Below are positions 1 to 64,000 of a stretch of DNA of 64,000 bases, in pieces (the stretch's first letter is position 1; the number at the start of each line of letters is the position of its first letter). The position numbers and the translations under genes were made by a program. Source of the stretch: a virus (Duplodnaviria; Caudoviricetes); IMG/VR virus record IMGVR_UViG_3300029288_004596, positions 96,001 to 160,000 of that record. The stretch is one strand, 5' to 3'. The notes beneath the pieces were generated by a model. That model was not told where the DNA came from, did no database searches, and worked only from the letters and a program-made list of their open reading frames with translations.

Positions 1-3000
1 CCACATCTCTTCTTAGTCTACTGGCATTGTCCCTGGACATCTTGGCTAGTTCATAGGAATCTTTCTGAAGCTGATTTTGTCCTCCGGCGGACTCGTAAGG
101 GTTTATGGACTCTGAACTCTCCTTAAGATTTATGGGGGCTGAAGGATCATATAACTCTATTACAAAGTCTGACTCCAGATAGTTGATAGCTCCTAAGACT
201 TCATGTTTAGCGTCTTCCAGCACTCCTAGGAGCAGAGCTCCTTCATTGCATTCCGGATTCCCTAGGCTATGGTAGTTTTCAAAGATCTCCTTAGCTATAG
301 CCGCTCCATAGGAAGTAGATCCTAAAGATTTCATGTAGTCTGATGTAGTTATAGAATTCCCCAATAAGTCTATGTTCTCTGTTGGAACAGGGGCATCGGA
401 AATGGTAGCGGCTATATTGTCGCTGAGCTCTGTTATCTGCAGGTACTCAGCTATCAGACTGTCCACCATGTCCTTTCTGTCCAGTTCAGCCTGGTTCACT
501 ATCACTGTGGGTTTTAGTACAGTCTGTACTATTCCGCTAAGAGCTATGGTTTCTTCTTTAAGATACTTAAGTTTCTTCCTTTTGGGGTTGGCAAATGGAG
601 GATCAGCCACCCACAGGTCTCCTGAAGTGGATACCTCAGCTACACTCACTAGAATGGATTCGCTGTCTGATTGAGGAGGAGTCCCATCATTGGTAACCAC
701 TACTGAAAATCTGTAATCCCCAGGTCCCTGATATTCTGTAGGAGTCCAGGAGAAAGCTCCTCCAGTGGTTATGCTAGCTCCAGTTGGTTCTCCCAACAAA
801 GAGAACACAAGGTTCCTGGTTGGGATATTGGGGTCTATAGCGCTGGCTGTGAGAGTTAGGGTCTCCAGTTCATTGACTGTCCTATTTCCTATGGGAGACA
901 GTATAGGAGGATTATTTACCTCACTGACAGTCACGGTTATAGTTTCAGAGTCTGTGAGTCCACCATCATTTACTGTGATGGTCATGTCATAGCTGCTAGG
1001 AGCTTGAGACTCAGAAGGAGTCCAGGTAAACACTCCAGTGCTTGGGTCTATAGCTGCTCCGCTGGGAGCTCCTATTAACAGGAAGGTCAGAGTGTCCACT
1101 GGCAAATCATAGTCTATAGCTGAAGCTGTGAATGTAAGAAGAGATAGCTCATTTACACTCTTGTCCCCGATGGCGGCTAAGACAGGACTAGACTGAATTT
1201 TGTTTACAGTGACAGTTATAGACTCTGAATCAGTGGCCCCATAGGAGTCTGTAACTACAACGGTAAATGTATAATCTGAACCACCCTGTTCCTCAGTAGG
1301 GGTCCATGTGAATGCTCCAGTTGTTGGGTTTATAACCGCTCCACTTGGATTATTCACTAAAGAGAACGTAAGGGTCTGAGTTGGAACATCCTCATCTGTG
1401 GCTGTAGCTGTGAAGCTTAATAGAGTCCCCTCATCAACAGACTTGTTGCCTATAGTCCCCAATCTAGGTGGTGTATTAATGAACATTGGGGTTACATAAA
1501 TAGTAGTTCCAGAAGATACTGAGGATGTGCCATCAGATACATGCACTGAGAAGTTATAGGTTCCTCCAGAGTACGCTTCTCCTGGAGTCCACTCAAAGAC
1601 CCCATTAGCAGATCCTATAGTAGCTTCAGCAGGCGCTCCTGTGAGAGAAAAAGTCAAAGTCTGAGGTGGCAGGTCTGCATCTGAGGCTGTGGCCGTGAAT
1701 GTGTAGTATTCTCCAACATCTATCTCAGCATAGCTAGGGACATTTCCTATGTAGGGAAGAAGATTAGCTTCAGTAACTCCTACAGTTATTATTTCATAAT
1801 CATAGAGAGACCCGTCGCTGGCATATACGCCAAAACTGTAACCCCCCGGACCCTGCGCTTCAGAAGGAGTCCAAGTGAATACTCCAGTGCTTGGGTCTAT
1901 GCTAGCTCCAGAAGGAGCCCCACTTAAAGTATATGTTATAGTCTGTGGCGGTATATCATAGTCTACTGCTGAAGCTGTGAATGTGAGAGTCTGCCCTTCC
2001 ACAACCCCCTTGTTTCCTATAGTATTTAATACAGGGGCTGTGTTAACTTCTCCGACAGTTATTGATAAGGGGGTCCAGGCTGAAAGTGGAGGAGTTCCAT
2101 TATCAACTACCATGACTCTAAAGTTATAAGAACTAGGTCCTTGAGTCTCTGATGGAGTCCAGGTAAAGTCTCCAGCTGTGGTTATTCCTGCTCCGCTAGG
2201 AACATTGCCTGATAGATAGAAAGAGAGGGTCTGGGCTGGAATATCTGAGTCAGTAGCGCTTGCAGAAAAAGATAATAAGGTTCCTTCATTTACACTTTTG
2301 GAAGGTATCGAGTTTATGACTGGGGCAGTGTTAACTTCATTGACAGTGACACTTATGTTCTCCATGTCTGAAGCCCCATAAGTGTCAGTGACTATGACAT
2401 TAAAATAATATGTGCTAGGGGCTTGAGATTCTGTAGGAGTCCAGGAGAAAGCTCCTGTGGAAGGATTTATGTATGCTCCAGCTGGATGACCTGATAAACT
2501 AAATGTGAGAGTCTGTGGTGGGAGATCTAGATCTATAGCTGTAGCTGTAAATGTGAGGGTTTCCAGTTCATTAACTGACTTGTTCCCAATGCCTGACAAC
2601 ACTGGGGCTGTGTTATCCTCATCTACAGTTATTATTATTGATTCATCATCTGAACCTCCCCCACCACTATAATAGGCTAGGGCTGAAGCTGAGGAGGTAA
2701 AAGTGTAACCGTTCCAAGTATTAGCTGTGATAGGAATGGTGACAGTGTCAAAGTACTGTCCTACTCTAGAACTTGTTACAGGGGTAGTCAGGACATACCA
2801 CTCTCCATGGGTATCCCCTTTAAATACTAATCTATCCGCTGCGCCACTAAGGACCGTAACTGTTCCTGAGGAAACCATATTAGCGGGAGGAACTTTCCAG
2901 CTTGTAAACTCATCTCCTGTGATAACTGTGTCTAGAGAGGCTCTTATATTTGTAGGAGCTCCTACCCCAAGAGTGGCAAAAGCTATAGCTGAGACAGCCG

Positions 3001-6000
3001 CTCCCCCTACAGGTTCTCCCACTCCTGAGGAATCCACAACCTTGAAGTATACTGTGTATGTGCTAGGTCCTTGAGTTTCAGAAGGTACCCATGAGAACTG
3101 TCCTGTTCCTGAAAGAGTAGCCCCAGAAGGAGCTCCTGTCATGGAGAAGGTGTATGGAGACATACCCCCAGAAGCTGAAAGAGTGAAGGATAAGGTGTTT
3201 CCTTCAAGGACATTTTTATTCCCTATAGGATTTAGCGATAATTCATTTGTGGGGTCCAGTAACTCATAGGATTTAGCTGATAAATCTGCAAAGGTATCTG
3301 TAAATGAGCTGTTAGTTACTGTTAGGATTCTTTCAGAAAAGGTTATGTTATTAAGAGTATCATTGGCTGGACCATATAGGACCCTCACAGATCCTACATT
3401 TTTTCCATGTATCTGGAAGGTTACAGAGGATAATGTATCTGTTCCTCCAACCCTTAATCTCTCTACAGCGGTAAAGGTTTTTACGTTAGGCCATAGACTT
3501 GAACCAGCAGAGGATGAAACTGTGAAGGTTGAAGTTGTTGGGGTTGACACTACAACATAGGGTTCTTCTCTTCTCACATCCCCAGTCACAGCGGGACTAG
3601 CAAGATAAGCCTTTACTGCTCCACTAAGTTCTTTATTGAATTGGATTATGTCTCCAACATTAAGATCATGTTTCCTAAGACAATTATATAACCCAGTGTC
3701 TGCGTCAAAGCGACCCCATAGAATATTATCCTGGTTTCCATTGGCGGCTAATACATAGGTTTTTCCATTAAGTTCTCTTACTAAGGTTTTTACATCAGGA
3801 TTTACAGAGGATACTATAACACTGGTAGAGTCTAAACCTATAGCTGCCGAGGTAGCTTTGGATACAGCGCTTGCCGCAGCGCACAATGCGAGTCTCTGGT
3901 AGTCGGAAAGATTACTATATCTGAACCAGTCTATACCTCTGGCTCCTGTAATAAGAGCCATGTAAGCCTGGAATATGTAGTCTTTAGCTCTAAGATTCAT
4001 TGGCGATTCATAAGACTCTAATACTGATATATTAGGTTTATTTAGTAACCAATTAGTTCTTGCTTGGTGCTCGAGATAGCTTCTATTAAAGTGGGGAACG
4101 TAGGCTGAGGATTCGCTAGTAATATTGCCAGTGTAGTAATAGTAATATGGATATGCTGTAAATCCAGCTGCGTCCATATCCATGAAATTTCTATCAGAGG
4201 TTCTCTCCCTGTAACAGTGATCTATAAATACAAAGTGGTCTTTGTCTCTTTCTTTAATGAAGTTGTATCTATCCTTACAGAAAGCAACCTCATCTGTAGA
4301 CTCTGGCTCTTCATACATCATGTAGCCCATGAGGGCTGGATGGTCCTTGAAGGTCTTTATCATGCCAGAGGCTACCTGGTCTGCTGTAGTCCAGTTTACA
4401 CCACAAGACGAGTCTGTGAAAGTAGATTGATTGCTAGGTCCTGGATATATGGATAAGGGAGAAGCCCCATTTAGACAGAATAGATAATCCAGCCCTACAG
4501 TGGCGCAGTTATCTAATCTTTTTTGTATCCCTGACAATCCTTCTCCTGTTGAGGAGCTTGGATATCTTGAGAAGTAGTCATGAACGGCATTAAATCCAGA
4601 GTCTTTTAGTTGCTGCAGCTGAGGAACTATGCTTGATACCGGAAATTGAGCATGGTCTGTAGATATCCACATGGTCAGAGGGAAGTATAGAGCCCCATCC
4701 TTTAGAACCCTACCATGTCTATCTATGGAAAAGTGCTCTCTGGACTGGAGTTTATACTCTAGGGTCCTTAGATATCTCTTCTCAGAACCATCATAGGAAC
4801 TTACTATATCGCCAGTGGAGAGTCTATATATGTATGTGTCTAATAAATATGTGCTGGGGACTATGCCATCTGTGTTGAGTTCTATATCTATATAGTTAAG
4901 TCCATTAACTATAGAAGTGGTCGCTGAAGTTATAATAGCTGAGGATGAGGTATTTCTTAGCGCTATCCCAAAGTTTAGCGTAGAAGGTTGTATAGTATTA
5001 GATTGTATAAATGCCCTTACAAATATAGATGAAGGCTCATCTGTATAAATTCTATTATTGTATGGCAGACTAGCTAGGAATGCTGGATCCCCAGGTAGCA
5101 ACTGTCCTCCCTGTGGGTCTGTTACTCTAAGTTGAACATCATCTATTAGAGCAGATCCGATAGTTGTGGAGTTAAATCTTATCTTGAAGTAGTGTTTAGG
5201 CGTATAACCTTCAGCGCTCAGTCTCTCATTGCTAAGAGGGACTGACATATATCCCCCTGAAAGTCCTGTAGCTGAGTCTGTGGTATTGTAACTAAAATAA
5301 GAAGACCAGGTTACATGCTGCCAGTCCCCAGAGCCTGCTATAGTTGGGGTATTTATCAACTGAGATGCATGAGACCCGCTATGTTCACCTAACCATGGGA
5401 CTATGTAATAGAAGGACCGGGATCCGCCAATAGCGAAGTTTGGCTTTATCCAGTAGGACATCTCCACCTGAGATCCATAAGGGATATCAGTTATCTGCTG
5501 GTTGAAGTCAAAGGATGTAGACCCAGCCGCTGTTTTTCTTAGTTCTACTAATTGCTTAGATATTCCATTATGATCAAGACCAGTAACTAATAAACTCGAG
5601 GCGGTAGGGGAGTCTCCTGTCAGATACCACGGGAAGGTATTCCACCTTACTGATGATAGATTTCCTGTGTTGGCGACAAAACTCTTTGGAGATACAGTAA
5701 CTTCGGTAGTCTGATAACTGGAAAGTTTAGCGGCATCTGTCACTACTACATTAAAGGAATATGCGCTTGGAGCTTGGGATACTAAAGGCATCCAAGTCAA
5801 TGTGCCACCCGAGGTTATGCTAGCTCCATAAGGAGCTCCACTAAGGGAGAAAGTATAAGGCAGAGTTCCACCTGAAGCTGAAGAGGTAATTGTTAATGTA
5901 GTTTCTTTTATTACTGATGAGGATGCTGCACTTATAATTGTGGGAGGAGCAGTATATAGTCCGCTAGTAGCTTGATAACTGGATAGGATGTCTGTGGAAG

Positions 6001-6595
6001 AAAGAGGAGTGTTATAAAGTTTAAAGGAACCCATATAGGAATTGAAATAATTGTCAGCTGTGTTAGAAGACCTACCTATAAATAGATTCTGACTATTAGC
6101 TGGGGAGTGTCCAGTGCATGATGCTGTAGAACCTTGTTTAGTTCCATTGATATACAGGTCTATACCACTTCCATTGAAAGTGCTTACTATGTGATACCAG
6201 GAATTGGGTGTAACTACTGCTGACTTTGACTTGCCAGACCGTAGCGCATCAAAAACACAAAGTCCTACATAAGTATTTCCTGCTCCTAGAGTAGTATAGA
6301 AGTACCAGCCATCATTAGTAGGTCCTGAGCCAGTGCCCTTCATAGCCATCATTCTGGCAGTGGTAGCTAAAGGTATGAATGCCCAAGTCTCTATACTGAA
6401 CTGTGTCCATCCTGATAGAGAAGAAGAGTTTATTGCGCTGACGTTGGAGGTGGTTCCATTAAAGGAGTACACATAACCAGACAAAGGGCCAGCTACTCTA
6501 GTGGTATTAGAGGCTGTCCCTGTGTTTGAGTATCCGCTATAGTCCGTAATGGATGGTCCGGCATCCTGGAAGTTGTAATTTAGTACGTTAGAGAT
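1..6595 (-). CDS. Giant virion/surface protein (partial, runs off window): LamG + carbohydrate-binding-like + glycosidase-like TIM barrel + 9 Ig/cadherin-like (He_PIG-type) repeats + helical C-terminal region
   Basis: Hand-translated segments share one open minus-strand frame to the window edge; N-term LNYNFQDAGPSITDYSG...WYHIVSTFNG...LYING (LamG); GYMMYEEP; repeats NxAPxLxxIGNKSVxE...FxWTPxExQGP; AAGGAG 6 nt before ATC at 6595. Confidence 0.85.
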   Translation of the reverse strand, partial: MSNVLNYNFQDAGPSITDYSGYSNTGTASNTTRVAGPLSGYVYSFNGTTSNVSAINSSSLSGWTQFSIETWAFIPLATTARMMAMKGTGSGPTNDGWYFYTTLGAGNTYVGLCVFDALRSGKSKSAVVTPNSWYHIVSTFNGSGIDLYINGTKQGSTASCTGHSPANSQNLFIGRSSNTADNYFNSYMGSFKLYNTPLSSTDILSSYQATSGLYTAPPTIISAASSSVIKETTLTITSSASGGTLPYTFSLSGAPYGASITSGGTLTWMPLVSQAPSAYSFNVVVTDAAKLSSYQTTEVTVSPKSFVANTGNLSSVRWNTFPWYLTGDSPTASSLLVTGLDHNGISKQLVELRKTAAGSTSFDFNQQITDIPYGSQVEMSYWIKPNFAIGGSRSFYYIVPWLGEHSGSHASQLINTPTIAGSGDWQHVTWSSYFSYNTTDSATGLSGGYMSVPLSNERLSAEGYTPKHYFKIRFNSTTIGSALIDDVQLRVTDPQGGQLLPGDPAFLASLPYNNRIYTDEPSSIFVRAFIQSNTIQPSTLNFGIALRNTSSSAIITSATTSIVNGLNYIDIELNTDGIVPSTYLLDTYIYRLSTGDIVSSYDGSEKRYLRTLEYKLQSREHFSIDRHGRVLKDGALYFPLTMWISTDHAQFPVSSIVPQLQQLKDSGFNAVHDYFSRYPSSSTGEGLSGIQKRLDNCATVGLDYLFCLNGASPLSIYPGPSNQSTFTDSSCGVNWTTADQVASGMIKTFKDHPALMGYMMYEEPESTDEVAFCKDRYNFIKERDKDHFVFIDHCYRERTSDRNFMDMDAAGFTAYPYYYYYTGNITSESSAYVPHFNRSYLEHQARTNWLLNKPNISVLESYESPMNLRAKDYIFQAYMALITGARGIDWFRYSNLSDYQRLALCAAASAVSKATSAAIGLDSTSVIVSSVNPDVKTLVRELNGKTYVLAANGNQDNILWGRFDADTGLYNCLRKHDLNVGDIIQFNKELSGAVKAYLASPAVTGDVRREEPYVVVSTPTTSTFTVSSSAGSSLWPNVKTFTAVERLRVGGTDTLSSVTFQIHGKNVGSVRVLYGPANDTLNNITFSERILTVTNSSFTDTFADLSAKSYELLDPTNELSLNPIGNKNVLEGNTLSFTLSASGGMSPYTFSMTGAPSGATLSGTGQFSWVPSETQGPSTYTVYFKVVDSSGVGEPVGGAAVSAIAFATLGVGAPTNIRASLDTVITGDEFTSWKVPPANMVSSGTVTVLSGAADRLVFKGDTHGEWYVLTTPVTSSRVGQYFDTVTIPITANTWNGYTFTSSASALAYYSGGGGSDDESIIITVDEDNTAPVLSGIGNKSVNELETLTFTATAIDLDLPPQTLTFSLSGHPAGAYINPSTGAFSWTPTESQAPSTYYFNVIVTDTYGASDMENISVTVNEVNTAPVINSIPSKSVNEGTLLSFSASATDSDIPAQTLSFYLSGNVPSGAGITTAGDFTWTPSETQGPSSYNFRVMVVDNGTPPLSAWTPLSITVGEVNTAPVLNTIGNKGVVEGQTLTFTASAVDYDIPPQTITYTLSGAPSGASIDPSTGVFTWTPSEAQGPGGYSFGVYASDGSLYDYEIITVGVTEANLLPYIGNVPSYAEIDVGEYYTFTATASDADLPPQTLTFSLTGAPAEATIGSANGVFEWTPGEAYSGGTYNFSVHVSDGTSSVSSGTTIYVTPMFINTPPRLGTIGNKSVDEGTLLSFTATATDEDVPTQTLTFSLVNNPSGAVINPTTGAFTWTPTEEQGGSDYTFTVVVTDSYGATDSESITVTVNKIQSSPVLAAIGDKSVNELSLLTFTASAIDYDLPVDTLTFLLIGAPSGAAIDPSTGVFTWTPSESQAPSSYDMTITVNDGGLTDSETITVTVSEVNNPPILSPIGNRTVNELETLTLTASAIDPNIPTRNLVFSLLGEPTGASITTGGAFSWTPTEYQGPGDYRFSVVVTNDGTPPQSDSESILVSVAEVSTSGDLWVADPPFANPKRKKLKYLKEETIALSGIVQTVLKPTVIVNQAELDRKDMVDSLIAEYLQITELSDNIAATISDAPVPTENIDLLGNSITTSDYMKSLGSTSYGAAIAKEIFENYHSLGNPECNEGALLLGVLEDAKHEVLGAINYLESDFVIELYDPSAPINLKESSESINPYESAGGQNQLQKDSYELAKMSRDNASRLRRDV
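600..2640 (-). repeat. Seven tandem ~95-aa Ig/cadherin-like coding repeats (~285 bp period)
   Basis: WTP motifs near 740, 1020, 1300, 1585, 1868, 2155, 2437; two further units near 3085 and 5790. Confidence 0.85.
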
Positions 6596-6656
6596 TGTAG
6601 TCTCCTTAATAGTTGGCTAGCTGGAGGGGAGGACTGGACTCCAGCCAACCAACAAC

Positions 6657-9323
6657 TTAGAATCCTTTTCTGGTGAAGCCTGTGTAAGAAGGGAGTTTTC
6701 TTCCAAATGAAGGTCTGATAGGTGAGTAGTCATCCTTTACTACCCTTATCATCCCTGGAACTTTCTCAGGTTCCTCTGAGAAGAACTCCTTAGTGGGTTT
6801 GACCACATAGTCTTCTGTGGCCACTACCTTGAAAGGATCCGCAAAATTAGTGTGCATGGCATGAGCCGCCAGCAATAAGGCGTCTATGATGTGTTCGTTT
6901 CTGCTGGAGTACTTTATGGAGTTGGCTGTGGTAGCCACTACTCTGTAACTCTCCAGTTGTCTGGTGAGTGTAACATGGTTCTTGGAGTATATAAAAGAGT
7001 TATCTTCAAACCATCTCACCACAGTATTAACCATGAAGGGCTTTATGGGTTTGGATACCTTGCCATCTACTGGGTCAAAGATCTCCACCCTATCAGAGAA
7101 GGTTATTCCTTTTATCTTGTTAGAAAGATTAGATGAGGGGTTTTCTTCCCCATACTTCCTGAGGAGCTCACACTGCACCTCTCCATATCCCCTGTCTATG
7201 TAGATAAACCTGGGATTGAAGAGTTCATTGAGTTTAATTATTTTCTGGATGGTATCTATAAGGACATACTCGCTCTGGTCAACCTCTTCACAGTAGGCCA
7301 CCATGTATTTCTTGAGTTCCTGTTCCAGTTTCAGTATGAGGATTGTGGGTCCGGCTTGGTATTTGTCCCAGTCCACTCCCATGGTATATATAGCTGGAGG
7401 TATTGTGTCTGTGAGAGTGAGATAATTATAAGAATGTGCAGCTCTGTCTATATAGGAGTTCCTGAATACCCCCTCGCCCACGTCCGGGAACTCAGCCAGG
7501 TATTCCTGGGTGAACATAGCTTCATTGGCTGAGAGGGCTCTGGCTGACTGTATCTTCTCGTCGTTCCACTCTGGGTTCTTGTCTACCCCTATGTGGATCC
7601 TGTCCCATCTGTGTTCTGCCTGAATAGTATCCTGGTTCTCAGTGGCCCACTTATAGTAAGTGCCCCTGTACTGCTGAGGAGTAGAGGAGACTATGGATAT
7701 AGGTTTCCTGGTGGAGTCGCCTTCCATGATAGGGGTTATGGCTGGCCAGTCTCCCTTGGTCTCTTCATCGTCAGCCAGGTAAGCGGCTTCGTCAATGATG
7801 ACCAGGTCTGCTGTCTGAGATCTTACAGCTGTAGCTTTTCTGTTGGAGGAAGCCCCTGTAGTGAATCCTGAAATCATGGACCCATTCTTGAAAGAGACCT
7901 GGAGATATGGAGCTTCTCTAAGTCTAGCCACCATATCTCCTAAAACAGGACTCACATTAATAAAGTCTTTTACCCTCTGGTAGATCTCCAGAGCTTTTGG
8001 TTTATCAGGGCAGACGACTAGGACCTTGAAGTTAGGTCTGGTGACTGCTGCCCACAGGGCTATAGCTGATAAGGCATGGGTGTTATGAGTGGGAGTATAG
8101 TTGTCTGTAAGGTAAAGTTCTCTAGGGTGGTCTACCATGATGCACTGCATCTCAGTTGAGCCAACCTTCTCTATCTTTACTATAGTCCTTCTAAGATACC
8201 TGGTTGGCAGCCCACCACACTTCTTCCTATCAAGATTGAATATCTCTAGTCCTTCTGGGACTCTAATATTAAGCCTGAACCTTACGCCTGTTACTTTTCT
8301 TGTTCCATTCTTTGTATATCCAGCTTCAGATTCAGATATTTTTACTTTACATCCTAGAGACCTACAAAGCTCAGCTGTGTCTTCCGCTAACTGTTTGCTA
8401 ACAGAGCAAAACTCAGCTTGTCCATTCCTTCTCTTGTCAGAGCTTCCATCAGTATCCATGAGTCCTCTAAGTAGCCATAGTCTATTCTCTATAGAGTTAT
8501 AGAGATACTCTTTTGGAATGAACTTGTTATGAGAGATCGTATTGTCTAGACTTAAAGCTTTTAGGCAGTTGAGGTTCTTTACATAGTAGGATGTAGTCCT
8601 GTTTTCTGGGTCTCTCCTAGAGATTTCTAATCCTGTTCTTTGTTCTATAGTCCTTATAATATCCTCATCGTCGCTAGTAATGGTCCTGGTGTTCATGTGA
8701 CCATCACCTAGCAATACCCCTAGGAGATATGGATCTATAGGTATATCTTTCTGTGTGTGAAGGATAGGAGATACTGGGTTAAGTTTATATTTGTTCTCAG
8801 TCCTATTGTTATAAGAGTAAGTTAAGTCTTCCATAATCTCTTTAGTAGTTAGGACTTTGTTCCCATACTGCTTCCGAGATTTTCCTCTTCCACCCTTCCA
8901 CCCCATACCAGTGAATACTTCCCAGAGGTGTTCGTCTCCAGCTTCTACATAGGTTCCATCATCCAAATGGATCCTGTATATATCTTTTACTCCCTGAGGG
9001 AATATGCCAGTTACTTTAGCTATCTCGCCATCAGGAGTACAGACTGTACTGCCAATCTTTAGAGATCCCATAGTGACAGGACCATCTGGAGTATAGACAG
9101 TAGAATACAGTGGAGCCATCTTCCCGGCTCTCCTGTGCACTCTTATAAGGATTCTTTTGTTCCCTGCCTTGAGGGAATCTATTATCCTGTTCTGAGCGTA
9201 GTTGAGAACTATGGGACCGTGGTTGGTGTCCTCGGGATTGTTTATAAAAGTCTCTATCCACTCCTTGGGGTCTTTGAATACTTCCTCTAAGAGCTCTAGA
9301 TCTTCCTGTGTATAATCGCTCAT
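6657..9323 (-). CDS. terL: Terminase large subunit, intein-containing
   Basis: Walker A RRAGK|T split by intein, Walker B VIIDEAA, SSTP coupling motif, QEYLAEF, nuclease MGVDWD and HIIDAL. Confidence 0.93.
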   Translation of the reverse strand: MSDYTQEDLELLEEVFKDPKEWIETFINNPEDTNHGPIVLNYAQNRIIDSLKAGNKRILIRVHRRAGKMAPLYSTVYTPDGPVTMGSLKIGSTVCTPDGEIAKVTGIFPQGVKDIYRIHLDDGTYVEAGDEHLWEVFTGMGWKGGRGKSRKQYGNKVLTTKEIMEDLTYSYNNRTENKYKLNPVSPILHTQKDIPIDPYLLGVLLGDGHMNTRTITSDDEDIIRTIEQRTGLEISRRDPENRTTSYYVKNLNCLKALSLDNTISHNKFIPKEYLYNSIENRLWLLRGLMDTDGSSDKRRNGQAEFCSVSKQLAEDTAELCRSLGCKVKISESEAGYTKNGTRKVTGVRFRLNIRVPEGLEIFNLDRKKCGGLPTRYLRRTIVKIEKVGSTEMQCIMVDHPRELYLTDNYTPTHNTHALSAIALWAAVTRPNFKVLVVCPDKPKALEIYQRVKDFINVSPVLGDMVARLREAPYLQVSFKNGSMISGFTTGASSNRKATAVRSQTADLVIIDEAAYLADDEETKGDWPAITPIMEGDSTRKPISIVSSTPQQYRGTYYKWATENQDTIQAEHRWDRIHIGVDKNPEWNDEKIQSARALSANEAMFTQEYLAEFPDVGEGVFRNSYIDRAAHSYNYLTLTDTIPPAIYTMGVDWDKYQAGPTILILKLEQELKKYMVAYCEEVDQSEYVLIDTIQKIIKLNELFNPRFIYIDRGYGEVQCELLRKYGEENPSSNLSNKIKGITFSDRVEIFDPVDGKVSKPIKPFMVNTVVRWFEDNSFIYSKNHVTLTRQLESYRVVATTANSIKYSSRNEHIIDALLLAAHAMHTNFADPFKVVATEDYVVKPTKEFFSEEPEKVPGMIRVVKDDYSPIRPSFGRKLPSYTGFTRKGF
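8082..9119 (-). mobile_element. Class 3 intein (346 aa) with LAGLIDADG homing endonuclease
   Basis: Starts MAPLYSTVYTPDG, block B GDEHLW, block F MQCIMVD, ends THN/T; LGVLLGDG and LRGLMDTDG motifs. Confidence 0.9.
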
Positions 9324-9742
9324 CTTCTAGCATATCTGGCAGCCATCATAGAAGCTTCGCTTCCTATAAGTCCTCTGGCTATTCCAAGTTGCTGTAGTCC
9401 TCTCTGCTGAGCCATGGATGTGGCTTCTGTGTGCTGATATGAATGTGAGAATGGGGTTCTGAACTCTCTCTGCCATGCTCTGGTATTCTGGGAGAAGTTA
9501 TACAGAGCTTTGCCAGCATTATAGATAGCTCCTGGGTTGGTGACTATAAGAGCTGGCAAAAAACCCATAGTGGTCCATGCAGCTAACGACCCAGCGGCTA
9601 TAGCCCCAGCTATTATGGGATTTTGTCCCTGAGAGACTCTTTCCCTGAAGGCTGCCAGTTCTCCCACGCCTCCAAGTGCTGATCCGGCTATGTGTCCCCA
9701 AGATCCCCCAAGCATTCTGGATGTGTCTTTTATAAGGCTCAT
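9320..9742 (-). CDS. Gly/Ala-rich putative virion protein
   Basis: Overlaps terL start; hydrophobic segment. Confidence 0.65.
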   Translation of the reverse strand: MSLIKDTSRMLGGSWGHIAGSALGGVGELAAFRERVSQGQNPIIAGAIAAGSLAAWTTMGFLPALIVTNPGAIYNAGKALYNFSQNTRAWQREFRTPFSHSYQHTEATSMAQQRGLQQLGIARGLIGSEASMMAARYARR

Positions 9743-10257
9743 CTGTTATTTCTCATGGCTAGCGGCAAAGAACCGGAAGCTCCCAGCATATCTGGTCTAG
9801 AGACTTCCATGACTCCTGAAGGAGACATCTCCACATTATACTTCTGGTATCCTTGGGATTTCTGAATAGAACCTGCTGCTACGCCAAGACCCCCGGCTAC
9901 ACCAAGGGTTCCAAGCACAAGTTTGTTCTGCAGGTTCCTGTGCAGTTGAAAGGGAGTCCCGCCTAGTTCTCCGTAGAGGTCCTTGGCAAAGATATTCTTC
10001 CCCAGTATGCCTCTGCCTATCTTATAGGAGAGACCCACAGCTCCAGCGGCAGTTTCTCCAGCCACTTCCACAGCTCCTCTGGCCACTCCAGCAGATCTTA
10101 CCACAGCGTTTTCTATTACTCCTGGGGAGATGCCGATAAGAGACCTCGAGGCTGTGGCCGCTATGAGTCCAGCCTCTTTCCCTGTGGCTAGCGTCCCTTT
10201 CATAAGGAGGCCAGCTAGTCCAGCCGCCAGTTTGTTTACTGGCTCCCAAGGGCTCAT
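9739..10257 (-). CDS. Gly/Ala-rich putative virion protein
   Basis: ATGA-coupled in terL operon. Confidence 0.65.
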   Translation of the reverse strand: MSPWEPVNKLAAGLAGLLMKGTLATGKEAGLIAATASRSLIGISPGVIENAVVRSAGVARGAVEVAGETAAGAVGLSYKIGRGILGKNIFAKDLYGELGGTPFQLHRNLQNKLVLGTLGVAGGLGVAAGSIQKSQGYQKYNVEMSPSGVMEVSRPDMLGASGSLPLAMRNNR

Positions 10258-10595
10258 AGGCCAGCTCTGGCTCTTCTAGAACTCCTAGCGGCTCCTGATA
10301 TAGCGGTGGGGTTGTTAAATCTAGCGGCTGTGTATATGTTTGAGAGACCGCCTCGTCCCCCAAGCAGGTAGTAACCTGTGCCAGCCCCAGCTCCTACAAC
10401 AGCTCCTCGCTTCCAGTCTCTGCCAGTGGCTCCATACCCTATAGCTCCTGCTCCAGCTCCTATGCCGGCTCTAGCCCCGAGGGCTTTCCAGGCGCCTTTG
10501 TTTCCAGCCCATAGCATTCCGCCTCGGGATCTGGCTGAGCCTTTTGCCATTCTCCAAGCTGATTCCCAGTTTACTCCTAAAAATGGAGCTGCCAT
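10254..10595 (-). CDS. Glycine-zipper-like hypothetical protein
   Basis: GAGAG repeats, coupled to downstream gene. Confidence 0.6.
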   Translation of the reverse strand: MAAPFLGVNWESAWRMAKGSARSRGGMLWAGNKGAWKALGARAGIGAGAGAIGYGATGRDWKRGAVVGAGAGTGYYLLGGRGGLSNIYTAARFNNPTAISGAARSSRRARAGL

Positions 10596-10666
10596 GTTAC
10601 TTTCCTTTGGTTCCCGCTGGGGTCATGGTTCCAGCTGGTTTCAGGGTCTTGGTCATGACTTTGATG

Positions 10667-11362
10667 CTAGCCTGACTCGGTGGTTTGGCCTTCGATAAGT
10701 TTGCCTTGCTCATTTCTTCTTCTCCTAATTATATCAATGATGTTTGCGGAGCTCTCCGCAACCTTAGACTGTTTTACTGACTGTTCCAGTTTCTCTCTCC
10801 TGGAAGCCATGAGTTCCTTATACTTCTGGGATATATCCCTTCTGATCTCTCTCGCCGCCTCAAAGCCCATGTTGACTCTCTTGGCGTAGATAGCCTGACC
10901 AGTCTTGTTGGAAACTCCTATGGGGGTCTCGTCATAGAGGGGGTGATCCTTTTGGTAAAGGTCGCACCTTCTCATCTGAAGATGGAGCCTCACAAGGTCC
11001 ACCACTAACTGAATATCCGCAAACTCTGTAGGTTGTATCTGCAGGTCCACTATGTATCCAGCTAATATCTTATAGGCGTTGAGGACTTCAACCCCGCACT
11101 TCCTGCCCTTGAACTCTTCATCCACAAGGTCGTCAGCAGCCTCGCAGTATTTCCCAAATTCGCAGTTCTCTTTTCCGAGACAGACCATGGGAACATCTGT
11201 GTAGACTCCTGTTATAGTGTTAACTCTTCGGACAGCTTCTGCTGTCCATTCCTTAGGGAGGGCTGAGGACATCCTGCAGTCAGAGAGTTCTCCATTGTGC
11301 AATACATCTTTGAGGTTTTCTATAGGGGTGAGGTCGAAGGTTATCCCTAGGGCATTAGCCAT
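10667..11362 (-). CDS. Hypothetical protein, candidate terminase small subunit
   Basis: GGAGG RBS, Cys cluster, helical C-terminus, upstream of terL; function inferred from position. Confidence 0.45.
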   Translation of the reverse strand: MANALGITFDLTPIENLKDVLHNGELSDCRMSSALPKEWTAEAVRRVNTITGVYTDVPMVCLGKENCEFGKYCEAADDLVDEEFKGRKCGVEVLNAYKILAGYIVDLQIQPTEFADIQLVVDLVRLHLQMRRCDLYQKDHPLYDETPIGVSNKTGQAIYAKRVNMGFEAAREIRRDISQKYKELMASRREKLEQSVKQSKVAESSANIIDIIRRRRNEQGKLIEGQTTESG

Positions 11363-11435
11363 GGGTCCTCCTAACTATATTTTGGTGTTCATTTATTATA
11401 GAGGTAGGTTTAGTGTCAAAAAAACCTGATTTGTA

Positions 11436-11792
11436 TCATCTCGGGGTCATCTTGACTATAATGCTTCTGATTCTGTCCGCTTCCTTGTGCAGTCTCTCCA
11501 CATGTTTATCCAGGGTATCCCTGGTGTCTACTCCCACCGCAGCGCCGCATGCTCTGAGTTCCAGAGTCTCCACAGCCTGGGTATCCAGTTCCTTTAAGTA
11601 CTCATGGGCCACATCCAGCACATGGAATACGTCTACTCCATTCATGTCTTCTCCCATGAAGTCAAACATTCTTTGATAGGCTAACCCCTCGTTAGGGGTT
11701 AGCAGTCTATCTACATTGGATGTATCCCCAAATCTGGGGAGATCCTCAGGGGTCAGGTCAAAATCTTCACTCAAAACTTGCCGATCTCCCAT
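11436..11792 (-). CDS. Hypothetical protein (start uncertain)
   Basis: ORF track 11436..11879; internal start preferred to reduce overlap. Confidence 0.55.
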   Translation of the reverse strand: MGDRQVLSEDFDLTPEDLPRFGDTSNVDRLLTPNEGLAYQRMFDFMGEDMNGVDVFHVLDVAHEYLKELDTQAVETLELRACGAAVGVDTRDTLDKHVERLHKEADRIRSIIVKMTPR

Positions 11793-12055
11793 TCCTCCCA
11801 CTGTCCTTTGGGAAACTCTTTCCACTTCAACTTCTTTATCCTCCTGCCACAGAAAGGGCACACATTGGGAATTCGCCAACCTGAGGGCCAGAAGTCTAAG
11901 TTAAACTTATCACTATGCCCACAGTTAACCTCTATACTTCTGCATTCTCCATCATCTGGCTTTATCTTCCATTCACAAAAATCTGAGGTCCATATCACAG
12001 AGTCATTCTCTCTGACAATGACTCTTCCATTATCATCTACTTCAACTCTTATCAT
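11771..12055 (-). CDS. Hypothetical protein with CPFCG zinc-ribbon-like motif
   Basis: GGAGG RBS before ATG 12055. Confidence 0.6.
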   Translation of the reverse strand: MIRVEVDDNGRVIVRENDSVIWTSDFCEWKIKPDDGECRSIEVNCGHSDKFNLDFWPSGWRIPNVCPFCGRRIKKLKWKEFPKGQWEEWEIGKF

Positions 12056-12056
12056 T

Positions 12057-12320
12057 TTACCTCCACTTGGACACATCATAGTATGCAGTCTGTTCTCCAT
12101 AAAATACATTCAGATAAACCGATCCTGGAGACACATATATTGTAGCGCACCCATCAGAATGGAATCTCTTTCCATCCTTATATAACTTAATAGGCAGATT
12201 CACATACTTCTCTATAGAAAATACCCTATCATCTTCCAAGGGTTCTTTTATAGACTGGATAGTCTCTTTAAGTTCTTTCTCATCCACCTTGCAGGAAACA
12301 GGACCCTCTAGAGTAATCAT
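12057..12320 (-). CDS. Hypothetical protein
   Basis: ATGA-coupled ORF. Confidence 0.6.
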   Translation of the reverse strand: MITLEGPVSCKVDEKELKETIQSIKEPLEDDRVFSIEKYVNLPIKLYKDGKRFHSDGCATIYVSPGSVYLNVFYGEQTAYYDVSKWR

Positions 12321-12922
12321 TCCAGTACCGCCTCCAGCAGGGTATCCACAGGGTTCAGTTCATTCTCCACATAAGAAGCCAGACATCTCAGGGAACAGAA
12401 GACCATGGTGTGTCCTCCAAAGATAAGCTTGGGTATCTCCTTGCCTATATCCCCTTCTGGCATTAAACCTTCACATAGAGGACAGACTCTATTAGGTCTG
12501 GTATCCTCATGTTCCTCTTTCATTCTGGCATAGAGTTCTTCTGCCGACCAGTCCCCGTCCACAGCCATCTCTATCCATTCCATAGGGTTATCCGCGCCAG
12601 CCGCATTCCTGTAGTGGCTCCAGGACAACCCGGTCATCCGTTCCTCTTTCTTAGGGAATCTGGAAGAGATCCACCTATACTGTCTCACAGTGTCAGGCTT
12701 GAGTCCTATCTGGGAAGCGAACACTGCCACGGCTTCCTTGCCCAGGTCTCTTTCCACCTTGTAGGCTATATCCCCCAGGGCCCATGAAGAACCATCATTA
12801 AGTTCTCTGGCCACAACTCCTCTAGACACCAGCTCTTCCAGAGATTCTCTGGGAAGTGTATCAGCTACCTCAGGGACTGGAGCAAGTTCATCCAGCTCAT
12901 CAATAATGCCTTCTATAGACAT
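12317..12922 (-). CDS. Putative DNA-binding regulator (WxxGD...LSWSH type) with C-terminal CxxC...FCSxxC metal finger
   Basis: SWALGD, LSWSHYR, CPLC and FCSLRC motifs; GGAGG RBS. Confidence 0.55.
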   Translation of the reverse strand: MSIEGIIDELDELAPVPEVADTLPRESLEELVSRGVVARELNDGSSWALGDIAYKVERDLGKEAVAVFASQIGLKPDTVRQYRWISSRFPKKEERMTGLSWSHYRNAAGADNPMEWIEMAVDGDWSAEELYARMKEEHEDTRPNRVCPLCEGLMPEGDIGKEIPKLIFGGHTMVFCSLRCLASYVENELNPVDTLLEAVLE

Positions 12923-12990
12923 CCATTCCTCCTGTCGCTAGTAATTGCTTACTACCACACTCATCGTGGTTTTATGCTAAACCACTCTTA

Positions 12991-13446
12991 TTATATCAAG
13001 TTTTCTATGTTCTCAGCAAGTTTTTTAGGGGTGTTCCCTGACACAGCCATCCCATTATGCCACACCTCTAAATGGAGATGAGGAGCTCTGAGAAACCTGC
13101 CCACATACCCTATGCACTGTCCAGCCTTAACTGTAGCCCCAACCTTGATAGAGGGACTGACTACATGCACATGGGCATACATAATCCTGTACTCAGTATT
13201 CCTTATTAGGACTCTGCCATTCCTCCCAGAGGGCTCCATCACTTCCACAGTCCCAGCGCTCATTGCGAAAACCGGGGAGCCAGCTTTAGTATACAAATCC
13301 AGTCCATCCCCATTACGGGCTGTGTACCCCAGGAACACGTTGTGTCCAGGGACGCTGGTCTTCCTGTAAACAGATCGTCCATGTAAAGTATTGTTATACT
13401 TCAGTTCACTTATCTTCTTCTCTAGTGGTTGTCTTAACTTAGTCAT
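12991..13446 (-). CDS. M23-family metallopeptidase (peptidoglycan hydrolase)
   Basis: GLDL, YAHV, VKAGQCIGYVG, PHLHLE motifs. Confidence 0.85.
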   Translation of the reverse strand: MTKLRQPLEKKISELKYNNTLHGRSVYRKTSVPGHNVFLGYTARNGDGLDLYTKAGSPVFAMSAGTVEVMEPSGRNGRVLIRNTEYRIMYAHVHVVSPSIKVGATVKAGQCIGYVGRFLRAPHLHLEVWHNGMAVSGNTPKKLAENIENLI

Positions 13447-13499
13447 TATTTCCCTCCAGGTACGTCGGTATTCTAGAAGAATACCTCCACTTTATATTA

Positions 13500-13632
13500 T
13501 AGCCTTGGATTATGAATCCAATGGATAGCCTTGATATTACCATAGGCAATATCAATGGATAGCCTTCTACTAGAGGTTCCTTAGGGAGGAGGTGGTGTCT
13601 CCATGACCTAGGGGAACCTAGGATTAGTAGAA
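13500..13632. repeat. Three tandem TAGCC-hairpin units at the strand switch
   Basis: TAGCC TTGGATT-ATG-AATCCAA TGG; TAGCC TTGATATT-N9-AATATCAA TGG; TAGCC followed by a long imperfect hairpin. Confidence 0.7.
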
Positions 13633-13775
13633 TCCTAAGGGATTAGGGGATGCTCCATTCCTTTTTCAGGTTTTTTCATTTTGGATTGGCTGTCCTAGTA
13701 CACTGTCAAGGCTAGGGGCACCCTAATATATTCTGCCCCACCCCTTGTGAGTGACTAACTAAAAGGAGTAGAACG

Positions 13776-13997
13776 ATGAACAGAAAACTGGAAAGTCTAG
13801 TAGCCAATGTGCTGCTAGCGCTCATAGCTGTGGTAGGAGCAGCTGTGATCATAGGAGCCTTGTGGGCTATAGAGTCCACAGCTGAGATAGTGGCTAATAG
13901 ACTAGCTACCTGGTCAGGAACACAGTTATTAGTGGCAGTATTTGCCAATGCAGTCCTTTGGGCAGTAGCTTTAGGTCTCCTGCTCAGAAAGAAATAA
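13776..13997 (+). CDS. Small membrane protein
   Basis: AAAGGAG RBS, two hydrophobic helices. Confidence 0.7.
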   Translation: MNRKLESLVANVLLALIAVVGAAVIIGALWAIESTAEIVANRLATWSGTQLLVAVFANAVLWAVALGLLLRKK

Positions 13998-14010
13998 AAG
14001 GAGTAACACA

Positions 14011-14208
14011 ATGATTGTAGACAAGAAGTTTAGAAAGATATATGAGTTCCTCTTAGCAGAGACTCATAACAGAACACTCTCTCAAGATGAGGTTCTCGAC
14101 CTTATCAAGAGAGCAGAGTGGCTAGCTGGGACATCAGTCTACCAGTTTCTAGATCCCTATAAGATATTAGGGGTCTCTAGGGAGGAACTAGATGCTAGAA
14201 GTAGTTGA
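14011..14208 (+). CDS. Hypothetical protein
   Basis: AAAGGAG RBS. Confidence 0.65.
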   Translation: MIVDKKFRKIYEFLLAETHNRTLSQDEVLDLIKRAEWLAGTSVYQFLDPYKILGVSREELDARSS

Positions 14209-14401
14209 GTATGGAAGTCAGGTCTTGATAGGTAGGGCCAATAACTATAGAGAGGTGGTCTCTCTTATAAAAGATCATCTCTCTTCAGACTACTCTGATA
14301 TCCAGGTCGTGACTGTGGACATCAAACCTAACTACACAAGGGTGGTGGCAATTTGCCACCCTAGTTTGGATTCATTTTCCTATGAGGTATACCCTGCCTG
14401 A
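14192..14401 (+). CDS. Hypothetical protein
   Basis: GGAGG RBS. Confidence 0.6.
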   Translation: MLEVVEYGSQVLIGRANNYREVVSLIKDHLSSDYSDIQVVTVDIKPNYTRVVAICHPSLDSFSYEVYPA

Positions 14402-14483
14402 TAGTTGATACCCTGCCCTAAGGTTACTAGTTCAGGAGAGTTGATAGGGCTAGACTCTCCACCTATAAAAAGGAGCACATAAA

Positions 14484-15137
14484 ATGCAGAGCAAGAACTT
14501 TAACCTCACAAGCGTACTACCAAACCTCAGATTTTCTTGGAATGACTCTAAGGGAGTAATCAAGACCTCAGAAGACACAGTCAAAATAAAGCTGGGAGAG
14601 TCCAGCTTTGAAGCTAAGAACAAAGCTCACTACACAGTCACAGTCAGTTATGATCTTGGGCTCTTTAGAAGACTGATTCCCTCTAACCTTCTTAAGAGAC
14701 TGGCTGAGAAACTGCTAACTAAGATCTCCCTAGAGATAGGATATGTCTCCGAAGAAGCAGAGGTTAACATTATCAGAGCTGATAAGGAAGCTGCAATCAC
14801 ATATGGCGCAGCACACTCAGCTCTAACAATCTCAGGCGAACAAATCATCAGACTTATACAACAAATAAAGTCTGGGGATATGACTCCCCCTAGTCTTGTC
14901 TACAACCATCACTTGGATGGATTCACTTACACCTCCCCATTAGGTGAAGTAGTAATGTTAGAGAGCATTGACCTGACAGCTGGAAGATATGTTACTATTC
15001 GCTCAGCTATGATAGGGGACAGGTTCATTGGGGACATCTCCTTCGATGTGCTTGACCCACTAGGAATACCAGAGTGGTTTATGACTATAGGGGAAGAAGT
15101 TAGCAACCTTCTTCCTAACCCAACAGATATACTATAG
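14484..15137 (+). CDS. Hypothetical protein
   Basis: AAAGGAG RBS, 217 aa. Confidence 0.7.
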   Translation: MQSKNFNLTSVLPNLRFSWNDSKGVIKTSEDTVKIKLGESSFEAKNKAHYTVTVSYDLGLFRRLIPSNLLKRLAEKLLTKISLEIGYVSEEAEVNIIRADKEAAITYGAAHSALTISGEQIIRLIQQIKSGDMTPPSLVYNHHLDGFTYTSPLGEVVMLESIDLTAGRYVTIRSAMIGDRFIGDISFDVLDPLGIPEWFMTIGEEVSNLLPNPTDIL

Positions 15138-15159
15138 TTAAAGTAGTAGAACATAGCCT

Positions 15160-15235
15160 CAGACCTAGTCCCTTAGAAATAGGGGGCTAGGATGTGGGAC
15201 TAGAGATAGTTTACTGATAAACTATGACCACACAT
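15160..15235 (+). promoter_or_regulatory. Structured leader motif, copy 1
   Basis: CAGA-hairpin-ATGTGGGA...ACCACACAT; second copy at 15504. Confidence 0.5.
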
Positions 15236-15275
15236 AAGACAAGGACAGTCTCTAAAACCAAAAAGGAGTGACGCA

Positions 15276-15497
15276 ATGTCATTTATGAACAAACTAGCCA
15301 GAGTAGCTGGCAAAGCAACCAGTGTAGTTGTTAACAACTACATACCCACCGCAGCTAAGGCAACAGCAAAGGCTGCTGTTATAACAGCTAAAGCGGCTCA
15401 GGCTGCTGCCAAAGAAGCCAGGGAAGGGTACTTAGAAGCTAAGACCTCTGAGCCTGAGACCAAAGCTAAAGTTACTATAGATATAACAGATTTATAG
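15276..15497 (+). CDS. Ala/Lys-rich small protein
   Basis: AAAGGAG RBS. Confidence 0.7.
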   Translation: MSFMNKLARVAGKATSVVVNNYIPTAAKATAKAAVITAKAAQAAAKEAREGYLEAKTSEPETKAKVTIDITDL

Positions 15498-15503
15498 TGA
15501 CCC

Positions 15504-15555
15504 CAGACAGAGTCCCTTCCACACAGGGGACTCTGATGTGGGATTACCACAACAT
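15504..15555 (+). promoter_or_regulatory. Structured leader motif, copy 2
   Basis: Same flanks as copy 1 with compensatory stem changes. Confidence 0.5.
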
Positions 15556-15584
15556 CTGGCAGCCCCAGATAAAGGAGTATAATA

Positions 15585-16088
15585 ATGTTTAGATGTGTAA
15601 AGAGACTGGTGAATGTCCTGAGGACTAAACAGGACTGCAAACGCATCCCTATGTGGGAAGAGGGCTATAGGGCCCTGAAGTTCTTTGGGCTCGAAGATGA
15701 ACTACACATCTGTCAACTTGATGGTTTTGCATACTATCACTCTTATAAGGAAGAGAAACCATATATCCAGGTGCCAAACTCATACCACTTGTATGACGCT
15801 GTAATGACCCTGCAAGCATCCTCAATACATAGCGGTATGCCAGCAATAATACTCATAAGACTGGCAATACTGCATGAGATCTGTCACCATCTACTAAGTA
15901 AGGCTGAAGAAGTTATGGGGTATGAGTTAGACAGGTCATTGCCCTATGACCCAGTCCTAACACCTCTTAGTCAGTATGTTCCTTTTCTGATAAATGAGTT
16001 GCACTTCAGGAAAGAAGTAGAAGCCGCAGCTTATGAGTTGTCTACTAAGTATGTAGAAGAATACCTTGCATATATGGCAGGGTATTAG
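15585..16088 (+). CDS. HExxH zincin-like hypothetical protein
   Basis: ILHEICHH and downstream EVEA. Confidence 0.6.
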   Translation: MFRCVKRLVNVLRTKQDCKRIPMWEEGYRALKFFGLEDELHICQLDGFAYYHSYKEEKPYIQVPNSYHLYDAVMTLQASSIHSGMPAIILIRLAILHEICHHLLSKAEEVMGYELDRSLPYDPVLTPLSQYVPFLINELHFRKEVEAAAYELSTKYVEEYLAYMAGY

Positions 16089-16107
16089 TTCCTCTAAGGA
16101 GGATGCC

Positions 16108-16287
16108 ATGAATGTCTTCTTCCTGCAAACAAAGGAGGGGTTCCTGAGGATCACCCTCCTCTACCTAGGGCTCTGGCTTATCGAGTCGGAGCCCTCTTCA
16201 GGTTCAGGCTACACCGTGGACTTGGAGGGTTTATTCTCACTACTAAAGGAGTCGTGTATGTATAGACTCAGAGGACTATATCAATGA
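16108..16287 (+). CDS. Hypothetical protein
   Basis: AAGGAGG RBS before ATG 16108. Confidence 0.5.
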   Translation: MNVFFLQTKEGFLRITLLYLGLWLIESEPSSGSGYTVDLEGLFSLLKESCMYRLRGLYQ

Positions 16288-16431
16288 GGGGCTGTTGGTC
16301 CCTGTTAGTTTACTTACTTATATGGGGAACTCCATTGGACTGGAGTGTATTTGTGGATCTGTTCTACCCCAGGGGCGGATACCGTTTAGGGCTGGTTACT
16401 AGTCTTGCTAGTATACCAGAGGAGTGCTGAA

Positions 16432-16821
16432 ATGAAACTTATAATTGCAGGCAGTCGAGAGATCACTGAGTACGAGTTGCTCTCTAAGATCATGGTCTCC
16501 TATATGATTAGGAAAGGTTGTCTTATCAAGGAAGTAGTCTCTGGAACTGCTAAGGGAATAGATACTCTTGGTGAAAGATGGGCCCAGGAAAACTCTATCC
16601 CTGTTAAGAGATTCCCTGCTGATTGGAATAGATTTGGCAGGGCAGCTGGCTTTAAGAGGAATGAGGTTATGGGTGACTACGCTGATGAAGCTGTAGTCAT
16701 CATCCTCAATCACAGCAGAGGTTCTGAGCATATGGCTCAGTGTATGAAGACCCTTGGCAAGAGAGTTTCTGTCTGTGATGTGGTTATTAAAGATGGCAAG
16801 TACAGGTGCTCTTGGAGGTAG
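16432..16821 (+). CDS. SLOG-superfamily (DUF2493/YspA-like) protein
   Basis: MKLIIAGSR, VVSGTAKGID, FPADW..GRAAG..RN. Confidence 0.8.
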   Translation: MKLIIAGSREITEYELLSKIMVSYMIRKGCLIKEVVSGTAKGIDTLGERWAQENSIPVKRFPADWNRFGRAAGFKRNEVMGDYADEAVVIILNHSRGSEHMAQCMKTLGKRVSVCDVVIKDGKYRCSWR

Positions 16822-16995
16822 TAGTACAGGCTGTACTAAGTGCTGCTCTTCCAGTATTTGTTTGCTTATTTGTTTGGGGATACCCTTTTTCTGGGTTAGC
16901 CTCAAAAGATGACTTTTTTACATGGTCATGTAGACCTATTTGTTTGGCTATTTGTTTGATAACTGAAATAAACTACTATATAAAGGAGTTATACA

Positions 16996-17205
16996 ATGAA
17001 TAACAAGGAAATCTGCCTTAAAGCCCTGGGTATTCTGGAGAATATCAGGGAAAACCTGGTAAACCTGAACTACTCTGAGGTAGTCTCAGGCCTTATCACC
17101 ATGAACTCTTATTCTAATGGGTGGCTGGACCTCCTCAACTGTGAAGTCCCTGACATATTAGCAGCTATCCATGCTACTATCACTAGGATAAGGAAGTCCC
17201 TTTAG
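16996..17205 (+). CDS. Hypothetical protein
   Basis: AAAGGAG RBS. Confidence 0.6.
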   Translation: MNNKEICLKALGILENIRENLVNLNYSEVVSGLITMNSYSNGWLDLLNCEVPDILAAIHATITRIRKSL

Positions 17206-17560
17206 TGAACTTGTGTCAGGGATATGTTCCTTGATGCAAAATTCTCCATGGGAAAGTAACGGACCTCCTTTATGAGTTTCTTAAGAACTTGTGGAGGAGG
17301 ACATAGACCACTTATCAGGCGCCTTCGGCGCCCCTATTAGTCTATAGCCATAAGGTGGTGGAGGGAGAGGGAATTGAGAGTGTAGGAGTGGTCCACGGCA
17401 ATTCCCAGTGGATTTCTTAATTTCTTGTGCTTCTCCCTCTCCTTATGGTTTTTTGGGGAGAACTTCCTCCTCTCGTGCTTAACTAGAGGTGAGAGTGAAC
17501 TGACTCTTCCTCTCCCTATGTGTTCATCTGTTATGTGTTTCTTGTGCATGGTGTTTACAA
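17205..17560 (+). ncRNA. Highly structured intergenic region / leader upstream of the RNA polymerase genes
   Basis: Four or more long hairpins rich in G-T pairs, including a CTTCGG tetraloop. Confidence 0.45.
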
Positions 17561-17573
17561 AAGGAGGATTGCC

Positions 17574-18902
17574 ATGTATATCCCAGTTAAGAAAATAGAG
17601 ACTCGTGGAGGGGTCTCTACAGAAGAAGTTACTTCCACATCACTTAAAGGGTCTGTCTTTGACGGTCAAGGACAAGACTGTGTTATTAGCTTCTCTCCTA
17701 CTGATATGTTAGGTAGGACTTTTTCCTCTGTGTGTGTCCCTTGGAGTCTTAGAAGATTATCTAAGGGATTTTCTGGTAACTACATTCTCTCGCCCCTTCA
17801 GAGTTCTCTCAATGCTCTGGTAGGTGTTACTGGTCAAGGGGTTTACCCGGCTCTCTACAGGTTCATGGGAGCCTGGTTAGAAGAGATGGTTAGAACTCTT
17901 AACCGTGACCTGGGTCGTCCTAGAAATCCTAGGTCTGGTTCCTTAGTAGCTGTCCCTATGGTGGACTCTGATGTGTTTACCAGTTCCAAGTGGGGTGGCA
18001 AGTTGTCTTCTCTTAATCCCTGGCAGGTTGGGTTTAGTACAGCTGTACTAAATAAACTCAATAACTCCAGGACTAATCCTCATACAGAAGAGGGTTCACT
18101 CATGATTCTCAGCAGATTCCCAACAACTGATGTGGTGGCTGTTGAGATTAAAGAGATTCCTGGTGAGGCCTTCTGCTTGTATGTATGTCCCAACTCCTTC
18201 AGTCTAGGGGATGAGGACAAAGAGTTGCTCTTCCAGGACCTTATCGAGGGTGACTGCGATGGGGATACAGATAACTTCAATGTTGTCTCCAACCCAGCTC
18301 AGTTGCACCAGTCCATTAGTGAGATGAAGAAACAAGTGACCCCCCTTCCCCAGGAGCGGACTCCGCTGACCTGGCTGGACCATGAAGAGGATTCCCCTGA
18401 TGTCATGTCTATTGTCAGGGACAAGATAGAACAGAAGACCTGGATAGGTTCAGTGGCTGTTCTAGCTTACTGTGGATTCGCTGTCCTGGAATCCCAAGAG
18501 ACTAATATCACTCATGCTGAGTGGAGAGAATTTTATACGCATCTTGTTGAGCTGGTCATGGATAAGAAGCACAACAATAAAAGTAATCTGGCGCCCATAT
18601 ATGGTTACCTCAACCGCAGAAGAGGCGTCAGTTATGATATGGCGGCAGCTCAACTGGTAGATAAACCAGAGTTCCTGGCTACCATGACTAAGATGGATAC
18701 CCTGCTCAATGGAGAGTCCATAAGGGAAGTCGCTTCCAGAAACAAGGCGTTCAGGATAATGCACCTGAGCAGAGGAGCCAAGCTACCCCAGAAGTTTATG
18801 ATGGTGTTTGACCTCCTTGAGTCTATTCCTGACTCAGCTAATCCCCTTGAAGATATTGACGTGGTTGACCAGTTCGTGTCTAGTTTAATAAAGGAGGACT
18901 GA
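17574..18902 (+). CDS. Minimal RNA polymerase beta'-like catalytic subunit
   Basis: ILSRFPT (cf. LLNRxPT) and EGDCDGD (cf. NADFDGD); AAAGGAGG RBS before ATG 17574; 442 aa. Confidence 0.75.
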   Translation: MYIPVKKIETRGGVSTEEVTSTSLKGSVFDGQGQDCVISFSPTDMLGRTFSSVCVPWSLRRLSKGFSGNYILSPLQSSLNALVGVTGQGVYPALYRFMGAWLEEMVRTLNRDLGRPRNPRSGSLVAVPMVDSDVFTSSKWGGKLSSLNPWQVGFSTAVLNKLNNSRTNPHTEEGSLMILSRFPTTDVVAVEIKEIPGEAFCLYVCPNSFSLGDEDKELLFQDLIEGDCDGDTDNFNVVSNPAQLHQSISEMKKQVTPLPQERTPLTWLDHEEDSPDVMSIVRDKIEQKTWIGSVAVLAYCGFAVLESQETNITHAEWREFYTHLVELVMDKKHNNKSNLAPIYGYLNRRRGVSYDMAAAQLVDKPEFLATMTKMDTLLNGESIREVASRNKAFRIMHLSRGAKLPQKFMMVFDLLESIPDSANPLEDIDVVDQFVSSLIKED

Positions 18903-18903
18903 C

Positions 18904-20985
18904 ATGGAATTTAGGATTAAGAAAGTTAACGGAGAAGTTTTCCTTGGCGTTGAGAACCAGGGAAAAGAATATTATTCTAGGATACCTAAGGACAAGGATG
19001 GAATCGTCCTGCCTTCAGGGTCTATACCCATCTTTCGTAAGTGCGTCCTCATTGAGTATGAGGATCTCACTCCCACAGTTACCTTCTTTGGGTCAGTCGA
19101 GAAGTATCTGCTTCACAGAGTGACTGCCCCTGAGTTGCAGGGATACATAGCTAAGATAGTATCCAAGGGTAAGAAGACTGAGATTGAATCCCTTCTCAGA
19201 GGGTTGATACTTAGAGGTCTTAACGACCTTTATAAGTGTCCCACGGAGTGGGAGGAGCCGGGGACAGACTTCGAGGCTACCTCCCAGAGGTGCGCTTATA
19301 AACTATTAGATAGCAAGTTACCAATACCTCCGCGTGGCAAATACATGGCGGACGTAGTCACTGCCCATCGCATGATATTCTTGAAGTATCTGGAATCCAT
19401 AGGTGTTTCTAGGATGATGGCTACTGCCCCGGGTAATCCTGGCACAGTAGCTGATTGGTGCGCTAAGGACACTGGAATGCCAGTGTATTTGAATGTCCAG
19501 CCACTGGCGAAATACTATCATCCTAAGAGATGGTCCATTGCTAGAGGTCTTACCCATCTGGTGTCCATCAAAGGCAAGGATGACCCCCTTGTCAAGGTCC
19601 TAGAGGCGGAGGGTTATAGTCTTCCTCCCATGGCGAACGCCAACGTTATCTGTCCTGATATGGGGTTAGATGACGCAGTCATAGTATCTGAGTCCTTTGC
19701 AAAGAAACTCCAGACTGCGTATGACGAAGTGCATACGCACACTCTGGATAATCTTATAAACTGTCGAGCTGGAAGAAAGTTAGTCCGCTCCCAGACAGGG
19801 ATGAAGATACCTGGTTATTTCAGGTCTCTATCTGCTGACCTGCATTCAGATTGCAGAGAGATATGGATAGAGAAGCACGGGTCTAAGTGTCCAGCCATGA
19901 TTAATAGAAAGGAACAGTTCCTGAAGTCTCACACTGAGGCGGAGTGGGAACTTAACCATGGAGACCAAAGTCCTGAAGCATGGCACAAGTATAGCCTATG
20001 GCTGAAGAACTTCCAGCCATTCCATAACTATAAGCAGAGGTGGAATCCTCTGAACCAGCCAGTCAGGCGGAGGTTCGTTGACCGCATTGACAGGTTGGTA
20101 GTTGAGAGTGAGGGCGGTCGTTCCGTCCTCTACAAGGAATACCATGGGATAACAAAGAAGCCTCTCATGGATGGAGACAAACTTCAATCAGAGGCTGACT
20201 TGTTTAAGGGAGTGTGCAAGATACTCCCGGACGAGTCAATGCCTCTCATCAGATATAATGACAATACTATAGTCAGAGCTGATATAGTGGCTGACATGGG
20301 GAATAGCACTAAGAAGCACAGTTCTCTGAAGCTAGCTCATCTGACTCTGGTTACCAATAAGGTATGCCAGGGTCTGACAATGACATGTGTCAACCCACTA
20401 GCTCATGCGACTACCAAGTATCTTGAGAGGAGACAGTTCTTAGAGGAGACCCTTGAGTCTTTTGAGGAACTCATAGCTGACCATTTGCAGACAGTTGATG
20501 TGGATGACCCCTGTTCCTCTGAGGAACTGGACTTTATCCATGGGGTAAGTTCCCAAGTTAATATACTGAGAGATGACATTAAGTCTCTCATAGATTGGCT
20601 ACCTGAAAGACAACCCAGTTCCCTAGTCAAGAGAGCTATGTCTTCAGGGATATACTTTGATGAGTCTCTCACCTGTGAAATGATAAGTCCCGATGGTTCT
20701 CACCTAGGGTGTTTCCCAGCAGGAATCATCCGGGTTGGGAGACACAGACAGGATTCCCAGGTTGTAGGTGGAGTTGTTGGAGACCTAGGCAAGAAGCCTA
20801 GGAAGAACAACTTGAAGAACAGCGGCAAGAGGGATGGCTTCGTTGAGACAGTCATCCAGAAATCCTTCGGCTTTATAGATGCCGCTAAGGAGTTAAGGAG
20901 AACTGATCCCAAGGCGGCGGCTAAGGCCAGAGACCTAGCCAAGGTGTTCTCCACATCAGTTCCACTGTATACTGAGGCTGAGTAG
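18904..20985 (+). CDS. Minimal RNA polymerase beta-like subunit
   Basis: GLDDAVIVSES (cf. EDAIxxSE), GDKL...KGVCKILPDESMP...ADIV (cf. GDK..RHGNKGV..I.P.EDMP..DI), SGKRDGFVE (cf. GGQRFGEME). Confidence 0.8.
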   Translation: MEFRIKKVNGEVFLGVENQGKEYYSRIPKDKDGIVLPSGSIPIFRKCVLIEYEDLTPTVTFFGSVEKYLLHRVTAPELQGYIAKIVSKGKKTEIESLLRGLILRGLNDLYKCPTEWEEPGTDFEATSQRCAYKLLDSKLPIPPRGKYMADVVTAHRMIFLKYLESIGVSRMMATAPGNPGTVADWCAKDTGMPVYLNVQPLAKYYHPKRWSIARGLTHLVSIKGKDDPLVKVLEAEGYSLPPMANANVICPDMGLDDAVIVSESFAKKLQTAYDEVHTHTLDNLINCRAGRKLVRSQTGMKIPGYFRSLSADLHSDCREIWIEKHGSKCPAMINRKEQFLKSHTEAEWELNHGDQSPEAWHKYSLWLKNFQPFHNYKQRWNPLNQPVRRRFVDRIDRLVVESEGGRSVLYKEYHGITKKPLMDGDKLQSEADLFKGVCKILPDESMPLIRYNDNTIVRADIVADMGNSTKKHSSLKLAHLTLVTNKVCQGLTMTCVNPLAHATTKYLERRQFLEETLESFEELIADHLQTVDVDDPCSSEELDFIHGVSSQVNILRDDIKSLIDWLPERQPSSLVKRAMSSGIYFDESLTCEMISPDGSHLGCFPAGIIRVGRHRQDSQVVGGVVGDLGKKPRKNNLKNSGKRDGFVETVIQKSFGFIDAAKELRRTDPKAAAKARDLAKVFSTSVPLYTEAE

Positions 20986-21067
20986 TCTACTTCCTTTCTC
21001 TTTCTATGGTGTCCCACAGAGGGATCCACGGCAGGGTGAGTCCGCAGACTGAAACTCGGTCCACCCA

Positions 21068-21105
21068 AGAGGGGCAAGCTCCATCGAGGAGCTACCCCTT
21101 TTTTA
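21068..21105 (+). terminator. Putative intrinsic terminator after the RNAP genes
   Basis: AGGGG-AGCTCC...GGAGCT-CCCCT followed by a T run. Confidence 0.55.
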
Positions 21106-21169
21106 CACTCGGAGAGTTCCTTGGAACTCTGCGCGCACTCGGAGAGTTCTCTCCAGATAAGGAGTTGAC

Positions 21170-21448
21170 ATGGAAACGGAACCCATTCATCCATATGAAA
21201 AGATGAAACTGATAGCTGAGGCTTTGATGTTTCATCCTAGAGATAGGAAAGTCACTATCCTGGGAGAAGAAGCCAAGGTGGAATACACTGGCGATCCTGA
21301 CACCTTGAGGTCCCTGAGTTTTCAGGGTTACGTGGCTATTCAGGGCCATAACCCCTTTTGTGTGAGAGTCTTCACTCCCATCAATCGCAGATTCTATGTG
21401 GAGTATGACCCAGACAAAGATTCTTTCCGGGTGTCCCCAGCCGATTAG
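21170..21448 (+). CDS. Hypothetical protein
   Basis: AAGGAG RBS. Confidence 0.65.
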   Translation: METEPIHPYEKMKLIAEALMFHPRDRKVTILGEEAKVEYTGDPDTLRSLSFQGYVAIQGHNPFCVRVFTPINRRFYVEYDPDKDSFRVSPAD

Positions 21449-21456
21449 AGAAAGGG

Positions 21457-21873
21457 GTGTCACTAATGAAAGTATTCAGACCGCAATCCTATAAGCACAC
21501 TTCTTATGGTCTGGATGGCATTGAGTTGCCCTCCGGGCATGGGGAGTCTGTCACTATCAAGGGTTACGTCCTTAAAGACAGGGATGGAAATCTTGTCACT
21601 ATAGAAGTGTATGAAGATGACAGCATGCCTATCATCTCCTTTATGTCAGTTACTTACAGCGGAGTAGTTGAACCGGAACAAGGCAATCCTGTTGTAGCTT
21701 TGGCTAACGGGAGCGCCTGGTCTGGCGGCAGAAACTACACAGGTTTTCTTGTAGGTAGACTGGGAGATAGGGTCTGCTTTTCCCGCAAGGGTGATAGGAC
21801 TAGGTATGAGGTTACTGAGAACGGATGGGAGGAACTTCCACCCATGCCCAGTGGCAATGCAGTTATTTACTAG
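21457..21873 (+). CDS. Hypothetical protein
   Basis: ORF 138 aa; start could be 21466. Confidence 0.65.
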   Translation: MSLMKVFRPQSYKHTSYGLDGIELPSGHGESVTIKGYVLKDRDGNLVTIEVYEDDSMPIISFMSVTYSGVVEPEQGNPVVALANGSAWSGGRNYTGFLVGRLGDRVCFSRKGDRTRYEVTENGWEELPPMPSGNAVIY

Positions 21874-21889
21874 CGCTCTTTGACCACAC

Positions 21890-22000
21890 TTAGTGGACTG
21901 CCCTTCCCGTCCAGCAGTCTACTAACCTTTTCTCTTTGGACGAGCGTCCCGCTGACCGTCGAATCTCAAAGCATACTATATTTCAGCGGGGCAAGAGAGG
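21890..22000 (+). promoter_or_regulatory. Putative pseudoknot / translational switch leader
   Basis: 12-bp stem whose loop CGTCCA can pair with TGGACG; TCTCTT can pair with the AAGAGA at the RBS. Confidence 0.45.
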
Positions 22001-22007
22001 TGTTACG

Positions 22008-22541
22008 ATGGCTAAGAAAGTGTTGCTGGAATCAGCGGATGTTGCTGAGACTTCAGCAGAACAGGTGACTGAGGCTATAGCTGAAGTTGTTGTGTCGGCT
22101 CCAGTCAAGAATCTTCCCCAGACAATGGGTGAACTGGATTGGTTCACCGCCCCTCCAGCGGGTGGTGGAAGAGAAGCTTGGCTCAACGAGAACTCTGACT
22201 TTAAGGCGGAGAATGAGCTTGGGACCTTCTGGTTCCGCGTTCAGCCTGACAGACAGGCCTTCAGCTGTAACGTAGACTTAGCGTGTGGAATCAAATTGTC
22301 TGATCTATACGTTAAGAAAACTCCAGGTGGCTTTTACTGGGCCCTTGGAGACCAGGCTTCCTTCAAGTCCTTTGAAGATGGAACCGAGTTTAGAACGGAG
22401 AACTATCTTCAGAAGCGGCTTGTCCCAGCGACAGCTGATGGTAGCAAGCCTGAGAGGGAAGTGCCAGCCATTCTGTGGAATGTGTCCGCTTTCATAAGGG
22501 ATGTGTTAATCCCCATGGGAGCTGAGGCGCGCAAACTCTAG
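22008..22541 (+). CDS. Hypothetical protein, possibly nucleic-acid binding
   Basis: GAGGTG RBS before ATG 22008; acidic N-terminus, beta-rich core. Confidence 0.65.
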   Translation: MAKKVLLESADVAETSAEQVTEAIAEVVVSAPVKNLPQTMGELDWFTAPPAGGGREAWLNENSDFKAENELGTFWFRVQPDRQAFSCNVDLACGIKLSDLYVKKTPGGFYWALGDQASFKSFEDGTEFRTENYLQKRLVPATADGSKPEREVPAILWNVSAFIRDVLIPMGAEARKL

Positions 22542-22712
22542 CAAATGACCCGCCTTCATGGCGGGTTACCCCTTTGAATAACTCCCCACATCCATGGGTT
22601 TACTCCTTTTTCCCATGGATGCGTTATACTATACTGGGCGTAGCCCAAACTGCGCCTTATTTGGGGTAGGAAACTACCCCACTTTTTTAAACCTGTGGGT
22701 TCGGGAGGACGT

Positions 22713-23039
22713 ATGTCAGTAGCAAAAAGATTTGGCAGAGCTCTTGGTTCTGCAAGTTCTATGAAAGTAAAAGAGTTAGGTCCAGGGGCTGTTAATTTAT
22801 TAGGTTCTCTGGCAGATTCTGTTAATAAAGTCAAGGAAGATTTCCTTGAGGGATACAGAGTATCCAAACCAGTGTCTGTTATGGCTGGAGCAAACCACAG
22901 AGATGTGGAGTTGTTCTTCCAGACTATGGAGAAGTATAAAGACTCTGAGGAGTTGGAACAGAGGCTCCAGTTTCTGGCTGAAGCGGTTGGGTTTACTCCA
23001 GAGCAAGTGGAATTCTTAAAATCCATAGAGGAGGACTAG
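22713..23039 (+). CDS. Hypothetical protein
   Basis: GGAGG RBS before ATG 22713. Confidence 0.65.
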   Translation: MSVAKRFGRALGSASSMKVKELGPGAVNLLGSLADSVNKVKEDFLEGYRVSKPVSVMAGANHRDVELFFQTMEKYKDSEELEQRLQFLAEAVGFTPEQVEFLKSIEED

Positions 23040-23041
23040 CT

Positions 23042-23308
23042 ATGGAGACAGTGTCTATATGTATTACTGTTCGCGGTAAACTTGTTCCTTTTCGTGGTCT
23101 GGCTGGGACTAAGGAACACCCTATAGAGTTGTCAGACTCTACTTATAGAGTTCATCCATATGATAGATTATATGAGGTGAAGATGGCTGATGTTGATTCC
23201 TACGTCCAGTGGAATGGAATGGGTCCATTCATCCTAGACAGGATCACTCTTGTCATGGATGAAGGCTACGATAAGAACGTCATTACTATTGAGGGGCATG
23301 GATTATGA
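23042..23308 (+). CDS. Hypothetical protein
   Basis: GGAGG RBS. Confidence 0.6.
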   Translation: METVSICITVRGKLVPFRGLAGTKEHPIELSDSTYRVHPYDRLYEVKMADVDSYVQWNGMGPFILDRITLVMDEGYDKNVITIEGHGL

Positions 23309-23435
23309 ACTACAAGGGACTCATAGGTAGTTCTGTCTAGTTGTCCTGAGGATATCTACGGGTTCATTTATAAGTTTCCTCAGCATGTGAGGCATGAATA
23401 TTATAATAATGCTCTTAGGATTTATAAGGAGATTA

Positions 23436-24032
23436 ATGGTGAAAATTTATACTGATGGCGGATACTCCCACTCTCAAGACATGGGGGCTTGGGCCTACGT
23501 TACTGAGGATGAGAAGTTTGCTTCTGGCGTTGTTGTTAGGGCTGCTAGTCATAACATAGACTGTGAACTTTTTGCTATAGTCACTGCCCTGAATACTTAT
23601 CCGGATGCTGATATTTATACTGACCTTCAGGGAGCGGTCAAGTGGGCCACTGGGGAGTGGAAGACTGCCACTCCAGTCACTCAGTCCTATAAGAATCTAG
23701 TAGCCAGTAGGGCTAGCCAGATTCACTGGATCAAAGGACACAGTGGGGATATTCTTGGAGAGGCGGCCCATAGACTAGTCCAGAAAGTTTTGTCTGGACA
23801 AAAGGAACCCACTTCCAAGGTGGATGTGGCTGAGTGTATTCCAACTAGATACTCCAGACTGAAGGCTATAGTGGAGTTCATGGCTTTTGCTGATATTCAT
23901 ATTAAGAAGCCAGACTATGATATCCTTGAGTGGCTGGCTGACTATGGCATGGATGCTGACTGTGCTACGAAGGAGTCTGTTCCTGAGGAAAGTGAACTGA
24001 TACTTGAGCTGGCTGAACTTGTAAAGGGCTAG
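23436..24032 (+). CDS. Ribonuclease HI-like protein
   Basis: IYTDGG, CELFA, IYTD, HWIKGHSG. Confidence 0.8.
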   Translation: MVKIYTDGGYSHSQDMGAWAYVTEDEKFASGVVVRAASHNIDCELFAIVTALNTYPDADIYTDLQGAVKWATGEWKTATPVTQSYKNLVASRASQIHWIKGHSGDILGEAAHRLVQKVLSGQKEPTSKVDVAECIPTRYSRLKAIVEFMAFADIHIKKPDYDILEWLADYGMDADCATKESVPEESELILELAELVKG

Positions 24033-24042
24033 CTATTAAATT

Positions 24043-24128
24043 TAGCCTTGATATTGTCTGTAGACAATATCAATGGAAAGTACGGTCTGTACTCTCCATT
24101 GGTATTACTTATGGTAATACCAAGGCTA
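24043..24128. repeat. Inverted pair of TAGCC-hairpin-TGG units flanking an AGTAC-N5-GTACT palindrome
   Basis: Same unit as at 13500-13558, one copy on each strand. Confidence 0.75.
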
Positions 24129-24313
24129 CCTTGTCCTGCTCTCTTAAGGCAAGGCGATTATGGTGGAACTCTGGGTTTCTTAGGGGACTGTCAATAAAGG
24201 GGTCCCCCCCCTGTGGAGGAGGATGATATGTAGTATTGTGTATTCAATAGCATAGAGTTCTGTTAGATCCAATGTGGGCTAGAGAGAGCCTAGCCCAGTA
24301 AACTAGGTGTGTT

Positions 24314-24874
24314 ATGGATGAGTTCAAGAAATTAATAAAAGATAGTGGTCCCCTATATGATCATGCTGCTCTTATATCTATTATCCTGAAGGAGCTATGT
24401 CCTGGCAGGAAACAGGGAGCTACTATTATTCACTCTAAGTCTGAGTTGAAGATGCTGGCGACAGTGTCAGCAAGGAAGGGTCCACTGGTAGTTACTGATG
24501 TCAGGGATCTCAGGACTCTGTATGCTATAGAGCAAGATCTTAGTTATACTCCTGTCCTTAGCGATGACCCTGGAATGTGTGGCCCTACTGAGAGTAGGGT
24601 CCAAGTGGGCATGCAACTTGATAGTAAGGATGCTCACCTTCTTTATTGGATGACCAAGGATTCTTCCTGGTTGCCCATCCCTTGGGGTGTTGATTTCAGG
24701 GCTACATTAGCTAGCCTAGTTAATTATAACCTTATAGGCAACCACTTCCAAGGGTGGAAGAACAGACCTGATCACTTTGAAAGAGGGTGTGTTAACATCC
24801 TTTATAATAAACTGGGTTCTATGTCTGAGGTAGCTAGTCTGCTCAGACATAACATACCATTGGAGGAACTATGA
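24314..24874 (+). CDS. Hypothetical protein
   Basis: AGGTG RBS, 186 aa. Confidence 0.65.
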   Translation: MDEFKKLIKDSGPLYDHAALISIILKELCPGRKQGATIIHSKSELKMLATVSARKGPLVVTDVRDLRTLYAIEQDLSYTPVLSDDPGMCGPTESRVQVGMQLDSKDAHLLYWMTKDSSWLPIPWGVDFRATLASLVNYNLIGNHFQGWKNRPDHFERGCVNILYNKLGSMSEVASLLRHNIPLEEL

Positions 24875-25254
24875 AAGATCTTGTAGCCCTTGAAAAGAGG
24901 ATAAACCTTTTACAGGAGAGACTCGTTAAACTGAGAAGGGAGAAGTTAGAACTCCAGCACGCCAGGATCATGGCCTCTATCTCTGAGGATATAAAGGCTG
25001 TGAGAGAAAAGATATCCAAGCTTGGATACCGACTGGAAGTGGAAGGGGATGACTTGTCAGTGTATGGTTCCCTGGATGCGTCTATTATCACCTTCCATGT
25101 CAGCGCTGTGAATTCTGTTCCCAGAAGATTATCCCTTGAAGATATTGTATATAACAGCATTATCACTGACAAACTTGCTGAGATTGAGGACATGAAGATA
25201 CCTAAGTTGGATGTTATAGAAGCCCTTAGTCTTTTGTCCAAGTGCTTTATCTAA
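24871..25254 (+). CDS. Hypothetical coiled-coil protein
   Basis: ATGA-coupled. Confidence 0.65.
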   Translation: MKDLVALEKRINLLQERLVKLRREKLELQHARIMASISEDIKAVREKISKLGYRLEVEGDDLSVYGSLDASIITFHVSAVNSVPRRLSLEDIVYNSIITDKLAEIEDMKIPKLDVIEALSLLSKCFI

Positions 25255-25276
25255 ATTTTAGTACAGCTGTACTAGA

Positions 25277-25580
25277 TTCGGGTGTCTATGCCCAGACGCT
25301 CCTACATAGACTTGACGGGACTAAGGCTATGACTGCTAACCATAGCTATATGCTGATCCTCTATCAGCAGGTTCCGAGACAAGGAGAAGAAACCTAGAGG
25401 ACTTGATAAAGAGGAGCTACCCCTAGTAACAGGTGGTATCCTCAGGGTTCAGTCCTACCTGGTGCATAGGACTGTTGATTAGGGTAGGGTCGCTGTGGTG
25501 TGACACAGACCGTAGGAGATAACAACCCAACTCCTGCCGAGATAAAGAGCTGGTAGAAATCCAGCGCCCTACCGTCAATC
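25277..25580 (+). ncRNA. Structured RNA ending in a tRNA-like cloverleaf (25483-25574)
   Basis: GGTAGGGT/GCCCTACC closing stem, CTGTG/CACAG, GTAGGAG/CTCCTGC, GCTGG-TAGAAAT-CCAGC T-arm-like hairpin; further hairpins upstream. Confidence 0.55.
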
Positions 25581-25593
25581 AAGGAGGTATATT

Positions 25594-26220
25594 ATGTCCA
25601 AGTTAACTAAGTCTAAGATAGATAGGATAGCTACTATATGGGATACAGCTATGACTCTTAACCCCCATAAGGACGCTGGTGGAGTGTATTCTAACCAGGA
25701 CTATAGTTTTTCAGTTAACTCATACCCTAGAGTGGGACTTCCTAGTGTCTACTTTACTGACTGGTCTAGGCTGGGTAACTTTGAAAAGGCTAGGGATAAT
25801 TTCTTCAGTGAAATTAAGAAGTGTTTCTCTATTAGGTTGCACAACACTACTGATTGGTATTATGAGGTTGGTCATTTTAAGCATTCACTATCCCAAGATT
25901 TTATCCCACGTTGTAAGGACGTAGATTCTGAGAAGTCTCTAAGGTCCTTAGTAAGCTTGGCTTTTGATGTGCACAGGAAGTTATCTGGTTTCATAGGCAA
26001 CACCTACTACTTGGATATATCACATAAATGTCTGGAAGTTACCAGCAACTATGGTTTTAAGTGGAGTTCCCCTATGTGCGAGACCTATGCTGAGTCAGCC
26101 AAGAAGACTCTTGATGCCGTGTACTCTAAACTATGGGAACTTGAGAGGACCTACAGAGAAGATATGTTCTTTGTGAGGTGGGTTCTCGAGTCTGTTGAGC
26201 GTTTGTCTAAGGTGGGGTGA
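25594..26220 (+). CDS. Hypothetical protein
   Basis: AAGGAGGT RBS. Confidence 0.7.
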   Translation: MSKLTKSKIDRIATIWDTAMTLNPHKDAGGVYSNQDYSFSVNSYPRVGLPSVYFTDWSRLGNFEKARDNFFSEIKKCFSIRLHNTTDWYYEVGHFKHSLSQDFIPRCKDVDSEKSLRSLVSLAFDVHRKLSGFIGNTYYLDISHKCLEVTSNYGFKWSSPMCETYAESAKKTLDAVYSKLWELERTYREDMFFVRWVLESVERLSKVG

Positions 26221-26223
26221 CAT

Positions 26224-27171
26224 ATGATTGTTGAGGATGTAAAGCATCTGCCCAGTGGCAGGATCTTCCTTATGAAGACTAAGGATGGCTGTAGAGTGGA
26301 AGCTACTGAGATGCAGGATGTGCTAGTTGATGAGGAAGTTAAGGATACCTATGATCCCCATATTATATGGGACCACTTGGTAGACCATAAGGACAAGTGG
26401 ATGCTCAATGTGTCTACTCAGAAGGGTTGTCCTCATCATTGTAAGTTCTGCGATGTGGGAACCATGAAGTTTGGCGGCAATCTTACCAGGAGAGAAATAG
26501 AAGAACAGGTAGAACTCCTCCTAGACTACACTCCGCATGTGAGAGAGTCCTCTAAGGTCAAGATAGGGTTTGCCCGTATGGGCGAGCCTGCCTATAACTT
26601 AGAGAATGTCATGTATGTTATAGAGTCCCTTCCATTTATCTCCACATACATGCGCAGATGTTTTAATTGGTTGCCCTGTTTCAATAGCACCTTGCCTAGA
26701 AGCGCTCCTTGCATAGAGAGGGTCCTGTACTCTAAGGAGAAGGTTTATGATGGGCTCTTTCACTTCCAAGTCAGTTGCAATTCAACTAACGAAGATACCA
26801 GAAGAGAACTCTTTGGAGGAGCTGATGTCCTGACTATAGAAGAAGTGGTTAAGGAAGTCTCTAAGCATAAGATAACAGGCAGGACAGTTATCCTCAACTT
26901 CATAGTCATGGAAGGTGTGGAGGTGAATCCTAAGACTCTTAGCAAGCTAGGGGTTAAGAAAAATAAGTTTGTTGTCAAGCTCACTCCCCTTAACTACACT
27001 GATAATGCCAAGGATAATAACTTGGAGACTAGTAAGAGACTCTATGATCTGCAGAATCTGTTTCGATCTGAGGGGGTTCCTGTCCTGGTGGATGAGGTGG
27101 CCAAGTGTGAAGCCGCTGGTTTATGTTGTGGTCAGTTGGTGAAGAAGCGCCTTGACGGGAGAGGGTCATGA
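26224..27171 (+). CDS. RlmN/Cfr-like radical SAM enzyme
   Basis: STQKGCPHHCKFC, MGEP, C-terminal CCGQL. Confidence 0.85.
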   Translation: MIVEDVKHLPSGRIFLMKTKDGCRVEATEMQDVLVDEEVKDTYDPHIIWDHLVDHKDKWMLNVSTQKGCPHHCKFCDVGTMKFGGNLTRREIEEQVELLLDYTPHVRESSKVKIGFARMGEPAYNLENVMYVIESLPFISTYMRRCFNWLPCFNSTLPRSAPCIERVLYSKEKVYDGLFHFQVSCNSTNEDTRRELFGGADVLTIEEVVKEVSKHKITGRTVILNFIVMEGVEVNPKTLSKLGVKKNKFVVKLTPLNYTDNAKDNNLETSKRLYDLQNLFRSEGVPVLVDEVAKCEAAGLCCGQLVKKRLDGRGS

Positions 27172-27372
27172 TTGGTTGGCCGTTCCTTAGCGTTCCTTAC
27201 TTTAAAGATTGTTTCGAGTATAGTCTGGGGGAATACATGGCTAGCCTTACAGTCAGGCGTTCCCCCAGTATCCTATGTAAACTAAGGGAGGTGGTGTTAG
27301 TCACTATAGCCTCCGTTAAACAGTTGGCGCTTACCTTAAGCAACGCCACCAGGAGCAATTCGCCTCCGGACA

Positions 27373-27381
27373 TGGTATAAT
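27373..27381 (+). promoter_or_regulatory. Extended -10 promoter (TGnTATAAT)
   Basis: TGGTATAAT ending 27 nt before ATG 27409. Confidence 0.5.
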
Positions 27382-27408
27382 AGAGTAGCGTTTTAGAGAG
27401 GAGTAACT

Positions 27409-27921
27409 ATGGATAACCTTACAGTGGTAGGATTGGACACCTATGAGTCCCAGTATTATCCCAGTCAGATTGAGATGACTGAGGAAGAGATAAGCACTTT
27501 AGTTTCCTTCGTCACTCCTCTTATTTCCTTGTCAAAAGTAGAGGTGTATGGCAATGCATACCTGTCTATAATCAAAGTCTTCTGTGAAGATGACCTTTGG
27601 AAGTTAAGAGATAAACTGGATAAGGGAAAGTTAGTTAATCCTTATCCAGTATACTCTGTCACTCTGCCTAACAAGGCAGTTGTCTCCATCTGTGGCATCC
27701 CTGAAATACAAGGGGAGGAGCCGACTAAATACATAGGCAGATATAAGATAGCCATCAAGAAAGAGGACATCCTCTTAGGCAGCAGGGCTATCCCTGTCAG
27801 GTCTAAGTCTGGAAAGTTACTAAAGAAACTCTTTGAGTCCATGGAGTTCGTTTATAAAAGGACTGTAGGTGAGAAGAGGGTGGAACTCTGGGACCTGTTG
27901 GAGATGGGGGAGAAGGTATGA
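27409..27921 (+). CDS. Hypothetical protein, paralogue of 34389
   Basis: Shared YPxYS..VSxCxxP..RYxI..GxxLK pattern. Confidence 0.7.
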   Translation: MDNLTVVGLDTYESQYYPSQIEMTEEEISTLVSFVTPLISLSKVEVYGNAYLSIIKVFCEDDLWKLRDKLDKGKLVNPYPVYSVTLPNKAVVSICGIPEIQGEEPTKYIGRYKIAIKKEDILLGSRAIPVRSKSGKLLKKLFESMEFVYKRTVGEKRVELWDLLEMGEKV

Positions 27922-28187
27922 TATTTTATTCTATTGGTTTAGTGTTGCTCATCTTATATGTTAAGGCTGTAGTCCTGGAGATGAAGAAAGAGGATCCTGA
28001 TGGCATTGCTGGCGCAATCTTTGGTTTCTGTCTCCTTACCGCGTTACCGGTTCTGACATTGCATTTATGTCTTATTCCTGCCAAAGAGATAATTTATTAT
28101 ACTCTTCGGTCTGTCATATTCCTTATGGGATTCTGGACTGTCCAGGGTCTCTTCTCTATCAGGACCCCTAGGTGGAGGGAGTGGTAG
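27918..28187 (+). CDS. Membrane protein
   Basis: Three hydrophobic segments. Confidence 0.6.
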   Translation: MIFYSIGLVLLILYVKAVVLEMKKEDPDGIAGAIFGFCLLTALPVLTLHLCLIPAKEIIYYTLRSVIFLMGFWTVQGLFSIRTPRWREW

Positions 28188-28188
28188 C

Positions 28189-28461
28189 ATGATCTGGTAT
28201 TCTATGTTTGTAGTTGTTTATATACTTGCTTTTAAGAAATTGTGCGTGCGCTTATGGACTATTGCTGAGAATGATGTTAATCTTAAATGTTTTACTCTCT
28301 TTGTATTGGTTCTTATACTGGCTCCTATAGTTCTTGTCTCTCTCCACTTGAGATATGAACTTGGTATCCCCTGGAATACAGTTATTCTCTATAACTGTGT
28401 GGCTTTGGTATTCCTGCTTGGGTATCATATTCCTATGAAGAGAAGAAACAACTGGAGGTAG
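28189..28461 (+). CDS. Membrane protein
   Basis: Three hydrophobic segments. Confidence 0.6.
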   Translation: MIWYSMFVVVYILAFKKLCVRLWTIAENDVNLKCFTLFVLVLILAPIVLVSLHLRYELGIPWNTVILYNCVALVFLLGYHIPMKRRNNWR

Positions 28462-28573
28462 ACTATGGATTATAAGATAATTGTTTATTATTTTCTGGTT
28501 GGTGTAGGAGTTGGAGGAGTAGTCAGACTTCTTAAGTGGCTGGCCTCCAGACCTAGAAATGTGAGGTGGTGAC

Positions 28574-29284
28574 ATGAACCGCAAGTTATTGTTTGAATAC
28601 TTGGATGGACTTTTTGAACCAGGGGGCTTTGGTTTAAAAGAGTGTTGTTGTGAAGATCCAGATTATGATTCCTTTACTGTGTACAATAGGAAGTTTCCCT
28701 TGTATGGAGTAACGGGACCCTTTACCCCAGAGGGGTTTGAGTCTGAGGATGGATATCGCTTCTTCTCACTTCTAAGACACCTTCTAGAACCCATTATACA
28801 GTTTCACTATCAGCCATCTCCGGAGGGAATTAAGTACTTTAGATCTCTATGGCCTGATAAAGAAGAAGCTGACTCTGCGATACCTATGGAGGAACTGGAG
28901 GCTAGACTTGCTATCCTTGTTTCTGTCAATAGGGTTAATGCCAGATTGCCTAAGGAGTGCAGGTTTGAGCGCAGGATTACTCTGGACAGAGTGGATGTTT
29001 GTCTTTTTAAGTTTGTTGATGAGTATGACTTAGTGTTGCTGGACAAGTTTCAGGCGGATGGTCAAGACGACAACTCTGAGGATGCCCTTGTAGCTAAGGG
29101 TCTTGAGCTCCTGGCTGATTACTATTCTGATAAGGCGACTAGTTATCTTGCCTTGCACAAGAAGTTTGGCAAGATGGCTAATGAAGTGCGTGTTCTTCAC
29201 ACCCGTCCTGCAGGCTCAGCCCAGGAGAAGCCTCCCTGTGATACTTGTCTGTGGGATTACCTAAGAAAGAATGAGAGGCGCTAA
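28574..29284 (+). CDS. Hypothetical protein, paralogue of 31223
   Basis: MNxxxLFxYLxxLxxxGGFxL N-terminus. Confidence 0.7.
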   Translation: MNRKLLFEYLDGLFEPGGFGLKECCCEDPDYDSFTVYNRKFPLYGVTGPFTPEGFESEDGYRFFSLLRHLLEPIIQFHYQPSPEGIKYFRSLWPDKEEADSAIPMEELEARLAILVSVNRVNARLPKECRFERRITLDRVDVCLFKFVDEYDLVLLDKFQADGQDDNSEDALVAKGLELLADYYSDKATSYLALHKKFGKMANEVRVLHTRPAGSAQEKPPCDTCLWDYLRKNERR

Positions 29285-29285
29285 T

Positions 29286-29801
29286 ATGACAGTGAAGAGA
29301 CTGGCCAAGATTATGGCTAAGAGATTCCAGGAATACCCAGGCATAACCTTTGAACCTGGGGCTTGTGGCGTCTATGTGGATATACTGGGCACCACTATTG
29401 GGGTTCCCTTCCATAGGGAAGACCCAGTGGATACTGCTGTGCTCAGGTTTTACCATGATTCCATGGAAAAAATTGAATGGGGAAAGAACTGTCCTGGCTA
29501 TGTTTATGGGGTGCTCTTAAATGAGTTGAGGAGATCCTTAGGCATAAGGGTAGGGATGAAACTAAAGTATCTAAAGTCTAGACTCAAGGGAATAGCTAAG
29601 ATTACCTTCAGGAATGAGGAATCTGATATCCTCGTAGAGTCTGGGATCTCTTCCAGTGTGATACCTGTCAGGAAAGTGACGGAACTATTGCTGGAAGATG
29701 ACAATGCTTTAGCTTCTACCATTCTCACTAGGGTGGTCAGTCATTTGTGCAAGACCAATGGAATAGTGGGAGACCTAATGGAAGAGTACAGGGATGCTTA
29801 A
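29286..29801 (+). CDS. Hypothetical protein
   Basis: GAGG RBS; weak similarity to 30441 and 38421. Confidence 0.65.
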   Translation: MTVKRLAKIMAKRFQEYPGITFEPGACGVYVDILGTTIGVPFHREDPVDTAVLRFYHDSMEKIEWGKNCPGYVYGVLLNELRRSLGIRVGMKLKYLKSRLKGIAKITFRNEESDILVESGISSSVIPVRKVTELLLEDDNALASTILTRVVSHLCKTNGIVGDLMEEYRDA

Positions 29802-30438
29802 CTTTAGGAATGAATGTTCTATAGCCGATCATATGTTTAGTCGTCTCAGCGAGTTCGACTGGATAGTGGGGGCTACATTTGATGGCCCCTTTGAGGTCTG
29901 GGCTAATCTTGGGAGAGCTCCCAGAGAAGAGACTCTTTTCACTTTGAACCCAGCCGATCCTAAGTATTACTTAGAAGGCAAGTTCTTATACTACAAGATG
30001 TTCCAGGATATCTTACATGGCATAGTGGAGAAGGGTGGTATCTATACTGGGGAACAGGAAAAGTTTAATGTCCTGTTTCCCACTGAGGAACAGTTGAACT
30101 CTGTAGAGTTTCCCCTTGAGCTTGCTATTCAGTTTGAGTGTGACGCTCTTCGAGACAGGATACTTGGTGGGATGCATGACTATGTAAGTCTAGAGGTTTA
30201 CCCCAGTCCTTATCCTAATCATACCAATGGAGAGATTATCTTCGATTGCACTGTGCATTTTATGAATAAGACTTATGAGCGCCAGTTCAATATCGCTGGC
30301 AAGGCTCCTAAGGATATGTATGAGGAAGCTCAGAAAACCTTCAGGTCCTTTGTCAAAAAGCGTTTTAAGAAACTGGTTGAGAAGTACACTGTGGTCCTTA
30401 GCGAGTGCATTACAACCTATGACTGTTATAAGAGGTAA
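29794..30438 (+). CDS. Hypothetical protein
   Basis: Overlap-coupled ORF 214 aa. Confidence 0.65.
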   Translation: MLNFRNECSIADHMFSRLSEFDWIVGATFDGPFEVWANLGRAPREETLFTLNPADPKYYLEGKFLYYKMFQDILHGIVEKGGIYTGEQEKFNVLFPTEEQLNSVEFPLELAIQFECDALRDRILGGMHDYVSLEVYPSPYPNHTNGEIIFDCTVHFMNKTYERQFNIAGKAPKDMYEEAQKTFRSFVKKRFKKLVEKYTVVLSECITTYDCYKR

Positions 30439-30440
30439 TC

Positions 30441-31007
30441 ATGGATAAGACTAAGACTGTTGTTGCCATAGGCTCTATGTTTGAGCTGTCTTTTGCTTCT
30501 GTGTTTCTGGATAATGACTATGTAGTTCTGGATATCTGCGGGAGCTACTCTAAGTACAGGAAGTTCCGGTCCCAGATAGTGGATTCAGACTCCAAGGAGA
30601 AGGCTGCCCTTAGATTTTTGGTGGATGCTCTGGCTCAGGTTCACTGTATCAATCATGCTGGAGATATCCTTGACGCTCTTTACTCAGCAAGATTTAAGAT
30701 TATCTGGGAGTTGGTTAAGCCAGTCCTTAAGAGACTGGACAAGACTGTGCCAGAAATATACTTCATCTATAGGGGTTCTGGAGCTGTGGAAGCCTCCTAT
30801 GATGGGATTCGGATCTTTGAGATAGGCGCTGACGCTCTAGGCGATATCCTCCTTGAGGACGAAGACTTGGAGAAGATAGTCAGGGAAGGCCTCCTTGGAT
30901 ATGTTCGGGAAGAGATAAAGACTTGCAAAGATAAGATTGGAAAGCTTGTGGAGATAGAGAACCTTGCCCGCTATGGCAGGAGGACTCGTTATCCAGGGAT
31001 TCCATAA
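30441..31007 (+). CDS. Hypothetical protein
   Basis: GAGGT RBS. Confidence 0.65.
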   Translation: MDKTKTVVAIGSMFELSFASVFLDNDYVVLDICGSYSKYRKFRSQIVDSDSKEKAALRFLVDALAQVHCINHAGDILDALYSARFKIIWELVKPVLKRLDKTVPEIYFIYRGSGAVEASYDGIRIFEIGADALGDILLEDEDLEKIVREGLLGYVREEIKTCKDKIGKLVEIENLARYGRRTRYPGIP

Positions 31008-31036
31008 GACGTGTGATGGCTTATGCCTAGATCACT

Positions 31037-31212
31037 AATGGGTGTTGCTGTTAAAGTTTATACTTTTGGGCGACTGGACGATCAACCTAGCGCAAGGCTA
31101 GTGGGAAATTCAGGGTGGATGCTAACCACGTTATACAACCAAGGGACTGCCCCTGATTGCTGTAGGTCCGCGTTGATTCTTTTATAGGGAACCTCGCCCA
31201 ATACACACCCAT
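31037..31212 (+). ncRNA. Putative structured RNA
   Basis: Nested pairings ATGGGTGT/ACACCCAT, TTGGGCGA/TCGCCCAA, GATCAAC/GTTGATT, TCAGGG/CCCTGA. Confidence 0.45.
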
Positions 31213-31222
31213 AGGAGAAGTC

Positions 31223-31807
31223 ATGAATTATGAGGTATTGTTTTACTACTTAAATAGACTTCTTAGGACTGGAGGGTTTAGTCTGGAGACTGTAGAACCT
31301 GACTTGTATAGTCTGGTCTCTATCTACAGGCTGGGGACTGGCTCTACTGGGGAGAGATCTGCCCCAGTGAATCTTAGTTCCTATGAGTCTGGGAAGAACT
31401 TTTATTTCTACAGACTCATAAAGGACCTGCTGGATCTAACTCCAGACCTTTCTGAGGTTATTCAGCGCCCTAAGGACCTAGACTCTTTGGAACTGCCCAA
31501 GAAACTGGCTGCAGACCTTATAGCTTCTCATTTCAGGAAGCTCCTTGATAGTCAGTTGCCTAGTGGATTTAAGTCCATATGCGTAGCCACTGGCGAGTCT
31601 GAGATGCTCTGTTGCATCGTCCTGACTGACAAGGGCAAGTCTAGGATCATAAAGGACAAAGTCTTTGATCCTTTCAGCGTTTCTGTGGACTCCATTATGT
31701 TGTGGTGTTCCAAGAATGTATTTAGTTATTATCATAAGGAGATATCTAATCAGCTGGCTATGTGCAAGACGCTTTTGGACCAGCTGAGCTATCTCCTTAG
31801 AGACTAA
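31223..31807 (+). CDS. Hypothetical protein, paralogue of 28574
   Basis: AGGAG RBS, shared N-terminus. Confidence 0.7.
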   Translation: MNYEVLFYYLNRLLRTGGFSLETVEPDLYSLVSIYRLGTGSTGERSAPVNLSSYESGKNFYFYRLIKDLLDLTPDLSEVIQRPKDLDSLELPKKLAADLIASHFRKLLDSQLPSGFKSICVATGESEMLCCIVLTDKGKSRIIKDKVFDPFSVSVDSIMLWCSKNVFSYYHKEISNQLAMCKTLLDQLSYLLRD

Positions 31808-31809
31808 TA

Positions 31810-32080
31810 AGTAAACGGGGAGTAGCTTGCCTTTGTTTACTCATTACAGTGGGAGGTCTAGACAGTCCCGGCTAGCCTTGGGGGCTGTAAACGTTCCTTG
31901 CCAGCGAGTGAGAACTACCTCCCACGATTGGAGTTCCCATGGATTATATACTTTTAGTTATACTTATACTCTTGTGGTTGCTGGCAGAGCTTCTCGACTC
32001 TTACAGGAGAGGCGACGACCCTGCCAGATCAATAACTCATGAGCGTCCTGACTTGCCAGGGGAGCCTCCCACAAGCAGGA
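31810..32080 (+). ncRNA. Putative structured RNA(s)
   Basis: GTGGGAGGT/ACCTCCCAC three-way junction; CTTGTGG/CCACAAG enclosing CTGGCAG/CTGCCAG. Confidence 0.4.
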
Positions 32081-32095
32081 GGAGAGGAGGTAGAC

Positions 32096-32686
32096 ATGGA
32101 TAAGATATATGAGTTGCTTAGCGATCATGAACATGATTCCCTGAGAAGAAGACTTCTTGGTAAAGGTCATGTTGATAAGGTTTTGCATACTCTTAATGAG
32201 AATCTTGATATCCCTATCAATTATGCTGCTAGAGAGGGCTGTATAGATTGCTGCAGTATACTAATGGAGGCAGGATCTACACCAGGGCATGATTTCTATA
32301 TAGGTGAGTTAGGGGTGTTCTCCCCGTTGTTTGTGGCTGCTGGCAAGGACCAGTTGGAGTGTATGAAGTGGCTGATAGACAATGGGTTTCCTATGGATCC
32401 TATGCCATACCTTGCGGGAGTTACTCTGTTCACCTATACTATCCATAGAAGAGCCAAGTCCACATTTTCTTATCTGCTAGATAAGGTAGACCTTAACTTG
32501 GCTGCTCCTAATGGCGCAACTCCAATGGTTGAATCTATTGGCGGGCTCAGTTGGGAGGATGACTCTTTCTTTGCTAAGTCTCTTGTAGAGCATGGAGCTA
32601 ACATTGATAACTTGGAGAGTCTTATATCTTTGGCCTCAGGTAAGGGTCATAGGATAGCGTATAATTATCTGTGTAGTCTTAGGTAG
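32096..32686 (+). CDS. Ankyrin-repeat protein
   Basis: PINYAAREG, SPLFVAAG..Q.ECMKWLI, GATPM, LVEHGANI; GGAGGT RBS. Confidence 0.75.
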   Translation: MDKIYELLSDHEHDSLRRRLLGKGHVDKVLHTLNENLDIPINYAAREGCIDCCSILMEAGSTPGHDFYIGELGVFSPLFVAAGKDQLECMKWLIDNGFPMDPMPYLAGVTLFTYTIHRRAKSTFSYLLDKVDLNLAAPNGATPMVESIGGLSWEDDSFFAKSLVEHGANIDNLESLISLASGKGHRIAYNYLCSLR

Positions 32687-32719
32687 TACATCCTGTACTG
32701 AGGAAAAGAGCTAGTTATT

Positions 32720-32965
32720 ATGAGGATAAACTGGGAAAGTGGTCTTGTCTCTATAAGAGTAGGAGGCAAAGACTTTGAGGTTATGCAGCACTGCGGAAAG
32801 TATAACGGACACACCTTCTTTGTGATGGAAGTGTCTGGAAAGTTCCATCCAGAGTGGTGCATGCATGGTATGAACTTAGGCAAGCCTGTTGATACCCTTG
32901 CTAAGGCGCAACAGGTCTGTGAGAAGTTTATTGTAACACGAAAACTTCATAGGAGTGTGGCATGA
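32720..32965 (+). CDS. Hypothetical protein
   Basis: ORF in operon. Confidence 0.55.
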   Translation: MRINWESGLVSIRVGGKDFEVMQHCGKYNGHTFFVMEVSGKFHPEWCMHGMNLGKPVDTLAKAQQVCEKFIVTRKLHRSVA

Positions 32966-33333
32966 AACCAAAAGAGATTGAAGAGATCTTGGATATGGTA
33001 GGCAAGAAGATTGCCACCATTACTACCCCGGCCATGAAGGCCACCTTAGAGGCTATGTTCTATAGCAGCGTGGTCCAGATAGGGGCTGGGATTGTTTTCC
33101 TGGTTCTGACTATCTTTATGATCAGAGCTATTATCAAGTGTAGGTGGCAGGCTGATGCTAACCAGGACAAGTGGACCTACTATACTGTCTGCACTACTAT
33201 CTATGTTTCTATTGGCGGCATATCTTTTATAGGGACCCTTATGTGTTTAGCTGATAGGGCTGCCTGGATAGGGCTGTTCTCTCCATCAGGGAAGTTAGCT
33301 TGGGTTATACTGTCTAAACTAACAGGGCAGTGA
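32962..33333 (+). CDS. Membrane protein
   Basis: Two TM segments, AGGAG RBS. Confidence 0.65.
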   Translation: MKPKEIEEILDMVGKKIATITTPAMKATLEAMFYSSVVQIGAGIVFLVLTIFMIRAIIKCRWQADANQDKWTYYTVCTTIYVSIGGISFIGTLMCLADRAAWIGLFSPSGKLAWVILSKLTGQ

Positions 33334-33338
33334 TACAT

Positions 33339-33527
33339 CAGGGAGTAGCTCAGTGGTAGAGCGCCTGTTGCAGTTCAGATGGTTAACCCTGACTGCAAGG
33401 ATTGCTATGGGGGAGATTCCACTGAAGGTATAATAGTTGACTGATCATCGCTACTATACTGGTTGGGGTTCCCATAGAGTCTTATGTAACATACAGGAGG
33501 TCCGGGGTTCAAATCCTTGCTCCCTGA
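33339..33527 (+). tRNA. tRNA (Val-like) with a 124-nt structured region in place of the 7-nt anticodon loop
   Basis: CAGGGAG/CTCCCTG acceptor, GCTC-AGTGGTA-GAGC D arm, CCTGT/ACAGG stem, CGGGG-TTCAAAT-CCTTG T arm, A73. Confidence 0.75.
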
Positions 33528-33531
33528 ATAT

Positions 33532-33599
33532 GGAAGACTTAGTTTAATGAGAAAACTATCGACGGGTAATGTGTGGTTTGATTCCCACAGTCTTCCCCA
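33532..33599 (+). tRNA. 68-nt tRNA-like RNA with 8-bp His-type acceptor, encoded CCA and truncated anticodon arm
   Basis: GGAAGACT/AGTCTTCC-CCA, GTTT/AAAC D arm, TATC-GACG-GGTA, GG-TTTGATT-CC T loop. Confidence 0.6.
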
Positions 33600-33613
33600 C
33601 TATAGGTGATACT

Positions 33614-33868
33614 ATGAAAATTGCTCTTACTATTGTTGTTGCTCTATTAGTACTGACTGTACTAGGAACCATCTTCCTTATCTATTACTCTTCAGATTCA
33701 GGATATATGATAGTTACTAGACACACCCCTAAGGGGGATGTTTCAACCACATACTCTGGTTACGTGGGCTATGATATATCCTGGAAGTATAAGGTGCTGT
33801 CCTTGGACTATGGGAAATATACATACTACTATGAGATAGATAACTGTGATGTTAGGGTGTACAAATGA
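33614..33868 (+). CDS. Membrane-anchored hypothetical protein
   Basis: AGGTG RBS, N-terminal TM. Confidence 0.65.
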   Translation: MKIALTIVVALLVLTVLGTIFLIYYSSDSGYMIVTRHTPKGDVSTTYSGYVGYDISWKYKVLSLDYGKYTYYYEIDNCDVRVYK

Positions 33869-34386
33869 TGAAACTATTGATATTTGTTCTTATCCTGTTA
33901 ACTTTTTCTCCTTGTTATGCTGGAGTTTTAGAGGAAGCTAATAAGTTAATCTCTGAGAACAAGAGTATTCAGACTGAGATAGATGCTATGAATGAGAGAT
34001 GGTTCTTTGATAACTATGGAGATAATAGAGATGCTGTCATAGAGCTTGTCTGGAGATACAGAGAGAACATGGAACGCTATAATGAGTTGAGAGCTACTAG
34101 GGAAGGTTCTTCCCTGATGCCTATGCCTACTGCTCATCACTGTTTGACTAAAGAATATATCCCTCATACTAGATCTGAGTTGTACGCAAAGAAGATTCAG
34201 GAAGCTAAGGATAAGAAGGAGTCTGCCAAGTCGAAGAAGGAGTTCATCTATGATCTAAAGCTCACTGGTTTGATTACTCTAGGTGTAGTAAGTGCTGTGG
34301 CTTTCTTCTTTTTCATTATAAACTTTGTGACTTGGTACAGAGACAGACCTAAGAAAGATAAACCTAAGGAAGATATAGAATACTAG
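33865..34386 (+). CDS. Signal-peptide plus C-terminal TM protein
   Basis: MMKLLIFVLILLTFSPCYA. Confidence 0.65.
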   Translation: MMKLLIFVLILLTFSPCYAGVLEEANKLISENKSIQTEIDAMNERWFFDNYGDNRDAVIELVWRYRENMERYNELRATREGSSLMPMPTAHHCLTKEYIPHTRSELYAKKIQEAKDKKESAKSKKEFIYDLKLTGLITLGVVSAVAFFFFIINFVTWYRDRPKKDKPKEDIEY

Positions 34387-34388
34387 GA

Positions 34389-34931
34389 GTGGATATGGAT
34401 AGAGCAATTATAGTGGATAGTAATAATCAGTGTTCCTACTACTATCCATACGAGGTATCTCTTGAGGATGGGGAACTTGAGGTAGCCATTAAGTTTGCCA
34501 ACGCTATGATCCTACTATATAGAGTAGAGAAAACTGGTAATACATATGTGCTAGAGGGTAGTAAGAGTTCCTATGAGAAGATTGTACAAAACATATCTAA
34601 GGACCCTACCTGTTTTCCAGACAAGTCATATAAGGATGCTAGCTATCCTATCTACTCTATAGTGACTAGGGATGGGAGCGACTTTGTAGAGAAGGTTACT
34701 ATCTCTGTATGCGCTCTGCCTTCCATTAGCACTAGAGTTGTTGATAGGTATAGAATCTTTATAGACCAAGGGGACTATCATATGGGGTGCTGCACTTACC
34801 ATGAGAGTACTAAGATGGGCAGGAAACTAAAGGCTCTCTACGATTCTATGGTAGAGAAGTATTCTATTCAGGATGTAGTAGAAGTAGAAAGGAAGGGATT
34901 AGGAGAAGTTCTCTTTGGTGAGGTGTCATGA
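34389..34931 (+). CDS. Hypothetical protein, paralogue of 27409
   Basis: Shared C-terminal half; start may be 34395. Confidence 0.7.
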   Translation: MDMDRAIIVDSNNQCSYYYPYEVSLEDGELEVAIKFANAMILLYRVEKTGNTYVLEGSKSSYEKIVQNISKDPTCFPDKSYKDASYPIYSIVTRDGSDFVEKVTISVCALPSISTRVVDRYRIFIDQGDYHMGCCTYHESTKMGRKLKALYDSMVEKYSIQDVVEVERKGLGEVLFGEVS

Positions 34932-35347
34932 GTAAGGTTGAGGATGATGCTCTCTTTGCGGAGATAATAAAAACTATGGATGTGAAGAAGGGTGAGTTCT
35001 ATCCTTATTCTACATACTATGGGGAGAACTATATACTGAAGTTTCAGGTGAGTAAGGGCTTAGCTTTAAGGTTGTGCAAAGATAATGGTTCATCTCGTAT
35101 TATGTATACCTATATGTTTGAGGGGTTCTTTACTCATTGGAATAGTACGTGGGAGGTTGTTCCTAGTCCCTTTGTTGACAAGGTTGCAACTATGATGGAT
35201 ACCAAGTTGTTAGAGTATGTGGAAAAGAAGAAAGCTCTGGCTGACTCAGAGAAGAGACTTGCTGAGAAGAAGGCTAAAGAGTTTGTTAGTAGTTTGAGAC
35301 GTGAGAGACCTGCCAAGAAAAGGAAGGTAGAGTCTTTTGACTACTAG
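34928..35347 (+). CDS. Hypothetical protein, paralogue of 35356
   Basis: Similar layout, both end ExFDY. Confidence 0.65.
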   Translation: MSKVEDDALFAEIIKTMDVKKGEFYPYSTYYGENYILKFQVSKGLALRLCKDNGSSRIMYTYMFEGFFTHWNSTWEVVPSPFVDKVATMMDTKLLEYVEKKKALADSEKRLAEKKAKEFVSSLRRERPAKKRKVESFDY

Positions 35348-35355
35348 GTGGAGAC

Positions 35356-35787
35356 ATGAGTGAAGTATATTCTGATACTCTACTGAGAGAGTTGTTCCCT
35401 ACTCTACAAGATAGGAAGTACAGACTTATCATAGAAAATAGGGATTGCTATAAGGGGTATTGGGGAGATAGGGTAAATTACGGACTAAGATTTAGCATAT
35501 CGTGGTTTAAGTGGATAGATGTTATCTATGATGAGGGATGCTCCACTGTTCGTTACAGGTTAGTGTTTCCTTTTAGTTTTATTCCTACTACAGAAGGACT
35601 AGTTCCTGATGAGTTGAAGATTCCCTTTATTGATATGATTGCTGTTGAAGAAAAAAAGTATAAGGAAAGACTAAAGCTTAAGTGTGATGAGAAAGCTAAA
35701 GTGGAAAGACAGAAGGCTAAGATAGATGCACAAAAGGCTATTAAGTGTGCCAAGAAGATATCTAGTAGAGAGCCCTTTGACTATTAG
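35356..35787 (+). CDS. Hypothetical protein, paralogue of 34928
   Basis: Ends EPFDY. Confidence 0.65.
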   Translation: MSEVYSDTLLRELFPTLQDRKYRLIIENRDCYKGYWGDRVNYGLRFSISWFKWIDVIYDEGCSTVRYRLVFPFSFIPTTEGLVPDELKIPFIDMIAVEEKKYKERLKLKCDEKAKVERQKAKIDAQKAIKCAKKISSREPFDY

Positions 35788-35803
35788 GAAAGGAGACCTT
35801 ACA

Positions 35804-36094
35804 ATGGGATTTACTGAATATAACTATGCTCTATATGTAGGGTATGTTTTACTATTAATTTTTATTGGATTAATAACTGCTGCAATAGTAACCAAAGATG
35901 ATTCCCTTGGGGCTTTTAGTACAGGCTGGGTATTTCTACCAGCTGTAGCGTTCTTCTGTCTATACTTTGAGTATGGAGATAGGTCTGTGTTTATGGGTCA
36001 TCTCTCTTTTCTACTTGGGTGTTCTATTACCCTTATTCCTATTATAATAAAAAGAATCTTATGTCGCGCTAAGGTGGTTAACTATGAATACTAG
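35804..36094 (+). CDS. Membrane protein
   Basis: AAAGGAG RBS, three TM. Confidence 0.65.
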   Translation: MGFTEYNYALYVGYVLLLIFIGLITAAIVTKDDSLGAFSTGWVFLPAVAFFCLYFEYGDRSVFMGHLSFLLGCSITLIPIIIKRILCRAKVVNYEY

Positions 36095-36392
36095 TTTTAC
36101 TCCAGAGGATGCAGTTTGGTGCGCACATGCTAGTTATGTCTTTTTCTCCCTTATATTTGTATTTGGTATCCCATTCTTTAAGTCAAAGGGTATATTAGAT
36201 GTGTGTGGACTAGGTATGTGTTCCGCAATAGTCCTTTACTTGGGGATCTCTATTGACTTTATCAGGAATACTAAAGACTGGACTCTACTTAATAATCAGA
36301 TGTCCTTCCTTACTGGGTATCTCATCCCAGTAGTCCTGTTTAACATGTTTAGTAAGATTGTCTCTGAGAGGAGGAGTCGTCGTGAATATTAG
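36084..36392 (+). CDS. Membrane protein
   Basis: Three TM, resembles preceding gene. Confidence 0.6.
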   Translation: MNTSFTPEDAVWCAHASYVFFSLIFVFGIPFFKSKGILDVCGLGMCSAIVLYLGISIDFIRNTKDWTLLNNQMSFLTGYLIPVVLFNMFSKIVSERRSRREY

Positions 36393-36479
36393 TTATCTAT
36401 TCTGGGGGTTTGTTGTCAGCTCCACTATATATGTGGTGTCCCTTATCATACCCCACTGCCATAAGAAGAAGAAAGACTC

Positions 36480-36758
36480 ATGGGATTTGTAGAACTAGCA
36501 GAACTGTGGCATAAAGAGACTGCCCTTCATTCTTCTATCTCTATTATATGTGAGCACTGGGCTTATCAAGAGATAATCAAGATGGGTATGCCTGTGGTGC
36601 CTCTTATACTGAAGGATATGGAGACCACCCATGGGCATTGGTTCCATGCTCTTACTAAGATAACAGGGGAGAACCCTATACCAGGAGAACATGCTGGTCA
36701 TGTAAACTCAATGGTAGAGGATTGGCTTGCTCTTGGCAGAGAAAGAGGTTGGATATGA
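36480..36758 (+). CDS. Conserved-looking hypothetical protein
   Basis: HWAYQEIIxMG..VPLIL..HWFxAL..ITGENP pattern. Confidence 0.6.
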   Translation: MGFVELAELWHKETALHSSISIICEHWAYQEIIKMGMPVVPLILKDMETTHGHWFHALTKITGENPIPGEHAGHVNSMVEDWLALGRERGWI

Positions 36759-37195
36759 GCACTGGCAGTTCCAATACTAAACCCTTTAAGCTCTTCCAGA
36801 TAAGGTGGGCTGAGAAGTTAGGACTACAGGAAGCCCCTTATCTTATAAGGTGGACTCTTATACTCTTTGGGTATAGCATTAGACTGCACCACTGGATTAA
36901 GAGTGATGACAGAAGGTTCTTTCATGACCATTCCTGTGACCTCATCTCCCTTATAATAAAGGGTAAGTATAAAAATGTTACCCCAGATGGAACCTTTGAA
37001 GCAGTGGCTTGGAAGCCTAGGAAGATGAAGGCTACTGTCCAGCACTACCTGGATATTCCAGTGGAAGGGGCTTGGACTATTATATTTTGTGGTAGACCCT
37101 ACCATAAGTGGGGGTTCTATGTGAGGGGTAAGAGGATTAGACCCTTGGAGTACTTCCATAGATATGGTATTATACAGGATAGGTGGTATCAATGA
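36755..37195 (+). CDS. Cupin-like phage protein
   Basis: RLHH..SDD..HDH, HYL, WGF. Confidence 0.6.
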   Translation: MSTGSSNTKPFKLFQIRWAEKLGLQEAPYLIRWTLILFGYSIRLHHWIKSDDRRFFHDHSCDLISLIIKGKYKNVTPDGTFEAVAWKPRKMKATVQHYLDIPVEGAWTIIFCGRPYHKWGFYVRGKRIRPLEYFHRYGIIQDRWYQ

Positions 37196-37422
37196 TAGGC
37201 ATTGAGTGGGAGAGAGTAGAGGGGGCTTATATAGCCTCTTACCATAGATACTCAGCTAAGATCGTTCTCTGGGATAATACTGCTGGGGTAAACAAGTATA
37301 GGTGTCAGGTTATGACAGATGATAAGGAGATAGACTCCTTTATTAGAGACTCCTTGGAGTCGGCTCAAGGAACCTGCAAGACTTGGATAGTACAGTCTGT
37401 ACTGAGGGATTTGTCATGCTAG
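37192..37422 (+). CDS. Hypothetical protein
   Basis: ATGA-coupled. Confidence 0.55.
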   Translation: MIGIEWERVEGAYIASYHRYSAKIVLWDNTAGVNKYRCQVMTDDKEIDSFIRDSLESAQGTCKTWIVQSVLRDLSC

Positions 37423-37431
37423 GAGATAACT

Positions 37432-37854
37432 ATGAGGAGAGAACTTAGGACTACCAGGCAACTAGAAGAAGAGATGGAAGACATCAGGGATAAGATTATT
37501 GAGAGAAATGAACAGAATGAGGAATTGGTAGAGTCTCTCAGCGAGCGCATTCATCCTCTGGGGTACAATATCAGGGCTCCTTACTTTGACTTTATCAGCA
37601 TATCCCATGGAGTTCATGGGGCGGATGACTTCAAAAGATTTGAGGACCCCAATGAGTTCTTAGATAAAGAGGGCGCGCTAGATAAAGACAAGCTCCTTAA
37701 GACTGTCCTTCCACTTATAAAGGAGGACTGTCTTAAGATTATCAGAGATTCAGAGGACCGAATCAGTAGGGACTCCACTCGTCTTCTGGAAGTGATGCGA
37801 GAGTGCAATGAAGCTGTCGTCAAATGCGATGAGCTTCTAGAAAATATGAGGTAA
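37432..37854 (+). CDS. Hypothetical coiled-coil protein
   Basis: AGGAG RBS. Confidence 0.65.
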   Translation: MRRELRTTRQLEEEMEDIRDKIIERNEQNEELVESLSERIHPLGYNIRAPYFDFISISHGVHGADDFKRFEDPNEFLDKEGALDKDKLLKTVLPLIKEDCLKIIRDSEDRISRDSTRLLEVMRECNEAVVKCDELLENMR

Positions 37855-37860
37855 GCTAAT

Positions 37861-38424
37861 ATGGAACTTGAACTTTTAGCTCAGGCATCTGAGGATATCA
37901 CTAGAATCATTGAGCCCTTCCTGGATGAGACGATGCACCTGGTGGGAAGGGGATTTACTGTCACCAAGGATTTGAGGAAGCACCTCAATGAACTGGAGAA
38001 AAGGCTTAATGAACTTAACATCAGAGGTCCTAGGGGCCATGTTATTTTCTGGGTGAGACCCATCCAGGATGTCACCGCTGGAGGTTACATAGCTTCCAAT
38101 AACAGGATAACCTTAGACCCTGGGCATCTGTATGCTCAGAGAGCTACTGGTTGCTTCCCCAATACATTCATGATGATAGCCCATGAGTTGACTCATGCTA
38201 TGGATGAGGAGCTGGATGACCCCGCTCCCTTCGCTTACTGGGATAGGGAGGCAGAAGTGCGGGCTTACGCTACGGCGGCAGCCTGTTTAGTCCTCAGGCA
38301 CAACTGGGATTCCACTTACCTGGCTCCCCTTATGAGTGGAAGCATTCCCAAAGAGGTCTTGCCCAGAATGGTAAAGACAGCTTTCAGGATTCTTCCAGAG
38401 GAGTATAGGCATAAAGAGATATGA
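37861..38424 (+). CDS. HExxH zincin-like metallopeptidase
   Basis: AHELTHA and EVRAY. Confidence 0.65.
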   Translation: MELELLAQASEDITRIIEPFLDETMHLVGRGFTVTKDLRKHLNELEKRLNELNIRGPRGHVIFWVRPIQDVTAGGYIASNNRITLDPGHLYAQRATGCFPNTFMMIAHELTHAMDEELDDPAPFAYWDREAEVRAYATAAACLVLRHNWDSTYLAPLMSGSIPKEVLPRMVKTAFRILPEEYRHKEI

Positions 38425-38969
38425 CAAACGCTGAAGCTAGGGATCATATCCAGGGGTTTATAGACTATGAAGGAGTTTCCATACTCTTAGAGGCTGGTGG
38501 ACTCTCTATCAGGTTTCCTAGTAACGTTGAGATACTGGCTGGTCCAGCAGCTCCAGAAGATGATGGGGATACTACTATTCTCAGGTTCCTGCATGATATA
38601 ATTGCGACTATTTCTGAGACTAGCAGATATATTCCACAAGAGGACTTCAGGGTGTTGGTATTCTATCTTAATAAGATAGTCTATAGGGTAGCTAAGCCTA
38701 CCGTAGATTCTATAGTTCTGCCCTGCGCTTTCACTCTGAATCTTGAGGAACCCCTTGGGTCTCTGAATATCCTGTTCAAGGATAACTCTATCAAGATATT
38801 TAATGCTCCTGAATTGGCCAGGATCCTGCTCAGTCCTGGTAGTCTTGGGGAAGTGGTCAGGGAGAAGGTAACTAGCCATATAGAAGAAGGCATCACCTAT
38901 TATCAGAGGACGCTGGATGATCTCTTGGTGGCTAGAGCCCAATTTTTGAGAATTAACCAAGGAGAATAA
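38421..38969 (+). CDS. Hypothetical protein
   Basis: ATGA-coupled. Confidence 0.65.
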   Translation: MTNAEARDHIQGFIDYEGVSILLEAGGLSIRFPSNVEILAGPAAPEDDGDTTILRFLHDIIATISETSRYIPQEDFRVLVFYLNKIVYRVAKPTVDSIVLPCAFTLNLEEPLGSLNILFKDNSIKIFNAPELARILLSPGSLGEVVREKVTSHIEEGITYYQRTLDDLLVARAQFLRINQGE

Positions 38970-38972
38970 GCC

Positions 38973-39485
38973 ATGGATATTGCTAAGAAACTGGCCGAGA
39001 TAGTGGCCCCCTACAACTTTAAGCTTGAACTGAGAACTGAAGGAATCTACTTAGTCTTTCCTGACGAGACTGTCTCTGACAAGCTTAAAGGGTCAGCTAT
39101 AGAAGAAGTGGTTGACGGTGCCCTAGATATTGTTTCTGAATACTATACTAGTAGAATGAAAGGTTCACATAAGATTGTCACGGAAATAGCTCACACTAGA
39201 GACGAACTTATAGGCTGCAGGGCTGGTGATGTATACAGGGAACTCAAAAGCATCATACCAGTAGAGTGTGGCATTATAACCCAAGCCTCTTCAGGCGTCA
39301 TTAAGATATATTGTCATGGAGTCTTTACTGACATTAGCGTTCAGAGATACTACCTCCAGCATGGCAAGGATAGGTATATCTCAGCTATCAAAGAAGATGT
39401 GGCCTTTCTTATAGAAGACGGACTTCGTAAGCATGAGGTGGCGGTTGAGAAATCCAAGGAGGTCTTGGAGTTATTGAGGTCATGA
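38973..39485 (+). CDS. Hypothetical protein
   Basis: AAGGAG RBS. Confidence 0.65.
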   Translation: MDIAKKLAEIVAPYNFKLELRTEGIYLVFPDETVSDKLKGSAIEEVVDGALDIVSEYYTSRMKGSHKIVTEIAHTRDELIGCRAGDVYRELKSIIPVECGIITQASSGVIKIYCHGVFTDISVQRYYLQHGKDRYISAIKEDVAFLIEDGLRKHEVAVEKSKEVLELLRS

Positions 39486-39835
39486 GGATAGAGGACTCCC
39501 CAGCATATGATCTCTTTGACCATACTATCTTAGTCGCTGTATATGAAGGGGCGGATATTATCTGGGATAATTCTGGGGTGACACTCTTTGAAATCCTTGC
39601 TTACTTCCCAGATAAAGGGTTTAGTTTCAGGTCCTTCGCCTGTCAGTCCTTGGACTCAGTGGAACTTTATGCCAAGATTACAGACCGCATGTCCTTCGTC
39701 CCTACCAAGGATGAGATGTTGTTCCACTTGATATGGTGCCTTGATAGGCCAAGTATAACTATAGTGTCCAACTCCCTTATAAACTGGTGTGCCAGAAGGG
39801 AGGCTATACTTCCTGAGGAGAACTACGAAGAATGA
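39482..39835 (+). CDS. YEE-family paralogue 1
   Basis: ends ENYEE. Confidence 0.8.
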   Translation: MRIEDSPAYDLFDHTILVAVYEGADIIWDNSGVTLFEILAYFPDKGFSFRSFACQSLDSVELYAKITDRMSFVPTKDEMLFHLIWCLDRPSITIVSNSLINWCARREAILPEENYEE

Positions 39836-40179
39836 GAGTAGAAGGATCCCCTGTGTACAGATACTTTCCTGAGTTGGCTCTTAAGGTATATAAGGATGTA
39901 GATATCGTTTGGGACGCTTCCACCTTGGGGATCTGGAATGTCCTAGCTTACTTCCCTGATAGGGGCTATGGCTTCAGGTGCAACTCTGTTGACCAGGACG
40001 CCAAGATAAATTTCATAACAGGTTACATGGATTTTATCAGAGACCCTGATGATGTCATTGAGTATATGATGGAGCATGTTTCTGAAGAACACTTCGAGGA
40101 TTTTGAGAAGACCTTTTCACAGTGGCTTGAAAATAAGGCCGTAAGGGATATGTTGGCGGAAGGAGACTACGAGGAATGA
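39832..40179 (+). CDS. YEE-family paralogue 2
   Basis: ends GDYEE. Confidence 0.8.
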   Translation: MRVEGSPVYRYFPELALKVYKDVDIVWDASTLGIWNVLAYFPDRGYGFRCNSVDQDAKINFITGYMDFIRDPDDVIEYMMEHVSEEHFEDFEKTFSQWLENKAVRDMLAEGDYEE

Positions 40180-40526
40180 ATGTAGAGGATTCCATTATAT
40201 ATGAGATTCTCCCCAAGCTTGCCGTTGACGTATACTTGGAAGCTGATATTATTTGGGACATCTCAGATAGGAAAGTCCTGGAAGTCTTCGCTTACTTCCC
40301 CGACAAGGGTTTTGGTTTCCGGTGCTGTCTTATAGGGGACATTATATCTAAGTCTTATGTCACAAATAACATGAAGTTTGTAAAGACCCCCGCTGACGCT
40401 ATTCAGTACATGAGGAGGTCCCTTACTCCTGTGAGTTTTGCCTCCTTCCAGAAGGCCTTCGTCAAATGGATTGACAAAACTAACTATGTCGAGGGCATGA
40501 TAATAGGAGGAGACTGGGAAGAATGA
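40176..40526 (+). CDS. YEE-family paralogue 3
   Basis: ends GDWEE. Confidence 0.8.
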   Translation: MNVEDSIIYEILPKLAVDVYLEADIIWDISDRKVLEVFAYFPDKGFGFRCCLIGDIISKSYVTNNMKFVKTPADAIQYMRRSLTPVSFASFQKAFVKWIDKTNYVEGMIIGGDWEE

Positions 40527-40867
40527 AAATAGAAGACTCTCCAATATATGGACATGCCAGCCATGAGTCCCTGAATAGGGTCTATGGGTCAGCCGATATC
40601 ATATGGGATATCTCCACTAAGGGTTACCTTAAGATCCTGGCTTACTTTCCAGTTAGCCAGCTCTTTGGTTTCAGGTATTGTAAGATAAGCAGCAACCTTA
40701 CCGCATCTTATATCTTGAACTACATGCATTGGGAGAAGACCCCAGACTCCATGGTCAAGTATGTGAGGGGACTGGCATTCCCAGGAGATGTTGCTGGTTT
40801 TATAACCGCCTTTGCCAAGTGGATGGCTGATAATGCCTATGGAGTTGAGGAGAACTGGGAAGAATGA
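40523..40867 (+). CDS. YEE-family paralogue 4
   Basis: ends ENWEE. Confidence 0.8.
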   Translation: MKIEDSPIYGHASHESLNRVYGSADIIWDISTKGYLKILAYFPVSQLFGFRYCKISSNLTASYILNYMHWEKTPDSMVKYVRGLAFPGDVAGFITAFAKWMADNAYGVEENWEE

Positions 40868-41214
40868 ACATCAAAGATTGCGCTATAGCCAAGCTGGGAA
40901 CAGTGGGTTCTACCATAGCAGAGATATATGGCACAGAGAATGTGATCTGGGACTTTTCCCATGTGTCTTATCCTAGCTCTGTAGAGGTTGACATCATGTT
41001 CTTTATGGGTGGGCGTTATGTCCATAAAAGAGTGTGCATAGCCTGTCCAGCCTATGTCATTGATATCCTGGAGGATATGACTCTCCATGATATAGTCCTT
41101 GATAGTAAGGAAGCTTTATTAAAGTATGCTTTTAATCTGGACTCTAGCCTGGGGTTTAAGCATTATACCTCAGTGGTTGAGTCTTTGTGTCTCCAAGGGA
41201 ACTATGAGGAATGA
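40864..41214 (+). CDS. YEE-family paralogue 5
   Basis: ends GNYEE. Confidence 0.8.
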   Translation: MNIKDCAIAKLGTVGSTIAEIYGTENVIWDFSHVSYPSSVEVDIMFFMGGRYVHKRVCIACPAYVIDILEDMTLHDIVLDSKEALLKYAFNLDSSLGFKHYTSVVESLCLQGNYEE

Positions 41215-41567
41215 ATATTAAAGATTGTCCAGTGTATCAGCGATGGTCCAAGCCCACCTTATCCAAGGTGTATGAGGGCGCTGATATTATATGGGATGGC
41301 TCCAATGAAGAGCTCTTAATACTCTTAGCTTATTTTCCTGATAAGGGCTTTGGTTACAGAGCCTGTTCTTATAGCGTTTTGACTGAGAGATCTCTCCTGA
41401 AGAACATGCAGTATGAGGAGAACATCAACGACATGATTGAATACCTCTCAGAACGAGTTTCTACTGAGGAGATGGATACGCTGTCTGAACGTCTTGCCAT
41501 GTGGCTCATTAAACATAACTACACTATCATAGATGGAAAACTTGAAACTGGAAACTGGGAGGAATAA
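41211..41567 (+). CDS. YEE-family paralogue 6
   Basis: ends GNWEE. Confidence 0.8.
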   Translation: MNIKDCPVYQRWSKPTLSKVYEGADIIWDGSNEELLILLAYFPDKGFGYRACSYSVLTERSLLKNMQYEENINDMIEYLSERVSTEEMDTLSERLAMWLIKHNYTIIDGKLETGNWEE

Positions 41568-41569
41568 TT

Positions 41570-42568
41570 ATGGAAAGAGTTCTGGCTTCTATTAGGGAAG
41601 TGAGTGACATTGTCCCTATAGAAGGAGCAGATTTTATAGAAGAAGCTATCGTGGGCGGATGGCATGTCATAGTAAAGAAGGGCGAGTTCACCCCTGGGTC
41701 TCAGGGTGTGTTCTTTGAAATAGACAGCGTGTTGGACCCGGAGCTTCCTTGGGTAAAGGAACATGCTTCTTTCATGGAAGCCAGGTCTTGGAGAATTAGG
41801 ACCATGAAGATGAGAGGCGTCCTATCTCAGGGTCTTTTACTTCCTATGGATATACTTCCTGAGGTTCCAGAAAGTACAGACTGTACTGAATTGTTGGGGG
41901 TCAAGAAGTATGAGATTCCTGAGACTGTAGGCGACTTGACCAGCAGATCTGCTGGTCCATTCCCATCTTACATAGTATCTAAGACAGATGAGATAAGAGT
42001 TCAGTCTGTCATGGAAGTCCTAGATGAGCTATGGGGTAAACCTTATTATATCACTGAGAAAGCTGACGGTTCCAGCGCCACTTACCTGATGATAGATGGC
42101 AAGTTCACCGCCTGCTCCAGGAACCTTATGCTTAGAGAAGAGAGCGACTTCTACAGGGTGGGAGTGGAACAGAATATAAAGGGATTTCTGGAAGAGAATC
42201 CCCACCTGGTAGTTCAGGGAGAGTTTATAGGACCAGGAGTGCAGGGTAATAAGTACAAACTTAAGGCCCACAGCCTCAAGGTGTTTAATATCTTTGACAC
42301 TGGTCCAAGGGAGTACCTCCACTACAACTCTATAGTGGACTTCTCCCAGCATTATGGTTTTGATATTGTCAGACTCATGGCTTCAGGAAAATCCTTTGGT
42401 TTTTCTCTGGAAGAACTTTTAGTCATGGCCAAAGGCAAGTACCCTGGCACTAACAATGACATGGAGGGCATAGTGGTCAGGTCCTTGGAGAATATCTATA
42501 GCCCTACCCTTAGGGGTAGGCTTAGCTTTAAGGTCCTTAACAACAATGCCCTGCTTAAGGAGAAGTGA
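41570..42568 (+). CDS. ATP-dependent RNA ligase (DRB0094/Rnl2-like) with N-terminal OB-type domain
   Basis: PIEGAD, RGVLSQGL, motif I TEKADG, QGEF, VFNI, MEGIV, SFKV. Confidence 0.88.
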   Translation: MERVLASIREVSDIVPIEGADFIEEAIVGGWHVIVKKGEFTPGSQGVFFEIDSVLDPELPWVKEHASFMEARSWRIRTMKMRGVLSQGLLLPMDILPEVPESTDCTELLGVKKYEIPETVGDLTSRSAGPFPSYIVSKTDEIRVQSVMEVLDELWGKPYYITEKADGSSATYLMIDGKFTACSRNLMLREESDFYRVGVEQNIKGFLEENPHLVVQGEFIGPGVQGNKYKLKAHSLKVFNIFDTGPREYLHYNSIVDFSQHYGFDIVRLMASGKSFGFSLEELLVMAKGKYPGTNNDMEGIVVRSLENIYSPTLRGRLSFKVLNNNALLKEK

Positions 42569-42569
42569 G

Positions 42570-42986
42570 ATGATTAACTTGGAATCCTTCACTCTTAGAT
42601 TAAATAAACAGTTTTGTTCTGTGTGTTATGGCAACCTGTGGTCTGCGACCCTTAAGGCGGTAGACAACTCTTGTATAGAGGTCACTCTCAGATCTGAGGG
42701 GAAGACTTTTACCGAGAATGTGGCGCTGAGTTCCTGCCTTAACCCTGAAGATAACTCTGTAGACTTCCCTAAGCTTCTCAGGGAAGTGTTCAAGAGTCTT
42801 TATTTATCCATTGACCTCAGGTTAGGGGAGTTTGTGGAGCTGATATGTTCCACTCCTATAGTTAAGGCTAAGGTTGGGGATGAACCTGACGAGGCGGTTG
42901 TCGCTGTCAAGAATAGGTATGATCTTAAGTGCCTTAGAGAAGGCTTGAAGACTTTGTATGAGGATGTCAAGAAGGAGTATTCATAA
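42570..42986 (+). CDS. Hypothetical protein
   Basis: AAGGAG RBS before ATG 42570. Confidence 0.6.
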   Translation: MINLESFTLRLNKQFCSVCYGNLWSATLKAVDNSCIEVTLRSEGKTFTENVALSSCLNPEDNSVDFPKLLREVFKSLYLSIDLRLGEFVELICSTPIVKAKVGDEPDEAVVAVKNRYDLKCLREGLKTLYEDVKKEYS

Positions 42987-43163
42987 TGAGAACTTATTTG
43001 GAAACTGGCAAGAATCATGCTATCCTTGTAGAGTCTGATGCTCCTAAAGAGTCTATGACTAAGGAGAAGATAATAGAGTCCTTGGAAAAAGAGGGGATAG
43101 GTATTGTTGTAGGGTCGGATCCTAAGCAGAATAAGAGGACAGTTGTTAGACCAAGGAGGTAAT

Positions 43164-43703
43164 ATGGAAAGGATTATAGTAAGCAGAAACCCTGAGATTA
43201 TAAAGTTTATTCGTTCTAAGATAGGTTATCAAGTTCCTGTGCTGCCTCTGGCTACCACCAAGGAACTAGAAGGCAAGATAGTCTATGGCAATGTGCCTAT
43301 GCACTTGGCCAAGAAGGCTGCCAAGGTGGTGGTTATAGAGTGCGGCAATGGCAGGATAGTGAGTTCAGACTGGACCTGCGAGGACATGATAGCCGCAGAG
43401 GCTGACTTTAAAGAGTATGTAGTGTGCAACGCTCCTGGGGAGGTGGATGGGTTCATGGATGTGGATGTAGACTGTGACTGTTTTGGGCACAAACTAAGTC
43501 TATCCTATGACAACACCCCTCCTTACCAGACCCTTAGCATCTCTGTTTTTTCCAGAGGATACAGGTGTGGCTTGTCTTTCTGGGAGAAGATAGTTGGCAC
43601 ATGGAGACTGCTTAGAGGAGAGTGGGTCAGGCAGTGGGATGTTGTCCTGTCTGTGGAGGAAATCAAAAGGCTCAAGGAGTACTTTGATTCTATAGAGGCA
43701 TGA
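43164..43703 (+). CDS. Csx16-like domain fused to a C-terminal domain of unknown function
   Basis: IIVSRNP..IKFI, VYGNVPMHLA, DWTCEDM..A.F.EYVV resembles the Csx16/Cas_VVA1548 pattern; AAGGAGGT RBS. Confidence 0.6.
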   Translation: MERIIVSRNPEIIKFIRSKIGYQVPVLPLATTKELEGKIVYGNVPMHLAKKAAKVVVIECGNGRIVSSDWTCEDMIAAEADFKEYVVCNAPGEVDGFMDVDVDCDCFGHKLSLSYDNTPPYQTLSISVFSRGYRCGLSFWEKIVGTWRLLRGEWVRQWDVVLSVEEIKRLKEYFDSIEA

Positions 43704-44080
43704 AAATAGAAGAGACTTCTACATTTGCTAGAGGAGACTATAGAGTGAGGGGAGAGTTGATAGATGTGTATGATGACGCAGACATCTTATGCGATGGCGC
43801 CTCCACAGAGGTCGTCACTATTATATCCTATCATCCTAGGGAGAATGTCCTGAGATATGCTGGGGTTATTCTCCCTATAGATCCTATGAGGACGGCTGAA
43901 ACTATAAGGACTTACTGGGACACATACCCGCTGGAATCTTCCGTGGATTTCTCTGTGTCTTCCCACTTCTGTTCCTTTCTGCGAAGGGAAGCTGGCCAAG
44001 TCCTGAAAGATTGGATGATATCTAGGGGATATGTAGAAGAGTCTAGACATTCTTGGATTCTAGGAGACTTTGAGGAATGA
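43700..44080 (+). CDS. YEE-family paralogue 7
   Basis: ends GDFEE. Confidence 0.8.
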   Translation: MKIEETSTFARGDYRVRGELIDVYDDADILCDGASTEVVTIISYHPRENVLRYAGVILPIDPMRTAETIRTYWDTYPLESSVDFSVSSHFCSFLRREAGQVLKDWMISRGYVEESRHSWILGDFEE

Positions 44081-44457
44081 AGATAGAAGAGACCCACACA
44101 TATATCAGAGGAGACACCTATGTCAAGGCAGCCCTGGTTGAATTCTACGCTGACGCTGATATTTTATGTGATGGTCCATATTCTGACACTATCACTATTC
44201 TTTCGTACCATTCTCAGGATAATGCCTTGAGGTATGCGGCATTCTTTATCCCTGGCATTACTAGCCGCGTCTCTGAGGCTTTGAAGAGTTATTGTTCAGT
44301 GGTTCCCTTGGAGTTGTCCATGGACTTTAATGATATTCCTCACTTGTGTTCTTTTCTGGCGGGAGCTCCTGGCGAGGTCCTGAAGGAGTGGATGACGGTT
44401 AGAGGATACTCTAAGAAAGAGAATGGATCTTGGGTTCTGGAGGATCTGGAAGAATGA
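44077..44457 (+). CDS. YEE-family paralogue 8
   Basis: ends EDLEE. Confidence 0.8.
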   Translation: MKIEETHTYIRGDTYVKAALVEFYADADILCDGPYSDTITILSYHSQDNALRYAAFFIPGITSRVSEALKSYCSVVPLELSMDFNDIPHLCSFLAGAPGEVLKEWMTVRGYSKKENGSWVLEDLEE

Positions 44458-44840
44458 AGATAGAGAACTCTATAACATTTGCTGATGCTCCTGACCCTGT
44501 AAGGGTGGCTCTTTTACAGCTGTATGAGGACGCTGATATTCTATGTGAGACGGTCGCTTCCTGTTGTCTTTATCTTCTCTCTTATCATCCTCAGGAGGAT
44601 GTCTTAAGATTTGTAGCTGTCAAGGTAGAGGGTTATCATCAGCATCAGACTCGCGCTCTTGTCGAGAGATACTGGCATACTTATACTCTGGATCCTGTTA
44701 TGGATTTCACCAAGGCTGTTTATCTGAACTCATTCCTCAGGAATGAGAGACACAGAGGCGTCTTAGGAAACTGGCTGGAATCTAGGGGATACTATTCTTG
44801 CGGGGAACTTGCTTGGTCCCTAGGAGAGATAGAAGAATGA
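44454..44840 (+). CDS. YEE-family paralogue 9
   Basis: ends GEIEE. Confidence 0.8.
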   Translation: MKIENSITFADAPDPVRVALLQLYEDADILCETVASCCLYLLSYHPQEDVLRFVAVKVEGYHQHQTRALVERYWHTYTLDPVMDFTKAVYLNSFLRNERHRGVLGNWLESRGYYSCGELAWSLGEIEE

Positions 44841-45220
44841 AAATAGAGGACACGAGAACCTTTGCTGAGGCGGAGGAATCCACCAAGGTGTCCCTTTTAG
44901 AAGCGTACTCTGATGCGGATATCCTTTTCGATATTCCTCAACCCTCATCCCTTCTTGTGTTGTCCTATCATCCTCAAGAGAATGTTCTCAGATATACCGG
45001 AATCATTCTTACAGACAAGGCTAAGCGCTGCGTCCATGAGGCTATCAGGGAATACTGGGATACCTTTCCCTTGGATTTCACAGTCGACTTCTCAAGTCCC
45101 CATTGGTTTCTTGCATTCTTGAGAGAGGGAGGAGACGCCCCTTTGAGCTCCTTTATGTTCTCAAAGGGTTATACTCTTCAGACAGGACACATCTGGCAGC
45201 TGGGGGACCTGGAAGAATGA
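44837..45220 (+). CDS. YEE-family paralogue 10
   Basis: ends GDLEE. Confidence 0.8.
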   Translation: MKIEDTRTFAEAEESTKVSLLEAYSDADILFDIPQPSSLLVLSYHPQENVLRYTGIILTDKAKRCVHEAIREYWDTFPLDFTVDFSSPHWFLAFLREGGDAPLSSFMFSKGYTLQTGHIWQLGDLEE

Positions 45221-45594
45221 AGATAGAAGATTCTGACGCCTATGCTATGGTGAGGACAGCAGTGCAGACGGCCCTGTCAAGATTGTATGCTGGCGCAGAT
45301 GTCCTTTCTTTCGTGGCGTCTGCCAACTGCGTTTACATTTTATCCTATCATCCCTTAGAGAACGTCTTAAGGAATGTGGCGGTGTGGATTCCCAGCGATT
45401 ATAGGTCTAGTATACATGAGCTTATAGAGACTTTCTGGGATACCTTTTCTCTGGGAGTTACTGTGGATTTCTCTGGAGATCATCGCTTTCATCTTAGCAA
45501 CTCTAGTCAGCTGGTTCTGGATAGTTGGATGATGTCCCGGGGGTATAGCAGGGAAACCAATGATGTTTGGGTGTTAAGGGACTTAGAAGAATGA
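45217..45594 (+). CDS. YEE-family paralogue 11
   Basis: ends RDLEE. Confidence 0.8.
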   Translation: MKIEDSDAYAMVRTAVQTALSRLYAGADVLSFVASANCVYILSYHPLENVLRNVAVWIPSDYRSSIHELIETFWDTFSLGVTVDFSGDHRFHLSNSSQLVLDSWMMSRGYSRETNDVWVLRDLEE

Positions 45595-45977
45595 ACATAA
45601 TAAACTGCAATTCTATGTTAACCTCTGTCCCTCTTGTTATTAGAGAGGTCATACACAACATATATTCTGACGCCAGTATCATATGGGATCACTCCTTTGT
45701 GTTAAAGGATTCCTCCGGAACAGATAAGTTTGCTTTGGATATCTTTGCTTATCTACCTGACGGCAGGTTTGTTTACAGATACACTGAGCTGGATCCCACT
45801 ATGTCCAGAGGAGAACTTAGCTATGATATAGTTAACCACTGGACCGCTAGGAAAAACGAAGATGATGCTGTTGGATACGTCAAGGGTCTTGAGCATAATG
45901 GTTGGTTTCCTCAGAAGGTGATGTCCATGGCAGCATGGCTTGAAAATAAACATTTGGAAGGAAATTATGAAGAGTAA
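45591..45977 (+). CDS. YEE-family paralogue 12
   Basis: ends GNYEE. Confidence 0.8.
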   Translation: MNIINCNSMLTSVPLVIREVIHNIYSDASIIWDHSFVLKDSSGTDKFALDIFAYLPDGRFVYRYTELDPTMSRGELSYDIVNHWTARKNEDDAVGYVKGLEHNGWFPQKVMSMAAWLENKHLEGNYEE

Positions 45978-46353
45978 TATACAGGATTCTCCAATCGCCA
46001 GAATAGGTAGTTATGGACTTTCTATATCTACTATATACAGGGACATGGAAGTAGTGTGGGACTTCTCCAATGAGGAGTATGTAGATCTCATGATCTATGA
46101 TCCCAAGGATAAGGTGTTCAAGTACAGGTGTACTGAGATAGAAGAGGACTGGTCTCCCCATGATATAGAGCAGGACCTCAAGGCTCACAGCGATGTGTTG
46201 ACCTCTATACCAGAGGTAGTCAATTACTGCGGATATCGTAGGGGGCAGGAACATGTTCAGGCCCTAAAGACTTGGTTAAAGGACAATGACTATACCTTTG
46301 ATGGATTGAGATGGAAGAAGAGCTTTGACCCTTCGGAGAACTATGAGGAATGA
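45967..46353 (+). CDS. YEE-family paralogue 13
   Basis: starts MKSNIQDS, ends ENYEE. Confidence 0.8.
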   Translation: MKSNIQDSPIARIGSYGLSISTIYRDMEVVWDFSNEEYVDLMIYDPKDKVFKYRCTEIEEDWSPHDIEQDLKAHSDVLTSIPEVVNYCGYRRGQEHVQALKTWLKDNDYTFDGLRWKKSFDPSENYEE

Positions 46354-46748
46354 CAAAGGCTGAGTGGGCAGAGTACTATAGCTCAGGCAACCTTGTATAC
46401 CCCGAACTTGTGGAACCGTTGTCTGAGGCTTTGGATGGGTATGACCTGATATATGAGAACTCATGTGTCCAGATGGAGTTTCCTGAGTGGACTAAGATAG
46501 AGGTCCTGGCTTATAACCCAATGCTTTCTAGGTTTATTCTCATATATCAGAGCGCTGGAGTCCAGATGGATATGGAAGATCCCGTAGCTCTAGTAGCTAA
46601 CGCTTCCACTTATTATTTTTCTCTGGAAGAAATCCTATCTGAGACGGACTATGAAGATACCTCTATTGCGGCTCTCCTCTTATGGGTAGGCAAGTCAGAT
46701 ATCAGATTTCTAGGGGATACCTATATTAAAGGTGGGTATGAAGAATGA
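46350..46748 (+). CDS. YEE-family paralogue 14 (divergent)
   Basis: ends GGYEE. Confidence 0.75.
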   Translation: MTKAEWAEYYSSGNLVYPELVEPLSEALDGYDLIYENSCVQMEFPEWTKIEVLAYNPMLSRFILIYQSAGVQMDMEDPVALVANASTYYFSLEEILSETDYEDTSIAALLLWVGKSDIRFLGDTYIKGGYEE

Positions 46749-47110
46749 AAGTAGAGGAGTCTCTGGTCTCTAAGCTTGGGACTACAGGGAAGAAGGTAGT
46801 CCAATTCTTTAGTGGTTTGGAGGTAGTCTTTGACTACTCAGCTAAAGATGAAGAAGGTGTCATGCTAGACTTTATATTGTACTCTCCTGTGACCAGAAAG
46901 TTTTCCTCCTTCTATGGAATGATAGGACATGATAAAGATGTCATTGTGGCTCTTGAGTATGATACTCAAGTTGTAGATGGACATAGACTGGCTGCCTGGT
47001 CCAGGGGCATGTCTCCCAGATATATTGACTCTGTAGATTCCTGGTTCCAGGCTAATGGTTACTCCATGGATGGAACAGAACTTCCTCTAGAGGGGGATTA
47101 TGAAGAGTGA
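46745..47110 (+). CDS. YEE-family paralogue 15
   Basis: ends GDYEE. Confidence 0.8.
   Translation: MKVEESLVSKLGTTGKKVVQFFSGLEVVFDYSAKDEEGVMLDFILYSPVTRKFSSFYGMIGHDKDVIVALEYDTQVVDGHRLAAWSRGMSPRYIDSVDSWFQANGYSMDGTELPLEGDYEE

Positions 47111-64000: not shown

What the first reader, a model, noticed from the sequence alone, without database searches (positions are those of the whole stretch)
33339..33527. tRNA whose anticodon loop is expanded by a ~117-nt two-hairpin insert
Seen: canonical acceptor, D and T arms, but 124 nt between CCTGT and ACAGG forming two hairpins (TTGCAG..CTGCAA; CTATGGG..CCCATAG). Removing 33370-33486 (after a T, ending in G) gives the loop TT-AAC-AT, a Val-type tRNA with A73. 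The U|...G| boundaries echo group I introns, but the insert is far shorter than a group I core, I see no P7 motif, and the splice-site U would pair with A rather than G. Inference: a new mini-intron type (perhaps protein-spliced; an RNA ligase is encoded 8 kb away), a degenerate intron, or an unspliced tRNA mimic/decoy.
Basis: partly seen in the sequence, partly recalled or inferred. Interest (0 to 1): 0.75.

Follow-up and report, generated by a model that had tools for sequence, protein, structure and literature searches.

The report
Phage tRNA split by 117-base insert
The only tRNA gene of an uncultured 217-kb bacterial virus carries a 117-base, two-hairpin RNA domain in its anticodon loop that fits no known intron class. 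It is either a tRNA look-alike that keeps the domain or a new kind of phage tRNA intron, and one genome alone cannot decide which.

Summary
Window 33339-33527 (+) is a canonical class-I tRNA body (Rfam tRNA 46 bits). ARAGORN in intron mode calls it tRNA-Val(AAC) with a 117-nt insert, 33370-33486, between nucleotides 32 and 33. It is the only tRNA-model hit in the whole 216,899-bp jumbo myophage.

The insert folds into two hairpins plus a 9-nt single strand. The fold is about 10 kcal/mol more stable on the transcribed strand, with z = -2.7.

It matches no known class:
- No group I core, P1 U.G pair or internal guide sequence.
- No bulge-helix-bulge motif.
- No self-cleaving ribozyme family.
- No tRNA shape inside the insert.
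- No second copy in the genome.

The phage encodes no splicing endonuclease, RtcB or clear polynucleotide kinase. Its Rnl5-type RNA ligase is also present in the only relative, which lacks this gene.

AAC is an odd anticodon for a bacterial virus. However, a separate tRNA-like RNA conserved in both phages also shows UAACA in an oversized loop.

I lean, weakly, towards an unspliced tRNA-derived RNA (0.4). The rivals are a new protein-dependent intron (0.3) and a dead gene (0.2). Earlier notes of this scan describe phage tRNA inserts on other DNA, but those are tRNA-shaped and this one is not.

The parts
33339..33369 (+). 5' part of the tRNA body: acceptor 5' strand, D arm, anticodon-stem 5' strand (33364-33368) and U32
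   Evidence: Sequence; ARAGORN with introns; Rfam RF00005 alignment, 46 bits
33370..33486 (+). 117-nt insert between tRNA positions 32 and 33. It is unique in the genome and matches no Rfam family.
   Evidence: ARAGORN intron call; Rfam E<=10 scan shows only the tRNA; no second copy; fold z = -2.73
33369..33397 (+). Hairpin 1. The stem UGCAGU/ACUGCA starts at U32 itself, followed by CAG/CUG. The tip is the self-complementary GGUUAACC.
   Evidence: RNAfold minimum-free-energy and centroid structures
33398..33483 (+). Hairpin 2: a long imperfect rod of about 35 pairs, about 7 of them G.U. Main stems are AGGAUU/AGUCUU, CUAUGGG/CCCAUAG, GAUUCCA/UGGGGUU and GGUAUA/UAUACU.
   Evidence: RNAfold. The + strand is about 9-10 kcal/mol more stable than the - strand.
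33484..33492 (+). Single-stranded AUGUAACAU linking hairpin 2 to the anticodon-stem 3' strand. It contains the putative U33-AAC-A37-U38.
   Evidence: Unpaired in the minimum-free-energy and centroid folds; sequence
33487..33527 (+). 3' part of the tRNA body: UAACAU, anticodon-stem 3' strand, variable loop AGGUC, T arm, acceptor 3' strand and A73. No CCA is encoded.
33532..33602 (+). Adjacent mini tRNA-like element, starting 4 nt after the tRNA. It has a 7-8-bp acceptor stem, a D-like arm, a T-like arm with loop UUUGAUUC, no real anticodon arm and an encoded CCA. It is probably a processing signal or mimic. The next gene starts at 33614.
   Evidence: Sequence; fold; weak tRNA-Sec model hit, 13.7 bits, not significant; translation of the next gene
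25270..25585 (+). Context: a conserved structured RNA of about 310 nt. It ends in a tRNA-like domain (25483-25574) whose 12-nt anticodon-like loop holds AUAACAA (25519-25525).
   Evidence: Sequence; alignment to relative G001 with 79% column identity and compensatory stem changes
41570..42568 (+). Context: Rnl5-type RNA ligase. A link to the tRNA is not shown.
   Evidence: Pfam PF21189 + PF09414; Naegleria gruberi RNA ligase 5cot, E 1.7e-51; 55% identical ortholog in G001

Best explanation
This is a real RNA gene derived from a class-I tRNA. I think the 117-nt domain most likely stays in the mature RNA.

Inferred working model:
- The block 33339-33602 is transcribed with the surrounding + strand genes.
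- The tRNA body and the neighbouring mini-tRNA act as handles for the host's tRNA end-processing enzymes (RNase P and the 3' trimming enzymes) and stabilise the product.
- The product is a tRNA-like RNA of about 190 nt. The top of its anticodon stem is a three-way junction carrying a short hairpin with a self-complementary tip, a 35-pair rod, and a 9-nt single strand that exposes U-AAC-A.
- Its job would be to bind a partner that reads tRNA shape plus the UAACA/NAC element. That partner could be valyl-tRNA synthetase or a host tRNA-targeting factor. It would not read codons.

Shown: the gene, its fold, its uniqueness, and the absence of every known splicing signature.

Inferred: transcription, processing, retention of the insert, and the partner.
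For: (1) No route for removal could be found.
- No group I core, P1 U.G pair or guide sequence.
- No bulge-helix-bulge at any junction that would rebuild a tRNA.
- No small-ribozyme family at E<=10.
- No tRNA-like shape inside the insert.
- No tRNA-intron endonuclease, no RtcB and no clear polynucleotide kinase in the phage.

(2) The anticodon would be AAC.
- In 65 tRNAs of four other large phages fetched here, A34 occurs only in Arg-ACG, and all three tRNA-Val are UAC.
- Established knowledge: bacterial TadA edits only tRNA-Arg(ACG).
- GUU is only 19% of the phage's Val codons.

(3) The phage has no canonical tRNA at all but has two other non-decoding tRNA-like RNAs.
- One is the mini-tRNA 4 nt downstream.
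- The other is the tRNA-like end of a 310-nt RNA. That RNA is conserved in relative G001 with compensatory changes, and its 11-12-nt loop keeps AUAACAA.
- That loop shares the pentamer UAACA with the single strand here. UAACA is under-represented in the genome, 139 seen against 223 expected.

(4) The insert's structure is strand-specific and better than shuffles. The full-length RNA keeps the cloverleaf.

(5) The block is packed tightly between two genes: 5 nt after a stop codon and 11 nt before the next start.
Against: - Removing exactly 33370-33486 restores a textbook 7-nt loop (U32, U33, A37), as expected for an intron.
- The tRNA body keeps every elbow and core nucleotide (U8, A14, G18G19, U54U55C56, A58). 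The lineage's other tRNA look-alikes have degenerate D and T loops. That suggests a tRNA which is, or recently was, used as a tRNA.
- Phage tRNA genes with unexplained inserts of similar size are published (93 nt in Lak phage tRNA-Tyr; PMC6784885) and are read there as introns.
- No relative carries this gene, so there is no covariation or conservation evidence for the insert.
- The UAACA match is post hoc (my estimate p about 0.01).
- No partner is identified.
Confidence: 0.4

Rival explanations
1. It is a genuine intron of a kind not yet described. It has no ribozyme core and no bulge-helix-bulge. Cellular or phage endonucleases cut at U32|G (the foot of hairpin 1) and at G|U33 (3 nt after hairpin 2). 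A ligase then joins the exons, which the anticodon stem holds together, giving a working tRNA-Val(AAC). Because the phage has only a 3'-OH/5'-phosphate ligase and no end-healing enzymes, the cuts would have to come from metal-dependent RNases (RNase P, Z, III or E type), or else the host's RtcB would do the joining.
For: - Exact restoration of a canonical anticodon loop, and a fully canonical tRNA body.
- A73, A35, C36 and G45 agree with valine identity (from established E. coli identity rules; not tested here).
- The exon domain folds independently of the insert, as in protein-spliced pre-tRNAs.
- The U(-1)|G(+1) context at the foot of a helix is the context RNase P prefers (from knowledge).
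- An Rnl5 ligase is present.
- There is published precedent for unexplained phage tRNA introns (PMC6784885).
Against: - No recognisable signal exists for either cut. The insert is not tRNA-shaped and its two ends do not pair.
- The ligase is shared with a relative that has no such gene.
- Rnl5 enzymes are known as sealers of nicks in duplexes (from knowledge).
- AAC is an unusual anticodon for a bacterial system, and codon usage shows no need for it.
- There is one occurrence only.
Confidence: 0.3
2. It is a dead or dying gene. A once-normal phage tRNA was hit by a mobile insert, perhaps an intron that has since lost its core. It no longer gives a useful product, and what remains is a recent relic.
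For: - The gene is a singleton with no homolog in the only relative or in any collection searched.
- The anticodon is odd; it is one substitution away from the common UAC or GAC.
- There are two adjacent G.U pairs in the T stem.
- tRNA content differs completely between the two related phages, 0 versus 9-11, so tRNA genes come and go quickly here.
Against: - No decay shows in any conserved tRNA position.
- All 21 stem pairs are intact.
- The insert is strongly and strand-specifically structured.
- The element is packed tightly in a dense operon next to a second tRNA-like element.
- The UAACA motif is shared with a conserved RNA.
Confidence: 0.2
3. It is a self-splicing or self-cleaving RNA: a miniature group I-like intron or a pair of small ribozymes.
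For: - The 5' exon ends in U and the insert ends in G.
- There are short resemblances to the group I R and S elements (GUUCAGA near the 5' end, AUAGAGUC near the 3' end). These are my reading and are not significant.
Against: - No match to RF00028 or to any ribozyme family at E<=10 with permissive filters.
- The splice-site U pairs with A, not G. No guide sequence for CCUGUU and no P7 exist.
- 117 nt compares with 205 nt for the compact Azoarcus intron.
- The hammerhead-like CUGAUCA and CUGAAGG words lack catalytic residues (my reading).
Confidence: 0.04
4. It is an archaeal-type intron cut by a splicing endonuclease, which would make this the virus of an archaeon.
For: - The intron length lies within the archaeal range of 11-129 nt, and non-canonical positions occur in archaea (PMC4090602).
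- The 24-nt 5' core is identical to that of many Micrarchaeota tRNA-Thr genes.
Against: - No bulge-helix-bulge exists at or near the junctions.
- There is no endonuclease gene.
- The shared 24-mer is a generic D-arm/anticodon-stem core. It also occurs in bacterial tRNA-Val, tRNA-His and tRNA-Thr.
- The relative encodes a sigma-70-type factor, with a homolog in this genome at 173646-174368, which points to a bacterial host.
Confidence: 0.02

Closest known systems
'Enigmatic' introns in tRNA genes of Lak megaphages (Devoto et al. 2019, Nat Microbiol, PMC6784885)
   Same: An insert of unknown class sits in the anticodon loop of an otherwise normal-looking phage tRNA gene. The size is comparable (93 nt in tRNA-Tyr, Table S6). 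There is no Rfam classification, and the host is a bacterium with no known tRNA-splicing enzymes.
   Different: - Lak inserts lie just 3' of the anticodon as predicted. At least some contain a tRNA-like piece, and they recur identically across genomes with presence/absence variants.
- This one lies at 32/33, is two plain hairpins with no tRNA shape, would give the unusual anticodon AAC, and is a singleton.
Group I introns in bacterial tRNA anticodon loops (Reinhold-Hurek & Shub 1992; Azoarcus tRNA-Ile intron, PMC13168695)
   Same: It is located in the anticodon loop. The 5' exon ends in U and the insert ends in G.
   Different: It is 117 nt against 205 nt or more. It has no P1 with a U.G pair or guide sequence, no P3-P9 core, no G-binding P7 and no Rfam match.
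Archaeal bulge-helix-bulge tRNA introns (Yoshihisa 2014 review, PMC4090602)
   Same: The size is in range, the position is non-canonical, and the mature tRNA domain stays folded in the precursor.
   Different: There is no 3-4-3 bulge-helix-bulge at the junctions, no endonuclease, and the host is probably bacterial.
Natural and engineered RNAs that use a tRNA body as a handle: tmRNA, gammaherpesvirus tRNA-miRNA chimeras, plant mitochondrial t-elements, laboratory 'tRNA scaffolds' (from knowledge; not tested here)
   Same: A tRNA-shaped module gives processing and stability to an attached non-tRNA domain. In laboratory scaffolds the cargo sits exactly in the anticodon loop.
   Different: No natural phage example of a cargo domain placed in the anticodon loop of a complete canonical tRNA is known to me. 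ARAGORN's tmRNA search finds nothing, and the alanine identity pair G3.U70 is absent.
Non-decoding tRNA look-alikes of phages noted earlier in this scan (e.g. e1-5409231) and the conserved tRNA-like domain in this same phage (window 25483-25574)
   Same: The acceptor, D and T framework is kept while the anticodon arm is remodelled. The element in this phage shows the same UAACA motif in an oversized loop.
   Different: Those have extended or sealed anticodon arms and often degenerate elbows. This one has a perfect elbow and a 117-nt branched domain.

Membership tests
Elongator tRNA (Rfam RF00005) | Cloverleaf with conserved core and elbow nucleotides, scoring above the family threshold | tested here: met
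   46 bits against a gathering score of 29, model positions 1-71. U8, A14, G18G19, U54U55C56 and A58 are all present.
Elongator tRNA (Rfam RF00005) | Contiguous 7-nt anticodon loop carrying an anticodon used in the host's system | tested here: not met
   There are 124 nt between the anticodon-stem strands. After removal of the insert the anticodon is AAC. A34 occurs only in Arg-ACG among 65 phage tRNAs sampled.
Group I intron | Catalytic core (P3-P9 with the G-binding P7) detectable by the family model | tested here: not met
   No RF00028 match at E<=10 on 33200-33700 or anywhere in the genome.
Group I intron | P1 helix in which the last 5'-exon U forms a U.G pair with an internal guide sequence | tested here: not met
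   U32 pairs with A at the foot of hairpin 1. No sequence complementary to CCUGUU exists in the insert.
Group I intron | 5' exon ends in U; intron ends in G | tested here: met
   ...CCUGUU|GCAG...UUAUG|UAAC.
Archaeal/eukaryal protein-spliced tRNA intron | Bulge-helix-bulge (4-bp helix flanked by two 3-nt bulges) holding both splice sites | tested here: not met
   An exhaustive scan of junction pairs found none compatible with rebuilding the tRNA. Motif definition from PMC4090602.
Archaeal/eukaryal protein-spliced tRNA intron | A splicing endonuclease (PF01974) is available | tested here: not met
   None in the phage genome. The host is unknown, so host supply cannot be tested.
tRNA-shaped phage tRNA inserts (Lak type and earlier notes of this scan) | The insert itself folds like a mini-tRNA (paired ends, T-arm, sometimes CCA) | tested here: not met
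   No tRNA-like call inside 33370-33486, even at ARAGORN's 80% threshold or Rfam E<=10. The ends GCAGU... and ...UUAUG do not pair.
tRNA-shaped phage tRNA inserts (Lak type and earlier notes of this scan) | The same insert recurs in other tRNAs or genomes, with insert-free alleles | tested here: not met
   Single copy in the genome. No match in viral, metagenome or phage collections. Other assemblies of the same phage are identical.
Small self-cleaving ribozymes (hammerhead, HDV-like, twister, pistol, hatchet) | Match to the family's covariance model | tested here: not met
   None at E<=10 with permissive filters.
tmRNA | tRNA-like domain with G3.U70, plus a tag reading frame, detectable by ARAGORN | tested here: not met
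   ARAGORN -m finds none. The pair here is G3-C70.

The most novel reading that the evidence does not exclude
A bacterial virus uses a tRNA intron that is neither a ribozyme nor a bulge-helix-bulge substrate. Ordinary RNA-processing nucleases cut at the foot of two intron hairpins, leaving 3'-OH and 5'-phosphate ends. An Rnl5-type ligase seals the anticodon loop. This would be a third, so far unknown, way of splicing tRNA, and the first protein-only one in bacteria.
Probability: 0.2. Interest if true: 0.85.

Novelty: new variant of a known kind. Interest (0 to 1): 0.45.

Why it matters
Bacteria are thought to remove tRNA introns only by self-splicing. Interrupted phage tRNA genes that lack a ribozyme core are published but unexplained.

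This case is useful because it is clean. It is one gene with a perfect tRNA body and a well-folded insert that fails every known membership test, in a phage that has no other tRNA.

- If the insert is removed, it points to an unknown splicing route.
- If it is kept, it is a natural 'tRNA scaffold' carrying a cargo domain. Together with the conserved UAACA-bearing tRNA-like RNA of the same phage, it would point to a phage strategy aimed at a reader of tRNA-Val-like anticodon loops.

Either result can be tested with a simple Northern blot or RT-PCR.

Tried and rejected
Searches for relatives:
- DNA similarity to 50,697 phage records gave no match.
- Exon-plus-gap pattern in viral contigs gave none.
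- 3'-exon 22-mer in metagenome contigs gave none.
- The upstream 123-aa and downstream 84-aa neighbour proteins found only themselves. An alignment-based search for the downstream gene found only G001 in viral contigs and nothing in metagenome contigs.
- A full HMMER search with the 180-aa neighbour found only its own cluster and a paralog in the same genome.
- Two patterns from the conserved 310-nt RNA found only G001 or unrelated coding sequence.
- The major capsid protein search gave one distant contig.
- The ligase search did find the one true relative, G001. G001 has no interrupted tRNA and no DNA similarity to the insert.

Ideas rejected:
- Group I remnant, bulge-helix-bulge, small ribozymes, tmRNA and a tRNA-shaped insert (see membership tests).
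- IS200/IS605-type or MITE-like element. There is a single copy, the two hairpins are unlike each other, and there are no terminal repeats or target duplication.
- Kinship between the insert and the conserved 310-nt RNA. Shared 5- to 7-mers are at the level of random genome windows.
- Micrarchaeota as host or donor. The shared 24-mer is a generic tRNA core.
- Close tRNA donor among known phages. The best matches are 75-85% identical and belong to Pro, Trp and Gly tRNAs.
- ARAGORN intron calls in tRNA arrays of other phages are chimeras of neighbouring genes and were discarded.

Not possible:
Expression and the spliced junction therefore could not be checked, and no reads were laid.
- Whole-record search of the JGI copy of G001 was not possible; the IMG/VR copy was used instead.

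Full report
CONTEXT. The window is bases 96001-160000 of a 216,899-bp virus record that CheckV rates 93% complete. It is a tailed jumbo phage: it has a tail sheath, major head protein, portal, and a large terminase that carries a LAGLIDADG intein. Genes around the finding are small, closely packed and all on the + strand. The finding lies between a 123-aa membrane protein that ends at 33333 and an 84-aa protein that starts at 33614.

The sequence has a 7-bp acceptor stem, a D arm with A14 and G18G19, the anticodon stem CCUGU/ACAGG, a 5-nt variable loop, a T arm with UUCAAAU, and A73. There are 124 nt between the two strands of the anticodon stem.
- ARAGORN without introns finds no tRNA in the window or the genome.
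- With introns allowed it finds exactly one: tRNA-Val(AAC), with a 117-nt intron after position 32.
- Rfam's tRNA model aligns the whole element at 46 bits, E 1e-8. This is the only tRNA-model hit in the genome.
- Folding keeps the cloverleaf. It adds hairpin 1 (33369-33397), which starts at U32 itself, hairpin 2 (33398-33483, about 35 pairs, about 7 of them G.U), and a single-stranded AUGUAACAU.
- The insert folds at -40.3 kcal/mol (z = -2.73) against -30.5 kcal/mol for its complement. The structure is therefore better on the transcribed strand, as expected for an RNA-level feature.
- ARAGORN's intron mode does produce chimeras in tRNA arrays. Here there is no second tRNA, and the two acceptor halves pair 7 of 7.

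WHAT IT IS NOT.
- Group I. There is no RF00028 match at E<=10, either locally with permissive filters or anywhere in the genome. The U before the insert pairs with A, and nothing in the insert can pair with CCUGUU as a guide sequence. [quoted passage not shown]
- Bulge-helix-bulge. The motif is defined as a 4-bp helix between two 3-nt bulges (PMC4090602). An exhaustive scan found no such motif at any pair of cut sites that would rebuild a tRNA.
- Small ribozymes. No family matches at E<=10.
- tmRNA. None is found.
- tRNA-shaped insert, as in Lak phages and in earlier notes of this scan. Nothing tRNA-like lies inside the insert, and its ends do not pair.
- Repeated mobile element. The insert is single-copy.

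ENZYMES. The phage has no tRNA-intron endonuclease domain, no RtcB and no CCA-adding enzyme, and only a sub-threshold P-loop hit for a polynucleotide kinase. The RNA ligase at 41570-42568 belongs to the Rnl5/Naegleria gruberi family: Pfam PF21189 + PF09414 and 5cot at E 1.7e-51. From the literature as I know it, these enzymes join 3'-OH to 5'-phosphate at nicks. The family has thousands of members in bacteria and phages. The closest one (55% identical) sits in the relative G001, which has no interrupted tRNA. The ligase therefore does not mark this gene as spliced. If the phage ligase were used without healing enzymes, the cuts would have to leave 3'-OH and 5'-phosphate ends, which is the chemistry of RNase P, Z, III or E. 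This last point is inference.

RELATIVES. Only one relative could be found, IMGVR_UViG_3300037067_003400 (G001, 210,951 bp). Its major head protein is 60% identical, and 169 open reading frames of this genome find a counterpart in it, with long colinear runs.
- G001 has 9-11 ordinary tRNAs with encoded CCA. It has no tRNA-Val, no interrupted tRNA and no DNA similarity to the insert.
- All other searches for relatives failed.
- The other assemblies that hold the neighbouring genes are the same genome, base for base.
- So there is no covariation test and no insert-free allele.

THE ANTICODON. Only two ways of joining the sides give U33 and a purine at 37, and both give AAC. In my estimate random sequence would allow that about one time in seven. 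The restored loop is therefore suggestive, not proof.
- AAC is unusual. Among 65 tRNAs of four other large phages fetched here, A34 occurs only in Arg-ACG, and all tRNA-Val are UAC. This agrees with the established rule that bacterial TadA edits only tRNA-Arg.
- The phage has no cytidine/adenosine-deaminase-fold gene.
- GUU makes up only 19% of its Val codons.
- The tRNA has no close homolog among known phage tRNAs.
- Its 24-nt 5' core is a generic sequence. It is shared with many Micrarchaeota tRNA-Thr genes and a few bacterial tRNAs, so it says nothing about the host.
- G001 encodes a sigma-70-type factor, with a homolog in this genome, which points to a bacterial host.

A PARALLEL IN THE SAME PHAGE. 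This phage has two further tRNA-like RNAs and no normal tRNA.
- One is the mini-tRNA at 33532-33602. It has an acceptor stem, D-like and T-like arms, an encoded CCA and no real anticodon arm.
Window 25270-25585 is a 310-nt structured RNA, clearly homologous to G001 L037:715-1055. Column identity is 79%, although the proteins are about 50% identical, and the stems show compensatory changes.
- It ends in a tRNA-like domain whose anticodon-like arm has co-varying stems (GUAGGAG/CUCCUGC versus GUAGAGAU/AUCUCUAC). Its 11-12-nt loop keeps AUAACAA in both phages. That reads U-AAC-A, the same pentamer as in the single strand of the finding.
- TAACA is under-represented in the genome, 139 seen against 223 expected. 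I put the chance of this coincidence near 0.01, but it is a post hoc observation.
- The insert itself shows no k-mer kinship to that RNA.

WEIGHING.
- For an unspliced tRNA-derived RNA: no removal route, the odd anticodon, no demand for it, and a phage that makes tRNA look-alikes but no tRNAs. One of those look-alikes is conserved and displays the same motif in a loop too large to decode.
- For an intron: exact restoration of a canonical loop, a flawless tRNA elbow that the other look-alikes lack, and the published Lak precedent. There a 93-nt insert interrupts tRNA-Tyr, and the authors call the introns enigmatic (PMC6784885).
- For a relic: singleton status and rapid tRNA turnover in this lineage.
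- My odds are 0.40 unspliced, 0.30 new protein-dependent intron, 0.20 relic, and about 0.06 for ribozyme or archaeal-type splicing. The rest is unassigned.

NOVELTY. Interrupted phage tRNA genes of unknown mechanism are already in print, and this scan has noted tRNA-shaped inserts on other DNA. This case differs in position (32/33), in architecture (two plain hairpins, not tRNA-shaped), in anticodon, and in being the phage's only tRNA. I class it as a new variant of a known kind. It is of moderate interest until RNA data exist.

Noticed in passing
window 25270-25585 (+); G001 locus L037:715-1055: A structured, ORF-free RNA of about 310 nt is conserved between the two phages at 79% column identity, with compensatory stem changes. 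It ends in a tRNA-like domain of about 92 nt (window 25483-25574) with degenerate D and T loops and an 11-12-nt loop holding the invariant AUAACAA. No Rfam family matches.
   Followed up: partly
window 33532-33602 (+): A mini tRNA-like element lies 4 nt after the interrupted tRNA. It has a 7-8-bp acceptor stem, D-like arm, T-like arm (loop UUUGAUUC), encoded CCA and no real anticodon arm. No homolog was found in G001. It could be a processing signal for the downstream mRNA.
   Followed up: partly
whole genome and G001: ATA makes up 65% (this phage) and 63% (G001) of isoleucine codons in long ORFs, although neither phage was seen to carry a tRNA-Ile(UAU).
   Followed up: no
window 6657-9323 (-): The large terminase subunit is interrupted by a LAGLIDADG/Hom_end intein.
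   Followed up: no
G001:84891-85128 (locus L035): The relative has a cluster of odd tRNAs. One is a 60-nt tRNA-model hit. Another has an 8-nt anticodon loop that ARAGORN reads as the four-base anticodon UGAA.
   Followed up: no
window 33370-33444 (+): Read from the first base of the insert (GCA), the frame is open for 24 codons and ends in UGA. The tip of hairpin 1, GGUUAACC, is self-complementary and could form a kissing dimer. Both may be chance.
   Followed up: no
loci L047-L126: The 24-mer GTAGCTCAGTGGTAGAGCGCCTGT is identical in about 65 Micrarchaeota tRNA genes, mostly tRNA-Thr. Many of those genes carry canonical introns of 12-79 nt.
   Followed up: partly
window 39482-41567 and around the ligase; G001 locus L007:8966-9992: In G001 the ligase is preceded by two Macro-domain genes. 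In this phage it follows a run of paralogous genes of about 115-118 aa. The ligase neighbourhood is therefore not conserved.
   Followed up: no
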